DNA from: Verrucomicrobiota bacterium | Lineage (GTDB): Bacteria > Verrucomicrobiota > Verrucomicrobiia > Palsa-1439 | DNA: 64,000 bases | Assembly (NCBI GenBank): GCA_003164675.1 | Contig: PLTX01000059.1 | Location: 12,428-76,427, forward strand | Reading direction: 5' to 3' | Shown here: piece by piece, positions 1-64,000 of the stretch | Layout of the letters: every line of letters starts with the position of its first letter | Position numbering within the stretch: position 1 is the stretch's first letter | Translations under genes and position numbers: made by a program | Notes under the pieces: generated by a model | Databases searched by the model: none | What the model was told of the DNA's origin: nothing | The model's input: the letters and a program-made list of their open reading frames with translations, nothing else

Positions 1-504
1 GCGCCGGCTTTATTTGGCGGCTTCGTGGTATCCGGTGTTATCGACGGCACGATTCGTTACCGCCGTTTCAACGTGCCTCCCTCGCTGAAGTTCGTTGTGT
101 GCGTTCCCGATTTTCCCGTCTCCACGGAAAAAGCTCGGCCCCTGTTGCCGAAACAAGTGTCCCTCGGCGACGCGGTCGAGAACATGAAACGGGTGGCGTT
201 GATCACTTCGGTCTTCGCCACGGGCGACTACTCCCTGTTGCGTGGTTTATTCGACGACAAGCTTCATCAGCCGTATCGCAAGAAGCTCATCCCGATGCTG
301 GATGATGTCATCGCCGCCGGCGCCGAAGCCGGCGCGCTCGGCGGCTGGCTGAGCGGCTCCGGCCCCGGCATCGTCTGCATCACGGAGCAAAAGGAAAAAG
401 CCGTTGCTGAGGCCATGGTCAACGTGTTTGTCCGCCAGCAAATCCATTGTCAGCCACACATTCTCGTCGCCGACAACGACGGCACGCGTGTGAAGCGCGC
501 TTGA
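1..504 (+). CDS. thrB: Homoserine kinase, C-terminal part; the 5' end lies outside the window
   Basis: GHMP-kinase C-terminal motifs (HQPYR, LSGSGP). The reading frame is open from position 1. Confidence 0.7.
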   Translation, partial: APALFGGFVVSGVIDGTIRYRRFNVPPSLKFVVCVPDFPVSTEKARPLLPKQVSLGDAVENMKRVALITSVFATGDYSLLRGLFDDKLHQPYRKKLIPMLDDVIAAGAEAGALGGWLSGSGPGIVCITEQKEKAVAEAMVNVFVRQQIHCQPHILVADNDGTRVKRA

Positions 505-522
505 ACGCAAAGCCTTCGTGTC

Positions 523-2559
523 TCAAGGAGACGATGCGGGACTCGCGTTTGGGCTTTCTTTGAGAGCGGGCGTCGCACGCCGTTGTGCCTCGACAAACTC
601 GCGCTGCGCTTCGTCGCGCAGCCCCTGTTTTTCCAGCACTTTGGCCAGTGCGCTATGAACATCCGGCAGGTCCGGATTGAGCCGCGCCGCTTCTCGAAAC
701 TGTTCGGTGGCCTGCGCCAAATCCCCGCTGTTGGCCAGGGCAATGGCCAAATCGTAGTGGGCACTGGCGTTTTTCGGGTCGAACCGCAGGGCTTCTTCAT
801 ATTGCGGAATGGCCTGCGCAAAGTTTTCCCGTATCGCGAGGGCGTGGCCCAGATTGACGTGGGCCTCGGCGAACTCGGGCCGTAATTCGATGGCTCGCTG
901 AAACTGCCCGATTGCCTCGTCGAGTTTTCCGGACGAGGCGAGCGCGACTCCCAGATTGTTGCGCACCTCGGAAGCGCAGGGCTCCAACCGAAGCGCATCC
1001 TGATACTGCTTGATGGCTTCGGCAAACCTGCCCTGGGCTTCCAGGATGCAACCGAGATTGTAGCGGGGGCGAGCCAAATCAGGCTCCAACCGAATCGCTT
1101 GTTTGTACTGCTCCATCGCTTCTTCGATCCGTCCCTGCGACTGAAGCGCGCAACCAAGATTGTAGTGGCCAAGACCGTATTCTGGATTTGTCTGCAGCAC
1201 TTGGTGGAACAAATCGATTGCTTCCGTCAGCTTCCCTTCGGACACGAGCACGAGGCCCAGGTGATCGCGGGCGACCCAACTGTCTGGATTGCCAGCCAAT
1301 GTGGTTCTGGCGAACGTCCCCAGGTCCGCGTATGCCTTGCTGTGCTTGCGGGTGAGAGTCCACAACGTTGCCAGGACCACGACGCACAGGATGACGCCTG
1401 CGAAATCAGGAACCAGCCGCCGCCTGTCCTGCAGCCAGATGCTGCCAGCGGCAGCCAGCGTAATGACTCCGAGACTCGCGAGGTATTGAAAGTGATCCGC
1501 CACAAAGGAGTACCGCTGATATGAGAACGAGAAGATGCCGAGAAGTGGCGAAAGAACGCCGACGAAGAAAAGTAATGCGGCCAACGGGGCCCGGCTTCTC
1601 TTCCGCTGGGTCCACAGCACGATTAGCAACGCCAGGACGCCGATGGGGTAAAGATAGTCGACGCCCCTCAGGTGGTCGATCTGCCAGCGGGGATAAATGG
1701 GGCACAGGCCAACCGGCCAAAGGAGTTTTCCCAAATAAAACCAACAGGCGTGACCGGCAATAACAAGCCGTTGCGCCAGCGAGAACTGTAATTCCCCGAT
1801 CGCATTACCCACGGCCTCGCGTTCAATGCCGAGCGCGACCCATCCGGCGAAACCCGCGAGTGCCGCAAATGGGATGAGCGGCAGCACATCGCGCCTCCAA
1901 GAGAGGGTGCCGCGCTTCCACCACATGATCGCGACCATACCGATGGGCCATACGGCCGTCGTCGTTTTACTCAGCAACGCGCCGAGGAACAATCCCATGG
2001 CCATGGCGAACGATGCCGCGGTTCGCCTCTCATCGAATTTCAGATATGCCAGGACCGTGCCGAGAAAGAAGACTCCCGACATCGTGTTCTTAAGTTCGCT
2101 GATCCAAGCGACTGATTCGGCGTGCACCGGGTGCAGCGCGAAGATCGCCGCGGCGAGCCAACCTCCTTTGATTTGCAAGCGTCGCAAGACAGCGACGAGC
2201 AGCAGGGTTGCGCCGACATGGCAGGTGATGCTGACGAGGTGGTAGCCCAATGGCGCAGTCCCCCACAGCTTCTTCTCGATCCAGAATACCGTATCGACCA
2301 GCGGGTCGAAACGCTGCGTGATTCCGGGCTCCAACCAAATCCGTCTCAAGCCACCCGGGGTCCCCAATTCGGCCCTGGTTATATGCCGCCAATCGTCCCA
2401 AATGGGCTGCCCATGCCAGGCCGGCTGATATGCCAGAAGTGTGGAAGCCGCCAGGAAGAACGCCAGCAGCCAGTCGGGCAAGCCGAAAGGAGTCCGGGGT
2501 GCATCGAGCTGGCTCGCCGCTGATTGAGCCCGGTTCGAGGTCATTACTCGCCCATTCAA
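523..2559 (-). CDS. TMTC-like membrane protein: N-terminal polytopic domain (DUF1736/PMT_2-like, AWISELKNT motif) plus C-terminal TPR array
   Basis: Multi-TM N-terminal half. About 9 regular 34-aa TPR units (AEAHxNLG... pattern) in the C-terminal half. Paralog of the gene at 36768-39020. Confidence 0.75.
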   Translation of the reverse strand: MNGRVMTSNRAQSAASQLDAPRTPFGLPDWLLAFFLAASTLLAYQPAWHGQPIWDDWRHITRAELGTPGGLRRIWLEPGITQRFDPLVDTVFWIEKKLWGTAPLGYHLVSITCHVGATLLLVAVLRRLQIKGGWLAAAIFALHPVHAESVAWISELKNTMSGVFFLGTVLAYLKFDERRTAASFAMAMGLFLGALLSKTTTAVWPIGMVAIMWWKRGTLSWRRDVLPLIPFAALAGFAGWVALGIEREAVGNAIGELQFSLAQRLVIAGHACWFYLGKLLWPVGLCPIYPRWQIDHLRGVDYLYPIGVLALLIVLWTQRKRSRAPLAALLFFVGVLSPLLGIFSFSYQRYSFVADHFQYLASLGVITLAAAGSIWLQDRRRLVPDFAGVILCVVVLATLWTLTRKHSKAYADLGTFARTTLAGNPDSWVARDHLGLVLVSEGKLTEAIDLFHQVLQTNPEYGLGHYNLGCALQSQGRIEEAMEQYKQAIRLEPDLARPRYNLGCILEAQGRFAEAIKQYQDALRLEPCASEVRNNLGVALASSGKLDEAIGQFQRAIELRPEFAEAHVNLGHALAIRENFAQAIPQYEEALRFDPKNASAHYDLAIALANSGDLAQATEQFREAARLNPDLPDVHSALAKVLEKQGLRDEAQREFVEAQRRATPALKESPNASPASSP

Positions 2560-2619
2560 CCAACAATTCGCTGCGGGTTCAAGCAGGAGGGCACTGCCAA
2601 AACGACGCGACTCGCACCT

Positions 2620-3249
2620 TCAGCTCTCAGCGAGTGAGCGGAAGTAGCTGAGGTTTTCCAATTCGATAGCGAGGTTGACGTTGCTGACGACGACGTTGCT
2701 GGACACATGCAGCACGTTGGGCGCAAAATTGAGGATCGCATTCACGCCGGCAGCAACCAACCGGTTCGCCACGTCCTGCGCGACGGTGCTCGGCACGGTG
2801 ATGATCCCCATGTGAATCTTGCGCGCGCGAATGAAGTGTTCGAGCTTGTCGAGTTGCAGGATCGGCTGATTGTACGTCTTGCGGCGTTTGCGTTTCACAT
2901 CGACATCGAAACCGGCGACGATCTCGAAGCTTTCCTTTTCAAAGCCTTTGTAGGCAAGCAGCGCTGAGCCGAGATGGCCGACACCGACGAGCACGACCGG
3001 TTGAAGCTGTTTGCGCCCCAAAGCCTCGGCAATCCCCTCGCGCAGCTTCAAGACATCGTATCCGAGACCGCGCGTGCCGAAATGACCAAAGCTGGTCAAG
3101 TCCTTGCGCAACTGGGTGGGTTTGACGCCCGCCGCCAGCGCGAGCGCCTGGCTCGACGCGGTCTGCACGCCGTCTTCCGTGAATCGATCCAGACAGCGCA
3201 AATATACGCTCAGTCTGTAGACCGTCTTCTTGGGAATCGCGACCTTCAT
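2620..3249 (-). CDS. rex: Redox-sensing transcriptional repressor Rex
   Basis: Winged-helix N-terminus (VYRLSVYLRCL) plus Rossmann GVGHLG motif. Typical 209-aa size. Confidence 0.9.
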   Translation of the reverse strand: MKVAIPKKTVYRLSVYLRCLDRFTEDGVQTASSQALALAAGVKPTQLRKDLTSFGHFGTRGLGYDVLKLREGIAEALGRKQLQPVVLVGVGHLGSALLAYKGFEKESFEIVAGFDVDVKRKRRKTYNQPILQLDKLEHFIRARKIHMGIITVPSTVAQDVANRLVAAGVNAILNFAPNVLHVSSNVVVSNVNLAIELENLSYFRSLAES

Positions 3250-3314
3250 GGTTTCGTTACGATCGTCAGTTTAGCGGGCGTGGCGTGGAAAGTCAAAGGC
3301 TCGAGGCAATCCCC

Positions 3315-5174
3315 TCATGGCGCGCGCTCCTGTTGAATGTCGCGCCGAAGAGCGCGGGCGGACTGACTGTCTGGCTGGAGATGCAGGGCACGATCCAATT
3401 GTTGCATGGCTTCCTCTTTCTGTCCAACATCACGTAACGCCACGGCCAGCGCCACACGACGATCCACGTTATACGGGTTGATTTCCACAGCGCGCCGCAG
3501 GCGGGGAAGTGCGCTGGTGACCCGGTTGGCTGCCATGTATAACTCCCCCAAATTGTAGGTCGTGTCAGCGTAATCGGGCGCAAACTCTTCAATTTGCAGA
3601 CATTGATCGATGGCCATCTGGCGTGCTGGCATGTCGAGTGAGCGGGCCAGCGCCCCGGCCAAAAGGTATCGCGTGCTCAATCGAAAGGGCTCCAAGACGA
3701 GCGCTCGTGACGCGTAATCGGCCGCAGCACCCATATCGCCCCTTTCCTCCGCGAGACGCGCCCGGCGGTCCAGCCAATCCGCTGCCATCGGGTGAACGAC
3801 GGCTGACGAGATGATTCCGATCCCTAGAATCAAACATACCGCTGCGGCACACCATGGCAGCGTCTTGGAGCGAAACGTGAACGGAGCCGCGTCGGATGGC
3901 GCGGTTCCCCTTCCGACCAGCAATCCCATGAGCAACCAAAGCAAACTTTGGTTTGGGAGATACCGCACGTCCACATCCACCAAGCTGTGGAGCATGAACA
4001 CCAGCATCGCCGCCAACAACCCCAGTGTAGCGCCGCGCTCGGTTCCATCGGTTTGCCGACTTGCGCGCAGGCCGCACCACACAGCCATCCCCCAAAGCCA
4101 GAGTGTGGCGGCCAAACCCACCAGCCCCTGTTCCGCGGCGACTTCCAACAGTTCGTTATGCGCATGGTCGGTAACGTTGGTCGCTTTCCGTCGCAAAAAA
4201 TACTGCGGCAACCGATATTGTGGATACACGGCTACATACGTTCCGAAGCCGTGTCCCAGAAGCGGCCGCGCGGCAATCATGGAAATCGTTGCTTTCCAGA
4301 TCGGCGGTCTCACATCGGACTGCCATTGCTCTCGAACGCAGGACCGCCCCAACAAACTCACAATCGCGAGCGCCAGCGTGACGACGATGGCGCGCGCCAG
4401 CCAACGCCGCAAAATTCGATCCCCAAACCCAACAAACCAGAAGATGGCCACGGCTCCCAGCGCCAGCCACGCTCCCCGCGAACGGCAGAACAGCATCGCC
4501 GCAAGCAAGACGAGGTTGCCAAGAACCGGCCATGTTCCGCCGACGGATGCGCCAATGACCAAAGACGCCGCGAGATACACCCCGAGGAAGTCCCAGTTCC
4601 CAAGTGTCGACAGAAACTCCGGTTCAAACTTCAGCCGCACCAGTCCATTCGCCGCCACCATCACGGCCACGACGATCCATAGTTGGCGAATACGGCCGGT
4701 CGATTCACGCGGCGCGTTTGCCGCCAAAAAAAAGATCGCTGCATTTCCGCAGAGCCGCGGAAGCAATCCAATCCCAAAATACGAATGCTCGCTGAATCGC
4801 GTGGAGACGATGGCGCTTGCCAAAACCGCCAGGACGGGCACAATCACCCGTTGCTTGAAGGGAAAAGCCGGGAGATCCATCGCGGTGTCTCCACCAAGTG
4901 CTTTTCTTAGAAGCCTGGTGCCGCCGAGTACCGCGCTCCCAGCCAGGATAATCTCGGGCAACGGCACCGAGCAGTCATACCGAAAGTGGGCCCAGGATCT
5001 GGGGAGCCAACCCAACGGGAAGGTGAACAATGGCAAGGCAAGGACGAGCACCAAAACCAGTTCCCGCCTCTTGCGATTCCACATGCGTCGAACCCGTGTC
5101 GTCTGCAGTTTGCCGATGAACGAGTCTATCAGACCCGACAACGGACGAAACAAAAAAACGAGCCCCGGCACCAA
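3315..5174 (-). CDS. O-antigen ligase-like (Wzy_C) polytopic membrane protein fused to C-terminal TPR repeats
   Basis: AHNELLEVAAEQGLVGL ligase motif. Many TM helices. About 4 TPR units at the C-terminus. The true start may be the internal Met near 5084. Confidence 0.7.
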   Translation of the reverse strand: MVPGLVFLFRPLSGLIDSFIGKLQTTRVRRMWNRKRRELVLVLVLALPLFTFPLGWLPRSWAHFRYDCSVPLPEIILAGSAVLGGTRLLRKALGGDTAMDLPAFPFKQRVIVPVLAVLASAIVSTRFSEHSYFGIGLLPRLCGNAAIFFLAANAPRESTGRIRQLWIVVAVMVAANGLVRLKFEPEFLSTLGNWDFLGVYLAASLVIGASVGGTWPVLGNLVLLAAMLFCRSRGAWLALGAVAIFWFVGFGDRILRRWLARAIVVTLALAIVSLLGRSCVREQWQSDVRPPIWKATISMIAARPLLGHGFGTYVAVYPQYRLPQYFLRRKATNVTDHAHNELLEVAAEQGLVGLAATLWLWGMAVWCGLRASRQTDGTERGATLGLLAAMLVFMLHSLVDVDVRYLPNQSLLWLLMGLLVGRGTAPSDAAPFTFRSKTLPWCAAAVCLILGIGIISSAVVHPMAADWLDRRARLAEERGDMGAAADYASRALVLEPFRLSTRYLLAGALARSLDMPARQMAIDQCLQIEEFAPDYADTTYNLGELYMAANRVTSALPRLRRAVEINPYNVDRRVALAVALRDVGQKEEAMQQLDRALHLQPDSQSARALRRDIQQERAP

Positions 5175-5214
5175 GGCGCCGAGGCTCGTTCGCTAGTGTC
5201 CTGACGTTGATCCG

Positions 5215-5859
5215 TTACGTTGACGGAATTACTTCAGCACGCAGCACGTTGTTCGCATTCGGCTGGTCGTTGGTGCCACACGTGGCTGGCAGGGTATTCA
5301 TCCACGAGCAGTGCCCGTCATTAAACAAAATGTTTCCGCCCTGATCCCTGTGCGGCGCGATCGGTAACTGGCCGGAACCTGCCCACCGCGCCCCGACGGT
5401 GTACCCCGATTCCAACACGCCACTGCCCATACGATCCAAGGCAATGATTGAATCGGGTTGATCCTGCCAAAAAAGACCGGCGCAGTACGTGTAGCTAACC
5501 GCAAAAGCGCGGGTTGAGTCGTTTGTCAGGGGGTAATTCGCTTGCGCTTTCGCGGCGCTGTCACTGGGACACGCGAAAACCTTCGCCGACGTGACGACAT
5601 TGCTCAACAGGTTGAACGACGAGCAGAGTGGTTTGGTCACCGTCGTCAGCGGCATCCTGCCGCCGTAATTATCTGCGTACATGGCGATGCCCAAGCCGAT
5701 CTGCTTAAGGTTGCTCAGGCAGTTTGCCCGACGCGCCTTTTCACGAGCTTGATTCAACGCGGGCAGTAACATCGCTGCCAGAATCCCGATGATCGCGATG
5801 ACAACCAGCAACTCAATCAGCGTAAAGCCGCCAATTTTGTGTTTCAGTAAGCGTCTCAT
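5215..5859 (-). CDS. DUF1559 protein with a prepilin-type N-terminal cleavage/methylation domain
   Basis: N-terminus [26 protein letters not shown] plus the C-terminal DUF1559 signature (FNDGHCSWM). This family is massively expanded in Planctomycetes/Verrucomicrobia. Confidence 0.85.
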
Positions 5860-5899
5860 TGTTCGGTCCTCCGTATGATTCGCACAGGACTGTATCCCC

Positions 5900-5939
5900 G
5901 TGCACGCGTAACACTATCCCCATACCCCACGCGTGGCAC
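5900..5939. promoter_or_regulatory. Imperfect palindrome GTGCACGCGT-N19-ACGCGTGGCAC with an internal TATCCCC direct repeat, in the divergent DUF1559 / ECF-sigma intergenic region
   Basis: Read from the sequence. Located between divergently oriented genes. Confidence 0.3.
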
Positions 5940-6132
5940 GTAAAAGGTTTGTAAAAAAACGCTGTGCGGATAAGAAGAATGAATCGAGAAAAAGGTCAAC
6001 GCCTTACCGCTGACAAATCTCGTCCGCGCACGAACCATCCTCGCTAATCATCAGACGCTGGGCCTGGTCGCCAGACCGCATCGACACATTTCCTGTCACC
6101 TCTTCATCCTTTCCCGGTACTTATACGGTGAT

Positions 6133-7584
6133 ATGATGACGAGCCAGACAACGCCGACGGCAGTGAACAGTGACGAAAAATTGGTAGAATGGAGCCTGAC
6201 GGGTGACCGCAATGCCTTCCGGCAGATCGTCGAGCGGTATCAAGCGTTGGTGTGCTCGATCACCTACAACGCGACGGGCAGCCTGACCCTCAGCGAAGAC
6301 CTTGCCCAGGAAACCTTTGTCGCGGCGTGGAAGCAGCTTTCCGAACTGCGCGAGCCTGCGCACCTCCGCGCCTGGTTGTGCGGCATCACCCGCTTCCTGG
6401 TCGGCAAAGAACTCCGCCAGCGGGGCCGCGAGCCAATCCACGCGGCGGAGCCACTGGACGCAATTCATGATCCGCCATCTCCCGAGCCGTCGCCGTCGTC
6501 GCAAGCCGTCAGCCGTGAAGAAGAGGCGATCCTCTGGCGCGCGCTCGAAAGAATTCCTGGCGCCTACCGTCAGCCGCTCATCCTGTTCTACCGTGAACAA
6601 CAATCCGTCGAGCGCGTCGCCATCGAGTTGGAGTTGAGCGAGGACGCTGTCAAACAACGGCTCTCGCGCGGACGCAAACTCCTGCATGAGGAAGTCATCG
6701 CGTTCGTCGAGGGAACGTTGACGCGGACAGCGCCGGGTCAGAAGTTTTCCAGTGCTGTCCTCGCCGCGCTGCCGATGGCCGCAACTTCAGCGGCAGCAGG
6801 TTTGGGCATGGGAGCAAAGGGCGCCGCCGCGGCCAAGTCGGGCTTTCTGGCCGCGTGGCTGGCAACGTTGGCTCCTTTTGTCGGGATTTTCGCTGGCATC
6901 TCATCACAGTGGCTGGCCATCCGCGCCACCACAGACGCGCGCGAACGCCGGGTCAGAACGATTGAATTGATCGCGCTCTGGATTTGCATGGTGCTATTTG
7001 TCTTCGCCGGTCAATATGCCATGCGATCCTTGCGACACCATTTGGAGTGGAGCAAGCAGTCGTTCTTCGTCGCGATGGCGGGCTTCTGGTGGCTCTATGC
7101 CATCATCTTCCTCACGTGGTTCACCGTCATTGCCCGTCGGAGCCTAGCTGTCCGCCAGCAACGGGAGGACGCCGGCGAAATCACCCGACTGACGACACGC
7201 ACGCGTGTGGCGTTGCTGGTCGGCACGCATCTGGCTGCGTTTTCGTGGTTGATTTCTGTGGCGTGGGGCGCCAACGACCGAACCACAGCCGGTGCCATCG
7301 CCGCACTCATGGTCGGGTTGGGTGTTTGGAATTTCCTCAGTCTCCGCGGTCTGTCCGGAATGGCGGCAGCGCGGATGAGCAGCCGGCATGGTGCTTCCTG
7401 TTGCGTCATGATTGTGGTGGTATTGAACCTGCGATTGGACGTGTGGTTGGCGGCGCGCTATGGAGTCAGCGTTGCCGAATTCCACCACCTGTTTCCCATG
7501 TGGATCATTCCCTCGCTCACCTTGGCGCTGGCGCTCTGGATTGGACTGGTCCTGGCCCTGACCAAACCCAAGCGCCACTCCTAG
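6133..7584 (+). CDS. ECF (sigma-70 family) sigma factor fused in-frame to a ~290-aa C-terminal polytopic membrane domain
   Basis: Sigma region 2 (EDLAQETFVAAW) and region 4 (ERVAIELELSEDAVKQRLSRGRKLL) lie in the first ~195 aa. They are followed, with no stop codon, by 6-8 predicted TM helices. Confidence 0.75.
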   Translation: MMTSQTTPTAVNSDEKLVEWSLTGDRNAFRQIVERYQALVCSITYNATGSLTLSEDLAQETFVAAWKQLSELREPAHLRAWLCGITRFLVGKELRQRGREPIHAAEPLDAIHDPPSPEPSPSSQAVSREEEAILWRALERIPGAYRQPLILFYREQQSVERVAIELELSEDAVKQRLSRGRKLLHEEVIAFVEGTLTRTAPGQKFSSAVLAALPMAATSAAAGLGMGAKGAAAAKSGFLAAWLATLAPFVGIFAGISSQWLAIRATTDARERRVRTIELIALWICMVLFVFAGQYAMRSLRHHLEWSKQSFFVAMAGFWWLYAIIFLTWFTVIARRSLAVRQQREDAGEITRLTTRTRVALLVGTHLAAFSWLISVAWGANDRTTAGAIAALMVGLGVWNFLSLRGLSGMAAARMSSRHGASCCVMIVVVLNLRLDVWLAARYGVSVAEFHHLFPMWIIPSLTLALALWIGLVLALTKPKRHS

Positions 7585-7662
7585 CCTCGCCGTCTTCGTG
7601 CAATTCGCGTCTGCTTCGTGCACTTGGCGATTAACCAGTCACCGGCTGTCGCACCGTTGGTC

Positions 7663-8982
7663 TTACACGACCGAAAACATCACTTCCGCTTCGCTCACGA
7701 CCTCGCCAGCCACCTTGCATACGCCTTTGGCCTTGGCGATCCTGGCCCGGGCACGGCCCATCTCCACTTCGATGATGAGTTGGTCGCCGGGACGGACTGG
7801 CTTGCGCCATTTCACGTTGTTGGCGCTCATGAAATACGCCACCTTCCCCGCGTTCTCACCCGACCGCAGCATCAACACGCCCGCCACCTGCGCCATCGCC
7901 TCCAACTGCAGCACTCCCGGCATGATCGGATGACCGGGAAAATGTCCCTGGAAAAACGGCTCGTTGATCGTGACGTTTTTCAGCCCGATGATTTTCTCCT
8001 CGCCCTCGATCTTCAAAATGCGGTCCACCAGCAAAAACGGATACCGATGCGGCAGCACGTTTAGCAACCGCATGATGTCCATCGCCGGCTCGCTCGGCGT
8101 CTCCGCAGGCATCGGCGGCGCGAACGCCACCGGCGCGGGCTGTTCCTTCTCCATGAGATTGGCCAGCGCTTTCGTCAACGCGGCGTTGCAGGAATGTCCC
8201 GGCCGAATCGTAATGATATGCGCCGCCAGCGGCCGCCCCAACAGCACGATATCACCGAGGATATCGAGGATCTTATGCCGCACAAATTCATCACGGAACC
8301 GCAATGGCTCCGTCGCCAGAATCGTCTCGTTGCGAATCAACACCGCGTTCTCAAGGCTGCCGCCTTTGATCAATCCGTGGTCGACGAGATACTGAATCTC
8401 TTCATACAGCGCAAACGTGCGCGCCGGCGAAATCTGCGTCTCGAATGTCTCCGGCTCGATCGCCAGACTCAGGAATTGCGCGTCCAGTCCCGTCTTGCCG
8501 TAATGAATCGTGCAACTGATCCGCAATTGGTCGCTCGGCACCACCACCGCCAGCGAGTCGCCCACCTCGACGTGCACCATCTCCTGCGGACGGAAAATCT
8601 CCCGCTTGCCTTCCTGCGGCTGGATGCCAGCCTCCTTGATCAGGTTCACGTACGGTCGCGCGCTGCCGTCGCCGACGGGCGGCTCGGACGCGTCGAGTTC
8701 GATGATGAGGTTGTCGATCCCGTAGCCGTTCAGCGTCGCCAGCACGTGCTCGACCGTATGAATGACCGTGCCGTTGGTGCCGATGGTCGTCCAGCGTGTC
8801 GTGTCGCCGAGGTTGCGGATGTTCGGCTCGATTTCGGGTTTCCCGTCGAGATCGACCCGCACAAACTTGATGCCATGGTCCACCGGCGCGGGCTTCCACG
8901 TCATGTTGACCATGGAACCCGTGTGAATGCCAATGCCCGAGAACGACACCGGCCGCTTGATCGTCTGCTGCTGTTTCAGCAT
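7663..8982 (-). CDS. lpxC-fabZ: Bifunctional UDP-3-O-acyl-GlcNAc deacetylase / 3-hydroxyacyl-ACP dehydratase (LpxC-FabZ fusion)
   Basis: N-terminal LpxC motifs (HTVEHVLATL, ISCTIHYG, HKILDILGD) and C-terminal FabZ hot-dog (LPHRYPFLLVDRIL, FFQGHFPGHPIMPGVL). Start refined to ATG at 8982. The upstream extension of the ORF overlaps livK. Confidence 0.9.
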   Translation of the reverse strand: MLKQQQTIKRPVSFSGIGIHTGSMVNMTWKPAPVDHGIKFVRVDLDGKPEIEPNIRNLGDTTRWTTIGTNGTVIHTVEHVLATLNGYGIDNLIIELDASEPPVGDGSARPYVNLIKEAGIQPQEGKREIFRPQEMVHVEVGDSLAVVVPSDQLRISCTIHYGKTGLDAQFLSLAIEPETFETQISPARTFALYEEIQYLVDHGLIKGGSLENAVLIRNETILATEPLRFRDEFVRHKILDILGDIVLLGRPLAAHIITIRPGHSCNAALTKALANLMEKEQPAPVAFAPPMPAETPSEPAMDIMRLLNVLPHRYPFLLVDRILKIEGEEKIIGLKNVTINEPFFQGHFPGHPIMPGVLQLEAMAQVAGVLMLRSGENAGKVAYFMSANNVKWRKPVRPGDQLIIEVEMGRARARIAKAKGVCKVAGEVVSEAEVMFSVV

Positions 8983-9094
8983 GGACGCGTTTGTAACACG
9001 TTCTTGATTCGCTACGCAAGCCTGCGTCCGCGAGGCCGTTGGCGCGACTGGCTTTGGGATTGCCTGCGCTGGTCGTTTGTGACACAAAACCCGC

Positions 9095-10291
9095 ATGAAT
9101 CGATTGTTTCTTCCTCTCTCCCTCGGTGTCATGGCAATGGCCTGTTCCATCGCGCAGGCGGCGGATTCGCCGGTCATCAGGATCATCTCCAGCCTGCCGC
9201 GCACGGGCAGCGCGACCGCCCAGGCGCAAACGATGGTCAACGGCATCCGCATGGCCATCGACGAAGCGGGGGGCAAGGTCGGCGATTTCACCATTTCCTA
9301 TGAAGACTGGGACGATGCTTCGCCCGAGCGCGGCCAGTGGGATCCCGCCGTCGAAGCCGCCAACGCGCAAAAGGCCATTCAAGACCCCAACATCATGGCC
9401 TACATCGGCACGTATAACTCCGGCGCCGCGAAAATCGCGATGCCGATCCTGAACAAAGCCTCCCTCGTGATGGTCAGCCCCGCCAACACCTACCCCGGCC
9501 TCACGAAGCCGGGCCTCGGCGAAGCGAACGAGCCGCAGGTGTACCGCCCCTCCGGCAAGATCAATTACTTCCGCGTCGTGCCCGCCGACGACATTCAGGG
9601 CGAAGTTGCGGCAACGTGGGCCAAAGAACTCGGCGTGAAGAAAGTCTTCGTCCTCCATGACCGCGAATTGTACGGCAAAGGCGTGGCGGACGTGTTCAAG
9701 CGCGCCTGCGTCAGGCTCGGCATCCAGGTGGTTGGTTACGAAGGGATCGACCCCAAGGCGGCGAACTATCGCTCGCTCGTGACGAAGATCAAGAGCGCCG
9801 GTGCCGACATGGTGTATTTCGGCGGCACGACCCAGACGAATGCCGGCCAGATCGCCAAAGATCTCGTCGCTGGCGGCGCGAAAGTAAAACTCATGGTCCC
9901 CGATGGCTGCCGCGAACAGGCGCTTATCGAGTCCGCGGGCAAAGATAATCTCAACGATCGCGCCTACGTGACGTTTGGCGGACTGCCACCCGACCAGCTC
10001 AAGGGTCGTGGCAAGGAGTTCTACGAGAATTACAAAAAGAAGTACAACGCGGAGCCGGAAGCCTACGCCGTCTACGGCTACGAAGCCGCGCGCGTCGTGC
10101 TCGAAGGCATCAAACGCGCCGGCAAGAAGGATCGCGCCGCAATTACTGACGCCATCACCAATCTGCGCGACTTCGACGGCGTCCTCGGCAAATGGTCCTT
10201 CGACCAAAACGGCGACACCTCCCTCAAAGTCATGGCCGTCGAGGAAATCAAAGACGGCAAATTCACCCCCGTGAAAATCGTGGGGATGTAG
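9095..10291 (+). CDS. livK: Branched-chain amino acid ABC transporter substrate-binding protein
   Basis: Signal peptide, type-I periplasmic binding fold. First gene of the livK-H-M-G-F array. Confidence 0.85.
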   Translation: MNRLFLPLSLGVMAMACSIAQAADSPVIRIISSLPRTGSATAQAQTMVNGIRMAIDEAGGKVGDFTISYEDWDDASPERGQWDPAVEAANAQKAIQDPNIMAYIGTYNSGAAKIAMPILNKASLVMVSPANTYPGLTKPGLGEANEPQVYRPSGKINYFRVVPADDIQGEVAATWAKELGVKKVFVLHDRELYGKGVADVFKRACVRLGIQVVGYEGIDPKAANYRSLVTKIKSAGADMVYFGGTTQTNAGQIAKDLVAGGAKVKLMVPDGCREQALIESAGKDNLNDRAYVTFGGLPPDQLKGRGKEFYENYKKKYNAEPEAYAVYGYEAARVVLEGIKRAGKKDRAAITDAITNLRDFDGVLGKWSFDQNGDTSLKVMAVEEIKDGKFTPVKIVGM

Positions 10292-10293
10292 GA

Positions 10294-10626
10294 ATGAATA
10301 CTGAGAATCCAGCCGGAGGGACCCTCGGATCGAAAACTCTGTTTGTTGCAGGGCTGCTGATTCTCGTGGTTGGGTTGGCTGTCTTGTTGCTGACCCTTTT
10401 TGTGGTCCGCGGTCTCACGCATCATTCCATTTGGTACCTTCAGAAGTTTTTTGGTGCGGGAAGATCTCAGCAAGTCGGTTACGACCAGCTTTTTGACTAC
10501 GCCCGTGATATTACGAATCACCGCAACGCGCTGGCTGTAGGCTTATATTCCGCCGTTGGCATCCTGACCGTGGTGCTCGGGTTCGTCTTGATCTTGTGGT
10601 CTCGTGATCGCAAGCGCTTGCCATAG
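10294..10626 (+). CDS. Small hypothetical membrane protein (2 TM helices) inserted between livK and livH
   Basis: ATG 3 nt after the livK stop. Two hydrophobic helices. No recognised family. Confidence 0.45.
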   Translation: MNTENPAGGTLGSKTLFVAGLLILVVGLAVLLLTLFVVRGLTHHSIWYLQKFFGAGRSQQVGYDQLFDYARDITNHRNALAVGLYSAVGILTVVLGFVLILWSRDRKRLP

Positions 10627-10741
10627 GAGGCCCTCTTCCTCTCCGCTGTGCGCCGGTCTCCCGACCGCGCGCCTCGATTGACCGAACGTCTCCCTCTCTT
10701 TGCGATTGCGACGCTACTGCAGCGCCGCTACAGTGGGCCGC

Positions 10742-11704
10742 ATGTCGGGCAGTGAGATTTTCCTGCAACAACTGATTATCGGGCTGTCCAACGGCATGAT
10801 CATCGCCCTCATCGCGTTGGGCTACACGATGGTCTACGGCATCATCGAACTCATCAATTTTGCCCACGGCGACCTGTTCATGCTCGGCTGCTTTGCCGGG
10901 CTGACGCTCATTGGTCTTCTTGGACTCGACCAGGCTGTGGCGGGCACTTCGGGCACATGGATCGGCTTGATTCTCCTGTTGCTCATCGTTCCCATCTTCT
11001 GCGGCGGACTGAACTGGCTCGTCGATCGCCTCGCGTATCGTCACCTGCGTGAATCCACCAAGCTGGCGCCCCTCGTATCGGCCATCGGCGTGTCGTTCAT
11101 CTTCATGAATATTGGGTTGCTGTGGGGCGGCATCCCGATGAAGGTTTTTGGCTTCGGACGCGCCGCCGCTGCCCCGAAAGCCTTTCCGGAACTTGTTTCC
11201 AATGCCAACCTGCTCGGCCAAAGCGCCGTCGAGTTCACAGGCAAGGATGTGATGGTCTTCGTGGTGACGCTCCCGCTGATGGCCTTGCTCACCTGGTTCG
11301 TGAGACGCACGCGCGCGGGCAAAGCCATGCGCGCGGTGGCGCAGGACCGGCTGGCGGCCCAGTTGATGGGCATTCCCGTGGACCGGGTCATCGGCCAGAC
11401 ATTCCTGATCGGCGGCGGGTTGGCGGGTGTCGCCAGCGTGGTGTTCGCCGTTTACAACAACACGATCTATTTCCAAATGGGCTACCGCGCGGGCATCGAT
11501 GCCTTCACCGCGGCCGTGTTGGGCGGGATTGGCAGTTTGCCCGGCGCCGTGCTCGGTGGGTTGGTCATTGGTCTGGCCCGCGCGTTTTGTGACCAGTATC
11601 TGGAGACACGTTGGACAAATGTGCTCGTGTTCGCCGTGTTGATTCTCGTGCTCGTGTTCCGGCCGTCCGGGTTGTTCGGTTCTCGCGCGAAGGAGAAAGT
11701 GTAA
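10742..11704 (+). CDS. livH: Branched-chain amino acid ABC transporter permease
   Basis: Polytopic permease. Start ATG at 10742. TAATG junction with livM. Confidence 0.85.
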   Translation: MSGSEIFLQQLIIGLSNGMIIALIALGYTMVYGIIELINFAHGDLFMLGCFAGLTLIGLLGLDQAVAGTSGTWIGLILLLLIVPIFCGGLNWLVDRLAYRHLRESTKLAPLVSAIGVSFIFMNIGLLWGGIPMKVFGFGRAAAAPKAFPELVSNANLLGQSAVEFTGKDVMVFVVTLPLMALLTWFVRRTRAGKAMRAVAQDRLAAQLMGIPVDRVIGQTFLIGGGLAGVASVVFAVYNNTIYFQMGYRAGIDAFTAAVLGGIGSLPGAVLGGLVIGLARAFCDQYLETRWTNVLVFAVLILVLVFRPSGLFGSRAKEKV

Positions 11705-12759
11705 TGGCCGCGCGTCGCAAAATCCTCTTTCACTGGTCGTTCCTCATCGTGGCGGCCTTGATCCCGTTGATCGAGCTGGTGGTTCCCGGTAACCATCACA
11801 TCGGCGATCTGCTGCGCCCGATTTTCATCATGGCGATGCTTGGTCTTGGTCTGAACATCCTCACCGGGTTCACCGGTCTCTTGAATCTCGGTGTCGCGGC
11901 GTTCATGGCCGTCGGCGCGTACAGCTATGCCATTCTCACGTGCGACATCTATCCGTTTCGACTTGGTTTCTGGTCGGCAACGCTCATCACCGTGCTCGTG
12001 GGACTGACGGTTGGACTGTTCCTCGGCCTGCCCACGATTCGGTTGCGTGGAGATTATCTGGCCATCGTGACACTCGGGTTCGGCGAAATCGTCGAAGATG
12101 TGCTCAAGAACCTCGATTCGATTACGAAAGGCACCCAGGGCATTAATCCCCTGCCCTCGCCTTCGCTCTTCGGCTATCAGTTTCGACCGGAAACGTATCA
12201 ACCGTGGTATTACCTTTTCCTCGGCTTCCTGGCGCTTCTCGTATTGGTAAACCGCAACCTGCAACGCTCCCGCGTTGGCCGCGCGTGGATCTCCATCCGC
12301 GAAGACGAACTCGCCTCCTCCTGCATGGGCATCAACCCGATGAAGATGAAACTCCTCGCGTTCGCCCTCGGCGCCGCGCAATGCAGTCTCGCGGGCGCGC
12401 TCTGGGCGAGTTACCTCGGGTCCAGCGGCGAGCCGGGCAATTATGATTTTCAGGTTTCCATCATTGCGTTGTGCATGGTGATCGTCGGCGGCATGGGCAA
12501 TATAGGCGGCGTGTTGCTCGGCGCGCTGGTCATCACGGGCTTCAACTCGATCGTGCTCGAAACGCTCACGAATTTCCTCAAAGCGCATCAGATCATCAAC
12601 AGCTCGAATGTGTTCACCGCTCCCGGCAACTGGAAATACATGCTCTATGGACTCGCGCTTGTCCTCATGATGCGATTCCGTCCCGAAGGCCTCCTCCCGT
12701 CGAAGCAGTTGAAGGCCGAACTTCATCCCCAAGAACCACATCCTCCCCCGCCATCATGA
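11704..12759 (+). CDS. livM: Branched-chain amino acid ABC transporter permease
   Basis: Polytopic permease. ATGA junction with livG. Confidence 0.85.
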   Translation: MAARRKILFHWSFLIVAALIPLIELVVPGNHHIGDLLRPIFIMAMLGLGLNILTGFTGLLNLGVAAFMAVGAYSYAILTCDIYPFRLGFWSATLITVLVGLTVGLFLGLPTIRLRGDYLAIVTLGFGEIVEDVLKNLDSITKGTQGINPLPSPSLFGYQFRPETYQPWYYLFLGFLALLVLVNRNLQRSRVGRAWISIREDELASSCMGINPMKMKLLAFALGAAQCSLAGALWASYLGSSGEPGNYDFQVSIIALCMVIVGGMGNIGGVLLGALVITGFNSIVLETLTNFLKAHQIINSSNVFTAPGNWKYMLYGLALVLMMRFRPEGLLPSKQLKAELHPQEPHPPPPS

Positions 12760-13802
12760 ATATCCTCGAGATTTCCGATCTGACGGTGCGGTTCGGCGGA
12801 CTCACCGCGGTGAATGCCGTGTCGCTGGACGTCCCCGCTGAGGAAATCGTCTCTGTCATCGGTCCAAATGGCGCCGGCAAAACCACGCTCTTCAACGCCG
12901 TCACGGGCGTGCACGAACCGACCGCCGGTCGCATCCACTTCGATGGACGGGAAACGCGCCGACCGTTCCGGGCGACGACCGCGCTGGCGTTGGCGCTCGT
13001 CGGTTTCGTCGCCGCGCTAAGCCTCGTCCTGATCGCCAATATCGAGCCGCTGTGGGACGCGGTCATCACGACGAATTACGTCTATCAGCAGGCGTTCCCG
13101 TGGCAGAAAACGCCCGGTGCGGCGGTGAGCTATTTCGCCGAGGAACCCGGACGACGCTTCCTGATTCCCTTTCTCATCGGCGGAATCACCGGGCTTGCTG
13201 GCGCATACGCGATCTGGGCCCGCACCCGCTACGCACCAGAAGTGGCGGCGCGGGCTGGTATCGCCCGCACCTTCCAGAACATCCGCCTGTTCAATCAAAT
13301 GACCGTTCTCGACAACGTGCTGCTGGGAATGGACAGCCGGTTACACATGCGATTCTGGCACGCAGCGCTACGGCTGCCTCTCTACTGGCGAGAGCGACAG
13401 GAAGCCGAGCAGCGGGCCATGGAAATCCTGCGGTTCGTTCGGCTGGATCAGGAAACCCATCAACTTGCCGAGAACCTCTCCTATGGCCACCAACGCCGCC
13501 TCGAAATCGCCCGCGCCCTGGCCATCCAGCCCCGTCTCCTGCTTCTCGACGAACCCGCCGCCGGGATGAATCCCGCTGAGGCGCAGGAATTGATGAAGCT
13601 GATCCACGATATTCGCCAGCGGGGTGTCACGGTGCTGCTCATCGAACACCACATGCTTGTCGTGATGGGAATCTCCGACCGCATCGCTGTCCTCGATCAC
13701 GGCGAGAAAATCGCGGAGGGCACTCCCGCCGAAGTGCGAAACAACGCGCGTGTTATCGAAGCGTATCTCGGGAAGGACCACGAGGATGCTGCTGCAACTT
13801 GA
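12756..13802 (+). CDS. livG: Branched-chain amino acid ABC transporter ATP-binding protein, with a ~95-aa hydrophobic insertion
   Basis: Walker A GPNGAGKTT, Q-loop, LSYGHQRRLEIARAL signature, Walker B LLLLDEPAAG. The two-helix insert lies between Walker A and the Q-loop. Confidence 0.85.
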   Translation: MNILEISDLTVRFGGLTAVNAVSLDVPAEEIVSVIGPNGAGKTTLFNAVTGVHEPTAGRIHFDGRETRRPFRATTALALALVGFVAALSLVLIANIEPLWDAVITTNYVYQQAFPWQKTPGAAVSYFAEEPGRRFLIPFLIGGITGLAGAYAIWARTRYAPEVAARAGIARTFQNIRLFNQMTVLDNVLLGMDSRLHMRFWHAALRLPLYWRERQEAEQRAMEILRFVRLDQETHQLAENLSYGHQRRLEIARALAIQPRLLLLDEPAAGMNPAEAQELMKLIHDIRQRGVTVLLIEHHMLVVMGISDRIAVLDHGEKIAEGTPAEVRNNARVIEAYLGKDHEDAAAT

Positions 13803-14493
13803 GGAAGTGCACGCCGGCTATGGCGCGATCGAGGTGCTGAAGGGTGTCAGCATCGGCGTCGAGGAAGGCGAAATCGTCGCGGTGCTCGGGGCAAACGGCG
13901 CGGGCAAATCCACCATGTTGATGACCATCAGCGGGATCAACCGCTGTCGTCAGGGACGAATCCTGTTCGATGGCGAAGCAATCCAGAACCGGCCACCGCA
14001 CGAGATTGTGCAGCGCGGAATCTCGCAGTCTCCGGAAGGACGGCGTATTTTCCCGCGTCTGAGCGTACGAGAGAATCTGGAGATGGGAGCCTTTCAGCGT
14101 GGTCACGGCAACGGATTGGGCGACGATGTGGAACGCGTCTTCACGGCATTTCCGATTCTGAAGGAGCGGCAGTCGCAACTGGGCGGCACATTGAGCGGTG
14201 GCGAGCAGCAAATGCTGGCGATCTCTCGCGCCCTGATGGCGCGGCCAAAGTTACTCCTGCTCGATGAACCGTCGCTTGGTCTTGCGCCAATGGTCGTGAC
14301 GAGAATCTTCAACATCATCCGCGAGATCAATCGTCAGGGCACCACGATTCTGCTCGTGGAACAGAACGCGAACATGGCGCTCCATGTCGCGCATCGGGGG
14401 TATGTGCTGGAAACGGGCAGAATTGTGTTGGAAGATACCGCCGCCAATCTGATAAGCAATGAACAGGTGAAGAGGTCTTACTTGGGAGGTTGA
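13786..14493 (+). CDS. livF: Branched-chain amino acid ABC transporter ATP-binding protein
   Basis: Walker A GANGAGKST, signature LSGGEQQMLAISRAL, Walker B LLLLDEPS. Confidence 0.9.
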   Translation: MLLQLEEVHAGYGAIEVLKGVSIGVEEGEIVAVLGANGAGKSTMLMTISGINRCRQGRILFDGEAIQNRPPHEIVQRGISQSPEGRRIFPRLSVRENLEMGAFQRGHGNGLGDDVERVFTAFPILKERQSQLGGTLSGGEQQMLAISRALMARPKLLLLDEPSLGLAPMVVTRIFNIIREINRQGTTILLVEQNANMALHVAHRGYVLETGRIVLEDTAANLISNEQVKRSYLGG

Positions 14494-14610
14494 CGACTGC
14501 ATGAGCAGACAGACGGTGGCGCTCGTTGGCGCCCCCGCCGGTAGCTTGCAATCTGATGCCATTATCGTCGCCCACGTATCGGATGCGCGAAGGGCGATCA
14601 AGGCCTTGCG

Positions 14611-15303
14611 CTAGTCAGCCGCGTCGAGTCGCCGCCGCGCGCGCGCGAACACGGCATCGAACATAGATTCCGTCAACTTGCCCGTGTTGGTGTTCTGCCG
14701 GCTTGGATGATAGGAGGCAATCAGCGCCGGCAACCCACCGCCGAGTTCGTAGATCGTGTTGTGCGCAAACCGGGGCACCGGCTTGGGCAACGCGACGCCG
14801 AGTCGGCGCAAACTTTTCAGATAATTGTCGAACGCGAACTTGCCGAGCGCAATCACGACTCGCAAATGTTTCAGGCGCCTCAATTCCTCATCGAAGTAAA
14901 CACGGCAGTGTTCGATCTCCTGGGGTAGCGGCTTGTTGTCGGGCGGCGCGCAATGGAGCACGGCGGTGATATAGCAATCGAGCAGTTTCAACCCGTCATC
15001 GCGCCGCTGCCATGTCGGCTGATTGGCGAAGCCGGCCTTGTGCAACGCGCGGAACAGCCAGCGACCCGAAGAATCGCCCGTAAAAAATCGTCCCGTGCGG
15101 TTCCCCCCGTGCGCCGCCGGGGCCAGGCCGATGATGAGCAGCCGCGCGCTCGGATGGCCAAAACTCGGCAGCGGTTTTGCCCAATAATCCCAGTCACGAA
15201 ACTCCCGCTTCTTGTCGCGGCCGATTCCCTCCCGATAGGTTGTCAATCGCGGACAAAGCCGGCACCGAATGATTCGCTGATTGAGCTTGTCGTGCCAGTC
15301 CAT
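14611..15303 (-). CDS. udg: Uracil-DNA glycosylase, family 4
   Basis: N-terminal CxxC (CRLCPRL), GLAPAAHGGNRTGRFFTGDSSG motif, C-terminal HPS motif. Confidence 0.85.
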   Translation of the reverse strand: MDWHDKLNQRIIRCRLCPRLTTYREGIGRDKKREFRDWDYWAKPLPSFGHPSARLLIIGLAPAAHGGNRTGRFFTGDSSGRWLFRALHKAGFANQPTWQRRDDGLKLLDCYITAVLHCAPPDNKPLPQEIEHCRVYFDEELRRLKHLRVVIALGKFAFDNYLKSLRRLGVALPKPVPRFAHNTIYELGGGLPALIASYHPSRQNTNTGKLTESMFDAVFARARRRLDAAD

Positions 15304-15308
15304 CGGGC

Positions 15309-16316
15309 TCAGACCTTGTGGGCGATCCATTCGTCGCGGAATTGCCGCATGCGTTGTTGAGATTGTGCCAGACGCTGGGGGCGAATCCGGCCTGACTCAA
15401 CGGCCTTGGTAAGCGCTTCGTGCGCGGCCAGGGCCTTTTCCGCGGTGTGGCAAACAAGGATCATGTCCGCCCCGACATCGAACGCGTCGACAACCGCTTC
15501 CTGAAACGGACGAATCTGCGAAATCGCCCCCATCTCCATGTCGTCGGTAAGCACGAGTCCACCGAAGCCGAGTTGATTTCGCAGAAGTTCGGTCACGATC
15601 GCCTTTGACACCGATGCCGGTCGCGGTTTTTTCCCGTCAAACGCGGGATAATGCCCGTGTCCGACCATGATGGCGGTGAGCCGACGCATCAGCTTCAAGT
15701 ACGGCACAACATCTTCTGCCAGCAGTTGCTCGCGTGTGCGTTCGATCGTCGGGAGTTTCTCGTGGGAATCGAGTGCCGCCCCGCCCAGCCCCGGAAAATG
15801 TTTCGGGCAGGCCGCGACGCCCTCTCGTTCGAGTCCCTCCAGGAACGCGCCCGCCCAGCGGCTCACTTCATCGGCGGTCCGGCCCCAGCAACGTTCCCGC
15901 AGCGCGTTGTCGGTCTTCACGTCAAATAACTCCAGGTCCAGCACGGGGGCGAGGTCGATGTCGACCCCGAACTGATGCAGCCAATGGCCCGTTGTTCGAC
16001 CGAAATCCTCCGCCTGCTCCATATTGCCTGATTTCTTGATCTCGGCGATGGTGGGCGCTTCGCCAATGATGTTGCGCAAGCGGTTAACGCGACCGTGCTC
16101 CTGGTCAACCGCAATTAGCGGACGATAAGCGAGCTTCGTGCGCAAGGTTCGGGTCAACGCCCGAAGTTCCGCGGCATTGTCGATGTTGCGCGCAAACAGC
16201 ACAATGCCGCCCGGTCGCACGGATTCGAGCACTCGCCGTGTACCGGCGCCCAGCGTGGCACCGGGCAATCCGATGAACAAGTGTTGCCCCAAATGCATTT
16301 CTTTCGGCGAGGTCAT
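15309..16316 (-). CDS. nagZ: Beta-N-acetylhexosaminidase (GH3)
   Basis: GH3 N-terminal domain motifs (KHFPGLGG, LVLTDDMEMGA). Confidence 0.85.
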   Translation of the reverse strand: MTSPKEMHLGQHLFIGLPGATLGAGTRRVLESVRPGGIVLFARNIDNAAELRALTRTLRTKLAYRPLIAVDQEHGRVNRLRNIIGEAPTIAEIKKSGNMEQAEDFGRTTGHWLHQFGVDIDLAPVLDLELFDVKTDNALRERCWGRTADEVSRWAGAFLEGLEREGVAACPKHFPGLGGAALDSHEKLPTIERTREQLLAEDVVPYLKLMRRLTAIMVGHGHYPAFDGKKPRPASVSKAIVTELLRNQLGFGGLVLTDDMEMGAISQIRPFQEAVVDAFDVGADMILVCHTAEKALAAHEALTKAVESGRIRPQRLAQSQQRMRQFRDEWIAHKV

Positions 16317-16408
16317 GGAATTCGATCAGTTGCGCGGCGGCTTGTTCCGTGTCACACTCCCTTGTATCATTTGCGTGGACAGATGGTCAAACGTCACCAG
16401 GAGGCGGC

Positions 16409-16813
16409 ATGAAGAAGTTTACGGAACTGACGATTGTGACGCCCAACGCCCCCGGCAAGCTCGCCGAGGTGTTGCGGGCTCTGGCAACCTCCAAAGTCAA
16501 CCTGATCGCCATCGACTCATCGTCCGGCTACGACCTCAACATGGTGCGGCTGGTGACGAACGACCCGCCGAAGGCGCGCAAGGCTTTGGAGAAGCTGGGC
16601 TACAGCGCGACCGAATCCATCGTGCTGGGCATCACCATCTCCGACAAACCCGGCCAGCTCGCCCACATCGCCGCCACCATTTCAAAATCCCGCGTGAACA
16701 TCGACTACATGTACGCCACCGCCGTGGCATACGATCAACCAGCCATGGTCATCATACGTGTGGCGGAAGCCGGCGCCGCAGAAAAGGCCCTGCGCATCGC
16801 CAAGATTGTTTGA
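16409..16813 (+). CDS. ACT-domain protein
   Basis: Two ACT-like beta-alpha-beta-beta-alpha-beta units. About 135 aa. Confidence 0.55.
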   Translation: MKKFTELTIVTPNAPGKLAEVLRALATSKVNLIAIDSSSGYDLNMVRLVTNDPPKARKALEKLGYSATESIVLGITISDKPGQLAHIAATISKSRVNIDYMYATAVAYDQPAMVIIRVAEAGAAEKALRIAKIV

Positions 16814-16831
16814 GCGAACGTTGAGAGACGG

Positions 16832-17173
16832 CTATCCCCGTCCAAAGCCGAATTTCACGGTGGGCGCCGGGTGGTCCTGACAGGCTTGGTTGGTGGGAAC
16901 GTCGGTGGACGCGGCGCTGGGCTTGATGTAGCCCTTCTTGATCAACCACGCCTCGACTTCTTCACCGCTCACATCGGCCAGAATCTGGCCGTCAATCTCC
17001 AGCGTCGGCTGGAGCGGCTGGCCGCTTCTCGCGACCATCTCCTCGTAATTGGCGGGGTTGTTCATGACGTCGCGGTCGTCAAACGGAAGGTCATACTTCC
17101 GCAGCACCGCGCGCACGCCGTTACTCCATCCACAGCTCGGTTTCAGCCAGGCAATAATTTGCGGTTGACTCAT
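16832..17173 (-). CDS. Glutaredoxin-family protein
   Basis: Thioredoxin-fold N-terminus with a CGWS active-site motif. C-terminal extension. Confidence 0.55.
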   Translation of the reverse strand: MSQPQIIAWLKPSCGWSNGVRAVLRKYDLPFDDRDVMNNPANYEEMVARSGQPLQPTLEIDGQILADVSGEEVEAWLIKKGYIKPSAASTDVPTNQACQDHPAPTVKFGFGRG

Positions 17174-17275
17174 AAGGTTCTCACGCCTCCATCCCTATCT
17201 GTGCACGAAGAACTTTCAAAAAGCAAGCGGACGACTTGCGCGCCTTGTATTTGCTGCCTCCCGTCATTTCGGCGA

Positions 17276-17986
17276 ATGGCACCTAAGTTGCTCATTACGT
17301 GGATGATGACTTTAATGGGCGAGATTCAACTGCTGCTGGAGCGCACCTACGGAACCACGGGCGTAAACTTCGAGGATTTCATTCTCAGCCGACAGCGCAG
17401 CCGCGCTCTGTCGGAGATGGCAGGCGCCAGCGCCGCGCAGATCTCGGATTTGGGACGGGTATTCTTGCGAATCGTGGACGGCAAGCTGCGCCTGGGGATT
17501 CACTATGACCCGAGCGTCATTGAGGCGTTGGAGGGGAACAATCCCGCCTGCGGATTGAACGACGAAAACATCGTTCCGTTCATGGTGTTTTTGGAAGAAC
17601 TCGATCACGCCGTTCACGCGGCCCTGAAGTTTCACGAAGGGATCCGCGACATTCACAGCGAATCGTTTGTGCGCGATCTCGAACTGCAAGCGAAAGTCGA
17701 CACCTATCTGGTTCTCCAGAAGTACTGCGCGTTTTTCAACAGCCCGCAAAAGCTGACCGATGCCGATCGCCGCTGGCTCAAAGCGTGTGTGTTCGACCAC
17801 GACAATGCCGTCTTTGAGGAACCGGTGCTGGCCGAACGCTACCACGAAACCAATCGGCTCGCCCGCCGTTATGCGCGTCATCTCGACGGTCTTCCGCGGA
17901 GCCGGCGCACCACGGAAATCCGCCGTTTTCGAAAGCTGACCTACAGCCAGAAACGCGACCGCATCGCCGTCGCCGTCGCCCGGTAG
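17276..17986 (+). CDS. Hypothetical protein
   Basis: 236-aa ORF with coding-like composition. No recognisable motifs. Confidence 0.4.
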   Translation: MAPKLLITWMMTLMGEIQLLLERTYGTTGVNFEDFILSRQRSRALSEMAGASAAQISDLGRVFLRIVDGKLRLGIHYDPSVIEALEGNNPACGLNDENIVPFMVFLEELDHAVHAALKFHEGIRDIHSESFVRDLELQAKVDTYLVLQKYCAFFNSPQKLTDADRRWLKACVFDHDNAVFEEPVLAERYHETNRLARRYARHLDGLPRSRRTTEIRRFRKLTYSQKRDRIAVAVAR

Positions 17987-18069
17987 TGTCTGCCCGGTCA
18001 GCAGTCTGTCGGGTTTTAGAAAATACTTCTGGAATTCTCTGGCCGCTTCCATTAACACCGTAGCGACCC

Positions 18070-18747
18070 ATGAACATGCTGCTGCGGCTCCTTACGTCCT
18101 CATTGGGGAAAAAGTTCCTCATGGCCGTTACCGGCGCGGGACTTTTCCTGTTTGTCATCGGCCATCTGCTGGGAAACCTGCAGATTTTTCTGGGACCGGA
18201 GGCCGTCAACCGCTACGGCCACTTCTTGCAAACGACACCCGAGATTCTGTGGCCGGCCCGCGTCGGCTTGTTGGCGTTTGTGATCATCCATATTTGGACG
18301 TCCATTTCATTGACCTTGGAAAACCGGGCCGCGCGCGCCGCCCGGTATGACGTGAAAGAAGTTGTGGCCGCCACCCTTGCGTCCCGCACGATGATCTGGA
18401 GCGGTCTCATCATTGTCGCGTTTGTCGCGTTCCACCTGGCCCATTACACCTTGCTGATCGTCCACCCTGAATTTCGCGACCTGCACGATGCCAACGGCTG
18501 GCATGATATTTATCGGATGATGGTTCTGGGTTTCTCGAACTATTGGGTGTCGGGATTCTACGTTCTCGGCATCGGCCTTCTGTCCATTCATCTGAGCCAT
18601 GGCGCCAGCGCAATGTTTCAATCGCTGGGCCTGAAGAACGAGGCCTACACATGCGCGATTGACGGTTTCGCGAGGGTCGCGGCGGTGATAATCTTTCTCG
18701 GCTATATTTCCATTCCGCTCGCGGTGTTGGCGGGGGTGGTGAAATAA
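18070..18747 (+). CDS. sdhC: Succinate dehydrogenase/fumarate reductase cytochrome b subunit (b558, 5-TM type)
   Basis: 5 TM helices with conserved His ligands. Immediately upstream of sdhA. Confidence 0.85.
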
Positions 18748-18748
18748 C

Positions 18749-20665
18749 ATGAAACTCGACGCCAAAATCCCTCTCGGACCACTCACGTCAAAATGGGACA
18801 AGCACAAGACGGCGATCAGGCTGGTCAATCCGTCCAACAAACGCAAATACGAGATCATCGTGGTCGGCACCGGGCTGGCGGGTGCGTCGGCAGCGGCGTC
18901 TCTCGCCGAGCTGGGGTACAACGTCAAGTCGTTCTGCATCCAGGATAGTCCGCGTCGGGCGCATAGCGTCGCCGCACAGGGCGGTATCAACGCCGCAAAG
19001 AATTATCAGAATGACGGCGACAGTGTGTATCGCCTGTTTTATGACACGATCAAGGGTGGCGATTTTCGGTCGCGTGAAGCCAATGTTCACCGCCTCGCAG
19101 AAGTCAGTGTCAATATCATCGACCAGTGCGTGGCCCAAGGCGTGCCGTTTGCGCGCGAGTACAGCGGTTATCTGACGAATCGTTCCTTCGGGGGCGCGCA
19201 GGTCTCGCGAACGTTCTACGCGCGCGGCCAAACCGGCCAGCAACTGTTGCTGGGCGCCTACCAGGCGTTGATGCGACAGGTGGGGCTTGGACAGGTCACC
19301 TTGTTCCCGCGTATGGAGATGTTGGAACTGGTGGTGGTCAACGGACACGCCAAGGGGATCGTTGTGCGGGACATGGTCACCGGCGCGATTTCATCGCATT
19401 CCGCCGACGCGGTGGTGCTGGCAACGGGCGGTTACGGCAACACCTATTACCTTTCGACGTATGGGCGCGGCTCGAACGCCACGGCTATTTGGCGCGCTTA
19501 CAAGAAGGGCGCGTTGTTCGCGAACCCATGTTTCACGCAAATTCATCCGACGTGCATCCCGGTTTCAGGGGACTATCAGTCAAAGCTCACGCTGATGAGC
19601 GAATCGTTACGCAACGATGGCCGTGTGTGGGTGCCGAAGAAGAAAGGCGACAAGCGGTCGCCCGCCGAGATTCCCGAGGATGACCGTGACTATTATCTCG
19701 AACGCAAGTATCCGAGCTACGGCAACCTGGCGCCCCGCGACATTTCCTCGCGCGCGGCCAAGCAGGTGTGTGACGAGGGCCGGGGCGTCGGCGAAACCGG
19801 CCTCGGCGTCTACCTGGATTTCTCCGATGCGATCAAACGCCTCGGACGGTCGAACATCGAAGAGCGCTACGGGAATCTCTTCGACATGTACCATGAAATC
19901 ACCCACGAGGACGCGTACCAGACCCCTATGCGCATCTTTCCCGCGATCCACTACATGATGGGCGGGTTGTGGGTGGATTACAATTTGATGAGCAACCTGC
20001 CGGGGTTGTACGTCATCGGCGAAGCGAATTTCTCCGACCACGGCGCGAACCGTCTCGGCGCCAGCGCGCTGATGCAGGGATTGGCCGACGGTTATTTTGT
20101 GCTCCCCTACACTATCGGGGATTATCTGGCCACCCAGAAGCCCGGTTCGCGACCGAAGCCCGACGCGGGCGAATTCAAGCAAGCCGAGCAAGAAACCAAC
20201 GACCGCGTCGAGAAGTTGCTGGCGGTCCACGGCAAGAAGACCGTGACCGAATTCCACAAACAACTGGGCCGAATCCTCTGGGAGCACTGCGGCATGGCCC
20301 GCACCGAAAAGAGCCTTAAAGAGGCGCTCGCCCTGATCCCGCCGTTGCGCGAAGAGTTTTGGAAGAACGTCAACGTACCCGGCGAGGGTGAGGAACTCAA
20401 CCAGTCTCTCGAACGGGCGGGACGCGTGGCGGATTACCTCGAGTTGGCGGAACTCATTGTCTACGACGCATTGATGCGCGATGAATCGTGCGGCTGCCAT
20501 TTCCGCGAGGAACACCAGACGCCAGACGGTGAATGCCAGCGCAACGATGAGCAGTACGCGTATGTCGCGGCGTGGGAATTCACCGGTGTCGGCAAAACAC
20601 CGATCCTGAACAAGGAACCTCTGGTATACGAAGAAGTCCATTTGGCGCAGAGGAGTTACAAGTAA
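18749..20665 (+). CDS. sdhA: Succinate dehydrogenase/fumarate reductase flavoprotein subunit
   Basis: FAD-binding [12 protein letters not shown] and active-site motifs. 638 aa. Confidence 0.95.
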
Positions 20666-21441
20666 TGAACGTCAAACTGCGAGTGTGGCGGCAGCGCGAT
20701 GCCGGGACGCCGGGACGCTTCGAGACCTACGAGGCGAAGGACATCAATCCGAACATGTCGTTCCTCGAAATGCTCGACGTCGTCAACGAAGACCTGACCC
20801 GGCGGGGACGAGAGCCCATCACGTTCGATCACGATTGTCGCGAGGGCATCTGCGGCATGTGCTCCTGCGTCATCAACGGCGAGCCGCACGGCCCCGAGAA
20901 CAAGGTCGCCACGTGCCAGACGTACATGCGCAGTTTCCGGGACGGCGAAACGATCACGGTCGAGCCGTTCCGTGCCCGGGCGTTTCCCCTGATCAAGGAC
21001 CTGATCGTCAATCGCAGCGCGTTCGACCGGGTCATCCAAGCCGGCGGATTTGTTTCCGTTTCGACCGGCTCGGCGCCCGACGGCAATGCGATTCTCGTGC
21101 CGAAACAAAATGCCGACCTGGCCATGGACGCCGCCGCGTGCATCGGGTGTGGCGCGTGCGTCGCGGCGTGCAAGAATGCCAGCGCCATGCTCTTCGTGGC
21201 CGCGAAGGTTTCGCACCTCAATCTCCTACCCCAGGGCCGGCCGGAGAAGGAGAAGCGCGTCCTGGCAATGGTTCAGCAGATGGACGAGGAAGGGTTCGGC
21301 GCCTGCACCGTGACGGGCTCCTGCGAAGCCGTTTGCCCGAAGGGAATCAGCCTGAACTTCATCGCCAAGATGAATCGCGACTATTTCGGGGCGCTGTTGG
21401 GTGTGGGTGGGAAGAAAGCGAACACGCTGACCGGGGCGTAA
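20665..21441 (+). CDS. sdhB: Succinate dehydrogenase/fumarate reductase iron-sulfur subunit
   Basis: 2Fe-2S ([10 protein letters not shown]) and 4Fe-4S Cys clusters ([23 protein letters not shown]). TAATG junction with sdhA. Confidence 0.9.
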
Positions 21442-21444
21442 CCG

Positions 21445-22827
21445 CTACTTTGTGACGTTGAAGTGACCCAGGGCGCGCTGTCTGCGCATGACCAGTACCA
21501 TGGCCACGCCGCCAACGATACCGAAACCCGCCATGGTCGGGTACCAGACTCCCCAGCCGAACTTGTCGATCAGCCAACCTGTGGCAGGCAAAAAGATCAT
21601 CATGCCGAAGTACTGAAATGAATCGATGACACCGGAGGCAAAGCCAGCCATTTTCCGACCACCGATGTCCATGGGCGCTGCCGCGCCAACCAGCGAGTGT
21701 GTGGAGTTGACCATCAACGAAATCAGAATCAAAAAAAGGCAACCGAGAAAAACGCCAGTCGGGGTGGGTCCAACAAAGCCAGAGTAGATGACCATGGCTG
21801 CCAGCCCAATTACGATGGCCTGCAGGAAGTAGAGCCACATCGCCACCGGTGATCGATGCCCCTTGAAAAACCTGTCGGATATGATTCCCGAGATCAGTGA
21901 GCCAACGACAGCGACCATGGGTACCGCAAACCCCAATGTCCAAACCAATGCGCGTGGCTTGTCTTCGACGTTCAGTTTCAGAACGTCATGGAAGTACAGC
22001 ACGGCCAGTTGGTCTGAGCTGCTGCGCACGGCCCCTGTGCACGCGTAGGCCACGGCGTAAAACCAGACCAAGGGATGCGTGAAGACGGTCCTGAAACATT
22101 TACCGATACTGATTCGGACGCCCGCGCTGGAATCCACCTCGTCGTGAATCAATCCTGGCCACCCGGCTTCTTCCGGAGTCTCTTTCGCACAAAACGCCAT
22201 AAGAATCGCACAGACGGCTGTGATGACCGGTGGAATTCGGAACAGCCAACGCCAATCGCCTTTGGCAACGGTCCATGTGCCAATGGCAAAGCCTGCAAGA
22301 ATCAGCGGGGCCAACTGACCGATGGAGACCTGGCCCAATTGGATCATAAAGCCATAGATGCCGGCGAACGTTCCACGCTCATTGCGATTGAACCATGCCG
22401 CGTTGATCTTGATCATGCCCGGGGCGCCGAAGGATTGGAAATACCCGTTCATCAGCCAAATCAGCGCGAACGTGGTGAATGTCCCCGCAAACGATGCAAA
22501 GCCATAGATCAGATTAATGATGATCGTGCCGGTGGCGCCAATCAGCATCGCCGCGCGTCCGCCGATACGATCCGTGATGAGACCATTGATGAGCTGGCCT
22601 ATCCCGTAAGCGAGGGACCAGGCACTCAGAATGCCCGTAATTTGGAACGTACTGAATCCGTATTCCGCTACCATTCCGGGCGTGGCGAACCGAAAATTGT
22701 ACCGGCACATGTAGTACGAGGCGTACATGAGCCCGAGGCTGACCCAATTCAGGCCACGGCGGGGTCGAAATCCCCGGGGATATTTATTACGGGTGCCCGG
22801 CGAGGGTGCAGTGACGGTTTGTTCCAT
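21445..22827 (-). CDS. MFS transporter, organophosphate:Pi antiporter (GlpT/UhpT-like) family
   Basis: 12 TM helices. N-terminal YASYYMCRYNF signature resembling the GlpT/UhpT family. MFS loop motif DRIGGR. Confidence 0.75.
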   Translation of the reverse strand: MEQTVTAPSPGTRNKYPRGFRPRRGLNWVSLGLMYASYYMCRYNFRFATPGMVAEYGFSTFQITGILSAWSLAYGIGQLINGLITDRIGGRAAMLIGATGTIIINLIYGFASFAGTFTTFALIWLMNGYFQSFGAPGMIKINAAWFNRNERGTFAGIYGFMIQLGQVSIGQLAPLILAGFAIGTWTVAKGDWRWLFRIPPVITAVCAILMAFCAKETPEEAGWPGLIHDEVDSSAGVRISIGKCFRTVFTHPLVWFYAVAYACTGAVRSSSDQLAVLYFHDVLKLNVEDKPRALVWTLGFAVPMVAVVGSLISGIISDRFFKGHRSPVAMWLYFLQAIVIGLAAMVIYSGFVGPTPTGVFLGCLFLILISLMVNSTHSLVGAAAPMDIGGRKMAGFASGVIDSFQYFGMMIFLPATGWLIDKFGWGVWYPTMAGFGIVGGVAMVLVMRRQRALGHFNVTK

Positions 22828-22982
22828 GAATTTTCTTTCGCGAACACCCGTGCGAAATCAACACAAACCGTAATGGTACTGACGCGGAAAAGTCAAAGAA
22901 AATGTTTGATCAACCCCTTCTCTTGGCAAAAAGAGCGAAGGCGACCAGATTGGTCGCCCTCGCCATTGGTTGATAGACCTCT

Positions 22983-23663
22983 TTAGCGTCGTTGTCGGTT
23001 CAGGAGCATCAATTGCAGCAACTGCGCCACGGCGGCAATCAGCGCCGCCACATACGTCAACGCCGCCGCGTTCAGCACGCGATTGACGCCATCCATCTCA
23101 TCCCGTGCGATCAGGCCGCTCTTCTGCAGAATCACCTTGGCCCGGGAACTGGCGTCAAACTCGACGGGAAGCGTGATGAGCTGAAACACCACCAGCACGG
23201 CGTAAACCGCGATTCCGAGCGTGATAAACATGGGGATGCGGAAGAAGAATCCGCCAATCACCACCAGTGGTAACAACTGTGACGTGAACATGGTCACGGG
23301 CACAATAGCCATCCGCGCCTGCAACGGCGCATAGGCATGCTGGTGCTGAATGGCATGCCCGGTTTCGTGCGCCGCAATGCCCAAAGCGGCAACAGACTCG
23401 CCGTCGTAAACGTCGGGCGACAACGCAAGCGTCTTCGTTCTTGGATCGTAGTGGTCGCCCAGGAAACTGTTCGTGCGCTCGATTTGCACGTCATGAATCC
23501 CGGCATCCGCCATGATTTCCGCCGCCGCTTCCGCACCGGTACGGCCCGAGCGCGCTCGCACTTGGGAGTATTTCTTCAATGCCGCCTGCACGCGAAACTG
23601 AGCCACCATCGCTGGTACGAAAATCAGCACTAGGAGCAGCACATATATTTCATTGATTGTCAT
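22983..23663 (-). CDS. Putative neutral zinc metallopeptidase (YugP family)
   Basis: HETGHAIQH zinc-binding motif flanked by TM helices. Confidence 0.75.
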   Translation of the reverse strand: MTINEIYVLLLVLIFVPAMVAQFRVQAALKKYSQVRARSGRTGAEAAAEIMADAGIHDVQIERTNSFLGDHYDPRTKTLALSPDVYDGESVAALGIAAHETGHAIQHQHAYAPLQARMAIVPVTMFTSQLLPLVVIGGFFFRIPMFITLGIAVYAVLVVFQLITLPVEFDASSRAKVILQKSGLIARDEMDGVNRVLNAAALTYVAALIAAVAQLLQLMLLNRQRR

Positions 23664-23707
23664 TGTTACAACAGACCTCCAACTGGCGCTACAGTAGCGC
23701 AGCCCAA

Positions 23708-24823
23708 TCAGATTTCAAGCGTCTTCGGAAAGCGCGCCAGATTGCGCGCGCCATTCAGTTGAATGACGGCAGCGTCCTCCAAGCGGACGCCGCCCACGCC
23801 CGTGTAATACAGGCCTGGCTCGACGGTAACGACCTGGCCGGCACGCAGGACTTCGGAGGCCGTACTGACGCGCGGGCGCTCGTGAATCTCCAAGCCGAGC
23901 CCGTGGCCGGTCCCATGGAAGAATCCCTGCATACGTCCGCGAATGACTCCGGTCCGGTAACCCTTGCTGACAAATAGCTCCTGAATTCCGCCGTGCACGT
24001 CCTGCCCATTCACCCCATCGCGCAGTTTCTGAAATGCGAGTTTCTGCGCCTCTCCGACGACGGCGTACAGCCTCTTGACCGCATCACTGGCGCGACCACG
24101 CACCACCGTCCGCGTAATATCGCCCCAATACCCCGTCCGCATATCTCGGGGGAAGATGTCGAGAATGATCGTCGTATGCGCGCGGAGCGGACCGTGACCA
24201 ATCTCGTGTGGATCGCAACCCTGGTTGCCGCCAGCGACGATGGTGCGCGCGGCCGTGCCACCCAAACGAGCAATCGTCGCGTTGATCGCACCTTGGACCT
24301 GCTCCGATGTTAACTTCCGTCCCAGTCGGTACAGGAATCCGTCGCGCCCGATACGGCTCGCCCGTAGGACGGTTACTGCCGCCCGCATTCCCTCCTCCGC
24401 CAGACGCATGGCATCCTGAAGCGCACTGATTTCCGCTGACGTCTTGATTTCACGTTTCGGGAAGAACGGATCGGGTTTGACGACGACGCGAATGCCGCGC
24501 AGTTGCTTCGCCAGACCGATGGGGAAATTCATGGGAACTTCCACCGCACGCACACGGAACTCACGCAACACCCGGGTCAATACGTCACTGAACCCCGGCC
24601 GTTTGACCCCGTCTCGTTTGAGCTGCTTTTGGTAACGGGAAGATGGGAGTACGCGGTCGACATCAGCCTCGCGGCGCGCGCGATCGATCTCGAGATCGCT
24701 CATCACCGCGAAGCTCTTGCCGCGCGTCTCGAACCAGATGAAGGGGTCAGGCACAAACATTCGTGTCGCATACAACATGTTTGCGTCGTGTTCGCTATCG
24801 GCGACAATCAACTGTGTTGACAT
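23708..24823 (-). CDS. pepP: Xaa-Pro aminopeptidase / M24 family peptidase
   Basis: Creatinase N-domain plus M24 pita-bread fold with metal-ligand residues (HGTGHGLGLEIHE). Confidence 0.8.
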   Translation of the reverse strand: MSTQLIVADSEHDANMLYATRMFVPDPFIWFETRGKSFAVMSDLEIDRARREADVDRVLPSSRYQKQLKRDGVKRPGFSDVLTRVLREFRVRAVEVPMNFPIGLAKQLRGIRVVVKPDPFFPKREIKTSAEISALQDAMRLAEEGMRAAVTVLRASRIGRDGFLYRLGRKLTSEQVQGAINATIARLGGTAARTIVAGGNQGCDPHEIGHGPLRAHTTIILDIFPRDMRTGYWGDITRTVVRGRASDAVKRLYAVVGEAQKLAFQKLRDGVNGQDVHGGIQELFVSKGYRTGVIRGRMQGFFHGTGHGLGLEIHERPRVSTASEVLRAGQVVTVEPGLYYTGVGGVRLEDAAVIQLNGARNLARFPKTLEI

Positions 24824-25830
24824 GAAAAACCTCCTGCACCCAGTCCCATGGACGGCGCAATTTCCATCGAAAAGTCACTCGGCCCACTGCGCGACAATTG
24901 ATAGTACGCCAACCCCGCAATCATCGCCGCGTTATCCGCACATAACGCTGCTGGCGCCAGGAGCAATTGGAGCCCCCGTTGCGCACATTCCGCCCCCAGC
25001 TTTTCACGGAAGCGACGGTTGATCGAAACACCACCCGACGCGCTCACCGTTTTCACGCGCAGGTCCGCGGCGGCACGGACCGTCTTCCCGACCAACACGT
25101 CCACCACGGCTTCCTGAAAGCTGGCGCAAACATCTCCGGTGCGAGAGCGCGGATTCTTTCGCAGGAAGTATAGGACGGAGGTCTTCAGACCGCTGAAGCT
25201 GAAATCGTAGCTGCCGTCGTGCAACATGCTGCGCGGAAAATCAATAGCCCTGGGGTTTCCGTTCTCAGCGCGGTTCTGAATTTCCGGGCCTCCGGGATAC
25301 CCGAGATCCAGTAGTTTGGCGACTTTGTCAAACGCCTCCCCGGCTGCATCGTCAACGGTCTGACCCAGAATCTCATGCGTCCCGATGGCCGTCGCATGCG
25401 CCAGTATGGTGTGTCCGCCGGATACGATCAACGAAATCATCGGCAAAGCACCCCGCGCGGCATTGGCAAACAGCGGAGAGTACAAGTGCGCTTCGACGTG
25501 GTTGATGGCAACGAAGGGTTTGCCAGCGGCGAACGCAATCCCTTTGGCCACGTTCAGGCCGATAAGCAGCGACGAGGCCAGACCGGGGCCGTAGGTGGCC
25601 GCTACGCCGTCGATTTCGTCAATGGACGCGCGGGCGTCGAACAGCGCCTGCTCGACCACGGAATCGATCAAGCGCAGGTGGTTGCGCGACGCCAGTTCGG
25701 GGACCACGCCACCGTACGGACGATGCAGGGCGACTTGCGAGCTGACTACGTTGGAGAGGATCTCCGTGCCATTGGAGACGACCGCCGCGGCTGTCTCGTC
25801 GCAGGAGGTCTCAACGCCAAGAATTTTCAC
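24808..25830 (-). CDS. tsaD: tRNA N6-adenosine threonylcarbamoyltransferase
   Basis: MKILGVETSCDETAAAV N-terminus and HxEAH metal motif (NHVEAHLYS). Confidence 0.95.
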   Translation of the reverse strand: MKILGVETSCDETAAAVVSNGTEILSNVVSSQVALHRPYGGVVPELASRNHLRLIDSVVEQALFDARASIDEIDGVAATYGPGLASSLLIGLNVAKGIAFAAGKPFVAINHVEAHLYSPLFANAARGALPMISLIVSGGHTILAHATAIGTHEILGQTVDDAAGEAFDKVAKLLDLGYPGGPEIQNRAENGNPRAIDFPRSMLHDGSYDFSFSGLKTSVLYFLRKNPRSRTGDVCASFQEAVVDVLVGKTVRAAADLRVKTVSASGGVSINRRFREKLGAECAQRGLQLLLAPAALCADNAAMIAGLAYYQLSRSGPSDFSMEIAPSMGLGAGGFSCQHS

Positions 25831-25864
25831 GGGCTGGTCTATCGACGACGCTCGGATCGTTGTT

Positions 25865-27226
25865 CTACTGCGTTGACGGGGTTACGGCGACTGTCGCAGT
25901 CGTTACGCCCGTGTTCTGTTTGGCGACCTTCATCTGCTTCTCGAAGAGCTTGACTCCCTTGATCACATCGATGGCGCGATCCAGTTGGACATCGGCAATG
26001 GGTGCGACCTTCTCACCCGTGTCGTCTTGAGGTTGAGAAAATGCGCGGACGCGTTGCTCCAGAAGCTTGCGCTCGTCCTCTTCGGAAATGGGCACAATAA
26101 TATCCGGTGTGACTCCATGCTCGTGGATGACCTTGTGGCTGGGCGTGTAATACTTGGCCGTGGTCAGACGCAGCGCCGACCCGTCGCGCAGTTGGATAAT
26201 GCTCTGCACGGAACCCTTGCCAAACGTGGTTTCTCCGACCAACACCGCGCGGTGAAGGTCCTGAAGCGCACCCGCAACAATTTCGCTACCGCTCGCGCTG
26301 CCTGCATTGACGAGGAGAACCAGAGGATAGTGGGCCTGCTTCTTGCCGCCATCGGAGCGGTACACGCTCTTTTGCGCCAGAACGCGCCCTTCCGTAGACA
26401 CGATCAACTGGCCTGCGGGTATGAACTCGCTGGCGATCTTGCGGGCGGATTCCAGCAACCCACCTGGATTGTTGCGCAGATCGATGATCAACGCGGTCAT
26501 GCCCTGACTATTCAGCTTGGCCAGCGCCTTTTCGAATTCATCCGCCGTAGGTTCGTTAAATTGTGTGATGCGCACGTAGCCGATGCTGTCCTGGAGAATC
26601 TTCGCGTCCTTGACGCTTTCCACATTGATCTCGGCGCGCTCGATGGTGTGGTCCTTGATCTTATCGCCCGGGTCCTTGGCCCTGGCGCGGAAAATGGTAA
26701 TGGTGACTTTCGTCCCCGGATCGCCACGCAACTGACGCACGGCCTCCTGCAACCCCATTTTCTCGGTGACTTTCCCATCGATCTTGATAATGCGATCGCC
26801 GGGCAGCAACCCCGCCTTCGCGCCGGGTGTGTCCTCCATGGGGGCGACGACGGTAAGGAAACCTTCCTTGGACATGCTGATGACTATGCCGATGCCGCCA
26901 AATTTGCCTTCGGTGTCCTGCTTCATGTCCTCGTACATCTGCGGTTCCATGAACTGGCTGTGTGGGTCCAGCGAATTGAGCATTCCCTTGAGCGCGCCGT
27001 ACGTCAGGTCACGGTAGGTGACCGAGTTGGTGTCCACATATTCTTTGCGGACCAACTCCATCACCTGGGTGATCAATTCCATCTCGGAATAGGGATTGTC
27101 CTTGTCCGGTTTCGTGGACGAATCGGAATAAATCTTCGCGGCGATCGCGAGATTGATTCCCAGCAACACCACAACGAACGCCACGGTGATACGCTTTATG
27201 GTCATAACGTTTCTCTCAAAATTCAA
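25865..27226 (-). CDS. ctpA: Carboxyl-terminal processing (tail-specific) protease, S41 family
   Basis: PDZ domain plus S41 catalytic region (GSASGSEIVAGALQD). N-terminal TM/signal. Confidence 0.9.
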   Translation of the reverse strand: MNFERNVMTIKRITVAFVVVLLGINLAIAAKIYSDSSTKPDKDNPYSEMELITQVMELVRKEYVDTNSVTYRDLTYGALKGMLNSLDPHSQFMEPQMYEDMKQDTEGKFGGIGIVISMSKEGFLTVVAPMEDTPGAKAGLLPGDRIIKIDGKVTEKMGLQEAVRQLRGDPGTKVTITIFRARAKDPGDKIKDHTIERAEINVESVKDAKILQDSIGYVRITQFNEPTADEFEKALAKLNSQGMTALIIDLRNNPGGLLESARKIASEFIPAGQLIVSTEGRVLAQKSVYRSDGGKKQAHYPLVLLVNAGSASGSEIVAGALQDLHRAVLVGETTFGKGSVQSIIQLRDGSALRLTTAKYYTPSHKVIHEHGVTPDIIVPISEEDERKLLEQRVRAFSQPQDDTGEKVAPIADVQLDRAIDVIKGVKLFEKQMKVAKQNTGVTTATVAVTPSTQ

Positions 27227-27355
27227 CGCCTTCCCTCAGTCCCGACGCAATTTCACGAGGAGCCGATGTGGGGGCCAGCGACTCGGTTACCATACGGCTG
27301 CTTGACAGTTGAATCAAGTCCATCCTTTCGAGATTGGACGCGGGGTAACCGCGTT

Positions 27356-28768
27356 TTACTCAACCAATTCCAACGCCGCCCGCCGAAAACCGGCCATCTG
27401 GCGGGCGGTCCTTGCCTCCAGATAACATCGGAACACAGGTTCCGTCCCCGAGGCCCGAAACATCACCCAGCAACCGTCGTTCAGCAGAAACTTGTAGCCG
27501 TCTTTGGTGACGACCCCGGTGACGTTCTGCCCGCCAAATTCAGCCAGACCTTCGGCGAATTTCGCGAGCAATTGTTCCTTGTGTTCGGGCGTGACTCGAA
27601 GGTTAATGCGATCGCTCACGATCCCGCCCGCTCGTTTTTGGATTCCCTTCAACACCTCGCCAACCGATCGGCCTTCGTACGCCACCAGTTCCGCCATTAG
27701 CAGGCAGGCGAGGATTCCGTCCTTCTCGGGTACGTGGCCCTTCACGCTCAGTCCCCCGCTCTCTTCGCCCCCCACAATGATCGGCTCGCTCTCCATCAGC
27801 GCGCCGATGTACTTGAACCCAACGGGCGTCTCGCGCACTTCGATGCCGAACTCGTGGGCCACCGCGTCCACGAGATGGCTGGTGGCGACCGTGCGAACCA
27901 CAGCGCCCGTCCACCGTCGGTTCTTGGCGAGATGATACAGCGCGAGCGCCAGCACTTCGTTGGCACTGATGAACGTGCCGTCGTTATCCACGATGGCAAA
28001 ACGGTCGGCGTCAGGATCGAGTCCCAAGCCGAGCGCCGCCTTGGATTGTTTCAGCCGGGCCAACAGCTCACCCATGTTTTCACGGATCGGCTCGGGATGA
28101 CCCTTGCCAAACAACGGGTTTGGCTCGCGGTGCAACGCATCGACCCGCCACCCGCTACGTGTGAGTAATTCGTCGAGATATCCGCGTCCTGTGCCGAACA
28201 TCAAATCCACCACCGCCTTCTTGGGGTGCTTCTGGAGCGCGGCGAAATCCACAATCTTGCGGAGCTGCGCAACGTATTGCGGCATTGGGTTGAACACCTG
28301 GGGTGAAGTTGCCGCCGTCCCAGCGGATTCCCCTCTCTTCGCATCCGATGCCAGTTCTTCCGCCTTCTTCTCGATCCCCTTGGCTGTTTCGGGCAAACAG
28401 GGCGCGCCGTTTGACTCGTTGAACTTCAGCCCGTTCCACTCGGGCGGGTTGTGGCTGGCGGTGATATTAATGCCGCCACTGGCCTGGTAGATGCGAATCG
28501 AGTGGGAGATGACCGGCGTGGGTGCATCACGGTCCGTCAGAAAGGCTTTGAACCCGTAGCCGGCAACAATGGCCGCGCAGCGTGTCGCAAACTCACGCGA
28601 CAAAAACCGCGTGTCATGGCCCACGATGAGCAGTTTCTTGGCGCGGGGAGGCGGATTCTCGGTGAGGTACTGCGCGATGGCATGCGCCGCAATCTCGACA
28701 TTCGCGAACGTAAAAGTGTCACTCATGATGCCGCGCCAGCCCGATGTGCCAAATTTGATAACCGACAT
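27356..28768 (-). CDS. Phosphoglucomutase/phosphomannomutase family protein
   Basis: FGTSGWRG N-terminus, active-site TASHNPPEWNG, metal-binding DPDADR. Confidence 0.85.
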   Translation of the reverse strand: MSVIKFGTSGWRGIMSDTFTFANVEIAAHAIAQYLTENPPPRAKKLLIVGHDTRFLSREFATRCAAIVAGYGFKAFLTDRDAPTPVISHSIRIYQASGGINITASHNPPEWNGLKFNESNGAPCLPETAKGIEKKAEELASDAKRGESAGTAATSPQVFNPMPQYVAQLRKIVDFAALQKHPKKAVVDLMFGTGRGYLDELLTRSGWRVDALHREPNPLFGKGHPEPIRENMGELLARLKQSKAALGLGLDPDADRFAIVDNDGTFISANEVLALALYHLAKNRRWTGAVVRTVATSHLVDAVAHEFGIEVRETPVGFKYIGALMESEPIIVGGEESGGLSVKGHVPEKDGILACLLMAELVAYEGRSVGEVLKGIQKRAGGIVSDRINLRVTPEHKEQLLAKFAEGLAEFGGQNVTGVVTKDGYKFLLNDGCWVMFRASGTEPVFRCYLEARTARQMAGFRRAALELVE

Positions 28769-28948
28769 GCCGCGCATTATAGCGGCCACGTCGGCGTCGT
28801 CGATAGGAATGCACCGGGTTTGTCGGCCCTCCGGCCTTCTCGTGGTTTCGGTGATGCATCCGGTGATAACGCTACGGGGAGTTCAGGCCCGGTTCCGGAA
28901 CCCCGCCAGCGGACGCAAAATTAGTCAGGCCAGTTAAGACAACCGCGT

Positions 28949-29797
28949 TCAGGGCGCGAGCTTGCCTGCGGCGAGCAGTCCGAATAGAGCAGCTCCGAGG
29001 GCGAACCGATAGATAATGAAAATCCAGGTCGTGTGGCGCTTCAGATAGTTCATCAAGAATGCGACCGCCGCGTAGCCGACGATGATCGCGACGATCGTCG
29101 CCACGACAAGATGCAAACCGTCCCCCTGCTTCGCGAGCAGTTCGTGACGGTGATGGTGAAACTCCAGAATGCCCGCACCCAAGAACGACGGCAACGACAA
29201 CAGGAACGAAAATCGCGCCGCAGTCTCGCGAGTCAGGCCGACAAAAAATCCGCCGGTGATGGTGGATCCCGACCGCGAAGCGCCGGGAATCAGGGCCAGG
29301 CATTGCACCAGGCCCACGACAATTGCATCCGGCCACGTGACACGGCTCATATCCTTTAGTGTCATCCCCGCCTGAGTCCGGGCCCGTTCGATGTACTCGG
29401 CCACCACCAGCGCCACCGCGAGCCCGACTTCCGCCGCGGCGATAACGTAAAGCGAGCGCAAGCTTGTCTCGATGTGTTTCTTGAAGGCCAAGCCCAGCAC
29501 CACGATGGGCACCGTTCCGACGATAATCATCCAACCGAGGCGTGCGTCATGACTCTCGAACGGACGACCCGTCCGCAGCCCCGCCAGCATGGCGGTCGCA
29601 ATTTGGGAAAGGTCATGCCAGAAATACAGTAGTAGGGTAACGACGATGGCCAGTTGGATAACCGCGGTGAATGCCGCGCCGGGGTCCGCCCAGCCCATCA
29701 CAGCCGCCACGATGCGAAGGTGTGCGGCGCTGCTGATGGGCAGGAACTCCGTAATGCCCTGGATGATACCGTAAACGATGGCCTGCCAGGAGGTCAT
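28949..29797 (-). CDS. uppP: Undecaprenyl-diphosphate phosphatase
   Basis: BacA family motifs (GITEFLPISSAAHL, PGASRSG). 8 TM helices. Confidence 0.95.
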   Translation of the reverse strand: MTSWQAIVYGIIQGITEFLPISSAAHLRIVAAVMGWADPGAAFTAVIQLAIVVTLLLYFWHDLSQIATAMLAGLRTGRPFESHDARLGWMIIVGTVPIVVLGLAFKKHIETSLRSLYVIAAAEVGLAVALVVAEYIERARTQAGMTLKDMSRVTWPDAIVVGLVQCLALIPGASRSGSTITGGFFVGLTRETAARFSFLLSLPSFLGAGILEFHHHRHELLAKQGDGLHLVVATIVAIIVGYAAVAFLMNYLKRHTTWIFIIYRFALGAALFGLLAAGKLAP

Positions 29798-29845
29798 TTG
29801 CGGTGATGGTTGATCAGCATGGGAGCCACTCGTGTTAGTATGAGA

Positions 29846-30766
29846 TCAACTCAGCCGCGCGAAAGTTTTCTGCAACAATTCCACAGGCGTGGCATTCTCC
29901 GACTTTGCCTTCGCGTCGGCAATCAGCCTGGCTTCGAGCGCGTTCTTGGTGGGCCGCTGGACATTGTAGAACACGCCAAAATAGCCCGGGAAGTCCGCCA
30001 TCGCCAGTTTGTAGGCGGCAACCTCATCGGTTGCATCATGTTCGGCCGGCACGAGATTGAACACGCCGCCCTTGCGCGGGTTGGCGGCATCGAACGCGCC
30101 GGGATAAAACTCCGTGCATTCACTCAAACACTCGACGACCGAGAACCCATCGTGCTGCATGGCCTTCTCCATCATTTCCATCACGTGATTCGGCAGGTGC
30201 GAGTGGGAACGAGCGATGAACGTCGCGCCCGCCGCGATGAGCTGTTTCATCGGGTTAATCGGATGATCGATGGCGCCCGTCGGGTCGGTTTTGGACTTGA
30301 ATCCCAAGGGCGACGTAGGGGACGTCTGCTTCTTGGTCAGTCCGTACACGAAATTGTCCATGATGACATAGGTCATCTTGACGTTTTTGCGGGCGGCATG
30401 GGTCAGGTGGTTGCCCCCAATGGAAAAGGCGTCGCCGTCGCCGCCGAACACAAAGACGTGCAGGTCGGGCCGCATGAGCGACACGCCTGTGGCAAACGCC
30501 GCCGCGCGTCCGTGGAGAAAATGCACGCCGTACGCGTTCACAAAGTACGGGAACCGCGACGAGCAGCCGATTCCGGCAATGCTCGTGATCTTCTCATGCG
30601 GTACCTGCAGCTTCTCCATCATCTTGAAATAAATGGAGAGGATGCTGAAGTCGCCACAACCGGGACACCACGTTGGATGGTCCGCAACGAGGTCTTTCTT
30701 CGTGTATTTGGGACGATCGGTCAGTCTGATTTCTTTGACTTCCAAATTTTCTGCTTCCACAATCAT
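29846..30766 (-). CDS. korB: 2-oxoacid:ferredoxin oxidoreductase beta subunit (TPP-binding)
   Basis: WCPGCGDF and GGDGD TPP motifs. Immediately downstream of the alpha subunit. Confidence 0.85.
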   Translation of the reverse strand: MIVEAENLEVKEIRLTDRPKYTKKDLVADHPTWCPGCGDFSILSIYFKMMEKLQVPHEKITSIAGIGCSSRFPYFVNAYGVHFLHGRAAAFATGVSLMRPDLHVFVFGGDGDAFSIGGNHLTHAARKNVKMTYVIMDNFVYGLTKKQTSPTSPLGFKSKTDPTGAIDHPINPMKQLIAAGATFIARSHSHLPNHVMEMMEKAMQHDGFSVVECLSECTEFYPGAFDAANPRKGGVFNLVPAEHDATDEVAAYKLAMADFPGYFGVFYNVQRPTKNALEARLIADAKAKSENATPVELLQKTFARLS

Positions 30767-30785
30767 TTGGGTTCCTTCAGGAAAA

Positions 30786-32633
30786 TCAGGCGTGCGTCAG
30801 GGCAGGCCCGGGAGTCTTCTTAAGTCTCTCGTTCATGCCATTCAAAATTTCGCGGATTTTGAACGGCAAGCCATCGGTCTTATTGATTCCGACGATCTTG
30901 TCGTTGCAGAATCGCGCTCGGAGGACGCCGGCCAGTTGGCCATAGCCATAGGGCCCCTCGTCGTTGAGCTCCACTACGAAAATGTGATTGAACCCGTCCA
31001 TAATCTCGCTGATGCCGGGTTGCAGGGGTTGGATGTACCGAATGTTCAGCCCGCTGACGCTTTCGCCCTCGGCACGCGCTTTGTCCACCGCTTCGCGGAC
31101 CGGACCGTGCGACGATCCCCAGCTGACCAACAGGACGTTACCCTCGGGTGGACCATAGGTCTCGGCCTTTGGCAAGCGAGACGCCAACACCTGAAGCTTG
31201 CGGCGGCGCTTGGCCACCATCATCACGTGGTTGGCGGGACGGCTGGCAGGATGACCGGTCTCGTCATGCTCCAAACCGGTCACCACGGGGTACTTGCCAT
31301 CGAGCATCGGTGTCCCCGGCGGAGCGTGATGGGCGATGCCGTCGACGGTGTTCTGGTACGCTTTGTAATTCGGCCCTCGCGGCGCGAAGTCCGGAGTCAG
31401 GTCCTGCATCAATTTCGCGATGTCGGGCATCTCCCATGTTTCGACTCGTGTCGCCAACGCCTGGTCGGTCAGAACAATCGCCGGGCAACTGTATTCGCGC
31501 GCGAGTTTCGCCGCCTCCAGCGTGACGTAGAAGCAGTCTTCCACGGACGAGGGCGCCAGCACGATGCGCGGGGAATCTCCGTGTCCACCAAAACAGGCGA
31601 TGTTGAGGTCGCTCTGCTCGACGTTGGTCGGCAGACCGGTGCTCGGACCACCACGCTGGACATCGATGATGACAATCGGCATTTCGGCCATGACGGCCCA
31701 ACCCAGCGCTTCGGTCTTGAGGGAGAGTCCGGGGCCGGAGGTTCCCGTGAGTGATAGATGCCCCGAATACGACGCACCGCAAGCGATCGCAATGGCGGCC
31801 AGTTCGTCTTCCGCCTGGACAAAGATTCCGCCGTACTTGGGCAATTCCGCCCGCAGGATCTCCATGACGCTGGACCATGGTGTGATCGGATATCCCGCGC
31901 CAAAGCGGATGCCGGCAGCCAGTGCCCCGTAGGCGATGGCCTGGTTTCCGTCGGTGACAACTTGTTTGCGGGCAGTCTTGTTTGTCGAAGGGACAAATTT
32001 AAAAGTGTCTGTGAGCCGGCCGATGTCGTAGCCGTAGCCCGCGTTGAACGCGCCGATGACGTTGCGGATGACATCGTCGCCCTTGCTCTTGTAGTAGGCT
32101 TGCAGCATTGATTCGAGCTTGGGCACATCCAGGTCATACATGCGCGCCAGCAACCCGAGCACGAACATGTTTTTGCCTTTATCTTTCGCGGTGCCACCAA
32201 TGGCCTCAACGGTTTGTCCCGTGATGTGTACGCCGACCGACCGGTACCGCTTCTGGTTTTCGTCGGGCTTGACGTTGTCCGAGTCGTAAATCAGGATGCC
32301 GCCGTCGCGGAGGGTGTTAATGTGGTCGTTGTACGAATGCTGGTAGAACGCAACGAGAATATCCACGTCATCGCCCGCGCTCAGGACTTCTCCCGTGCCG
32401 AGACGTACCTGATAAATGCTGGGGCCACCCGAAATCGTCGACGGGATCGTCATGTACGTCATGACGTCCTTGTCGGTGCGGCCAGCCAACCGCGCCAAAA
32501 AGCTGCCAATGGCCTGAATGCCGTCCTGCGAGTTCCCCGCCAGCCGAATTACGGCGTCTTGAATTCTCCGTCCACGCTGGGGCTGTTGGCCGCCAGACGA
32601 GGCCGAAGCATCTGCAACCTTTTGATCAATCAT
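30786..32633 (-). CDS. korA: 2-oxoacid:ferredoxin oxidoreductase alpha subunit
   Basis: 615-aa KorA/PorA-like protein with pyruvate-flavodoxin-oxidoreductase and transketolase-like domains. Confidence 0.85.
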   Translation of the reverse strand: MIDQKVADASASSGGQQPQRGRRIQDAVIRLAGNSQDGIQAIGSFLARLAGRTDKDVMTYMTIPSTISGGPSIYQVRLGTGEVLSAGDDVDILVAFYQHSYNDHINTLRDGGILIYDSDNVKPDENQKRYRSVGVHITGQTVEAIGGTAKDKGKNMFVLGLLARMYDLDVPKLESMLQAYYKSKGDDVIRNVIGAFNAGYGYDIGRLTDTFKFVPSTNKTARKQVVTDGNQAIAYGALAAGIRFGAGYPITPWSSVMEILRAELPKYGGIFVQAEDELAAIAIACGASYSGHLSLTGTSGPGLSLKTEALGWAVMAEMPIVIIDVQRGGPSTGLPTNVEQSDLNIACFGGHGDSPRIVLAPSSVEDCFYVTLEAAKLAREYSCPAIVLTDQALATRVETWEMPDIAKLMQDLTPDFAPRGPNYKAYQNTVDGIAHHAPPGTPMLDGKYPVVTGLEHDETGHPASRPANHVMMVAKRRRKLQVLASRLPKAETYGPPEGNVLLVSWGSSHGPVREAVDKARAEGESVSGLNIRYIQPLQPGISEIMDGFNHIFVVELNDEGPYGYGQLAGVLRARFCNDKIVGINKTDGLPFKIREILNGMNERLKKTPGPALTHA

Positions 32634-32824
32634 TTCCTGTCTTTTCCTTCAAAAGGGGTTCCTCTCCAGAGGGAGCCACCCGAGAACACGTCGCCACAAA
32701 TAGAATATAGTAACAGAGAGCTTCTCCCTGTCAACCACCCGACCGAGCCCGAATTTGGAAAAGCAATTGACCGGATGGCTGGCATGCGATATTTTCCCAA
32801 TGGTGGTAACCCTCAAAATTAGCC

Positions 32825-34231
32825 ATGGCTGAGAAAAATAGCGCGAACATCAATCAACTCGCCAACGACTTCTACCAGAAGGCGATTCAGGCGGTGGAAC
32901 GTGGCAATCTCGACTATGCGATCGAGATGTTCATCCAGTGCCTGAATATCGAGCCGGGCTACGCCAAGGCGCGCCGGAACCTGCGGGCCACACAAATGAA
33001 GAAGACCGAGTCCGTGGGTGGCTTCAAGCGCATGCTGGTGGGCACGAAGCTTCAGCCGCTCCTGGCAAAGGCCAAAATGTCTGTGCAAAAGAATCCCACG
33101 GAAGCGATGACGCTCGCGGAACAGGCGTTGACGGAAGATCCCAGGAATGGCCAGGCCCTGATGACTCTCGCCGAAGCAGCCGAAGTCGCCCAGCTTCCGG
33201 AGACGGTTGTTCAAACACTCGAGACATACACCCGGCTCCATCCCAAAGACATCAAGGCCCTGCACTGGCTGGCGCGCTCGTATATCGCGACGGGTCAGCA
33301 CGATCTGGCCCGCGAAACCTATGATCACCTGCTCAAGATCAATCCGAACGATTTCGAAGCGCAACAGGGCGCCAAGGATGCCACGGCCAAAGGCGCGATG
33401 TCCGGTGGCGGTTGGGAAGGCGATGGATCCTACCGCGACGCCCTCAAGGACAAGGACGAATCCGTTGCATTGGAGCAAGAATCTCGTATGGTCCGCGCCG
33501 AGGATATGGTCGCCAACCTCATCAAGGAGAAGCTCGAGGCCCTGTCCAAGGACCCGGAGAACCCGGTGATCCAACGTGAACTCGGCAAGCTCTACGCCCA
33601 GAAGGAAAACTTTGACGAAGCCCTCCGCTACCTCGATGCCCTGTTCGCGAAGGAAGGCGGAACGGATCCGTCCCTCGAACGTGAGATTGGCGATATCAAG
33701 ATCAAGCGCCTCGAATCACGGATTGACGCCAAGAAGAAACAGCTGCAAACCAACCCGGCCAATGCCGCGGCGCTTCAAAACGAAATTACCACGATCGAGG
33801 CCGAGTTGGACAAGCTCAAGCTCTTCGAAGCCGAGCGCCTCGTGGAACGCTATCCCAACGACCTGATGTACCGTTACGATCTGGGTGTGTTGTATATGAA
33901 GGCTGGCAACGTCGACGGCGCTGTCGAGCAACTGCAAAAATCTCGCGGCCAACCCCAGCGCCGTGTTGCGTCCCTCAATCTCCTCGGCCAGTGCTACCAA
34001 CAAATGGGCCTCCATGACATGGCGATTGAGACCTTCAATGAGGCCATCAATGAACTCCCGATCATGGACGGGCTGAAGAAGGAGTTGCTGTACAACTTGG
34101 GTTGCGCGTACGAGCTCATGAACGATCACGACAAGGCCACTGCTGCGTTCAAGGAGATTGCCAAGGTCGATTTCGGTTATCGCGACGTGCGTGCGAAGAT
34201 CATGCGCAAGGCCGCGCCCAAGCCTTCGTAG
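32825..34231 (+). CDS. TPR-repeat protein (soluble)
   Basis: Multiple 34-aa TPR units. No TM segments. Confidence 0.7.
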   Translation: MAEKNSANINQLANDFYQKAIQAVERGNLDYAIEMFIQCLNIEPGYAKARRNLRATQMKKTESVGGFKRMLVGTKLQPLLAKAKMSVQKNPTEAMTLAEQALTEDPRNGQALMTLAEAAEVAQLPETVVQTLETYTRLHPKDIKALHWLARSYIATGQHDLARETYDHLLKINPNDFEAQQGAKDATAKGAMSGGGWEGDGSYRDALKDKDESVALEQESRMVRAEDMVANLIKEKLEALSKDPENPVIQRELGKLYAQKENFDEALRYLDALFAKEGGTDPSLEREIGDIKIKRLESRIDAKKKQLQTNPANAAALQNEITTIEAELDKLKLFEAERLVERYPNDLMYRYDLGVLYMKAGNVDGAVEQLQKSRGQPQRRVASLNLLGQCYQQMGLHDMAIETFNEAINELPIMDGLKKELLYNLGCAYELMNDHDKATAAFKEIAKVDFGYRDVRAKIMRKAAPKPS

Positions 34232-34291
34232 GGTGGTCGACTGGCGCCGCCCGTCGCAGCCTGTCGAGCAGCGCGCGCAGAGGTCCCCGGC

Positions 34292-35677
34292 TCACTGCAA
34301 CACCAACTCGCGCGGCGTCTTTGCCCTCGTTCCTTTCGCAAAGCCGAGCCGGTCCAGCGCTTCACCTACCAGGAACAGCGATCCCGCAATGGCGATCGTT
34401 TCCGCGCTCTCGATGCGGGCCTGCGCGTACGCAGTGGAAAGATTTCCCTCGACGGTGATCCGCGCGGCGGGGTTCGCCGACTTGCACCAGCGCGCCAACT
34501 GGTCAGGCTCGCTGGACCGTTCGCTGTTGACAGGCACGCACAACACCCGCACGGCAAGCGGGGCGAGGATCTGGCACATCTGATCGTAGTTCTTGTCCCG
34601 CAGCACGCCGAGGATCAACGTCAGCTTCCGCCCTGCGAAATGTTCGCGCAACGTCGCCGCAAGCCGTTCGGCGGCGGCCGCGTTGTGGGCGCCGTCCAGT
34701 ACCACCGTCGGGTTATGGTGCACAATCTGAAACCGTCCCGGCCACGCGGTGCGCGTCAGGCCTTCATGCACTTGCTTCGCCGAGACCGGCAATCCCGACG
34801 CCTCGAGAGCCGCGACGGCTGTTGCGCAATTAATTGTTTGATGTGCACCGAGCAACGGGATCGTGAGCGGACCGTAGCCCCGGCGTGTGCCCGTCAACTC
34901 CACGCGTTGGCACTGCTCGTCTTCAGTCAGCCGCGTCGCGCCAATGTCCCGTCCCACCACCGTCAGCGTGCTGCCCTGTGCCGCCGCGGTGTTTTGGATC
35001 ACCTGCAGTGCTTCTTCGGCCGCCGACGCCGTGACCACCGGCACACCGGGCTTGATGATGCCGCATTTCTCGCCGGCGATCTGCGCCAGTGTTTCGCCCA
35101 GATACTGCGTATGATCGAAGGCGATATTGGTGACCACCGAAACCAGCGGCACGATCACGTTCGTCGCGTCGAGCCGCCCGCCTAGCCCCGTTTCCCACAC
35201 CACCACGTCCACTTTCTGCTCCGCGAAATACCGGACCGCGATGCCTGTCACCGTCTCGAAAAACGTCGGCGCGTGAAACTCCGCGTTGACGCCCACTCCT
35301 TCCAGCACCGGCTTGATCTCCTCGACCAGCCGCACCACGTCGGATTCGGGAATCGGCTGGCCGTTGACCTGAAATCGCTCGCAGAACGACACGAGATGCG
35401 GCGACGTGTACAGGCCCGTCTTGTAACCCGCCGCGGACAGAACCGCGCTCAGCATCGCCGCGACGCTCCCCTTCCCGTTCGTGCCCGCGATATGGATGAA
35501 CCGTAGCGATTTCTGCGGATCACCCATCAGGCGCAACAAATACTGCATCGTCTCCAAGCCGAGTTTCTGGCCGAAAAGCCGGATGCCGTACAGGTATTCA
35601 ATGGTCTCGGGATATGTCAAAGCCAGCGCCCTAAAAGTTGTCGGCGGCGCGCCCCATGCGGCGTTCTCTCGGCGCAT
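34292..35677 (-). CDS. folC: Bifunctional folylpolyglutamate synthase / dihydrofolate synthase
   Basis: P-loop GTNGKGS, Mur-ligase middle and C-terminal domains. Conserved accD-folC pairing. Confidence 0.9.
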   Translation of the reverse strand: MRRENAAWGAPPTTFRALALTYPETIEYLYGIRLFGQKLGLETMQYLLRLMGDPQKSLRFIHIAGTNGKGSVAAMLSAVLSAAGYKTGLYTSPHLVSFCERFQVNGQPIPESDVVRLVEEIKPVLEGVGVNAEFHAPTFFETVTGIAVRYFAEQKVDVVVWETGLGGRLDATNVIVPLVSVVTNIAFDHTQYLGETLAQIAGEKCGIIKPGVPVVTASAAEEALQVIQNTAAAQGSTLTVVGRDIGATRLTEDEQCQRVELTGTRRGYGPLTIPLLGAHQTINCATAVAALEASGLPVSAKQVHEGLTRTAWPGRFQIVHHNPTVVLDGAHNAAAAERLAATLREHFAGRKLTLILGVLRDKNYDQMCQILAPLAVRVLCVPVNSERSSEPDQLARWCKSANPAARITVEGNLSTAYAQARIESAETIAIAGSLFLVGEALDRLGFAKGTRAKTPRELVLQ

Positions 35678-35684
35678 TCCGACG

Positions 35685-36557
35685 CTAATCCGCGGCCTTG
35701 AACTTGCGGCCGCTACGCCCCGAAAAATACTTCAGCAGTTGCGCCAGCGTTTGCTTGAGTTGCTTCCGATGCACGATGAGATCGACCAGCCCGCGCTCGC
35801 GCAGAAATTCACTGGTCTGGAACCCCTCGGGCAACTCCTGTTGCGTCGTCTCCTTGATCACGCGCGGACCCGCAAACCCGATCAACGCCTTCGGTTCGGC
35901 GATGATCACGTCCCCGAGCGAGCCGTAGCTGGCCATCACGCCCGCCGTGGTCGGATGCGTCAGCACCGAGATGTAGGGCAACCCCGCTTTCGCGTGCAAC
36001 GCCAGCGCCCCACTGGTCTTGGCCAGTTGCATGAGGCTCAGAATCCCCTCGTACATCCGCGCCCCGCCCGACGCCGAGACGATGATCACCGGAATCTTCA
36101 GCTCCGTCGCCTTCTCGATGGCCCGGGTGATCTTTTCGCCGACCACCGACCCCATGCTTGCGCCCAGAAAACTGAAATCCATCACCGCCAGCGACACGTC
36201 GTGGCCGTCGAGCTTGGCGAGCCCGATCATCACCGCGTCGTTCATGCCCGTTTGCCGGTGATACGTGCGCAACCGCTCCGAATACGCCGCCACGCCCGTG
36301 AATTTGAGCACGTCCACGCTCGCCAAATCGGCATCGACTTCGCGGAACGTCCCCTCATCCGCCAGCATCGCCACGCGTTCGGCAGCGGTCATCGTGAAGT
36401 GGTAATCGCATTTCGCGCAGACCTTCGCATTCGCTCTGAGTTCCTTGGTATAGATGATCTCGCCGCATTGCTTGCACTTCACCCACAAGCCGCTCGGGAT
36501 CTCGTGCTTCTTCGTCTTGGTCTCGGAAATCTTCGGCTTTTCTTCGAATACCGCCAT
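35685..36557 (-). CDS. accD: Acetyl-CoA carboxylase carboxyltransferase beta subunit
   Basis: N-terminal Zn-ribbon CKQCGEIIY...CAKCDYH and carboxyltransferase domain. Confidence 0.95.
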   Translation of the reverse strand: MAVFEEKPKISETKTKKHEIPSGLWVKCKQCGEIIYTKELRANAKVCAKCDYHFTMTAAERVAMLADEGTFREVDADLASVDVLKFTGVAAYSERLRTYHRQTGMNDAVMIGLAKLDGHDVSLAVMDFSFLGASMGSVVGEKITRAIEKATELKIPVIIVSASGGARMYEGILSLMQLAKTSGALALHAKAGLPYISVLTHPTTAGVMASYGSLGDVIIAEPKALIGFAGPRVIKETTQQELPEGFQTSEFLRERGLVDLIVHRKQLKQTLAQLLKYFSGRSGRKFKAAD

Positions 36558-36767
36558 GATTATCTTCCTCGCGCGACGGCGACCGCCGTGACCTCCCTGG
36601 GCCCCGCCAACCCCAGAATCTTACCATACCCATCCCCGGTTGCGCCAGCCGGAAAGCCGAGCGGCGATTAGCCGCGAGACGCGCCGCGTGTGTGCTGACG
36701 ACGCAAATGCCGCTGGCAGGCGTCGCGATCCTTGTCTGGCCCCGCATGAAATCCTATAATTGCCTCG

Positions 36768-39020
36768 ATGACCGGACGGAAGGCAACCGATAACGCGCCG
36801 CTGCCGCAGGCTGTGGAGTCGCTTTCGATCAGGAACACCTGCTTGACGCAGAGGCCCTGGCTCTTGGCGTTGATCTTGGTGGTCGTCACGTTCGTGGCCT
36901 ACCAGCCGGCCTGGCACGCTGGCTTCATCTGGGATGATGACGATCATCTGACCGCCAATCCCGCCATGACCGCGCCCGATGGGCTGCGCATGATTTGGTC
37001 GTCGTTGGCCGTATCGCGGTACTATCCCCTGACGCTGACCAGTTTCTGGGTTCAACGCCGGTTATGGGGACTGAATCCCCTGCCGTATCACCTGGTCAAC
37101 ATCGCGCTAAATGCGATCAACGGCCTCATGGTGTTCTTGGTGCTGCGTCGCCTGCGCGTGACGGCGGCGTGGTTGGCGGCGGCGGTTTGGGTGTTGCATC
37201 CGGTGAATGTCGAGTCGGTCGCCTGGATTACCGAACTGAAGAATACCCAATCCGGCTTCTTCTTCCTCGGCGCGCTGCTGTGTTTCCTGCGGTTTGAAGC
37301 GAAGGGTCAGCCTCGCTGGTATGTGCTGGCCCTGCTGTGCGGCGCCTGCGCCCTCTTAAGCAAAGCCTCGACCGTGGTGCTCCCATTCGCGCTCCTGCTG
37401 TGCGTCTGGTGGGAACGCGGAAGCTGGCGACTCCGGGACATCGGGCGCATTGTGCCGTTCTTTGTTCTGGCTTTGCCCATGTCGGTGTTGGCGATGGTCG
37501 AGCAGCGAGGACACATCGCGCGTCAAGGCACAACCGAATGGTCGCTGGGGATTGGGCAACGGTTCATCGTCGCCGGCAAAGCAATCTGGTTCTACCTCGG
37601 TAAGGTTGTCTGGCCGGTAAACCTGGCCTTTGTATATCCGCGCTGGGAGGTGGCGACGGATTCAGCCGGCTCGTACCTGCCGCTGGCGGGGGTGCTGGCT
37701 GGGGGTGTCATCTTGTGGACGTTGCGACGGCAGCCATGGGCGCGAGCGGGTCTCTTTGGATTTGGTTTTTTTGTGGTGGCGCTGTTGCCGGTGCTCGGAT
37801 TCGTCGACGTGTTCTATTTTCGCTACTCCTTTGTCGCGGATCATTTCCAGTATCTGGCGAGTCTGGGCGTTATCGCGTGCGCCACGAGCGGGATCACATA
37901 TGCCGTAGATCGCAGCAGATCGTCATCGGCACGGGTGGGGAACATCATTTATCCGGCGCTGCTGGTGACGCTGGCCGGGCTGACGTGGAGGCAGAATCAG
38001 ATTTACCACGACCCGGAAACACTCTGGCGCGATACGCTGGCCAAGAATCCCAACGCCTGGATGGTGCATTACAATCTGGGGGAAGCCTTGTGGCAGGCGG
38101 GCCGGCGCGAGGAGTCCATCACGCAGTACGAGCAGGCGTTGGAACTCAACCCCGATTATGCCGAGGCGCATTTCAACCTGGGCTTTGCCCTGGTGCAATT
38201 GGGCAAGGTTCCGGAGGGCATCGGGCAGTACGAGCAGGCACTGCGGATCAACCCCGATTATGCCGAAGCCCACTACAATCTCGGGGACGTGCTGTGGCGA
38301 ACAGGCCAGATCGAGGGGGCCATCAGGGAGTACGAGCAGGCGCTGCGGGTCAAACCCGATTATGCCAAAGCACACAATAACCTCGGGGTTGCCCTGGTAC
38401 GCCTGGGCCGGTTCCGGGAGGCGATTGGACATTACCAGCAGGTGGTACGACTCACCCCGGGTCAGCCGGCGGCGCATTTCAACCTCGGAACGGCTCTACT
38501 GCAGGTCGGCAAGCCGTCAGATGCGGCGGCGCAATTCACGGAGACGTTGCAACTCAAACCCGATGATGCCGCGGCGCACTGCAATTTGGGAAGCGCCCTG
38601 CTCCAACTGGGCCGGGTTCCGGAAGCGATCGAACAATTCCAGGAAACGTTGCGCCTTCAGCCGGATTACCCGGATGCGCATTTCAATTTGGGAAATGCTT
38701 TGGCGGCATCCGGCAAACTGACCGACGCCCGGGATCAGTACGAGCAGGCCTTGCGCCGCAAGCCCAACGACGCCGAGGCGCACAACGATCTGGGCCTCGT
38801 CCTTTTCCAACTCGGCAAGGTCGCGGACGCGAAAGCCCAGTACGAAGCTGCGTTACGCATCAATTCCGATTGTGTCGATGCGCACTACAATCTGGGGATC
38901 GCCTTGGAACAAACAGGCGAAGTCCGCGAGGCGATGGGACACTACGAGCAGGCGCTCCGGATCAAGCCCGACCTCGCCAAAGTGCGGAACGCGCTCACCC
39001 GACTCCAAGCTCGACAGTAA
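36768..39020 (+). CDS. TMTC-like membrane protein (DUF1736/PMT_2-like N-terminal domain) with ~9 C-terminal TPR repeats
   Basis: Paralog of the 523-2559 gene (shared YQPAWHAGFIWDDDDHL and AWITELKNTQS motifs). Highly regular 102-bp TPR periodicity from ~38100 to ~38990. Confidence 0.8.
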   Translation: MTGRKATDNAPLPQAVESLSIRNTCLTQRPWLLALILVVVTFVAYQPAWHAGFIWDDDDHLTANPAMTAPDGLRMIWSSLAVSRYYPLTLTSFWVQRRLWGLNPLPYHLVNIALNAINGLMVFLVLRRLRVTAAWLAAAVWVLHPVNVESVAWITELKNTQSGFFFLGALLCFLRFEAKGQPRWYVLALLCGACALLSKASTVVLPFALLLCVWWERGSWRLRDIGRIVPFFVLALPMSVLAMVEQRGHIARQGTTEWSLGIGQRFIVAGKAIWFYLGKVVWPVNLAFVYPRWEVATDSAGSYLPLAGVLAGGVILWTLRRQPWARAGLFGFGFFVVALLPVLGFVDVFYFRYSFVADHFQYLASLGVIACATSGITYAVDRSRSSSARVGNIIYPALLVTLAGLTWRQNQIYHDPETLWRDTLAKNPNAWMVHYNLGEALWQAGRREESITQYEQALELNPDYAEAHFNLGFALVQLGKVPEGIGQYEQALRINPDYAEAHYNLGDVLWRTGQIEGAIREYEQALRVKPDYAKAHNNLGVALVRLGRFREAIGHYQQVVRLTPGQPAAHFNLGTALLQVGKPSDAAAQFTETLQLKPDDAAAHCNLGSALLQLGRVPEAIEQFQETLRLQPDYPDAHFNLGNALAASGKLTDARDQYEQALRRKPNDAEAHNDLGLVLFQLGKVADAKAQYEAALRINSDCVDAHYNLGIALEQTGEVREAMGHYEQALRIKPDLAKVRNALTRLQARQ

Positions 39021-39316
39021 ACCGGGTCCGACGGAGCCGAACCGAAGGTGAGACGCGCCGAATGTTTTCCGACGGCGCAACTTGTATGATTCTTTCGCAT
39101 AAAAAGTGGGGCGCGACCGCCATGCGCGTCGTTCTGCGGAATTTTACACACCTTTTACTTAACAGATCTCCAAACTGCCGTACACTCGTCTCGTGTGCCA
39201 GAGAACACACAGGAGGAGATCATGAATCTGCGGACCGCACTGTTTCTGGTCGGTTTACCCTATACACCTGACGGGGTACGCCCAGCCATCACCCCGTGTA
39301 AGGTTGGGAGTCGAAT

Positions 39317-40945
39317 ATGAAAGCGAAGTCGGATCTCTGTCTGGGTGGTCTGGCCAAAGCACTCTCCCGAGGACTCGTCTTAATTGTCTGTTTCTTCTTC
39401 GGCAACGCTCGCATATACCCCGACACGTTATACGTGTCAGACTTTGCCAATAATGCGATTGAGAGATTCGATTCAAGTGGAAATGGGGAAGTATTTGCGA
39501 ATACAGATTTGGACGGGCCTCTGGGCATTGCCTTTGACAGCAGCGGTAATCTCTATGTAGCGAACCAGAACAACAACACGATTGTGAGGTTCGACACCGG
39601 CGGAAACGGGACGGTTTTTGCAAACGCCAACTCCGGTCTGGACATTCCTCACGGCCTCGCGTTTGACACGAACGGCAATCTCTATGTGTCGAATGTGGGC
39701 AACAGCACAATTGTTAAGCTCGACGCGAACGGAAATGGGACGGTCTTCAGCACAGCGGGCTTGAACGTGCCTAGTGGACTCGCGTTCGATAGCAGTGGCA
39801 ATCTCTACGCTGCGAATTGGGGTGACAGCACAGTTGTGAGATTTGATTCGAGCGGAAACGAGTCCCTCTTCGCTACGGGCTTAGACTACCCGCAGGGACT
39901 TGCGTTTGACAGCAGCGGGAATCTTTTCGCCGTGAACTATGGCGATAATGGACCCATCGGGCACGCCACCGTTGAGAAGTTTGCCCCAGATGGAACGAGC
40001 TCACTGTTCGCCAACTCCTACATGTATAGGCCCGCAGACTTAGCCTTCGATAGCGGAGGCAATCTCTATGTGGCCAGCACTGGCAACTCTCGGATTGTGA
40101 AATTCGATTCGACTGGAAACGCGTTTGTGTTCGCAGATCAGAGCTCGGGCGTCCCCTACACCTTCTTCCCCTACGGCATCGCTGTACAGGTTCCAAAGCC
40201 CACAATTACGCTACTCGGGGACAATCCGCTCACAAACGAGTGCCACACGGCCTTCACCGACCCAGGTGCCACAGCGTCGGAAGACGGAACTGACTTGAGC
40301 AGCAACATTGTCGTGAGTGGGACGATGGACGCCAATATGCCCGGTACTTACACCCTGACCTACACTGTCGTGGATGCGTTGGGCAACCGAGCCACGGCCA
40401 CCCGGACCATTATTGTGGTGGATACCACGCCGCCCGTCATTACCTGCCCGGCCAACATCGTGGTGAGCGCGGTTTTTCCAAAAGGTGTGTTTGTCAGTTT
40501 TGTGGTCACCGCAACCGATGAATGCTCGACCGCCACCGTCACCAGCACGCCGTCCAGTGGCAGCTTGTTTGCCATTGGCGACACGACAGTCACATGCACC
40601 GCGATCGACGGCTCAGGCAACCAATCTGCATGTCATTTCAACGTGCACGTCAAAGGCGCGGCGGAACAGATCAATGACCTCATCGCTCTGGTACGCGCCC
40701 TCAATCTCAAGCCGTGGACGACGTATGTCCTCACCGCCGAGCTCCAATCCGCTTCCAACGCGTTGCGCCGGGGTAACACCCGCGCCGCCTGCATCGACCT
40801 CGACGTCTTCATTTTTGAAGTGGATGTGCAGACATGGTGGGGACAGATCTGGCCCCCATCACGGGCCCGCCTCTTGGTTCGTCAAGCCCAACGCATCCAG
40901 AACGTCTTGGGTTGCGACCACTGGTTCGGTCCCGGCCATTATTGA
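39317..40945 (+). CDS. Secreted NHL-type beta-propeller repeat protein with C-terminal Ig-like/HYR domains
   Basis: Signal-peptide-like N-terminus. About 6 tandem ~44-aa units (SSGNLYVAN...TIVRFD). PPVITCP...TATDECS...VTCTAIDGSGN HYR-like module. Confidence 0.75.
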   Translation: MKAKSDLCLGGLAKALSRGLVLIVCFFFGNARIYPDTLYVSDFANNAIERFDSSGNGEVFANTDLDGPLGIAFDSSGNLYVANQNNNTIVRFDTGGNGTVFANANSGLDIPHGLAFDTNGNLYVSNVGNSTIVKLDANGNGTVFSTAGLNVPSGLAFDSSGNLYAANWGDSTVVRFDSSGNESLFATGLDYPQGLAFDSSGNLFAVNYGDNGPIGHATVEKFAPDGTSSLFANSYMYRPADLAFDSGGNLYVASTGNSRIVKFDSTGNAFVFADQSSGVPYTFFPYGIAVQVPKPTITLLGDNPLTNECHTAFTDPGATASEDGTDLSSNIVVSGTMDANMPGTYTLTYTVVDALGNRATATRTIIVVDTTPPVITCPANIVVSAVFPKGVFVSFVVTATDECSTATVTSTPSSGSLFAIGDTTVTCTAIDGSGNQSACHFNVHVKGAAEQINDLIALVRALNLKPWTTYVLTAELQSASNALRRGNTRAACIDLDVFIFEVDVQTWWGQIWPPSRARLLVRQAQRIQNVLGCDHWFGPGHY

Positions 40946-40973
40946 GTTTTCGCTCCTGCACGCCCTGCGGGGG

Positions 40974-41066
40974 TTACACCCCTCTCGCCACGGCCAGCGC
41001 AATCACATCTTTCGCTCCGGCATGACGCATCGTCTTGGCGCAACTGTCCATCGTGGCACCGGTCGG
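40974..41066 (-). pseudogene. Remnant of the comF 3' end (about 30 codons, third copy)
   Basis: The minus strand encodes ...FPTGATMDSCAKTMRHAGAKDVIALAVARGV*, matching the ComF C-terminus. Over ~95 nt the nucleotides resemble the ends of the copies at 42450 and 43445. Confidence 0.6.
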
Positions 41067-41503
41067 AAACATGTAGCGAAGATGCCGCCTTGACATCACG
41101 ACCAGCAGCCAATCCGGCGTGTTTTCTGAAAACTAGCGGGTGCCCGCAAACTAAACGGTGGTGCATCCTGGGCGAGGCCAGGTGAGTCTTGGGAGAAGCG
41201 CAGCCACCATTTGTCGATTGTTCACGGGCACCCACTGCCTAACGTGAACAGGATCTGCTCTCGGGGAGGTGGGGGTGAAGACACCCCGGCATTGAGCAAC
41301 ATTTCCTGTCCTCATAATTCCAGAGCCTAGGCAGTACGTCATCCGCGCACAATGGGGTGAATACCCCATGGAGAAAAGAATCGTGCCATTCGCCATTCTC
41401 CCCGGAATGGCGGTGCGCCGGGTTTTCTAGGGTGAATTCCCGGTCGGAAATAGGGAATGTAGTAATTTCGCCTTTCCACGGAACGCCTCTACGGTCTGGT
41501 GTG

Positions 41504-41920
41504 ATGAACCAGACCCCCAATGCGCCGCCCACTCCCGACAACTTTCCCCAACCGCTCCGCACGTTGGTGGTGGATGATTCCTTCAGGTTCTTGAAGGCCT
41601 TGTGCGCTTACTTACAGACAGAACCGTTGTTTCAAGTGGTCGGTACCGCGATGGATGGCGGGGAGGCGCTGCACATGGCGGAATTCCTCGGGCTGGACTT
41701 AATCTTGATGGATCTAAACATGCCGGTCATGGACGGCTTGCAAGCAACGGCGATTCTGCGCCGCCGCGTGCCCAACATGCGGATTATCATCATGACGACG
41801 GAGCACCCGGCCACAGCCGAGGCGAAGGCACGGGCCCATGGCGCACACGGCTTCATTTGGAAACCACGGATCATAGGCGATCTGATAACCGAGGTTCATC
41901 ACGCATGGCAACAGACGTAA
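41504..41920 (+). CDS. Single-domain response regulator (CheY-like receiver)
   Basis: REC domain with VVDDS and DLILMDLNMP acidic-pocket motifs and a conserved Lys (FIWKP). No output domain. Confidence 0.8.
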   Translation: MNQTPNAPPTPDNFPQPLRTLVVDDSFRFLKALCAYLQTEPLFQVVGTAMDGGEALHMAEFLGLDLILMDLNMPVMDGLQATAILRRRVPNMRIIIMTTEHPATAEAKARAHGAHGFIWKPRIIGDLITEVHHAWQQT

Positions 41921-42408
41921 TTCCTCACAACGACTCTGACCTGCCTCAGTCCAATCCTTACACCACGGGCGGGTCTGCCGGGGTCAGGCAGGATGTCATT
42001 CTCGTCATCGACGATGACACCGAAGTCTTGAATAGCGTTCGCAGGTTGTTGAAACGCGAAGGCTGGGTGGTGCTGACCGTCTCCGACCCCCTGGAAGGCC
42101 TCCAGATGTATGAGACTCTTTGGCCGGAAATCCAATTGGTGCTGTTGGACTACTTCATGCCCAACCTCCGCGGGGACGAAGTCTTTGAACGGCTGCAACG
42201 CATCAACCCGCATGTTCGTGTCCTGTTAACAACCGCGTGTGACGGCGACGTCTCACAGGAGATGCTCCAGGGTGGACTTTGTGGCTTCGTCCAGAAACCA
42301 GTCTCGCCGCGAGACCTCATTCGCAGGATTCACCACGCCATGAATCACCATGACCCGCTGGCGCCCCCGTACCTGCCCGTAACTGCTCAAATCGATCAGA
42401 ACAGTTGA
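41905..42408 (+). CDS. Single-domain response regulator (CheY-like receiver) with short N- and C-terminal extensions
   Basis: REC motifs VIDDD, LVLLDYFMP, FVQKP. Overlaps the previous receiver gene by 16 nt. Confidence 0.75.
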   Translation: MATDVIPHNDSDLPQSNPYTTGGSAGVRQDVILVIDDDTEVLNSVRRLLKREGWVVLTVSDPLEGLQMYETLWPEIQLVLLDYFMPNLRGDEVFERLQRINPHVRVLLTTACDGDVSQEMLQGGLCGFVQKPVSPRDLIRRIHHAMNHHDPLAPPYLPVTAQIDQNS

Positions 42409-42445
42409 GATCACATGATTTATGAGGCTGGTACGCTGTCCTGCC

Positions 42446-42886
42446 GGGGTTACACTCCTCTCGCCACGGCCAGCGCGATAACCTCCCTCGCCCCGGCCCC
42501 GCGCAACGTCCTGGCGCAACTGTCCGTCGTGGCGCCGGTCGTAAACACATCGTCCAACAGGACGAGGCGTTTGGCTTTGAAGACTGCCTCATTGCGCACG
42601 GCGAATGCCCCGCGCAGATTCCGCGCCCGGGCTTCGGCATCGAGTTTGGTTTGGGTCCCGGTATCCTTGACGCGGCGCACCTTCCCTTTGAGAACGGGAA
42701 CATCGAAAGCCCGGCTCAACCCGGCCGCGAGGTGCTCCGCTTGGTTGAACTCGCGCTGCCGTCGCTTCCGCGGGTGCAACGGCACGGGAACGATGCCATC
42801 GATTTCGCGCCAGTCGATCCAGCGTTGCGCCGCCCCCCGCAGCCAATCCACGAGATGCCCGCCGAAATACATCTCGATATACTATC
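42446..42886. repeat. ~440-bp direct repeat, copy B (truncated comF duplicate)
   Basis: See copy A. Confidence 0.8.
42450..42872 (-). pseudogene. Truncated duplicate of comF (C-terminal 140 codons, phosphoribosyltransferase-like domain only)
   Basis: About 93% nucleotide identity over ~440 bp with the 3' end of the intact comF at 43445-43880. Retains an in-frame ATG (MYFGGHLV...). Confidence 0.65.
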
Positions 42887-42925
42887 CATTAAGCACCATG
42901 GGAACTGGCGCCCTACATGGACTGT

Positions 42926-43273
42926 TCAAGATCGAATCATCACCAGCATCATCTTGAACCGACGCACCGCCTTCAACGCATGCGGCTTGTTGGCAGGCAT
43001 GATGATGATTTCTCCTGCACGGACCTGGTGAGTCTTGCCTGAAATCGTGATCTCTGCCTCCCCATCGAGGATGTGTGTCAACGCATCAAACGGGGCCGTG
43101 TGCTCGCTCAATCCTTGACCTGCATCAAATGCAAACACAGTCAGCGTGCCCGTCTTTGCCTTCAGGATCTCGCGGCTGACAACGGCATCCGCTTGATAGT
43201 CGATCAGGTCGACAACCTTGTGAGGGAGCACCCCCAGTTTGCCAACGGTCTTGGGTTTCTCATCGGTTTTCAT
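42926..43273 (-). CDS. Cupin-domain protein
   Basis: Small beta-barrel protein with a cupin-like His-containing motif (...GLSEHTAPFDALTHILDGEAEI...). Confidence 0.6.
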   Translation of the reverse strand: MKTDEKPKTVGKLGVLPHKVVDLIDYQADAVVSREILKAKTGTLTVFAFDAGQGLSEHTAPFDALTHILDGEAEITISGKTHQVRAGEIIIMPANKPHALKAVRRFKMMLVMIRS

Positions 43274-43440
43274 TTCACTGCTCCGAGCTGGCCGCTATCA
43301 ATGATACCCTGCGATGCAACTCAGCGTTTACCATGACTCCCCTCGCCCGCGATGGTAGCGACTCGCCGTCGGTTGTCAATTCCCCGCCGGGCAAATCCAG
43401 GGTGGTATCAATCAGCAGAATGATGTGTCCACCCGTTGGC

Positions 43441-43881
43441 GCGCTTACACTCCTCTCGCCACGGCCAGCGCAATAACCTCCCGCGCCCCGGCCCCGCGCA
43501 ACGTCTTGGCGCAACTGTCCATCGTGGCGCCGGTCGTAAAAACATCGTCCAACAACACAAGTCGTTTGCCTTTGAAAATTGTCTCATCGCGCACGGCGAA
43601 TGCCCCGCGCAGATTCCGCGCCCGGGCTTCGGCATCGAGTTTGGTTTGCGTCCCGGTATCCTTGACGCGGCGCACCTTCCCTTTGAGAACGGGAACATCG
43701 AAAGCCCGGCTCAACCCGGCCGCAAGGTACTCGGCCTGATTGAACTCGCGCTGGCGTTGTTTGCGCGGGTGCAGCGGCACGGGAACGATGCCGTCGATCT
43801 CGCGCCAGTCAATCCAGCGTTGCGCCGCCCCCCGCAGCCAATCCACCAGATGCCGGCCGAAATACATCTCGCGATTGTATT
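43441..43881. repeat. ~440-bp direct repeat, copy A (3' end of the intact comF)
   Basis: About 93% identical to 42446-42886. A third ~95-bp partial copy lies at 40965-41066. Confidence 0.8.
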
Positions 43882-44209
43882 TGAATCGCAAGATGCAGTC
43901 GCGGACGACCCCTTGCGCGCGGCAGGCGCATACGGTCCGGCTGAAATAGAACCGCAGATCCTGGCAATAACCGCAGACGAACGTCTCGCCCGTCACCGTC
44001 CCCGGAAACGGCGAGGCGCATTGTCGACAGAACGGCGGCTCAATCAGTTTGGCCGAGGACACGCAGGCGGGGCAGACGATGCCGGGGTCGGTGTCGGCCA
44101 GGGGACAACCGCAGAACGGACAATTCCGCGGCCAGACCAGGTCTAGCGCGCGCCGTGCCCAGAGTTGGACAGCCCGGGACCGCCCAGTGGTTTGAATATC
44201 GTCTGGCAT
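43445..44209 (-). CDS. comF: Competence protein ComF (N-terminal 4-Cys zinc-finger plus phosphoribosyltransferase-like domain)
   Basis: CPFCG...CPAC zinc ribbon followed by the PRTase-like LVLLDDVFTTGAT motif. Start at ATG 44209 is tentative; the ORF stays open upstream into the CPBP gene. Confidence 0.75.
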   Translation of the reverse strand: MPDDIQTTGRSRAVQLWARRALDLVWPRNCPFCGCPLADTDPGIVCPACVSSAKLIEPPFCRQCASPFPGTVTGETFVCGYCQDLRFYFSRTVCACRAQGVVRDCILRFKYNREMYFGRHLVDWLRGAAQRWIDWREIDGIVPVPLHPRKQRQREFNQAEYLAAGLSRAFDVPVLKGKVRRVKDTGTQTKLDAEARARNLRGAFAVRDETIFKGKRLVLLDDVFTTGATMDSCAKTLRGAGAREVIALAVARGV

Positions 44210-45051
44210 AACCACACCATCAGCACGAGGAGCACCACGAGCATCGGCCACGACGCCACGTCCTGCGTGACATCGACGGTCGCCGACCAGCGCATGAACT
44301 CGTTGACCAGCACCCAGCCCGCGTGCAGTCCGATCGGCAGATATAATGCCTCCGTTTTGGCGTATGCCAACCCCAAAACGCAGCCAACCAGAAACAGCGA
44401 CACGAACCCAACGAAAACGCCTTTCTGAACCAACGACTGCGACACGATCCAGACAAGGCACTTTCCGCCGCTGGCCCACGTGACCTCGTTGGCCGGGATG
44501 TTCACGCCATTCGGTTTGAGGAAGTGCACCGCCGAATACACCACGCTGGCCAATGCCACGGCGACGGCCATGTTCATGCGACGCTGGAGCGCGCCTTGGA
44601 GCGCCCCGCGAAAAAACGTTTCCTCGATGACCGCGACCGCCACACCCACAAAAAAGAATTTCACCGCGCCGCCCGCCATTTCTGCCGAAGTCCTGGTGAA
44701 CGCCAGCCGGTGGCCTCCGAAGACGACGAGGAAGGTAATCATGACTGTCAGTGTTGCCACGCCGAGGAGGTATCCGCCCAGGGCATGACGCCACCAGTCG
44801 CGCGCCCGCACATACCCGATATCGCTCCAAAAGCGAAAACCGATGACGCGCCGCATCGGCCACAGCCCGGCCAGCGCGACGAGCATGATCGATCGGTCAA
44901 AGATCCGATGGAACGGATATGTTGCGTAAACATGAAGAGCGTTTACCCGAGGGGCCACCTGTTGCACGGCCCAGAAGAGCCATGGGGCAAGCAGCGCGCC
45001 GATCAGGATGATGGCGACGAAATAAAGGCCGATGACACGGGACGCTCTCAA
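44143..45051 (-). CDS. CPBP-family intramembrane glutamic endopeptidase (CAAX protease/Abi family)
   Basis: Polytopic protein with the EETFFRG motif and a conserved His motif (SAVHF). Its start is adjacent to the stop of the upstream hypothetical. Confidence 0.75.
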   Translation of the reverse strand: MRASRVIGLYFVAIILIGALLAPWLFWAVQQVAPRVNALHVYATYPFHRIFDRSIMLVALAGLWPMRRVIGFRFWSDIGYVRARDWWRHALGGYLLGVATLTVMITFLVVFGGHRLAFTRTSAEMAGGAVKFFFVGVAVAVIEETFFRGALQGALQRRMNMAVAVALASVVYSAVHFLKPNGVNIPANEVTWASGGKCLVWIVSQSLVQKGVFVGFVSLFLVGCVLGLAYAKTEALYLPIGLHAGWVLVNEFMRWSATVDVTQDVASWPMLVVLLVLMVWLCQTIFKPLGGPGLSNSGHGAR

Positions 45052-45432
45052 TTACGTTTCGGTAGGCCGCTGAAGTTCCTGGGGCGTAAACACCTTGCGC
45101 CGTTGGATTTCATTGTCGAGCTTTTCCGACGGCGTGCCGGGGCCGATGATTTCCGTATAGCGAATCGAGCCATAGGGAATCCAGTACATCTTGCTGTCCG
45201 CCTCGACCGGCCGTTCCTGGGGCACCGCCGATTCCAAATCCGGATGCTCCTGAAACCGGCGTCCGCTGACGCGCACCCCGGTTTCATCAACGTCGGTAAT
45301 GATGCCGCGAACAATTTCCCGTGGTGTTTGCTGGTGAAACCTCCGCAACACCACTTTCACTCGCTGGTTGAGTAATCCTTTTGTGTCCATTCGTTCCTCT
45401 GCGGCCCGGCGGAACCGCCGCGCCCTACCCAC
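45052..45432 (-). CDS. Hypothetical protein (about 112-126 aa) between the secretin and the CPBP protease
   Basis: Coding-like ORF. Probable start at MDTKG (45390). No recognised domain. Confidence 0.45.
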   Translation of the reverse strand: MGRARRFRRAAEERMDTKGLLNQRVKVVLRRFHQQTPREIVRGIITDVDETGVRVSGRRFQEHPDLESAVPQERPVEADSKMYWIPYGSIRYTEIIGPGTPSEKLDNEIQRRKVFTPQELQRPTET

Positions 45433-45489
45433 GGCTTTGGCAGGGCGGGCTGGCTCAACCCGGCATTGGATAATATTCTGAAGCGGCCC

Positions 45490-48177
45490 CTATTGCGTGG
45501 TAATGTCGCCGTCCTGCAGTTTCAGCGCCTTGACCTTCGCCGATTGACGATCAATCGGGTTCTCAACCACCGGCGGTTGCGCCTCGCTCGATTGGCTTGG
45601 CGCCATTGAGTCGATCCTGTCACTGCGGGGCGGCGGCGCAGCCCGATTCGGTTGGTTCGGTGCCATCGAGCCGATACGGTCACTATTTGGCGGCTGCGCC
45701 TCGCTCGATTGGCTCGGCGCCGTTGAGCCGATGATGCCACTGGGCGGCGGCGCCGCGTTATTCGTCCCCGAACTACCCTTGGGGAAGTACCGCTCTTCTA
45801 ACTCTTCGCTCACGCCCATCTGTTGCAAGCGGCGCTTGGCTTCGGCAACGGCCACCAGGTCGGAGCGTAAAACGACGGGGCGGATGAAGATGATCAACTC
45901 CGTGCGCGTCTTGCTGTTCGTCTGGCTCTTGAAGAGTTGGCCGACAAACGGAATGTCGCCCAAGAACGGCGTCTTGGTCGCCGACACCGTCTTCGTCCGC
46001 TGGATCGAACCGCCGAGAACAATGGTGCTCCTGTCTTGCACCGCCAGCGACGATTTCGCTTCCCGCTTGTTAATGATGGGAACGGTCGTGCCGCCAATAT
46101 TCACGTTGGCCCCGAGATCGTTCACTTTCTGCTCGATGTCCATCCGCACGTAGCCGTCGGGATTGATCCGCGGTGTCACGTGCAACTCGATGGCGACGTC
46201 TTCGTATTGGATACTGGCGGTCACGCCGGAGGTGGACAACGTGCCAGAACCGCTGACGAGCGTGGACGTCTGCGACGTCGGCACAGGCACGGACTGGCCC
46301 ACGATGATGTCCGCCTCCTGGTTGTCCATCGTTTGAATGACGGGCGTGGAGAGTATTTTGCTGTTGGACGTAGTGGCGAGCGCGTGAATGACCATGTCGA
46401 GGTTCAAATTCCTAAACGTGGTAAAGTAGGTAAGACCCGAGCCCGCAGACAGGGCCGCCGACGTCAAATTGGTGGCCGCCGAGTTGAGTTGAACGGGCGT
46501 ATTGCCGTCGGTGTTGTTGCCGCCCGTGCCGTAAATCGAGCGGTGCTGCTCCAAGCGTTCGAACAAGTCCACGCCCACGTCCAGCTCATTGTTGAGCGTC
46601 AGTTCGGCGATCACGACTTCGATCTGCACCTGAGCGACAGACGTGTCGAGGCTCTTGACCAGTTCCTGGATGCGCGCCATGTCCTCCTTGGTGGCCATCA
46701 CCAGCAAGCAATTCGTCCGCGGATCGGGCAGGATGTGGACGCCTTCCGCGTACTGCAGGAAGCCCGTGTTCGCGGCACCAGCGCCAGCACTACTGCTCAT
46801 CGTCGGGGCCGGCACGGACGGAGCGCGCGCGCCCGAGGTGGTCGTGCCGGTCGAGGACGTGGTCCGCCGTGTCGAAGAGGAGGAGGAGGAGGAAACCGAT
46901 CCGCCCGTGATCAATGCATTCAGCAACCCGGCCACATCCTCGGCGGTGGCGTAATTGAGCAGGATCACTCTCATCACGACATCGGGCTCGACCTTCGCGT
47001 CCAGCTCGGCAATCAGCCGGTCGAAGAACCCGAAATTGGTGATCCGGGTCAATATGAACAGTTTGTTCGTTCGATCATCAGCCGCCATGATGACCTTTCC
47101 CTCGACAACCGATTCTTCGCCGGTTGCCTGTGTCTGACCCTGACCCTGCGACGCAGGCCGCCGGATGGGAGACGGCACTTGTCCTGATTGACTGGGCGCG
47201 GCGGCGTGGGTGCCCGCTTGCTCGGCGTCCTGGATGATGCTCTGGAGCCGCGCCATGACTTCGGCGGCTTTGGCGTGCTTGAGGACGTACGACCGCATTT
47301 CCATCCGTAGCGCCGAGGGTTGATCGACATAGGTGACAATCTCCATCATTTGCTTCAAGTTCGCCGCAGTCTCCGAAATCAGGATGCTGTTCGAATCTTG
47401 CAGCGCCATCAACTGGCCATACGGATGGAGGTACGGTTGCAGCACAGGAACGACATCCGAAGCCTTGGCGTTCTTCAGGGGGATAATCTGCGTGCCCAAG
47501 GTGTCGGCCGGCGCGATCACGCGCCCGACCGGGAGACCTTCCTGCTTGGCCGTGTTGATCTGTACGATTTTCAAGAACTTCTCACCAAGCGGTATCGCCG
47601 CGATGTTGTTGATCGCCAGCACGCTATCGAGGGCCTGAATCGCCTCGTCCTTGGTCAGTTTGGACTGGCTGCGAAAATTGATCTGCGCGTTGATGTTTGG
47701 CGCGGAGATGATCGAGCGGCCCGTGAGCCGCGAATACCAGTCGAGGATCGCGGTAATCGGCGCTCCTTGAAATTCGAAGTCGATGACGGCTTGATCCGAC
47801 TGGGCCGGGCGGGCCGATGCCGGAGCGGGTGACGGCGGTGGTGGTGGCCGAATTGGCGGCGCGGGTTGTGCCGGCGTTTTGGCAGCGGCGGCGACACTGG
47901 AGCCTTGCGGTGGTCGCGCTGGCGGTGGAGCCGGAGCAGCCACTACGGGCGGCGGCGTATGCGGGATGTCCAGGAGTTGCTTCGGCAGGCCATTGGTATT
48001 GGTGGCTGTGGTCGCCTTGTTGGTTTTGTCGGTATCCGCTTCCCGGTTGGGATCGGTTTGGGAAACCGTGTTGGTTCTGTCCTCGGCGTACGCGACGCTA
48101 CGCGGTCGAATACCCGTCAGGATGGCCAGCCATGTCGATACGGCCACAGTCAATAAACTCAATCTCAGCTTTCTCAC
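45490..48177 (-). CDS. gspD: Type II secretion / type IV pilus secretin (GspD/PilQ family), with low-complexity inserts and a C-terminal 20-aa tandem repeat
   Basis: Signal peptide, N0/N1-like domains and a C-terminal secretin domain (NSKILSTPVIQTMDNQEADIIVGQSVPV). Pro-rich N-terminal linker. Ser/Thr-rich insert. 3 x 60-bp repeats at the 3' end. Confidence 0.9.
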   Translation of the reverse strand: MRKLRLSLLTVAVSTWLAILTGIRPRSVAYAEDRTNTVSQTDPNREADTDKTNKATTATNTNGLPKQLLDIPHTPPPVVAAPAPPPARPPQGSSVAAAAKTPAQPAPPIRPPPPPSPAPASARPAQSDQAVIDFEFQGAPITAILDWYSRLTGRSIISAPNINAQINFRSQSKLTKDEAIQALDSVLAINNIAAIPLGEKFLKIVQINTAKQEGLPVGRVIAPADTLGTQIIPLKNAKASDVVPVLQPYLHPYGQLMALQDSNSILISETAANLKQMMEIVTYVDQPSALRMEMRSYVLKHAKAAEVMARLQSIIQDAEQAGTHAAAPSQSGQVPSPIRRPASQGQGQTQATGEESVVEGKVIMAADDRTNKLFILTRITNFGFFDRLIAELDAKVEPDVVMRVILLNYATAEDVAGLLNALITGGSVSSSSSSSTRRTTSSTGTTTSGARAPSVPAPTMSSSAGAGAANTGFLQYAEGVHILPDPRTNCLLVMATKEDMARIQELVKSLDTSVAQVQIEVVIAELTLNNELDVGVDLFERLEQHRSIYGTGGNNTDGNTPVQLNSAATNLTSAALSAGSGLTYFTTFRNLNLDMVIHALATTSNSKILSTPVIQTMDNQEADIIVGQSVPVPTSQTSTLVSGSGTLSTSGVTASIQYEDVAIELHVTPRINPDGYVRMDIEQKVNDLGANVNIGGTTVPIINKREAKSSLAVQDRSTIVLGGSIQRTKTVSATKTPFLGDIPFVGQLFKSQTNSKTRTELIIFIRPVVLRSDLVAVAEAKRRLQQMGVSEELEERYFPKGSSGTNNAAPPPSGIIGSTAPSQSSEAQPPNSDRIGSMAPNQPNRAAPPPRSDRIDSMAPSQSSEAQPPVVENPIDRQSAKVKALKLQDGDITTQ
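45598..45776. repeat. 3 x ~60-bp tandem repeat inside the 3' end of gspD (encodes 20-aa units APSQSSEAQPP.../APNQPNRAAPPPRSDRIDSM)
   Basis: Direct comparison of consecutive 60-nt blocks (GGCGCCATTGAGTCGATCCTGTCACTG...). Confidence 0.75.
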
Positions 48178-48699
48178 TTATCCTCCCCGTCGAAACGGAA
48201 TACGGCGAACACCCGATTGCGTGGGCATGGGCGGCTGCTGCCCGGGTTGCCCTGGCTGGCCAGGGGCCGGCGGGCCGCCGGGCGCCGCGCCACTTCCCGG
48301 TTTGGCCTCCAGCATCAACGTGGCGACTTCCAGGTCCTGTTTCAAAACAAGCTTGGTCGCGCCATTCTCTGACTTTTCAATCTTCACAACCTTCACCGGG
48401 CCGATACTTTCACCTTCCGCCTTGAAATCGACGCGCTTGGTGTCATTCTCTTGGATGATCGCGAGTAGCGGCTGATCATCGCCCTCCCTGGCAATCCCCA
48501 CGAATGTGAAGCGTGTCGAAAAACCGGGTTGTGGGGCGTTGTCAGGCGATGCGCCCATTTGCCCGAACGGCGCGCGGTCCAGGATGATCTGGTACCGCGA
48601 AAAATCGCGGGTTGGCTCCGTCGCGCCCGCCGGCACTCCGCCCAGCGCGGCCGTTATGGCGCACAGAATCGCCAGATACTTGCTGGTTCCCGAACTCAC
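48178..48699 (-). CDS. Secretin-associated putative lipoprotein (PilP/GspC-like)
   Basis: Signal/lipobox-like N-terminus, beta-rich core, Pro/Gly/Gln-rich tail. Sits directly upstream of and abutting the secretin gene, as pilP does. Confidence 0.4.
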   Translation of the reverse strand: MSSGTSKYLAILCAITAALGGVPAGATEPTRDFSRYQIILDRAPFGQMGASPDNAPQPGFSTRFTFVGIAREGDDQPLLAIIQENDTKRVDFKAEGESIGPVKVVKIEKSENGATKLVLKQDLEVATLMLEAKPGSGAAPGGPPAPGQPGQPGQQPPMPTQSGVRRIPFRRGG

Positions 48700-49235
48700 G
48701 ATTTCGGCCCCACCGGTTTGGCAGCGAGCGCCCGCACCTGGATATCGCAGCGGAGAATACTCTGATTCTCAGTTCGTGGGGTGACCTGCAATTGCTCCAC
48801 GCTCACAAAACCAGCAGCGGTCTGCAATGCAAACAGAAACCGGACCAAAGAATCCGTGGTCGCTTCCACGGCCAACTGCTCCGGCAGGACGCGATAGACA
48901 CCTTTGTCCTCTTCCAACATCGGACGACTGGAACTGATTTGCACGCCCGAATTCTTGGCGACGTCCAAGATTTTCTTGCCCACATCCGAACTCTGTTGAA
49001 AACTCTCGGTGCGCTGTCCAAGGCTTTGTTTGAGTTCGTCATATTGCTTCTGCCACTGCTTTTCGTGATCGATCGTCGCCTTCATCACGGCGAGTTGCCG
49101 TTGCTGCGTCTCGAGCTTTTCGCCCGCCGACTGCCAATTCCGCCACAGTGGTCTGACCACGAAAAAATTGACGACAAGGACGATCACCGTAATGGTGATC
49201 ACCAGCAGGTTACGCTCTCGTTTCGTGACAGCCAT
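48696..49235 (-). CDS. PilO/GspM-like inner-membrane assembly protein
   Basis: Single N-terminal TM, coiled-coil, then periplasmic domain. Position between the PilMN-like gene and the PilP-like gene. Confidence 0.5.
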   Translation of the reverse strand: MAVTKRERNLLVITITVIVLVVNFFVVRPLWRNWQSAGEKLETQQRQLAVMKATIDHEKQWQKQYDELKQSLGQRTESFQQSSDVGKKILDVAKNSGVQISSSRPMLEEDKGVYRVLPEQLAVEATTDSLVRFLFALQTAAGFVSVEQLQVTPRTENQSILRCDIQVRALAAKPVGPKS

Positions 49236-49241
49236 AAAATA

Positions 49242-50690
49242 TCAGGGTATTGCCGCCGTCATGGCGGTTTTGAGAGTACAAGTGAGGGCAAATTTCGTCA
49301 AGCCACCCGCCTCCGTGGCGGAACGTTCCGCCACCACCTTCGAAAACAGATCGCATTTCTCCAGTCGGCTTTGGAAATCGAGCGCCAAGGTTGGTGTCGG
49401 CGCCTGTCCCTTGATGGTGACCGCCTGGTCCTTCTTGTAAACGAACGACGTCAGTTTCACGTTGTCGGGCAGGAGCGTAGCGACCTCGCGCAAGACCTCC
49501 AGGGCCGAAGATTTCATGTCGAGTTGCTTGGACATGGCGAGCAACTCGCTCTGTAATGCTTTCGCCTTTTGAAACTCGGCCTGTCGGGTGTTGATCTCGT
49601 TGTCCACCCGGTACAGGCGCGAATTCCTCAACACCAGAAAACTCAGAAACACCGCCAACGCCGCCGCGTAGACGACCGCCACCGCAATTGCCCCACGAAT
49701 AAGATGTTGGCGGAACGCGGCGGTCTGCCGCTTCAGACGCCATTCGTCCGGCAGCAGGTTCAAGGGGGGCGCTCCGGTGCCCGCACATTCCAGACACAGG
49801 CTGAGTCCGGGCGACGGCACCGCGCCATTCGTCAGGAACGACGTCGCCGTACTCAGTCCACTCGCAACCCGCTCGGCGAGCAATTTTGCCGGTTCATCGT
49901 GGGTGAGGAAGATGACGCTACCCCGGGCGCGCTGGGGCTGGCCGGCTTCGGCGGCAACGAACGTGCGTTGCAGTTCTTCCCGAAGAATCGATTCGGAATC
50001 CGCGCCAAGCACAATGGACCGTACGGCCAGTATCACCCCGTGTGAATAGACAATCACGTCCGCCGTAGCCGGGCCAAGCATCACCAGCACGTTTCGGTTG
50101 TCGTCCGTTGCCAGCAGATTGCGTTTGCCCAACGCGCGGAACATCGCCAGGGCGTCGACCGAGACGATTTCCGCCTGCAGTCCTGCCGTCTCCAGCGCTT
50201 CCACGCGCTCATTCACCGTCGCTTTCCGGGCGATGGCGACCAGCACGCGCGTCTGGCCGTCCACGATGTCCAGCGGCTCGAAACTGTAAACGACCTCCTC
50301 CAGCGGCAGGGGGGTGATGTTGTCGATCTGAAGGTCGAGCATCTGCTTCAATTCCGCAGGGTCGGTCGCCGGCAAACGCAGGATCTGGCAGAGCACGTCT
50401 CCGCAATCCACGGATGTCACAACGTGATGTTCGCCCGGATTGAACTGCTGACGCAGCAACTGGGCGGCGTACTGCCATTGCAACGGCGCATCGGCAGCGG
50501 CTTCCGGCGGAACCGCGCTGGCCGTCGCCTCCTGAACGACAGTGACTTCCGCGCCTTCCAGACGCGCGGTGGTCAGTTCGAGCCGGGAACCGCCAAACGC
50601 CACCGCCGCCCATCCGCGGGCCTGGCCGATGTGCGCCAACTTGCGGGGATTGAGGCTCGGCCTCACAATCCCTCCTTTATCTCTTGCCAC
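49242..50690 (-). CDS. GspL-like / fused PilM-PilN-like assembly platform protein
   Basis: Cytoplasmic actin-like N-terminal domain (about 300 aa), one TM (AIAVAVVYAAALAVFLSFLVL), and a periplasmic coiled-coil domain. Confidence 0.55.
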   Translation of the reverse strand: MARDKGGIVRPSLNPRKLAHIGQARGWAAVAFGGSRLELTTARLEGAEVTVVQEATASAVPPEAAADAPLQWQYAAQLLRQQFNPGEHHVVTSVDCGDVLCQILRLPATDPAELKQMLDLQIDNITPLPLEEVVYSFEPLDIVDGQTRVLVAIARKATVNERVEALETAGLQAEIVSVDALAMFRALGKRNLLATDDNRNVLVMLGPATADVIVYSHGVILAVRSIVLGADSESILREELQRTFVAAEAGQPQRARGSVIFLTHDEPAKLLAERVASGLSTATSFLTNGAVPSPGLSLCLECAGTGAPPLNLLPDEWRLKRQTAAFRQHLIRGAIAVAVVYAAALAVFLSFLVLRNSRLYRVDNEINTRQAEFQKAKALQSELLAMSKQLDMKSSALEVLREVATLLPDNVKLTSFVYKKDQAVTIKGQAPTPTLALDFQSRLEKCDLFSKVVAERSATEAGGLTKFALTCTLKTAMTAAIP

Positions 50691-51682
50691 ATAACGATGT
50701 CAATGGTGCCATTGTCACGGCGCACGGTGGCCTGGATCGTGTGCTTCACGCCGCCGACTTCACCGGTGGATTTGATCGTGAAAAACGAGGATTTCACATC
50801 CACCGCCCCTTGCACCACCGGACTGGTCGCTGCACCAAGGTTGGCGGTTCTCCAAAAGTCACCCGTGTCTTGAAACGGTAAATCATCGTCCGTCCCCGGG
50901 ATGCCGTCGGCGCCGTCTCGTCGGGCCAGCACGGCTTGCACCTGCACGTCATTGAGCCCAAGCCATGCCTGCAGCACGGTGGGTGACGCCGTGTTCACGT
51001 TGACCGTACCCGAGCTCATGGTGGTAAACAGGTCGGCCAGTCCGGGTTGCGCCGGGTCCTTGTCGGTCGCCGGCGTTCCATGAAACAATTCCGGTGTCAC
51101 GCCGCGGATTAGCAGCAACTCCTCCACCCGATCCAGCGGTGCGTTTTTGGCGCGATAGGGCGGCGAAAGGCTCATGTAGTAATCCGTCTTCGCGCCGTTC
51201 AGGCGGTGGAGGTCACCAGCCTCCTTCCAATCGAGAATGGAATCGACAATGATGTCGCCATCCGACGGATCGACGCTGAGCAGACTCATCAACTGCATCA
51301 GTTGCGCTTCGGACTCACTGTTGATCGGCATCTTGGACTCTTCGTCCATGATCTTCACATTGAACACTCCATCACCGAGTTCATGGTTCACATAGAGCTC
51401 TTCGTTGGTTGCCCAGTCCTGATTGAGCGCATCGTACCCGGCGTCCGCAGCCGATTGCTGGTGCAGCAGCAATTGCATCTTCGCCACTTCAATTCCCGAG
51501 CGTGCCAGCATCTCGGCTTTCAGTTCCTTGCGCGCGTAGGAGGCGATCTGCGTCTCGACGTGCATGGTGAAGGCAAACCCGCTAATCAGCAAGGACAATA
51601 CCATGATCACCCACAGGACGATGACGATGGCCACTCCTCGCTGATCTTCGAGGCGACAAGTCTCTGGAGCGCGTCGGCTCAT
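50663..51682 (-). CDS. gspK: Type II secretion system minor pseudopilin GspK
   Basis: N-terminal hydrophobic pseudopilin helix (GVAIVIVLWVIMVLSLL) and GspK-specific helix-hairpin-helix region (VNVNTASPTVLQAWLGL). Confidence 0.8.
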   Translation of the reverse strand: MSRRAPETCRLEDQRGVAIVIVLWVIMVLSLLISGFAFTMHVETQIASYARKELKAEMLARSGIEVAKMQLLLHQQSAADAGYDALNQDWATNEELYVNHELGDGVFNVKIMDEESKMPINSESEAQLMQLMSLLSVDPSDGDIIVDSILDWKEAGDLHRLNGAKTDYYMSLSPPYRAKNAPLDRVEELLLIRGVTPELFHGTPATDKDPAQPGLADLFTTMSSGTVNVNTASPTVLQAWLGLNDVQVQAVLARRDGADGIPGTDDDLPFQDTGDFWRTANLGAATSPVVQGAVDVKSSFFTIKSTGEVGGVKHTIQATVRRDNGTIDIVMWQEIKEGL

Positions 51683-52443
51683 TGCGTCGTCGACGCTCCT
51701 CCCCCGGTCAGGTCGACGGAACGGCGTTGCACCTCATTGGTCGTGTTTTCTGCACTCGTCTGACCGGAAATCCCGCCGGCGGCGACAAACGCGGCCACCG
51801 GAATGTCCACCGCACGCGTGACGACGACGGGTGGGAACCGACCGCCCCGCTCTCCAAAGACCACCGTGTACTCCACGGCCGAGGGTGGGAGGCTGTCTTC
51901 TTCCCATTTGTCGGACCAACTCCCGTCCCGCGGGTCACGGTAACGGACGTAGAACCCGCTGACGTCCATGGAAATCACATGCGCTTGCAGCGGCTCCAAC
52001 GATTTGTCATCGTTCGGGCGCAATGCCGGTTCATTCACCAGGGCCAGGTAGGTGCGCCGATACTGGTCCTGCTCCAGGGAAATGATCACTCGCCGCATCC
52101 CGGCCGAAACGGTTTCGCTCGGCGGAAGGAACGCGTCCGAAGCGGTGACAAAACTGATGCTGTCACCGAGGCCGGGGTTCTTGGTGGCGACAAAGGCGTA
52201 CAGGGCGGCGGATGGCGTAAAGAAGATCGCGGATTGCGTCAGGTCCATCAGTGCATCCATCACGATGCGTTCGCGTTGAAAAGCTTCGCTGACGTCGCTG
52301 CCGCGCCGCCAGGAGTTTAACGCTGCGCTCCACGTGCTGTACACGCACGTGATGAGCATGCCGAGAACGGCAACGGCTAGTAATACCTCCAGCAGCGTGA
52401 AGCCAGCCTGTGTTCGGTGTGAATGGCGGGATGGCATGCTCAT
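51679..52443 (-). CDS. gspJ: Minor pseudopilin, GspJ-like
   Basis: Prepilin-type N-terminus AGFTLLEVLLAVAVLG. Size and position after GspI. Confidence 0.6.
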   Translation of the reverse strand: MSMPSRHSHRTQAGFTLLEVLLAVAVLGMLITCVYSTWSAALNSWRRGSDVSEAFQRERIVMDALMDLTQSAIFFTPSAALYAFVATKNPGLGDSISFVTASDAFLPPSETVSAGMRRVIISLEQDQYRRTYLALVNEPALRPNDDKSLEPLQAHVISMDVSGFYVRYRDPRDGSWSDKWEEDSLPPSAVEYTVVFGERGGRFPPVVVTRAVDIPVAAFVAAGGISGQTSAENTTNEVQRRSVDLTGGGASTTQ

Positions 52444-52847
52444 CGTGTTTTGTCGGGCAGATACCGGTACTCGACGACCGATTCGCTGACCTCTTTTCCA
52501 CGCTCGTACCAATACACGGTGATCGTCTGCTGCCACAGGCCCTCAATGTCCGTGCCTTCAAATCTCCGCGTCCACGAGTAGCCCGGGTAATCATCGAACG
52601 TACCCTGTTGATCGAGAATATCCGTTGGCCGTTCGGCGCGAAACTCGTAACTCTTGTTGGCCAGAAGGATATCGGACACCGCGTAAGTCTGGACAGACCG
52701 CGCGCCGGCCACACAGCGCCCCAGGCCTTCCAGAAGCACAAACCCGCTCATCGCGAGGATGAACACCGCCAGCAGCACCTCCAGCAGGAGGAAGCCGGCT
52801 TTGTCCCGTGTGGGCGTCACAAGGCGACATTGACGGACAGGTTTCAT
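52440..52847 (-). CDS. gspI: Minor pseudopilin, GspI-like
   Basis: Prepilin-type N-terminus AGFLLLEVLLAVFILA. About 135 aa. Confidence 0.6.
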   Translation of the reverse strand: MKPVRQCRLVTPTRDKAGFLLLEVLLAVFILAMSGFVLLEGLGRCVAGARSVQTYAVSDILLANKSYEFRAERPTDILDQQGTFDDYPGYSWTRRFEGTDIEGLWQQTITVYWYERGKEVSESVVEYRYLPDKTR

Positions 52848-53374
52848 AGCTTAATGGGCCACAACATACCCCGGCACGTCACGGGATCGACAATGACTTC
52901 CAAGGCACTCCCCTTCTCGACGCCATGAAGCGTCACGGCAAAGGCATCGCACGTGCCGTTCGGGTAAAAAGTGGCCTCGACCTGGCCCCTGCCTTGGGGC
53001 ATGAGTTCGCCCAATTGGGCGGAGGACAACTCGATGCGGGAGGGCATCGGGATTGACTTGAGAACCTGCGCTTCGCCAGAGGAACTGTCGGCGGTATCGT
53101 TGGTGGTGGCTTGCATCAGCCAGATCGTCTGAAGGTCCATGTCGATGTGGTAGCCCACCTTTTGCTGGTGCAACACGGCATTGAGCTTGGCGAACTCGCA
53201 ACTCGTCGCGATCGTGCGCCCCGTCGCATTCAGTACCTCAGCGTTATAGGAGCGCACGAAACTGGGGGCCGTCACCGCAATGATGATGGCAATGATGAAC
53301 ACCGCGATGCTCAACTCGATCAGCGTGAAACCGCTCTCGCGAAGACGCGTATCATTGCCAGTTGCCAACATCAT
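52844..53374 (-). CDS. gspH: Minor pseudopilin, GspH-like
   Basis: Prepilin-type N-terminus SGFTLIELSIAVFIIAIIIAV. Start ATG at 53374. Confidence 0.6.
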   Translation of the reverse strand: MMLATGNDTRLRESGFTLIELSIAVFIIAIIIAVTAPSFVRSYNAEVLNATGRTIATSCEFAKLNAVLHQQKVGYHIDMDLQTIWLMQATTNDTADSSSGEAQVLKSIPMPSRIELSSAQLGELMPQGRGQVEATFYPNGTCDAFAVTLHGVEKGSALEVIVDPVTCRGMLWPIKL

Positions 53375-53795
53375 CTTCGTTCCCCGCGACGCCATCGGGA
53401 CCGGGCGAGAACAGGTCGTAGCCGGTCGTGTTATGGGTGCCCGGATTCTGGTAAAAGTAATCGTGGTACCATGGATCCTTCCGGATGACCGCTGGCTGCA
53501 GATACGGGCCTTTCCAATTGCCTGGCACCGGCGCGCTGGTTGGCGCCACAATCAACGCTTGCAGCCCCTGCTCGGTGGTGGGCAGTATCCCGTTGTCCAA
53601 ATAATACAAATCGAGCGCGGACGAAAAGTTGTGGATTTGATCTTGGCACGCTGTCTTCTTCGATTCCCCGATCTTGGGAGCCAGATTCACAACGGCTACG
53701 CCGACGAGCATACTGATGATGATCACCACCAGGAGGATTTCCAGCAGCGTGAAGCCCGCCTCCGCGCTACGGTTGTGTTGGGGTCTGTTGTTCAT
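53352..53795 (-). CDS. gspG: Type II secretion system major pseudopilin GspG
   Basis: AGFTLLEILLVVIIISML N-terminus. Canonical GspG motif EQGLQALIVAP...W.GPYL. Confidence 0.9.
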   Translation of the reverse strand: MNNRPQHNRSAEAGFTLLEILLVVIIISMLVGVAVVNLAPKIGESKKTACQDQIHNFSSALDLYYLDNGILPTTEQGLQALIVAPTSAPVPGNWKGPYLQPAVIRKDPWYHDYFYQNPGTHNTTGYDLFSPGPDGVAGNEDDVGNWQ

Positions 53796-53811
53796 TGCTG
53801 TCTCCTCAATC

Positions 53812-55029
53812 TCATTTCCCGATTCCTGACGTGATGGAGAATACCGCCATCAATATGCTCATGACGATACCGCCGACAACAATCGCCATGATAATGATAA
53901 TCACGGGTTCAAGCAACGTCGTGAATATCTTCAGCATCCGCGAGAGTTCCTGCTCGTAGGCATCGGCGATGTTCTTGAGCGCGGGCACCACCGCGCCGCT
54001 CTCTTCCCCGACGGCCAGCATGTCGATCAGTAACGGCGGAAACACCTTGCCCTTGCTGAGCGGCTGGCTGATGCTCGTGCCGTCGGTCACCCGTGTGCGC
54101 GCCTCACGAATCTCGTTGGCGATGACGCGGTTGGTCATGGTGTCTTCGACAATCTGCAGCGCCGTGAGCACGGGCACGCCGTTTTCCAAGAGCGTCGCCA
54201 GGGTCCGCGCGAACTGGGCCAGCGCGTTGGCCATGAGGATGTTCCCGAAGACCGGCAGCCGCAACTTCAAGACATCGATCGCCAGCTTCCCCTCCGGGGT
54301 TCGAGCGCGAATCCGATAGACCGTCACCCCGACGACAACCAAAAGGACCCCGATCCACCAGTAGGACACGAACTTGTCGCTGATCCCGATGAGGATCCGG
54401 GTCGGCAATGGCATGGTGGTACCCATTTCCTTGAACATGGCCGAAAACCGCGGCACCATCACCAGCATGAAAAAAACGATCGTGCAGATGCCGACCGCGA
54501 CGATAATCAACGGATAGATCAGGGCGCCAATAACTTTCTCGCGCACCTCGGCCATTTGCTCCTGATGTTTCCCCAAGCGCAGGAGCACGTCGTCCAGGGA
54601 GCCACTGGCTTCACCCGCCTTGATCAGGTTCACGAAAAATCGGGAGAAAGTTCTGGGGTGTTTTGCCAGTGAATCGGACAGGCTCTCGCCCTGGACGATG
54701 CCGTTGCGCAATTCACTCAAGATGGCCCCCAGGGCCCTCTTCTGTGACCGGCGTTCCAGGGTGCCGAGCGCCTGGCTCAGCGACATCCCGGATTTCAGAA
54801 GGCTGGACAGTTGCTGGGTGAACATGAGCACATCACGGGATTTGACCCGGTTGCGGTACCGGTTGGCCTTGTCCTGGGCCAACTGATCCGCTTCGGCCGA
54901 ATCGACCTCCAGCGGGAAAAAGCCCAGCTTGGTCAACTCGGCCAATGCCGCGCGACGGTCCCCGGCGGCAAGGGACCCGTTCACCAGTTCGCCAGCGCGC
55001 GTCTTGGCTTTGTATTGGAACATCGGCAT
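53812..55029 (-). CDS. gspF: Type II secretion / type IV pilus inner-membrane platform protein (GspF/PilC family)
   Basis: Two tandem GspF domains and 3 TM segments. 405 aa. Confidence 0.9.
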   Translation of the reverse strand: MPMFQYKAKTRAGELVNGSLAAGDRRAALAELTKLGFFPLEVDSAEADQLAQDKANRYRNRVKSRDVLMFTQQLSSLLKSGMSLSQALGTLERRSQKRALGAILSELRNGIVQGESLSDSLAKHPRTFSRFFVNLIKAGEASGSLDDVLLRLGKHQEQMAEVREKVIGALIYPLIIVAVGICTIVFFMLVMVPRFSAMFKEMGTTMPLPTRILIGISDKFVSYWWIGVLLVVVGVTVYRIRARTPEGKLAIDVLKLRLPVFGNILMANALAQFARTLATLLENGVPVLTALQIVEDTMTNRVIANEIREARTRVTDGTSISQPLSKGKVFPPLLIDMLAVGEESGAVVPALKNIADAYEQELSRMLKIFTTLLEPVIIIIMAIVVGGIVMSILMAVFSITSGIGK

Positions 55030-55140
55030 GTGATTGTCCTTAGTTCGACACCGGACAGGATACTTTGTTCCACGCGGTGCTCAATCTCAAAAGCACGAGT
55101 CGCACCACATTCCGCCCCGCATCGGGCGATGGCGATCGAC

Positions 55141-56871
55141 TCACGTGCCGGCCAGTTCTTCATCTTCCTGGGTGACGCGGGCGATTTCTTCCACGGTCGT
55201 CTGCCCCAGACGGACCTTGTCCCAGCCATCATCACGGAGCGTCTTCATCCCCTGGCTGATCGCCATTTGCTTGATGGCGCTGGACGAGGCGCGTTCAATG
55301 ATCAAGGGCCGCAACGCCTCCGACATCACCAGGATTTCGTAGATGGCCGAGCGCCCCTTGAATCCGGTAAACCGGCACTCTTCGCAGCCCCGTCCACGGT
55401 AGAATTTCACCTTCCCGATGTCCTGGGCGGGAAATCCGACTTCGCGGAGAAATTCGAGCCCGGGTTTGTACTCCTCTTTGCACGCCTTGCAATTCGTGCG
55501 AATCAGGCGCTGGGCAATCAGCGCCTCGACCGACGAACTCACCAGAAACGGCTCGATGCCCATATCGATCAATCGCGTGATCGCGCCGGGCGCGTCGTTC
55601 GTGTGGAGGGTGGAGAACACCAGGTGCCCCGTCAGCGCCGCGCGAATGGCGATCTCCGCCGTTTCCAGGTCGCGCACTTCACCGACCATGATCACGTCGG
55701 GGTCTTGCCGCAAAATGTGGCGTAGTCCGCTCGCAAACGTCAGTCCAATTTCCGACTTCACCGAAATCTGGTTGACGCCGGGCAGTTCGTATTCGACGGG
55801 TTCCTCGATGGTGATGATTCGTTGGTCGATTGAATTGATCGTGCTGAGAAACGCGTACAACGACGTGGATTTGCCCGAACCGGTGGGCCCGGTGACGAGG
55901 ATGATTCCGTGCGGCATATCAATCAGTTTGCGGATGATCTTTTCCTCGTCTTTGTTCAGGCCCAAACTCTCGAGCCCGAGAAAGATGCTGCTGCGCGTCA
56001 GCAACCGCAAGCTGACGCTTTCCCCATACGCCGTCGGGATGGTCGAGACACGCACGTCGATTTCTGCGCCGCTGCTGCGGACGTTGATGCGCCCGTCCTG
56101 CGGGAGGCGGCGTTCGGCAATGTCCATGTTGGACATGACCTTGATGCGGGAAATGATCGCGGCCTGGAACCGCTTCAGGTGCGGCGGCACGGGCGTCTGG
56201 TGCAGCACGCCATCCACGCGATAGCGGATCCGCAGGTCATTCTCCATCGGTTCCATGTGAATGTCCGTCGCCCGCTCCTTGTACGCCTCGCCGATGATCT
56301 GGTTCACAAACTTGACGACGCTCGCCTCCTGGTCGCCGCTTTCCAAATCGTCCTTCGTCACCTCGGCGATGTCATCGATGTCCAGCACGTTCTTCTGCAA
56401 CAATTCGTCCAGTGTCTCCGCGCCGACGCCGTAATAGCGTTTCAAGGCCTTGGCAATGTCGGCTTGCGTGCAGAGCGCCAACTGGACGCGCGATTTCGTC
56501 ACGAGCCGGACGGCTTCGAGCATGGTGATATCGAACGGATCATTGGCAGCCACCAGTAACGTCCCGTTCTCGGCGCGCATCGGCATGACGTTGTGCTGGA
56601 ACACCACTTTGGTCGGGACCTTCTGGCGCGCCACCGCATCGATCTCTTTGTCGGTGATCCGCGTGAACGGCAGATGCAGCGCCTGGGCCAGGCTTTGGAG
56701 CAGTTTTTCTTCGGGGGCAACTCCCGATTTCACCAGCGTTGTGATCAGCGGTTGCGCAGCGGATTGCGGGGCCGAGAGCGCCTCGGAAATCTGCTTGTCC
56801 GTAAAAAGTCCCGTCTGCTGAAGCAGTTGCCGCAGATCCACCGGTATTGTATCGACAGTCGCTGCCATCAC
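55141..56871 (-). CDS. gspE: Type II secretion / type IV pilus assembly ATPase (GspE/PilB family)
   Basis: N1/N2 domains, Walker A GPTGSGKST, Asp box, Walker B, His box, tetracysteine motif CKAC...CEEC. Confidence 0.95.
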   Translation of the reverse strand: MMAATVDTIPVDLRQLLQQTGLFTDKQISEALSAPQSAAQPLITTLVKSGVAPEEKLLQSLAQALHLPFTRITDKEIDAVARQKVPTKVVFQHNVMPMRAENGTLLVAANDPFDITMLEAVRLVTKSRVQLALCTQADIAKALKRYYGVGAETLDELLQKNVLDIDDIAEVTKDDLESGDQEASVVKFVNQIIGEAYKERATDIHMEPMENDLRIRYRVDGVLHQTPVPPHLKRFQAAIISRIKVMSNMDIAERRLPQDGRINVRSSGAEIDVRVSTIPTAYGESVSLRLLTRSSIFLGLESLGLNKDEEKIIRKLIDMPHGIILVTGPTGSGKSTSLYAFLSTINSIDQRIITIEEPVEYELPGVNQISVKSEIGLTFASGLRHILRQDPDVIMVGEVRDLETAEIAIRAALTGHLVFSTLHTNDAPGAITRLIDMGIEPFLVSSSVEALIAQRLIRTNCKACKEEYKPGLEFLREVGFPAQDIGKVKFYRGRGCEECRFTGFKGRSAIYEILVMSEALRPLIIERASSSAIKQMAISQGMKTLRDDGWDKVRLGQTTVEEIARVTQEDEELAGT

Positions 56872-57126
56872 GTTTTCACCGCTACGATATGGGACACCAC
56901 AATCCTTGTCAATGTCACAAGGAATCTGCGACTTTTAGAAAAAAGATGGTCGGGTTGCCCCGTCCCGCGTCATCGACTGAAAACCTGCTAGGGTAAGAGT
57001 GCAGCCGTGAGTCAGTTCACCGAGTCGTGAACGCGGCTCGTCGCGAGTGCTCCTCGCCACGAGCGGCTTCGGTGTTGCTGTTTGGTTGCCGTTCCGTCAC
57101 TCGCGGCTGCGCTCCTCCAATCATGT

Positions 57127-59412
57127 TCATGGCAGCAGCACGCGGACCCGGTAGTACCGTGGCGGGGTGTTGGTCGCGCCGCCGCTGTCGAGCATGTTGG
57201 TCACGATGCCGGTTCCGGTCCCGCCGCCGAGGATGTTGGTGGCGCCAGCGGAGGGCACGGGCAGGAAGGTCCCGTTGTAACTGCCGTCGGCGGCACCGGT
57301 GGAGTATTCCAGTATGTTGGTCCGCAATGCGATGCCCGGCATCCAATTGGTGTCGCCATTGGCCCCCAGATAAATCACGTTAATGTCCGTGGTGTTCGTC
57401 GTGGCGATGCTGATGATGTGCAGGTACGCCGCCGGGTTGGTGGGATTGAAGCCCACCAGGAATTTGTTGGTGTTGCTCATGCCGGTGCCGTCGGCATCGG
57501 CTTCCGGCGCGCCATTGGGGCTGGTGGTGTAGCCGAAGTAGAACTGCCGCCAGCATGCATACGCGTCGATAGGGATGGTGTAATCCGCCACCACGGGCAG
57601 GTGATCGGTGGTGTTCGTAAGGTCCAAATACAGTGTCGTGGCGGGGAGGTTGAACCGATTGGTCAGAATCGGGTCAAGATCGTTCAGTGCGGTATTGCCA
57701 TTGGCAGTCACGGAGCTACCATACGGCAGCGAGGCATTGTTGCCGAACGTGTGGAAGGTTCCCGGAACGTACTGCAAGCCCCCCGCCACGTCGTAATACA
57801 CATTGCTCGTCATCACCTGAAGATCGTCCCGGTACAGAAGATTACCGGCCGACTCGCTTAGCATGAACAAGATCGCGGGATTGGTCGTAGGGTCGCTCCA
57901 GTCGATGTTGGTCGCCGCGGATGTGTATGGCCCCCAATCAATGTTGAGAGGATCGACTCCCTGGCCCTGCCTTACGCCGTCAGGGGCACTGTTGGAGCAG
58001 ATGGTCTGGTACGCTGGTTCACTGCTGTTGTCGTCGGGGTTGTAATCGCCGACGTAGAGCACCCGGGCATTGGCGGGACAGTTGGTCGATTCGTCATTGC
58101 GGATGATCGTGGCTTCGACGAGTCGAGAGGCTGCGGGGCCGGCACCCGGACTCGCCGAGTAGTGGCTCACGTAGATGTAAAACTCATTATTCGTCGTCGG
58201 CGTGACACCGGCTGGCGCGAACTCGTATCGCATTACCTCTCGAGGCGTGCCGCCCGGGTCCACCGGGACGGAGGCCAGGAGTTGCACGGTGTTGGTGTTG
58301 TACACGAGGGCATTGGGCCCGCCTCCCGTGGCGGGGCGGGTGGACAAAGCTTGGTAGGGGCTCATCGCATAACCGGCCGGAATGCCATAGTATGCGTAGA
58401 AGGCATTCAACCCGTCGACGATCGGCTGGACCGTGTTGGTGTTGCTGGTCGTCTCCTGCAACGCGAGAATGTCGATTGGCTGAGCCGGGTCGCCATTCAC
58501 AATCTCTTCACCAATTCCTTCGAGCACGCCGCCGCTGGTCAGATTTGAGCTGGTGTAGGGGATTGTGCTGTCGTAAGGAGCAATCAACCCGGGTTGCGGA
58601 AGGGCGTACTGAGCACCGGCCTGGCTCTGATCGGCATTAATGTTGTACGTAACAATGCGGATCGTTCGGGTACCGACCAATCCGGGAGCCGAAGGGACGG
58701 GAACCGCGGTAAACGCGAGCGGGACTATCTCGACGGGCAAACCTGGATACACCTCCACATACCCGGTGACGTTGACCGGTCCGGTCGGAATGGCGGTGCC
58801 AATCATCGCTCCATCAACTGAATCAACCGTCACCCAGAAATACATTATCATGATGTTGCCGCCGCCGTCTTTGACGTAGTAAGTCGTGTTGCTATTCGGG
58901 AAGTTACCCGATGCAGGAATGGTGGTGGCTGAATCCGTGTAAATCGTGACGTTCTGCACCTGCAGCACGTAGCCCGCCTGGTTTTGAGGAATCGTGGTCG
59001 ACGCGGTCAATTGCGGAATCGTGAAGACGGGAGGTGTGGGCACCGAATTCCCCGTGGAAACCTGAGTGAGGCTGCTCATCGAGCCAATCTCCGGAATCTG
59101 GTGATATGGAGAATACGTACCGGCTGCGTTTACAGCATCCCCCACGGCTGGGGTGTAGCTACCGGGTAGGGGGCCGTGGAGGTCAATTGCCCCTGACGAA
59201 TCCTGAACAAGAATCTCCCAATTGTTGTAGGTATACCCATTAACCGTAAAGCCGCCACCCTGAGACGCGATGGCGGTGACAACGGGACTGGAGTCGAGGC
59301 TGACGGCAGTGCCGGTGGAATACCCTTCGATGGTGGCAATATGGTCGGCCCCGGCGTTCGCTCCGAACAAAACCACGGCTGATGCAATAACACCAACTCC
59401 AAACTTGTTCAT
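57127..59412 (-). CDS. Large secreted endonuclease/exonuclease/phosphatase (EEP) family protein. First gene of the secretion operon and a candidate cargo
   Basis: Signal peptide. EEP catalytic motifs (IVTYNINADQ, DILALQET, ...DHLPVVADY). N-terminal beta-rich domain. About 150-aa C-terminal domain of unknown function. Confidence 0.75.
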   Translation of the reverse strand: MNKFGVGVIASAVVLFGANAGADHIATIEGYSTGTAVSLDSSPVVTAIASQGGGFTVNGYTYNNWEILVQDSSGAIDLHGPLPGSYTPAVGDAVNAAGTYSPYHQIPEIGSMSSLTQVSTGNSVPTPPVFTIPQLTASTTIPQNQAGYVLQVQNVTIYTDSATTIPASGNFPNSNTTYYVKDGGGNIMIMYFWVTVDSVDGAMIGTAIPTGPVNVTGYVEVYPGLPVEIVPLAFTAVPVPSAPGLVGTRTIRIVTYNINADQSQAGAQYALPQPGLIAPYDSTIPYTSSNLTSGGVLEGIGEEIVNGDPAQPIDILALQETTSNTNTVQPIVDGLNAFYAYYGIPAGYAMSPYQALSTRPATGGGPNALVYNTNTVQLLASVPVDPGGTPREVMRYEFAPAGVTPTTNNEFYIYVSHYSASPGAGPAASRLVEATIIRNDESTNCPANARVLYVGDYNPDDNSSEPAYQTICSNSAPDGVRQGQGVDPLNIDWGPYTSAATNIDWSDPTTNPAILFMLSESAGNLLYRDDLQVMTSNVYYDVAGGLQYVPGTFHTFGNNASLPYGSSVTANGNTALNDLDPILTNRFNLPATTLYLDLTNTTDHLPVVADYTIPIDAYACWRQFYFGYTTSPNGAPEADADGTGMSNTNKFLVGFNPTNPAAYLHIISIATTNTTDINVIYLGANGDTNWMPGIALRTNILEYSTGAADGSYNGTFLPVPSAGATNILGGGTGTGIVTNMLDSGGATNTPPRYYRVRVLLP

Positions 59413-59865
59413 TTCCTACTCGCCCAATTTAACGTTGCTCTTCGTAAACTCGCTTGTAAGGCGTCTCAAACATGTGTTTGTGTGGAAACGCGTGTGTGAA
59501 TTTTGGGGAACGCGACATTCGATAGCGCCCGCCCTCGCCACGCGAACATTCAGTTACCTACAATGGGAAACTCACCATGTTCTCCAAATCGAGTTCAAGT
59601 TTTCATTTCCCCGGGTCCGCTTCTTGGCAGGCCCAGCCAACTCGCAGCTTCGCCACTAGTGGAGTTTATCACCAAGTCAATCCTCCCGGCAAGCACATTC
59701 GGGGCTTCCAAGGTAGGCTCAAGAAGGAAGGGCTTCGCGAACCGTGTTCGGGACGGTACGGTCTCACAAGAGAAGCGGCAGTAACACCGACCTCAACATC
59801 CGTACTCCGTCAGCTGGACACCCTCCATCCATCGTGCGGGCCATTCGGCTGGCGTGGCGCGACTG

Positions 59866-59885
59866 CCCCGACCTCGGAGTCGGGG
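59866..59885. repeat. GC-rich hairpin, copy 1 (CCCCGAC-CTCGGA-GTCGGGG)
   Basis: 7-bp perfect stem, 6-nt loop. Related copies at 60040 and 60368. Confidence 0.7.
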
Positions 59886-59981
59886 TATTCTCCGTTGAAA
59901 AATGACTGGACAGTAGGTATATGATTGTGTATATTCGGCGCGGTTTGGTTGTTCTTTGATATAGGGGAGCAGAAACGGATT

Positions 59982-60016
59982 AACGCTCAACGTTAAACGT
60001 TCAACACTCAACGCTC
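59982..60016. repeat. Five tandem heptamers AACGYTM (AACGCTC AACGTTA AACGTTC AACACTC AACGCTC)
   Basis: Read directly from the sequence. Lies at the edge of a low-GC island. Confidence 0.8.
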
Positions 60017-60039
60017 AAGGAAGGCGGGCGAAACGACGG

Positions 60040-60059
60040 CCCCAACCTCGAAGTCGGGG
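60040..60059. repeat. GC-rich hairpin, copy 2 (CCCCAAC-CTCGAA-GTCGGGG)
   Basis: 6/7 stem pairs. About 22/25 nt identical to copy 1 including the flanks. Confidence 0.65.
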
Positions 60060-60367
60060 TAAACTCGCCGGACGGCCGGTTCCGCGCCCAGCGGACGCGG
60101 CTACAGCCGAACCACGGCCTACGACACCGGGAACGGCGGCATACACCCGTCGGACGGGGCATGCCGTCCTACAATGTTGTGCGAGGGGGATCCCCCCATA
60201 ATATGTAAAATTACCAAACGAAGCCAATTTTTTCGGGTGTTGGAGGTTGTGGAGTAGCTTGAGGGATAAGCAGTTAGGAATCCAAGTGGGACAATTTGTC
60301 ACTTGGCTTCGTTTTGTCAAAAATGGCTTCGTTTGGGGGTCCGGAGCAAGGGTTGGGTCGAATTTGA

Positions 60368-60390
60368 GCCCCGACATCGGGTGTCGGGGC
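60368..60390. terminator. GC-rich hairpin, copy 3 (GCCCCGACA-TCGGG-TGTCGGGGC). Possible terminator of uvrD on the minus strand
   Basis: 9-bp stem about 65 nt downstream of the uvrD stop. On the minus strand it is followed by TCAAATT (weak U tract). Confidence 0.4.
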
Positions 60391-60454
60391 TACAGGTCGC
60401 GGCCCCACCGAGGGCGGTCTCAACATCCGTGCCCCGTCAGCCATGTCCACCTGT

Positions 60455-62470
60455 TTACCAATGTCCGGCCTGATGGCGGATGGAGAATTCCTGGTAGTGG
60501 GTCTTGGGGAGTTCGGCGAGGAAACGAGAGGGACGCTGGAATCCGCCCGAGTCGCCGGCGGTCATGCGAAAAACCGGGTACGTGAGATACAGTTCGTCCT
60601 TCGCCCGGGTCACGGCGACGTAAAACAACCGGCGTTCTTCCTCCTCGCCTTCCAAATTGTCGAGAGAACGCGCGAGCGGGAACATGCCGTCGCACAAACC
60701 GATCACGAACACGGCGCGCCATTCCTGCCCTTTCGCCTGGTGCACGGTGCTGAGCCGGACAAATTCCTGCTCGTTGGACGCCAGCAAGGACGCGTCCTCG
60801 GCTTCGAGGTTGGTGAGCAGCGCCAGTTGGCTGAGGAAATCGTCGATGGTATCGAACTGCATCGCGAACGAGGCCAGTTGATGCAAATCCTCCTCGCGGG
60901 TCCGCGCGTTGGGAAACTTCACCTTCAGGTAGCTGGCATAGAAACCGTCGATAATCTGCTCGATCATCTCCGCCGCGCGTTTCGGTTGCATCTGGCGCAA
61001 TTGATTCAACACCTGCGCGGCCTTCTTCCAGTCATCGACCGCCTTTTTCGGGATCGCCTCGCTGGTCAAGAGCAACGGTTTGCCAGCGGACAACACGGGA
61101 TGAAACTTTCCCCAGAGTTTGTCGGCGGTCTTGGCGCCGATGCCGGCGAGCAACTTGAGGATGCGCTTGAAGGCCATCTCGTCTTGTGGATTGACAGCAA
61201 CTTTCAGGAAACAACTGACGTCCTTCACATGCGCCTGCTCGAAAAATCGCAGGCCACTGGTGATGACGTACGGGATGTTCCGCCGCGTCAGTTCCATCTG
61301 CAATTCCATGGCGTGGTAATGCGCGCGATACAGCACGGCCACGTCGTTGAGCGGCACGCCTTCATCGCGCAATTCGAGAATGCGTTGCGCGACGAATTGC
61401 GACTGCTGGTTGCTGTCGGGGCACGGGATGAGCCACGGTTTTGCGCCGCCGGAGCGAACCGCCGTAAGGTTCTTCGCGAACTGGTGAATGTTGCCCTTGA
61501 TGGCGTCGTTGGCGAGCGCGAGGATGCTGGGCACGCTGCGGTAGTTGACCTCGATCTTGAACGTGCGCGCGCTCGGGTAGCGCTGCGGGAATCCGAGGAT
61601 GTTGCGGTAGTTCGCCCCGCGCCATGAATAAATTGATTGCGCATCATCGCCGACAACCATCAGATTGCGGTGCACCGTCGCGATGGCATCGATCAAATCT
61701 GCCTGGATCTTGTTCGTGTCCTGATACTCGTCGACCAACACATGCAGAAACTGCTCGCGATAGCGCGCGGCGACCTCGTCGTGCTCCTGAAACAACCGCA
61801 GCGTGTTGACGAGCAGGTCATCGTAGTCCATCGCGTTGGCCTTGAGTTTGCGTTCGCGGTACACCTCGCGCAACGTCTTGATCGGTCCCGCCAGATGCGA
61901 GAAATAATCGTATTGCTCGGCCAACACCTGTTCGACGGTGCGCTCCGTATTCACCGCCAGCGAGTAAATCTCCGCCAACACGTCGCCTTTCGGAAAACGC
62001 TCCTGCTTGGTGTCGATACCCGCCTCGGCCACGCACGCATCGAGCATGTCCTTTGCATCTTCACGGTCGAGAATGGTGAAATCCTGGCCGTAACCGAGGA
62101 GCTTGGCATGTCGGCGTAGGATTCGATTGCCGATGTGATGGAACGTGCCTCCCCAAATGGCGGAGATATCCGTCGGCAACAGGTTCTCCACGCGTCGCAG
62201 CATTTCCTTGGCAGCCTTGTTGGTAAACGTAAGGAGCAGAATCCGACCCGGCGGCACGTCATGTTCAACCAACCACGCCACGCGATACGTGAGCGTGCGC
62301 GTCTTGCCGCTGCCCGCGCCCGCAATGACCAGCATCGGCCCCGAGTTCACCGTGCCGTCGGCACCCGTGGCCGTCACGGCGGCGAACTGCTGGTCATTGA
62401 GTTCCACCCGGTAATCGATGTGGAGGTCCCGCGGCCCATGCGCGGGCTTCAAAATGTACTCAGGAGCCAT
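60455..62470 (-). CDS. uvrD: UvrD/PcrA/Rep-family ATP-dependent DNA helicase
   Basis: Helicase motifs I (AGAGSGKTRTL), II (VLVDEYQDTN), III (VVGDDAQSIYSWRGA), V and VI (VAVTRAKDELYLT). Start refined to ATG 62470. Confidence 0.9.
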   Translation of the reverse strand: MAPEYILKPAHGPRDLHIDYRVELNDQQFAAVTATGADGTVNSGPMLVIAGAGSGKTRTLTYRVAWLVEHDVPPGRILLLTFTNKAAKEMLRRVENLLPTDISAIWGGTFHHIGNRILRRHAKLLGYGQDFTILDREDAKDMLDACVAEAGIDTKQERFPKGDVLAEIYSLAVNTERTVEQVLAEQYDYFSHLAGPIKTLREVYRERKLKANAMDYDDLLVNTLRLFQEHDEVAARYREQFLHVLVDEYQDTNKIQADLIDAIATVHRNLMVVGDDAQSIYSWRGANYRNILGFPQRYPSARTFKIEVNYRSVPSILALANDAIKGNIHQFAKNLTAVRSGGAKPWLIPCPDSNQQSQFVAQRILELRDEGVPLNDVAVLYRAHYHAMELQMELTRRNIPYVITSGLRFFEQAHVKDVSCFLKVAVNPQDEMAFKRILKLLAGIGAKTADKLWGKFHPVLSAGKPLLLTSEAIPKKAVDDWKKAAQVLNQLRQMQPKRAAEMIEQIIDGFYASYLKVKFPNARTREEDLHQLASFAMQFDTIDDFLSQLALLTNLEAEDASLLASNEQEFVRLSTVHQAKGQEWRAVFVIGLCDGMFPLARSLDNLEGEEEERRLFYVAVTRAKDELYLTYPVFRMTAGDSGGFQRPSRFLAELPKTHYQEFSIRHQAGHW

Positions 62471-62490
62471 CGAGACAGTATTGCCTGTTA

Positions 62491-62802
62491 CTACTTCAGC
62501 GCCAGCGCGAACATCACAGCCGCCACCAGGCTGAGCACCGCCAGCATTCCCGCCGGCATAAACCGCCGCTTCTTGGCGTAGCGAATGGCGAACAATACCA
62601 ACAACAGTAGTGCAATGACCTCTGCCGCCACGAGACAGGCCTGCGAGCCTTGCCACACGCCGAACCCGCTGGCCAGCAGCACTAACCCGAAACCAACGCC
62701 CGAGATCAGCGAGGCTTTGCTGCCCACCCTGACGAATCCCCCTATGCCGCCCAAAATCATGATTACGCCGTACACCCACACCTCAATTGCCGTATTTTCC
62801 AT
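62491..62802 (-). CDS. Small membrane protein (3-4 TM helices, about 103 aa)
   Basis: Hydrophobic ORF directly upstream of uvrD on the same strand. Start at MENTAIEVW. Confidence 0.5.
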   Translation of the reverse strand: MENTAIEVWVYGVIMILGGIGGFVRVGSKASLISGVGFGLVLLASGFGVWQGSQACLVAAEVIALLLLVLFAIRYAKKRRFMPAGMLAVLSLVAAVMFALALK

Positions 62803-62941
62803 GCTGACCACCTTAACCGATGGGCAGCGACTTTGTCCAGAGTACGGGAAAGCCGGTTCTTCCATCCCGTCGACACGAAATATCCTCGACATTCCCGCCG
62901 GGAAAATGGTTTGCTCAATGCGGAGTAGTCAAGGAAGACAT

Positions 62942-64000
62942 CATGACCAATTTCCGGATTCTGGCGACCATTGTGCTCATCGGATTTCTCAGTTGCCGCT
63001 GTGACGCCATCACAAACTACGTCGTGTGGACCAGGCTCTACAGCTTCACCGGAGGCGCCGACGGCGGGATCCCGGAATCCTGGCTTATCCAGGCCGGTGA
63101 CGGCACTTTCTACGGCACGACGTCGCAGGGGGGCGCTAACAACAGCGGCACAGTGTTCCGGATCACATCGGCGGGCACGCTGACGACCTTGTACAACTTC
63201 ACGGGCGGCAATGACGGAGCCACCCCGATCGCCGGCCTCTTCCAGGGCAGCGACAGCAATTTCTACGGCATGACGACGCGCGGCGGCATCAATGACACGG
63301 GCACGGTCTTTCAGATCACGTCTGCCGGGACATTGACCACACTGCATGGCTTCACCGGCGGCACCGATGGCGGTTACCCGCTGGGAGGGGTCATCCAGGG
63401 CGGTGACGGGAATTTCTACGGGACAACGTCCCAAGGTGGCGCCAACAACACCGGCACCGTCTTCCAGATCACCTCGGCCGGGACATTCACCACCTTGTAT
63501 TCCTTTCTCGGCGGCACCAATGGCGCCATCCCAGAAGCCGGGCTTGTTCAGGCCACGGATGGCAACTTCTATGGAACGACCTCGATCGGCGGCTCCAACA
63601 CCTACGGCACGGTATTCTCGATCAGCTCCAATGGCGCGTTCACGACGGTCTATCAGCTCAACAAGGCCGACGGACGCTACCCAGCCGCCGCGCTCATCCA
63701 GAGTTTCTCCGACGGAGACTTCTACGGAACGACCCGCCTCGGCGGGGATCGTGGGGAGGGAACCGCGTTCAAGGTCAGTTCGCAAGGGACGTTTACCACA
63801 CTCTTCGACTTTGGCGGGTCGGACGGCGAAAGGCCCAGCTCGTCTCTCCTGCAAGCCCAAGACGGTTTGTTTTACGGCACGACCTTCCTCGAGGGGTACC
63901 ACTACGGCACGCTGTTTCAAATGGACTCGAATGGCGTGTTCAACACCTTGGCCAGTTTCCTCGGTGACATCAACGGTGGTGTCCCCTATGCGGCACTGGT
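62942..64000 (+). CDS. Secreted GloVer-type (choice-of-anchor) tandem-repeat protein; the 3' end lies outside the window
   Basis: Signal peptide MTNFRILATIVLIGFLSC. At least 7 tandem ~47-aa units with a G-FYGTT-GG--GTVF-I-S-G-TTL consensus. Absent from the ORF track because there is no in-window stop. The long antisense ORF 62763-63920 is spurious. Confidence 0.8.

Follow-up and report, generated by a model that had tools for sequence, protein, structure and literature searches.

At the locus considered here, comF is followed by several successive repeats of its own 3′ end, with unrelated genes lying between the copies. Within the window (the whole 64-kb stretch of Verrucomicrobiota DNA that was analysed), comF has four 3′ ends, all on the minus strand: that of the intact gene, and those of three copies designated c2, c3 and r4. 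The first-pass annotation had described nested copies interleaved with a cupin gene and two regulators, an anatomy that is confirmed here; its count of three is raised to four by r4, a degenerate vestige.

Layout of the comF–accD interval

The intact comF (ComFC) gene (43445–44209, minus strand) encodes 254 aa, with matches to Pfam DZR_2 (4e-10) and Pribosyltran (9e-9). Its N-terminal domain (NTD) comprises a zinc ribbon, a strand (91–97) and a helix (101–111), whilst the C-terminal domain (CTD, residues 115–254) has a PRT fold. The top Foldseek PDB match to its AF2 model (pLDDT 89.5) is H. pylori ComF, 7p0h. In the portion of the published account of that protein drawn on here (PDB 7P0H; PMC9005727), H. 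pylori ComFC similarly joins a Cys-rich zinc-ribbon NTD to a PRT CTD with a DDxxTTGxT PRPP loop, but it is 191 aa in length, whereas the larger window protein has a double zinc ribbon; the same portion mentions neither a separate CTD, as in c2, nor a split gene, as in two relatives of the window organism (L036 and L058).

Beyond the comF stop, a minus-strand spacer (43274–43444) has its first 25–28 nt in common with the comF downstream flanks of two related loci, L013 and L016. Within this spacer, upstream of the cupin gene, is a sigma-70-like site (43352–43379), a consensus match of a kind that is not enriched relative to shuffled sequence. The Cupin_2 gene (42926–43273, minus strand, 115 aa; Pfam 1.8e-10) is the cargo of the youngest module; it is also present in the close relative L046, and ~70 nt of its 3′ end remain in L013. 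It is followed by a conserved 'type 1' leader (42873–42925, minus strand), which adjoins the c2 ATG on its 5′ side. The leader shows no homology to comF sequence upstream of Met115, and is significantly similar to the leaders of L013, L039, L052 and L053 (scores of 21–44, shuffles 6.9 ± 1.2). The two types of c2 leader display no significant likeness to each other, and therefore the breakpoint, at codons ~110–122, may have arisen more than once, a possible recurrence that hints at selection or a sequence-directed process.

The c2 copy itself (42450–42872, minus strand) is an unbroken ORF of 140 codons, beginning with ATG at the native Met115 codon. Its homology to comF covers 427 nt (42450–42876) at 93.0 % identity (blastn E=1e-180), with 30 differing positions and flanks unique to each copy. 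A copy of ~440 bp and ~93 % identity, retaining an ATG and the whole PRT domain, had been correctly recognised, with bounds of 42446–42886 that need adjustment, as homology begins at 42876. Adjacent to c2 are two genes for receiver-domain-only proteins, RR2 (41905–42408, 167 aa; Pfam Response_reg 2e-20) and RR1 (41504–41920, 138 aa; 8e-23). Rather than converging with each other, as previously supposed, these are in tandem on the plus strand with a 16-nt overlap, and converge with comF and c2. Upstream of RR1 lies a non-coding spacer (41126–41370) that is 89 % conserved with L010.

The next copy, c3 (40974–41069, minus strand), preserves in relic form the final 32 codons of comF, with 82/96 nt identical to the intact gene (85 %, E=2e-23), matching the earlier description of a diverged ~95-bp copy of the last ~30 codons. 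Both c2 and c3 share ~12 nt beyond the stop (TAACCCC.GCAGG) that intact comF does not have; the c3 downstream flank (~12 nt, to 40961) is of the type seen after c2, and after comF in L007 and L008. Two plus-strand cargo genes are then encountered. The first encodes an NHL-repeat/Ig-like/HYR surface protein (39317–40945, assigned by Pfam); its GC content is 0.52–0.56, compared to a core value of ~0.61, and it is missing at the corresponding position of L010. The second encodes a PMT_2/TPR protein (36768–39020), from a family that recurs between comF and accD in other species.

Finally, r4 (~36564–36659, minus strand) adjoins accD (35685–36557, minus strand), the conserved right-hand border of the interval. 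Local alignment of r4 to the window comF end gives a score of 26 (2000 shuffles, 9.5 ± 1.6), and to the L022 comF end a score of 34 (shuffles, 9.0 ± 1.5); it also keeps a GAGGA Shine–Dalgarno-like motif and the TTTCCGGCTGGCGC / TATGGTAAG blocks. Identity to comF thus drops monotonically toward accD (c2 93 %, c3 85 %, r4 ~62 %), and the start positions of the copies differ, at −427 for c2, −96 for c3 and −96 to ~−125 for r4. The 5′ end of c3 falls on the commonest r4 boundary (−96), a coincidence that weighs against the account favoured below.

The comF–accD junction in related genomes

Comparison across ~60 related Verrucomicrobiia loci shows that comF adjoining accD is the ancestral state. 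Distant relatives have a gap of only 6–19 nt between the two genes, with the accD ribosome-binding motif lying inside the last comF codons; the modules between the window copies are therefore insertions, as had been proposed. Within one clade, 0.1 to >10 kb of species-specific accessory genes lie between comF and r4, and r4 occurs in all members of the clade, and wherever among the relatives comF and accD lie apart. Its boundary is variable, with −96 being commonest and ~−125 occurring in L065, L071 and L016. Minimal states are found in L026 (comF stop, 6 nt, r4), L042 and L071, and r4 has the appearance of a comF end that was duplicated in tandem over a short length. In L025 and L026 it carries clade-B-specific comF states, and so arose independently.

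The same type 1 leader and c2 module occurs beside different cargo in different subclades, and their patchy distribution suggests that the histories of cargo genes and c2 leader may conflict with that of the species. Genes of mobile elements, integrases and transposases included, are absent from ~50 cargo ORFs taken from the ~60 loci, from the neighbouring genes and from the 64-kb window; the nearest, an IS1595 transposase, is ~24 kb away, outside the window. We consider it probable that small accessory-gene cassettes are exchanged at the comF–accD junction of this peat/soil Verrucomicrobiia clade, which would make the junction a recombination hotspot.

A conspecific pair, L013 with a cassette and L047 without, bears directly on how such exchange takes place. 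L047 differs from L013 and L049 at 0–3 positions in each 250 nt, across 8.7 kb on the upstream side and 4 kb on the downstream side, and is ~5–21 % divergent in a tract that begins at comF nt 93 and ends at c2 nt 44. Its only CTD shares 99.05 % identity with L013 c2, but no more than 88.7 % with the main L013 CTD. It follows from this match, and from the bounded tract of divergence, that homologous recombination with a double crossover accounts for the gain or loss of the cassette, the crossovers being in homologous stretches and not at att junctions. The duplicated comF segment is one homology arm of the exchange. The mechanism is read directly only in L013/L047, a species other than that of the window, and none of the conspecifics found for the window organism lacks the cassette.

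The complete architecture of the window is confined to conspecific contigs and L046, and is thus not the ancient, stable arrangement that had been held out as an alternative. Comparison with L046 reveals a mosaic, with comF-derived segments differing by 8–10 % and the cupin gene and RR2 by ~2 %. In the subclade of the window, the 3′ end of c2 and RR2–RR1 are co-linear with L010 (87 % for the last 63 nt of c2 plus RR2), and the sequence flanking c2 and c3 agrees with that found downstream of comF in L007 and L008. The c2 copy is an old shared module, moving between genomes by homologous recombination.

A probable recombinational origin for the copies

Our favoured explanation, which we hold to be likely, is that the comF 3′ copies are the residue of homologous recombination swapping cassettes between comF and accD. 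The process would have begun from the ancestral arrangement, with the comF stop a few nucleotides ahead of the accD start. A head-to-tail duplication of 105–150 bp of the comF end, occurring at least twice, would have left a decaying copy (r4) with accD, and opened a gap into which DNA could be inserted with neither gene being broken. The cargo of this gap then came to differ by species, with no recombinase carried in any. Modules, in the order comF CTD, spacer, cargo, leader and second CTD copy (c2), would be gained or lost by double crossover, as in the sister species and, by extension, in the window, with one crossover in the 5′ part of comF and the other within the CTD repeat. When a module is gained, the CTD already in place would be shifted distally along with all that follows it, and would become 'c2' (C-terminal displacement). 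Repeated events, together with deletions, would produce the age-ordered series of the window: comF and cupin; c2 and the RR pair; c3 with the NHL and TPR-PMT genes; r4 and accD.

C-terminal displacement is known from Rhs, CdiA and T6SS effector loci, where it creates 'orphan' 3′ fragments and immunity-gene arrays (Jackson 2009, Poole 2011 via Kirchberger 2017, PMC5361080). There, a new 3′ end and its linked downstream genes similarly enter via homology in the conserved upstream part, the old 3′ end and downstream genes are shifted distally, with the former left as a 5′-truncated fragment, and repetition builds an ordered array that crosses strains through homologous recombination. The comF locus differs in three respects. 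Its displaced ends all encode essentially one PRT domain rather than polymorphic toxin domains, its linked genes (cupin, CheY-like regulators, NHL protein, lyase and transporters) are not immunity genes, and both crossovers of the L013/L047 event are homologous. The last of these reflects the second CTD copy that the cassette brings with it as a right arm, and it makes homology-facilitated illegitimate recombination unnecessary for spread.

Nevertheless, for the first c2 arrangement to arise, a single illegitimate joining event is required where NTD and CTD meet. Homology-facilitated illegitimate recombination during natural transformation (de Vries & Wackernagel 2002; Prudhomme 2002; via PMC5361080, PMC3240628) could plausibly have produced the earliest comF-copy junctions. 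Candidates, in which unrelated DNA is joined to comF, are the cupin end/comF codon 115 junction and that upstream of c3, but the sole junction tested for a one-sided signature, beside c3, was not significant.

Silent partial gene copies also occur in the pilE/pilS system. The resemblance extends to partial 3′ copies, without the promoter of the gene itself, near an expressed gene and to signs of gene conversion, including the L013 comF/c2 mosaic and a suggestive tract between the window copies (P=0.08). Unlike pilE/pilS, there is no hypervariable region, the comF product is cytoplasmic or membrane-associated, and there is no sign of useful variation from conversion between comF copies.

Persistence of c2 and other accounts of the repeats

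A tentative possibility, less probable than the favoured reading, is that c2 is kept as a functional gene, encoding a ComFC paralogue that consists of the PRT domain and stands alone, or else the C-terminal half of a ComFC made in two pieces, with the repeats a by-product of selection for c2 and not neutral scars. This complements exchange by homologous recombination, and competes with it only on why the copy persists. The copy holds the whole PRT domain, with its start in a predicted loop (112–114, AF2 model) at the domain boundary, and corresponds to the H. pylori ComFC CTD (L55–D190; PMC9005727). With the leader conserved, c2-type ORFs are unbroken in at least eight lineages, and in L036 and L058 comF is split into an N-terminal fragment plus c2, the sole CTD at the locus. 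Values of dN/dS for c2-type ORFs are 0.06–0.16 (omega 0.066 for L058 c2 versus L015/L017 comF), and neutrality is rejected on the c2 branches of L013 (p=7e-4) and L039 (p=4e-10); the near-identity of L013 c2 to the CTD of the only comF in L047 points the same way. In some lineages, c2 is kept by selection or is the sole CTD at the locus.

Against this, c2-type copies have decayed in three lineages (L052b, L053/54 and L010), and a low omega could be acquired from functional alleles of comF, through gene conversion or recombination. The window c2 branch has nine non-synonymous and six synonymous changes, compared to 0 and 12 for comF; neutrality is not rejected (p=0.15), and constraint is looser than for comF (p=0.001). 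Omega between the c2 copies of the window and L046 is 0.28, and L046 c2 is substituted at conserved motifs. Neither a sigma-70-like promoter nor a clear Shine–Dalgarno motif was found ahead of window c2, and both HpComFC domains are required in vivo (PMC9005727). In the window lineage c2 is redundant with full-length comF and under relaxed constraint. The earlier suggestion of a stand-alone PRT protein thus holds for the completeness of the domain and its constraint elsewhere, and is weakened for the window; putative expression of c2 in this form is plausible.

Turning from persistence to origin, a purely intragenomic history, in which the comF 3′ end and adjacent DNA were serially duplicated in tandem in one lineage, and the copies then diverged, underwent gene conversion and were differentially deleted, all without any traffic between genomes, is unlikely. 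It accommodates the simple r4 duplications of L026, L042 and L071, the finding that within each genome its own comF is the closest relative of c2, and the roughly equal distance of window comF and c2 from outgroups. A tandem unit would repeat its flank, however, and the sequences following the comF and c2 stops differ from base one. The divergent L013 tract within otherwise near-identical genomes, the mosaic with L046 and the single leader–c2 module with varying cargo also oppose it. Serial segmental duplication, offered by the first-pass annotation, comes nearer than site-specific insertion but is incomplete: it fits the look of r4 but not c2, the old module moved by recombination.

Its other suggestion, repeated site-specific insertion, is less probable again, and is not supported here. 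Integrative elements of the ICE/CIME type accrete in tandem at gene or tRNA 3′ ends, with direct 3′-end repeats parting successive modules and the functional gene restored at the proximal end. By analogy with such arrays at tRNA, fda and guaA, elements or integron-like cassettes, with a recombinase encoded elsewhere, would have inserted repeatedly at the comF 3′ end, each bringing a replacement end. The staggered direct repeats between unrelated modules fit this, as do a cargo GC slightly below that of core genes and breakpoints recurring near −96 (c3, r4 in two clades and an L011/L012 relic) and near codon 115 (all c2-type copies, and the L036 and L058 truncations). On the other hand, integrase, transposase, excisionase and conjugation genes are all absent from the cargo ORFs scanned and from the window, and searches for a tRNA gene, an Rfam match or terminal inverted repeats were negative. 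The boundary of r4 varies, the copies are of three lengths (427, 96 and ~95–125 nt) and have no identical short att core at a fixed position, modules of 1–4 kb carry no mobile-element genes, and the L013/L047 crossovers are spread inside long homology.

The remaining account, an expanded or collapsed repeat in the assembly, has a negligible chance of being correct: whilst 427-nt repeats at 93 % identity can mislead short-read assemblers, the 30 differences and unique flanks distinguish the copies, the exact 140-aa c2 product is present in 57 blocks of the sequence collection, and the architecture recurs, with identical gene order, in 5/5 loci listed for at least 23 independent metagenome contigs (ENA and JGI, from different samples and pipelines), and with diverged sequence in L046.

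The comF array and its protein product

The intact comF (ComFC) gene occupies positions 43445–44209 on the minus strand and is recognisable from both halves of its product. Residues 21–83 match Pfam DZR_2 (E=4e-10), constituting an N-terminal Cys-rich zinc ribbon in which Cys30, 33, 46, 49, 61, 64, 79 and 82 are invariant across 42 homologues. The C-terminal domain (CTD, residues 115–254) matches Pfam Pribosyltran and carries an invariant DDVFTTGAT motif, in keeping with a phosphoribosyltransferase (PRT) fold with a PRPP loop. The AlphaFold2 model of the protein (pLDDT 89.5), when searched with Foldseek, returned the ComF of H. pylori (7p0h, E=4e-7) as its top match. The gene closes a pilus or type II secretion-like operon encoding T2SSE, T2SSF, pseudopilins, PilM/N/O and a secretin, and these neighbours point to a putative part for ComF in DNA uptake and transformation. 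The first 67 nt of comF (44143–44209) overlap the 3′ end of the gene upstream, which encodes a CPBP (Rce1-like) protease, and a second CPBP paralogue is frequently found 3′ of comF at related loci (L006, L009–L012, L039, L048 and L064). The 3′ end of the secretin gene (45572–45756) harbours three tandem repeats of 57–60 nt with 69–85 % identity, which encode a repeating proline- and serine-rich C-terminal tail.

Downstream of comF lies a Cupin_2 gene (42926–43273, minus strand), followed by c2, a 427 nt copy of the comF end (42450–42876, minus strand; 93.0 % identity, E=1e-180), which contains an intact ORF of 140 codons beginning at the Met115 codon native to the interior of comF. Beyond this are two receiver-only response regulators on the plus strand, RR2 (41905–42408) and RR1 (41504–41920), and then c3, a copy of the last 32 comF codons (96 nt; 40974–41069, minus strand), with 82/96 positions identical (E=2e-23). 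An NHL/Ig-like surface-protein gene (39317–40945) and a PMT_2/TPR gene (36768–39020), both on the plus strand, separate c3 from r4, a degenerate comF-end vestige (about 36564–36659, minus strand) that sits directly upstream of accD (35685–36557, minus strand). The nested comF 3′ copies described in the first-pass annotation are hence real, with r4 raising their count to four. The two single-domain regulators are also present as described, but are not convergent on one another, being instead arranged in tandem with a 16 nt overlap, and both converging with comF. Alignment of r4 to comF ends gave scores of 26 and 34, compared with 9.5 ± 1.6 and 9.0 ± 1.5, respectively, for shuffled controls. Identity to comF drops monotonically toward accD, from 93 % in c2 to 85 % in c3 and about 62 % in r4. 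A stretch of ~12 nt past the stop codon is common to c2 and c3 and is absent from intact comF. Within the PMT_2/TPR gene, positions 38063–38980 form an array of 102 nt TPR repeats, and members of this gene family recur between comF and accD in several species (L008, L018, L045, L051 and L057).

Probable cassette exchange between comF and accD

The surrounding gene order (secretin, small ORF, CPBP protease, comF, accD, folC) is kept throughout ~60 informative loci from uncultured peat and soil Verrucomicrobiia, gathered by scans of genomes and of metagenomes and by exact-protein searches. Three outgroup lineages have the comF stop 6–19 nt ahead of the accD ATG, and the GGAG/GAGGA motif preceding accD is made by the final comF codons. 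Within clade A, to which the window belongs, the distance between the two genes ranges from 0.1 to >10 kb, and the accessory genes (cargo) found in this gap vary by species. They encode CPBP proteases, a polysaccharide lyase with an MFS transporter, peroxidase, S11 peptidase, adenylate kinase, PNPOx, flavin reductase, MIF/tautomerase, cyclophilin-like, Mrr-like and RraB-like proteins, TPR/PMT proteins, response regulators and cupin, alongside several ORFs with no Pfam match. The GC content of the cargo (0.52–0.58) is slightly lower than that of the flanking core genes (0.60–0.65).

A before-and-after comparison is provided by a conspecific pair of loci from a sister species, L047 and L013/L049, which display 0–3 mismatches per 250 nt across 8.7 kb upstream and 4 kb downstream. 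L047 possesses one comF, with the lyase and MFS genes directly after it. In L013, comF is followed by a TPR gene, ~70 nt of a cupin 3′ end, a conserved sequence directly 5′ of the c2 ATG (the type 1 leader), c2, and then the lyase and MFS genes. The sole divergent tract extends from comF nt 93 to c2 nt 44, beyond which the L013 c2 and the only CTD of L047 are identical. Overall, these two are 99.05 % identical, whilst the CTD of the main L013 comF shows only 88.7 % identity to that of L047, falling to 67–85 % in the 3′ half. The whole block of c2, lyase and MFS genes in L013 matches the comF CTD, lyase and MFS genes of L047 at 99.7 %. The crossovers accordingly map to comF nt <93 and CTD nt >44, inside long homology. 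The cassette was therefore gained or lost, in either direction, by a plain double crossover with one arm in the 5′ part of comF and the other in the CTD repeat. As the two loci also differ in the N-terminal region, the event was not a simple deletion between the repeats. It follows from the double crossover that c2 and the CTD of the sole comF are allelic, and that an acquiring genome has its own CTD, together with everything downstream, displaced distally.

The window array is most simply read as the outcome of serial displacement of this kind. Its flanks match those of different relatives: the sequences after c2 and c3 match that following the main comF of L007 and L008, and the window's own main comF is followed by sequence matching that in L013 and L016. 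The c2 3′ end and RR2–RR1 are co-linear with L010, which retains only 63 nt of c2, and relative to that locus the NHL gene with c3 is an indel. In comparison with L046, a close relative of the window, comF-derived segments differ by 8–10 %, whilst divergence in the genes for cupin and RR2 is only ~2 %, the kind of mosaic to be expected were the comF repeats the main site of crossover. On the serial-displacement reading, r4 would be the oldest relic, c3 a displaced end of intermediate age, since cut back to 96 nt, and c2 the CTD displaced most recently, with the present comF end, cupin and leader being the latest arrival. A gene-conversion tract within the window c2 is only suggestive (largest mismatch-free gap 75 nt, P=0.08). 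An apparent TPR-PMT 3′ remnant upstream of c3, noticed by eye and compatible with a one-sided, HFIR-like import, did not hold up against shuffled sequences (p=0.03 and 0.25).

Amongst known systems, this process is closest to the C-terminal displacement of Rhs, CdiA and T6SS effector loci, at which, in one published account, new 3′ ends and immunity genes enter via upstream homology and orphan 3′ fragments are left behind (PMC5361080). The resemblance lies in the layout, an intact comF followed by 5′-truncated copies accompanied by formerly downstream genes. Unlike those loci, the comF copies do not code for polymorphic toxins but all share a single PRT domain (nucleotide identity 82/96 to 93 %), and their neighbours are cupin, receiver-domain and NHL proteins rather than immunity genes. 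In a further difference, homology also underlies the right-hand crossover at comF, a second CTD copy being part of the cassette. To our knowledge, C-terminal displacement has so far been described for polymorphic toxin loci; the comF arrays would extend it to a non-toxin gene with unrelated cargo. These are genome dynamics of a known type, with no new molecular machine.

Other explanations for the array fare less well. Serial segmental duplication, offered as an alternative in the first-pass annotation, is partly right, in that r4 looks like a head-to-tail duplication. The mechanism preferred there, repeated site-specific insertion, is not supported. Staggered arrays of gene 3′ ends are commonly taken as the mark of site-specific integrative elements. 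Tandem accretion of such elements resembles the comF array in outline only, as neither the defining recombinase nor an att core was found. Pfam revealed no integrase, transposase, excisionase or conjugation gene among ~50 cargo ORFs from the ~60 related loci, and no mobility gene, tyrosine and serine recombinases included, in the modules of the window or anywhere in its 64 kb. In place of one short identical core at a fixed target position, the copies start at −427, −96 and −96 to −125. A tRNA-linked island or known RNA is rejected, with no tRNA gene or Rfam match found. The hallmarks of diversity-generating retroelements (DGRs) are a gene for reverse transcriptase and, between template and variable repeat, mismatches specific to adenine; this reading is ruled out by the lack of a reverse transcriptase domain in any scanned ORF and by the 30 comF–c2 mismatches, which are spread over A (6), C (7), G (7) and T (10), counted as the base in comF. 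Assembly error, also raised at first pass, is excluded by identical gene order in 5/5 loci listed, out of 23 independent contigs; public assemblies contain the exact 140 aa c2 product in 57 indexed blocks.

Displacement by homologous recombination thus remains the preferred reading, and the conspecific pair demonstrates, at the population level, that a staggered 3′-end array can form without a dedicated recombinase, the duplicated domain-coding segment serving as a portable homology arm for ordinary recombination. Staggered comF ends are also a caution for genomic-island prediction. As separate observations, an IS1595-family DDE transposase with adjoining HTH genes (L044 1393–2259) is present on the same JGI contig as the window, 3–4 kb past position 64000 and ~24 kb from comF, without showing any link to the comF repeats. 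In L039 (3885–4730), the main comF bears an in-frame insertion of 84 nt, and in L079 (1103–2038) one of ~170 nt; the c2 of L039 is intact and strongly constrained.

The c2 module and split comF genes

Copies of the c2 type start at the Met115 codon with a conserved leader directly 5′, and were counted only where leader and flanks had been inspected. Intact ORFs of 140–142 codons are found in the window, L046, L013/L049, L039–41, L052a, L036/37, L058 and L069, and decayed forms in L052b, L053/54 and L010. The many database entries for 140 aa ‘ComF’ proteins do not, as a class, represent such genes: of five representatives inspected, three proved to be the main gene annotated from a wrong start codon (P0030, P0050 and P0060, from L035, L042 and L038, respectively). 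Gene callers often take the internal Met115 as the comF start, and many 140 aa ‘ComF family’ entries are thus mis-called full-length genes.

The leaders fall into two types. Significant similarity links the window leader to every one of the four others of type 1 (L013, L039, L052 and L053), and likewise joins the two type 2 leaders, from L036 and L058, whilst comparisons between types were not significant. A reading of the leader as decayed comF sequence is not supported either, its similarity to comF upstream of Met115 not being significant. The genes flanking c2 vary between species on both sides. From these comparisons, c2 appears to be an old module common to several lineages. The first ~30 codons of c2-type copies also survive as short fragments in L018 (17786–17869 and 20059–20126), L053 (10610–10699) and L054 (10406–10495), the leader being preserved with them in L053/54; each L018 fragment adjoins a TPR-PMT paralogue, and the L053/54 fragment is just upstream of r4.

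At two loci, L036 (6316–8423) and L058 (278–1975), the first comF copy is an N-terminal fragment only, with a stop after residue about 113–121. It is followed by 0.9–1.3 kb of unrelated DNA, and then by the leader and an intact 140-codon CTD ORF, making c2 the sole CTD-coding copy at each locus and leaving comF split. The first copy of L036 also retains the final ~60 nt of comF past an internal deletion. Splitting by a transposon or IS element is ruled out, as no terminal inverted repeats were found at the junctions and the inserts encode RraB-like or unknown small proteins and no transposase. Apparently, two separate ORFs can encode ComFC, the cut falling exactly at the domain boundary.

With regard to this boundary, residue 115 of the ComF model lies in the loop joining helix 101–111 to helix 115–132. 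In the H. pylori ComF structure, the published description gives the PRT domain as L55–D190 (136 residues), the sheet of which gains two strands from the N-terminal domain (PMC9005727). Taken together, the modelled loop and these limits indicate that c2 is the entire CTD by the H. pylori definition, minus the N-domain strands that pack on it. The clustering of breakpoints at the domain boundary could, at a guess, reflect selection for a translatable, foldable CTD.

Pairwise dN/dS is equal among c2 copies (0.06–0.16) and intact comF CTDs (0.10–0.13), and that of the L058 c2 with the comF of sister species L015/L017 is 0.066 (7 non-synonymous and 30 synonymous differences). On outgroup-polarised branches, neutrality is rejected for the c2 of L013 (9 non-synonymous, 13 synonymous; p=7e-4) and of L039 (7 and 25; p=4e-10). 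Judged by these values, c2 is often constrained, or refreshed from constrained alleles. For the window c2 branch (9 and 6), neutrality is not rejected (p=0.15), and evolution is significantly looser than on the comF branch (0 and 12; p=0.001). Nine diagnostic residues (R5G, Q37R, Y47H, D94N, T96A, I97V, G100A, M116T and K121R) separate the c2 product from that of comF. The dN/dS of the window c2 against the L046 c2 is 0.28, and conserved motifs are altered in the latter. In the window lineage, the constraint on c2 is accordingly relaxed where full-length comF coexists.

It is conceivable, although we consider it rather improbable, that leader and c2 together form a functional stand-alone or split ComFC PRT domain and a built-in homology arm, with cargo spread by natural transformation. 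The product would then act in trans with the zinc-ribbon half, or alone in cytoplasmic ssDNA handling. Since every relative has the gene that c2 partly duplicates, the arm would be built in, and would let any cargo between comF and c2 pass among species by natural transformation. This would amount to a gene cassette system that is borne by transformation, needs no recombinase and has its anchor in a DNA-uptake gene. The likelihood that the unit of leader and c2 has some function of its own is modest.

The comF-end vestige upstream of accD

A comF-end vestige abuts accD at every locus where comF and accD are separated. Minimal states are seen in L026 (comF stop, 6 nt, r4, accD), L042 (a ~22 nt spacer) and L071 (a 150 nt gap), and look like head-to-tail duplications of 105–150 bp. 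The homology extends to about −111 to −125 in L065, L071 and L016; with r4 reaching about −125 in the least disrupted loci, a fixed, att-like boundary at −96 is ruled out, and the common −96 limit more plausibly reflects where a conserved block ends.

Two blocks, TTT(A/C)CG.CTGG.GC and TTGTGCTAA, are kept in r4, and also at comF synonymous sites where comF abuts accD, whilst drifting in displaced copies. The comF 3′ ends of L022–L024 and L027–L029 show no synonymous variation in the codons AGT TGT GCT AAG (TTGTGCTAA) or in the TTTACG block; in displaced comF copies, the TTGTGCTAA codons drift to TGC GCC. This pattern suggests a candidate accD regulatory element embedded in the comF coding sequence, and we infer that the comF end may hold accD expression signals, which would be the reason for the retention of r4. 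Neither r4 nor the c2 leader is supported as a sigma-70 promoter, a consensus scan returning nothing in either, and in this respect the conserved TTGTGCTAA block is only a hint.

The r4 copies of L025 and L026 belong to a clade other than clade A, and bear the comF-specific bases of their own clade, the remaining members of which lack r4. The duplication therefore arose at least twice, and on at least two occasions a short tandem duplication seems to have split the putative accD signals from the comF coding sequence.

What the first reader, a model, noticed from the sequence alone, without database searches (positions are those of the whole stretch)
59413..60454. One-kilobase non-coding region upstream of the secretion operon with repeated hairpins, a duplicated 23-nt motif and tandem heptamers
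No convincing ORF. Base composition alternates between low-GC islands (59895-59960 and 60195-60350) and GC-rich, structure-prone blocks. There are three related hairpins (59866-59885, 60040-60059, 60368-60390); the first two share about 22/25 nt including flanks. The motif CTCAACATCCGTRCYCCGTCAGC occurs twice (59793-59815 and 60419-60442). Five tandem heptamers AACGYTM sit at 59982-60016. A long-range inverted repeat (60214-60233 vs 60319-60336) is also present, next to a GGGGGATCCCCC palindrome. The first low-GC island has promoter-like TTGAAA-N17-TATATG on the plus strand. The second has TTGGCT-N18-TATTAT on the minus strand, pointing toward the operon. Candidate interpretations are a long structured 5' leader or sRNA regulating the secretion operon, a cluster of REP-like elements, or an iteron-like protein-binding array.
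Basis: seen in the sequence. Interest (0 to 1): 0.6.

Follow-up and report, generated by a model that had tools for sequence, protein, structure and literature searches.

The report
Repeat-filled spacer around a portable promoter
The 1-kb gene-free stretch is real, but about three quarters of it is lineage-specific inserted repeat DNA (hairpin repeats, short tandem repeats, A/T-rich cassettes). That DNA interrupts a compact ~230-nt promoter-bearing element which related soil Verrucomicrobia carry in front of unrelated genes, so this is mostly ordinary repeat biology with some unexplained details.

Summary
The interpretation needs revising. The spacer lies between a uvrD/pcrA-like helicase gene and a 761-aa secreted hydrolase (EEP) gene, not directly before the type II secretion genes. 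gspE has its own promoter-like site, conserved in six genomes.

In the syntenic locus of a related species (L017) the same spacer is only 226 nt. It consists almost wholly of one conserved element (window 59827→59593, minus strand). This element contains a terminator-like hairpin, a second hairpin and an extended -10 promoter-like site. Nine copies (seven full, two 3' halves) sit upstream of non-homologous genes. It has no Rfam match and no covariation support.

The remaining ~790 nt are two insertions relative to L017. It is a mosaic resembling a BIME (a cluster of REP hairpin repeats): GTAG-tagged REP hairpins, a second hairpin family, the heptamers, and two A/T-rich modules that recur in relatives' intergenic regions. 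The "long-range inverted repeat" belongs to an iteron-like array of GGSTTCGTTT, found 20 times against ~1 expected in 298 kb and clustered in at least five genomes. The other insertion is ~165-188 nt in the leader.

The REP-cluster and binding-array readings are partly supported. The leader/sRNA reading is not.

The parts
60455..62470 (-). uvrD/pcrA-like helicase gene (671 aa). Its stop codon TAA is at 60455-60457. The spacer begins just downstream of it.
   Evidence: Translation. The gene is called as 671 aa with UvrD Pfam domains in identical public contigs. Orthologs are 61-95% identical.
60419..60441 (-). A2: upstream copy of the 23-nt repeat (sense strand GCTGACGGGGCACGGATGTTGAG). It is the ancestral 5' end of the conserved element, left next to the uvrD stop.
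   Evidence: It is orthologous to the motif that follows the uvrD stop in L017 and L024.
59815..60418 (-). Insertion 1 (604 nt relative to L017): a composite, BIME-like mosaic bounded by the 23-nt direct repeat.
   Evidence: The window aligns to L017 at 60700→60421 and resumes at 59817→59627, with L017 coordinates overlapping at the repeat. Its modules recur in L020 in the same order.
60367..60393 (-). H3: GTAG-tagged REP hairpin (GTAG + CCCCGACA CCCGA TGTCGGGG). It is the first strong hairpin after uvrD and has no U tract.
   Evidence: A near-identical hairpin is in L018:10852-10872.
60198..60340 (-). A/T-rich module 'M_A'. It has three copies of CCAAACGAAGCCA / TGGCTTCGTTT (60214-60226, 60304-60316, 60324-60336). 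The last copy on the sense strand overlaps the -35 of a promoter-like site TTGGCT-18-TATTAT (60227→60198).
   Evidence: It is 83% identical to L020:5515-5673, with the same 20-nt spacing and an inverted copy 75 nt away. nhmmer matches 60399→60186. The motif is enriched 20 against ~1 expected.
60185..60196 (.). GGGGGATCCCCC palindrome immediately after the M_A -10-like hexamer.
   Evidence: The equivalent GGGGGGTAGCCCC is at the same place in L020.
60083..60172 (-). Cluster of three GTAG-tagged palindromes (GTAG at 60172, 60122 and 60104 on the minus strand). Each lies within 0-2 nt of a stem of 7-8 pairs.
   Evidence: The GTAG tag as the defining feature of one REP superfamily, present in Verrucomicrobia, is from PMC3733652.
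60034..60066 (.). H2: hairpin of the CCCCRACYTCGRRGTYGGGG family, with flanks.
   Evidence: The same hairpin with the same 'GTTTAC' flank is in L020:1166-1191.
59982..60016 (.). Five tandem heptamers AACGYTM.
   Evidence: A similar six-unit array GTTGAGN is in L015:5489-5530, also intergenic.
59818..59976 (-). A/T-rich 'island-1' module including hairpin H1 (59860-59892). On the plus strand (antisense to the genes) it carries promoter-like sites at 59895-59923 and 59907-59935.
   Evidence: nhmmer E=7e-11 to the module present twice in L020 (1270-1459 and 5800-5950). Promoter scan. The H1 hairpin is identical in L005 and L020.
59593..59827 (-). Conserved dispersed element, the ancestral content of the spacer. 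It comprises the A1 repeat (59792-59814), terminator-like hairpin hp1 (59770-59794), hairpin hp2 (59734-59769), a promoter-like site (-35 TTGCCG 59692→59687; 18-nt spacer GGAGGATTGACTTGGTGA, identical or differing at 1 position in 6 of 9 copies; TGn + -10 TAAACT 59668→59663), and ~45 nt of conserved leader.
   Evidence: Searches give 7 full and 2 half copies at 76-90% identity. The promoter table is and the hp1 terminator-like hit. Indels of 1 and 7 nt and stops in all frames are shown.
59439..59626 (-). Insertion 2 (about 188 nt relative to L017; about 165 nt, 59424-59592, relative to L022), inside the predicted 5' leader of the hydrolase gene. No other copy was found.
57127..59412 (-). 761-aa secreted endonuclease/exonuclease/phosphatase-family protein gene. 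It is the gene actually served by the spacer.
56884..56912 (-). Separate promoter-like site of gspE (TTGACA-17-TATCGT) within a palindrome.
   Evidence: The same block lies upstream of gspE in L017, L025, L026, L028 and L029.

Best explanation
The spacer is a mosaic, not one functional unit.

Ancestral core. The core is a ~230-nt dispersed non-coding element on the minus strand (59827→59593). I read it as a portable, insulated promoter cassette. It has a terminator-like hairpin followed by a U-rich run, which would stop read-through from uvrD. A second hairpin follows, then about 60 conserved bases, then an extended -10 sigma-70-type promoter (-35, 18 nt, TGn-TAnnnT) and the first ~45 nt of the transcript. 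The hydrolase gene is most likely transcribed from this promoter. The type II secretion genes start from their own promoter before gspE.

Insertions. In the window's lineage the spacer grew from ~226 nt to 1042 nt by two insertions.
- The larger (604 nt) entered at the boundary between the element's first 23 nt and hairpin hp1, so those 23 nt now flank it as a direct repeat. It is a BIME-like composite: GTAG-tagged REP palindromes, a second hairpin family, a heptamer array and two A/T-rich modules. Each module has homologs in other intergenic regions of related Verrucomicrobiia.
- The REP hairpins most likely act as transcription stops or RNA 3'-end stabilisers between uvrD and the hydrolase promoter.
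- One A/T-rich module carries an iteron-like array of GGSTTCGTTT that is probably a protein-binding site set overlapping a promoter.

Shown: conservation, insertion boundaries, repeat families, motif enrichment.

Inferred: promoter activity, terminator activity, protein binding, and the direction of the event (insertion here rather than deletion in the relative).
For: Ortholog comparison:
- The syntenic ortholog L017 has the order Tmemb_14, uvrD, hydrolase (73% aa identity), gspE. Its spacer is 226 nt and is made almost wholly of the element.
- The window aligns to L017 in three blocks: uvrD 3' end 87.5%, element 90.2%, gene start 90.8%.
- The 23-nt motif follows the uvrD stop in L017 and also in L024, whose downstream region is otherwise rearranged.

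Element copies:
- The nine copies lie upstream of and co-oriented with hydrolase paralogs (window, L017, L006, L020, L018, L022), a PAS sensor kinase (L011, L016) and an unrelated 803-aa ORF (L015).
- The -35/18-nt/-10 architecture is kept in all 9 copies. TA at -10 positions 1-2 is present in 9/9, T at position 6 in 7/9, and TG upstream in 7/9.
- hp1 is flagged as terminator-like.
- The element is not coding: it has 1-nt and 7-nt indels and stops in every frame.

Insert modules:
- M_A is 83% identical to L020:5515-5673.
- Island-1 matches two L020 copies.
- There are four GTAG-tagged palindromes.
- The hairpin family occurs 13 times in 274 kb of related loci, excluding one unrelated pattern match at 45766-45784 in the window. 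The window's three copies are all in this spacer.
- A comparable 1-kb REP cluster is in L018.
- GGSTTCGTTT occurs 20 times against ~1 expected, in clusters.

Other:
- gspE has its own conserved promoter-like site.
- GTAG REPs, their clustering and their presence in Verrucomicrobia are described in PMC3733652.
- Reuse of near-identical promoters before unrelated genes is described in PMC3575422.
Against: - There are no transcript data, so no promoter or terminator here is demonstrated.
- The window's own hexamers (TTGCCG / TAAACT) score 8 of 12, and the consensus scan did not report them.
- An 18-nt spacer that is almost invariant is unusual for a plain promoter. It suggests an additional bound factor or an RNA role.
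- H1-H3 lack U tracts, so they are not canonical intrinsic terminators.
- H1 and H2 lack a GTAG tag.
- A 23-nt flanking duplication is not what known REP or transposon insertion mechanisms produce.
- Polarity rests on one compact ortholog plus L024. Deletion between the two repeat copies in L017 would give the same picture.
- The copy number of every module in a complete genome is unknown.
Confidence: 0.6

Rival explanations
1. The conserved ~230-nt element is a cis-regulatory RNA (a structured 5' leader or riboswitch-like sensor), or a small RNA, transcribed on the minus strand and controlling the downstream gene. The rest of the spacer is passenger DNA.
For: - All nine copies are co-oriented with a downstream gene.
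- Identity of 76-90% is as high as in the flanking coding DNA.
- Both hairpins are kept in 91% of cells. Ten pairs vary on one side only while staying G-C/G-U/A-U, and several invariant G-U pairs would be C-A mismatches on the other strand.
- A GGAGGA run lies in the invariant block.
Against: - No pair has changes on both sides. The covariation score does not exceed shuffles (123 of 500 reach it), and the alifold covariation term is unfavourable (+1.84).
- hp2 is disrupted in L020.
- L018 and L022 keep only the 3' half, which contains the promoter-like site.
- There is no Rfam match.
- If the promoter reading is right, hp1 and hp2 lie upstream of the transcription start.
Confidence: 0.15
2. 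The 604-nt insert is a non-autonomous integrative or transposable element: a miniature element or the remnant of a larger island. It entered a specific site at the element's 5' end, with the 23-nt repeats as att-like or target-duplication ends and the GGSTTCGTTT copies as recombinase or transposase binding sites.
For: - A direct repeat bounds exactly the DNA that is missing in the ortholog.
- The same junction (between the 23-nt motif and hp1) is also where L024 is rearranged, and where L016 has a 7-nt deletion with an IS66 C-terminal relic just upstream.
- Repeated 13-mers in direct and inverted orientation lie within 80-220 nt of one end, resembling arm-type or subterminal sites.
- The composite keeps its module order at two or three unrelated loci.
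Against: - No integrase, transposase or RAYT was seen in the flanks examined.
- No terminal inverted repeats were found.
- The L020 copies are not flanked by direct repeats.
- In L008 and L014 the two A/T-rich modules are adjacent without REPs, and modules also occur singly. This suggests piecemeal accretion rather than a unit.
- The surrounding contexts are housekeeping (rpoD, phoH).
Confidence: 0.2
3. The GGSTTCGTTT array with its adjacent promoter-like site is the functional point of the insert. It would be a regulator-controlled upstream promoter (or a roadblock or insulator) that brings the hydrolase gene under a new transcription factor, with the heptamers as a second binding array.
For: - Enrichment of 20 against ~1 expected.
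- Conserved geometry: 20-21-nt phasing, and one copy overlapping the -35 in the window, L020, L008 and L014.
- Four copies lie in the 1-kb spacer directly upstream of gspE in L026.
- The flanks of the motif are species-specific, as expected if the sites co-evolve with a protein.
Against: - The downstream genes are unrelated or absent (crcB riboswitch in L020, nothing recognisable in L008 and L014).
- Three strong hairpins and a terminator-like hairpin lie between this promoter and the hydrolase gene.
- Whole modules of ~135 nt are conserved rather than only the sites, which points to copying rather than regulon evolution.
- There is only one other heptamer array of this kind, in L015.
Confidence: 0.25
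4. The long form is ancestral, and the compact L017 spacer arose by deletion between the two 23-nt repeat copies (plus a second deletion). On this reading nothing was inserted in the window's lineage.
For: - Recombination between 23-nt direct repeats would leave exactly one copy, as seen in L017.
- L020, whose hydrolase paralog is closer in sequence (87%) than L017's (73%), also has a long (883-nt) upstream region with the island-1 module abutting the element.
Against: - The other element copies (L006, L011, L015, L016) have no such modules upstream.
- L024 keeps the post-uvrD motif without any trace of the composite.
- L020 has no second copy of the 23-nt motif.
- The second insertion is absent from L017, L020 and L022 alike.
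Confidence: 0.2

Closest known systems
REP elements and their clusters (BIMEs), specifically the GTAG-tagged REP superfamily (Di Nocera et al. 2013, PMC3733652). The BIME/RIB architecture with an A/T-rich protein-binding motif between REPs is from my own knowledge of E. coli.
   Same: - Short imperfect palindromes of 19-30 nt with stems of 7-8 pairs.
- A GTAG tetranucleotide abutting one end.
- Extragenic location downstream of a gene.
- Several units clustered and interspersed with other short motifs.
- Recurrence in other intergenic regions and in related genomes.
- The phylum is already known to carry GTAG REPs.
   Different: - Genome-wide copy number is unknown, and the density seen here is low (about one hairpin per 20 kb of related sequence).
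- The cluster is combined with ~135-160-nt A/T-rich modules that carry promoter-like sites and a phased 10-13-nt array, and with heptamer arrays. These are not part of described BIMEs.
- No RAYT gene was looked for.
Putative mobile promoters / promoter reuse in prokaryotes (PMC3575422)
   Same: A highly similar intergenic sequence containing a promoter-like site is found directly upstream of non-homologous genes, within and between genomes.
   Different: - The element is ~230 nt long and includes a terminator-like hairpin and a second hairpin upstream of the promoter.
- Its -35/-10 spacer is nearly invariant.
- Mobility is inferred only from its distribution.
- No associated transposase or inverted repeats were found.
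Plasmid-type iterons / centromere-like repeat arrays next to a promoter (own knowledge: pSC101/P1/F origins; parC of R1; omega-protein heptads of pSM19035)
   Same: - Direct repeats phased at 20-21 nt.
- An adjacent A/T-rich stretch.
- An inverted copy overlapping a promoter.
- A separate array of contiguous heptamers.
   Different: - The repeat unit is only 10-13 nt long.
- The arrays lie in chromosomal housekeeping contexts, at several loci per genome.
- No rep, par or ribbon-helix-helix gene is adjacent.
- No DnaA box was recognised.
Correia/NEMIS-type miniature elements that carry promoters and fold into hairpins (own knowledge)
   Same: Small non-coding dispersed DNA inserted between genes, which can supply promoter-like sequences and RNA hairpins to neighbouring transcripts.
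   Different: - No terminal inverted repeats and no short target duplication.
- The composition is modular and variable.
- It is bounded by a 23-nt repeat.

Membership tests
REP / BIME (GTAG superfamily) | Short (20-40 bp) imperfect palindrome able to form a stem-loop | tested here: met
   Stems of 7-8 pairs at 60369-60389, 60136-60169, 60099-60119 and 60083-60101. H1-H3.
REP / BIME (GTAG superfamily) | GTAG (or degenerate) tetranucleotide at one end, not involved in pairing (PMC3733652) | tested here: met
   Four GTAG on the minus strand (60393, 60172, 60122, 60104), each 0-2 nt from a palindrome. Not met by H1 and H2.
REP / BIME (GTAG superfamily) | Extragenic location, predominantly downstream of coding regions; units often clustered | tested here: met
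   All lie in the spacer downstream of uvrD. Related hairpins lie 15-90 nt after gene ends in L018, L020 and L023. There is a 1-kb cluster in L018.
REP / BIME (GTAG superfamily) | Tens to thousands of copies per genome | not testable with these tools
   Only 64 kb of this genome is held. There is no copy outside the spacer in the window. In 274 kb of related loci there are 13 hairpins of the CCCCGA..TCGGGG type, excluding one unrelated pattern match.
REP / BIME (GTAG superfamily) | Association with a RAYT (IS200/IS605-type tyrosine transposase) somewhere in the genome | not tested
   The window's proteins were not screened for Y1 transposases, and the rest of the genome is not available.
Any curated RNA family (Rfam 15) | Covariance-model match | tested here: not met
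   No match at E<=1 on 58900-61000. Only noise at E<=10 on the compact ortholog. The positive control, the fluoride riboswitch in L020, was found.
Cis-regulatory structured RNA (riboswitch/leader) in general | Conserved secondary structure supported by compensatory changes | tested here: inconclusive
   There are 7 sequences (about 4 independent lineages): 91% of cells paired, 0 double-sided changes, and scores not above shuffles.
Sigma-70-type promoter (extended -10) | -35 and -10 hexamers at 16-18 nt, TG one base upstream of the -10 | tested here: met
   All 9 copies keep -35/18 nt/-10. TA at positions 1-2 is present in 9/9, T at position 6 in 7/9 and TGn in 7/9. This is sequence evidence only; activity was not tested.
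Intrinsic terminator | G+C-rich hairpin followed by a U tract | tested here: met
   Met by hp1 (59789→59776 plus CTTCTCTTGT). Not met by H1, H2 or H3, which lack a U tract.
MITE | Terminal inverted repeats and a short target-site duplication | tested here: not met
   There are no inverted repeats at the ends of the 604-nt insert or of the element. The flanking repeat is 23 nt.
Iteron-type replication origin | Tandem 17-22-bp iterons, an A/T-rich region and an adjacent rep gene | tested here: not met
   Phased repeats and an A/T-rich stretch are present. The unit is 10-13 nt, and no rep-like gene lies next to any copy.
Putative mobile promoter | Near-identical promoter-containing intergenic sequence upstream of non-homologous genes | tested here: met
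   The downstream genes are hydrolase paralogs, a PAS sensor kinase and an unrelated 803-aa ORF.

The most novel reading that the evidence does not exclude
Soil and peat Verrucomicrobiia may carry an undescribed system of modular intergenic elements with two parts.

(a) A ~230-nt 'insulated promoter' cassette (terminator-like hairpin, second hairpin, extended -10 promoter with an invariant 18-nt spacer). It moves or is copied to new genes, and its 5' boundary is a recombination hot spot.

(b) A composite element built from a phased GGSTTCGTTT array with a promoter at one end and an oppositely oriented promoter module at the other. The two promoters converge on a variable middle that accumulates REP hairpins and heptamer arrays.

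If the array binds a dedicated protein and the composite is mobilised through the 23-nt site, this would be a new kind of non-autonomous element that rewires the transcription of secreted-enzyme genes.
Probability: 0.15. Interest if true: 0.6.

Novelty: new member of a known kind. Interest (0 to 1): 0.3.

Why it matters
The result shows how a long, feature-rich intergenic region in an uncultured bacterium can be resolved by one comparison with a syntenic relative. Most of the striking features here are repeat DNA inserted recently. The functional core is a small promoter-bearing element.

The specific sequence families are not in Rfam and, as far as I could find, not described. These are the element, the two A/T-rich modules and the GGSTTCGTTT array. 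They recur across several species of a poorly studied soil lineage. They are therefore useful for annotation: one such repeat cluster is currently called as a protein gene. They are also candidates for studying how promoters and repeats spread.

The analysis also corrects the regulatory picture. The type II secretion genes have their own strongly conserved promoter-like site. The slot between uvrD and gspE is a variable site that holds different secreted hydrolase genes in different relatives.

Tried and rejected
1. Known RNA families: Rfam found nothing and ARAGORN found nothing.
2. RNA structure of the element: RNAalifold on 3 and on 6 copies, and pair counting on 7 copies, gave no covariation.
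3. Element as an IS66 transposase pseudogene:
   - This was prompted by a weak IS66_C hit (E=0.0024) next to the L016 copy.
   - It was rejected because the hit lies outside the element and only in L016.
   - Translations of the element have stops and frameshifts in every frame, and there are no Pfam hits.
4. Hidden small protein gene in the A/T-rich module: one frame is open in both the window and L020, but substitutions fall 12/12/11 on the codon positions and amino-acid identity is below nucleotide identity. It was rejected.
5. Other spacer ORFs have no Pfam hits.
6. Tandem Repeats Finder did not score the heptamers.
7. A GTDB species-representative scan with the hydrolase protein found only paralogous loci with no synteny.
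8. A metagenome scan with a two-block pattern from the element returned only 2 contigs. It did not even return the window's own public contigs, so that collection is incomplete for this purpose and gives no copy-number estimate.
It was uninformative (one search was a syntax error).
10. The search for rep, integrase or phage genes next to the arrays in L008 and L014 found only housekeeping genes (rpoD, phoH) and a DUF3800 protein.
11. No direct repeats were found flanking the L020 composites.
12. Strain variants of the window (L001-L003) are identical in the spacer, so there is no presence/absence polymorphism to use.
Full report
**Setting.** The window comes from an uncultured member of the Verrucomicrobiia. 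Identical sequence occurs in many peat and soil metagenome assemblies, and the nearest genomes are Verrucomicrobiia MAGs. The region 59413-60454 lies between two minus-strand genes. Upstream is a uvrD/pcrA-like helicase gene (60455-62470; stop TAA at 60455-60457). Downstream is a 761-aa endonuclease/exonuclease/phosphatase-family (EEP) protein gene with a signal-peptide-like N-terminus (57127-59412). After it come gspE, gspF, gspG and the rest of a type II secretion cluster.

**Observation check.**
- Composition alternates between 0.40-0.42 and 0.66-0.71 GC.
- The 23-nt motif occurs exactly twice in 64 kb, at 59792-59814 and 60419-60441. No shuffle gave a match.
- Three related hairpins are the only matches to their pattern in the window, with 0.03 expected. 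Two of them share 28 of 33 nt.
- The five heptamers are at 59982-60016.
- The inverted repeat, the GGGGGATCCCCC palindrome and both promoter-like sites are present.
- No ORF in the spacer has a Pfam hit.

**Key comparison.** A search with the hydrolase protein found a full-length 73%-identical homolog. Its contig, L017, is syntenic: Tmemb_14, uvrD, hydrolase, gspE, gspF and so on. There the uvrD-hydrolase spacer is 226 nt. The window aligns to it in three collinear blocks:
- uvrD 3' end through the 23-nt motif (window 60700→60421, 87.5%);
- a ~190-nt block (59817→59627, 90.2%);
- the last ~25 nt before the ATG plus the gene (59438→59201, 90.8%).

Relative to L017 the window therefore has two extra segments. 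One is 604 nt (59815-60418), flanked by the two copies of the 23-nt motif. The other is ~188 nt (59439-59626). All three hairpins, both low-GC islands, the heptamers, the palindrome and the three-copy repeat lie in the first segment.

**The conserved element.** The block shared with L017 is a dispersed element.
- Full copies (76-90% identity) are in L006, L011, L015, L016, L017 and L020. The 3' halves are in L018 and L022.
- Every copy is co-oriented with a downstream gene, but the genes differ. They are hydrolase paralogs, a PAS sensor kinase whose start is ~26 nt after the element (L011, L016), and an unrelated 803-aa ORF (L015).
- It is not coding. Copies differ by 1-nt and 7-nt indels, and every frame has stops in some copy.
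- Rfam has nothing like it.

Its anatomy on the sense (minus) strand runs as follows:
- the 23-nt motif;
- hairpin hp1 (59770-59794) followed by CUUCUCUUGU, flagged by the terminator scan;
- hairpin hp2 (59734-59769);
- about 60 conserved nt;
- a block that aligns in all nine copies as -35 (TTGCCG, TGGACA, TTGACG or TTGATC), an 18-nt spacer (GGAGGATTGACTTGGTGA, nearly invariant) and a -10 (TAAACT, TAAAAT, TATTTT, TAATAT, TATTAT, TACTCT or TAAATC), with TG one base upstream in seven of nine;
- about 45 nt of conserved sequence.

I read the 3' part as an extended -10 promoter plus the start of the leader. That part alone is kept in L018 and L022. I read hp1 as a terminator or insulator against read-through from the upstream gene; in L017 it starts ~35 nt after the uvrD stop.

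The RNA-structure alternative was tested. The hairpins are 91% paired and tolerate only wobble-compatible single changes. There is no double-sided change, the scores do not exceed shuffles, and hp2 is broken in L020. With only about four independent lineages this is inconclusive, leaning against.

**The 604-nt insert.** It is a mosaic of modules that recur elsewhere. Positions below follow the sense (minus) strand, starting from uvrD.
- *H3:* a palindrome directly preceded by GTAG (60393→60369).
- *A/T-rich module M_A (60340→60198):* it is 83% identical over 161 nt to L020:5515-5673, which lies between a hydrolase paralog's terminator and a fluoride riboswitch-crcB unit.
- *Repeat geometry in M_A:* both copies have two direct 13-mers 20 nt apart and an inverted one 75 nt further on. 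The inverted copy overlaps the -35 of a promoter-like site (window TTGGCT-18-TATTAT). A G-run palindrome follows.
- *G+C-rich block:* three more GTAG-tagged palindromes at 60172, 60122 and 60104.
- *H2:* it belongs to a second hairpin family together with H1. The identical H1 hairpin occurs in L005 and L020.
- *Heptamers:* a similar six-unit array lies in an L015 intergenic region, next to other 7-mer arrays and a related hairpin.
- *Island-1 module (59976→59818):* it is homologous (E=7e-11) to a module present twice in L020, once directly upstream of L020's element and once upstream of the riboswitch.
- *Island-1 promoter:* the good promoter-like site is on the antisense strand (L020 TTGACT-17-TATTAT; window TTGAAA-17-TATATG and TGGACA-17-TATATT). 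It therefore faces the M_A site across the REP-filled middle.

The same order (M_A-like, then a variable G+C-rich middle, then island-1) is seen in the window and in both L020 spacers. In L008 and L014 the two A/T-rich modules sit only ~60-100 nt apart.

GTAG-tagged REPs, their tendency to cluster, their position downstream of genes and their abundance in a verrucomicrobium (Opitutus terrae) are described in PMC3733652. L018 contains a 1-kb cluster of such palindromes that is currently called as a 342-aa gene.

**The 10-mer array.** GGSTTCGTTT occurs 20 times in 298 kb of window plus related loci, against ~1 expected. Almost all copies are in clusters:
- five to six copies with 21-nt phasing in L008;
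- two in L014;
- two plus three in L020;
- four (including a palindromic pair) in the 1-kb spacer upstream of gspE in L026;
- three in the window.

The bases flanking the 10-mer are species-specific. No rep, integrase or phage gene is adjacent, and the contexts include rpoD and phoH. This is the best candidate for a protein-binding array in the region. Its partner is unknown.

**Where the secretion genes are driven from.** Between the hydrolase stop and gspE there is a promoter-like site, TTGACA-17-TATCGT (56912→56884), embedded in a palindrome. The same ~45-nt block precedes gspE in L017, L025, L026, L028 and L029.

Across relatives, the segment between uvrD and gspE holds the following:
- the EEP hydrolase gene in the window and L017;
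- nothing in L025;
- a HAD hydrolase gene in L028;
- an unknown gene plus a phosphodiesterase gene in L029;
- RCC1-repeat genes on the other strand in L026;
- a rearrangement in L024.

The spacer studied here is therefore the upstream region of a variable cargo gene, not of the secretion operon.

**The 23-nt repeat.** The copy next to uvrD (A2) is orthologous to the motif after the uvrD stop in L017 and in L024. The other copy (A1) heads the intact element. The ~55 nt upstream of A1 are homologous to the sequence upstream of L020's element. The repeat thus marks the two boundaries of the extra DNA.

I favour insertion in the window's lineage. L024 keeps the motif with no trace of the composite, and other element copies lack these modules upstream. 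Deletion between the repeats in L017 would give the same picture and cannot be excluded. The mechanism is open. A 23-nt duplication does not fit known REP or transposon insertion. It could reflect att-type recombination, or recombination with a paralogous locus of the L020 type. The same junction is also broken in L024 and altered in L016, which hints at a fragile or targeted site.

**Verdict.** The region is best described as a compact, dispersed promoter-bearing element expanded by a BIME-like composite insert and a second small insert. The families involved appear undescribed but belong to known kinds of bacterial intergenic repeats. Interest is modest. The open points are the nearly invariant promoter spacer, the phased GGSTTCGTTT arrays, the convergent promoter-like pair and the 23-nt boundary repeat.

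Noticed in passing
window 56884-56912 (minus strand), within the 56872-57126 spacer: gspE has its own promoter-like site TTGACA-17-TATCGT inside a palindrome (CCTTGTGaCATTGACAAGG). The ~45-nt block is almost identical upstream of gspE in five other genomes (L017, L025, L026, L028, L029). It is probably the operator and promoter of the type II secretion operon.
   Followed up: partly
L017, L024, L025, L026, L028, L029 downstream of uvrD; window 57127-60454: The slot between uvrD and gspE is variable among relatives. It holds the EEP hydrolase gene, a HAD hydrolase gene, an unknown gene plus a phosphodiesterase gene, RCC1-repeat genes with a 1005-nt spacer, nothing (120-nt spacer), or a rearrangement. 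This pattern suggests exchangeable cargo, possibly secretion substrates.
   Followed up: partly
L008:10383-10578; L014:2881-2944; L020:901-965 and 5520-5638; L026:7534-7725: Clusters of the motif GGSTTCGTTT with 20-21-nt phasing, next to an A/T-rich promoter-like stretch, occur in intergenic DNA of several species. The flanking bases are species-specific.
   Followed up: partly
L018:10114-11142: A region called as a 342-aa gene without any Pfam hit is a 1-kb cluster of GTAG-tagged palindromes and duplicated hairpin units. It is probably a mis-annotated repeat cluster.
   Followed up: partly
L016:288-356 (minus strand): A relic of an IS66-family transposase C-terminus (Pfam IS66_C, E=0.0024, below the gathering score) lies immediately upstream of this copy of the conserved element. 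The L011/L016 similarity breaks at about that point.
   Followed up: partly
L020:5997-6068: A fluoride riboswitch (53.6 bits) lies upstream of crcB, directly after a copy of the island-1 module.
   Followed up: yes
L015:5300-5660; L014:2975-3045: These intergenic mosaics hold further short tandem arrays: TGTCTYC x5, CTCTGCGCY x3, and GGCTACTN x4-5 (the reverse complement of the last contains GTAG).
   Followed up: no
window 60455-62779: The longest ORF for the helicase starts at a GTG at 62779 and adds ~100 arginine/glycine-rich residues. Public gene calls and all orthologs use the start at 62470 (671 aa).
   Followed up: yes
window 59470-59495 and 59535-59564 (plus strand), inside insertion 2: A terminator-like hairpin and a promoter-like site (TCGCCA-18-TACAAT) lie on the strand antisense to the hydrolase gene. 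No homolog of this 165-188-nt insertion was found in any locus.
   Followed up: no
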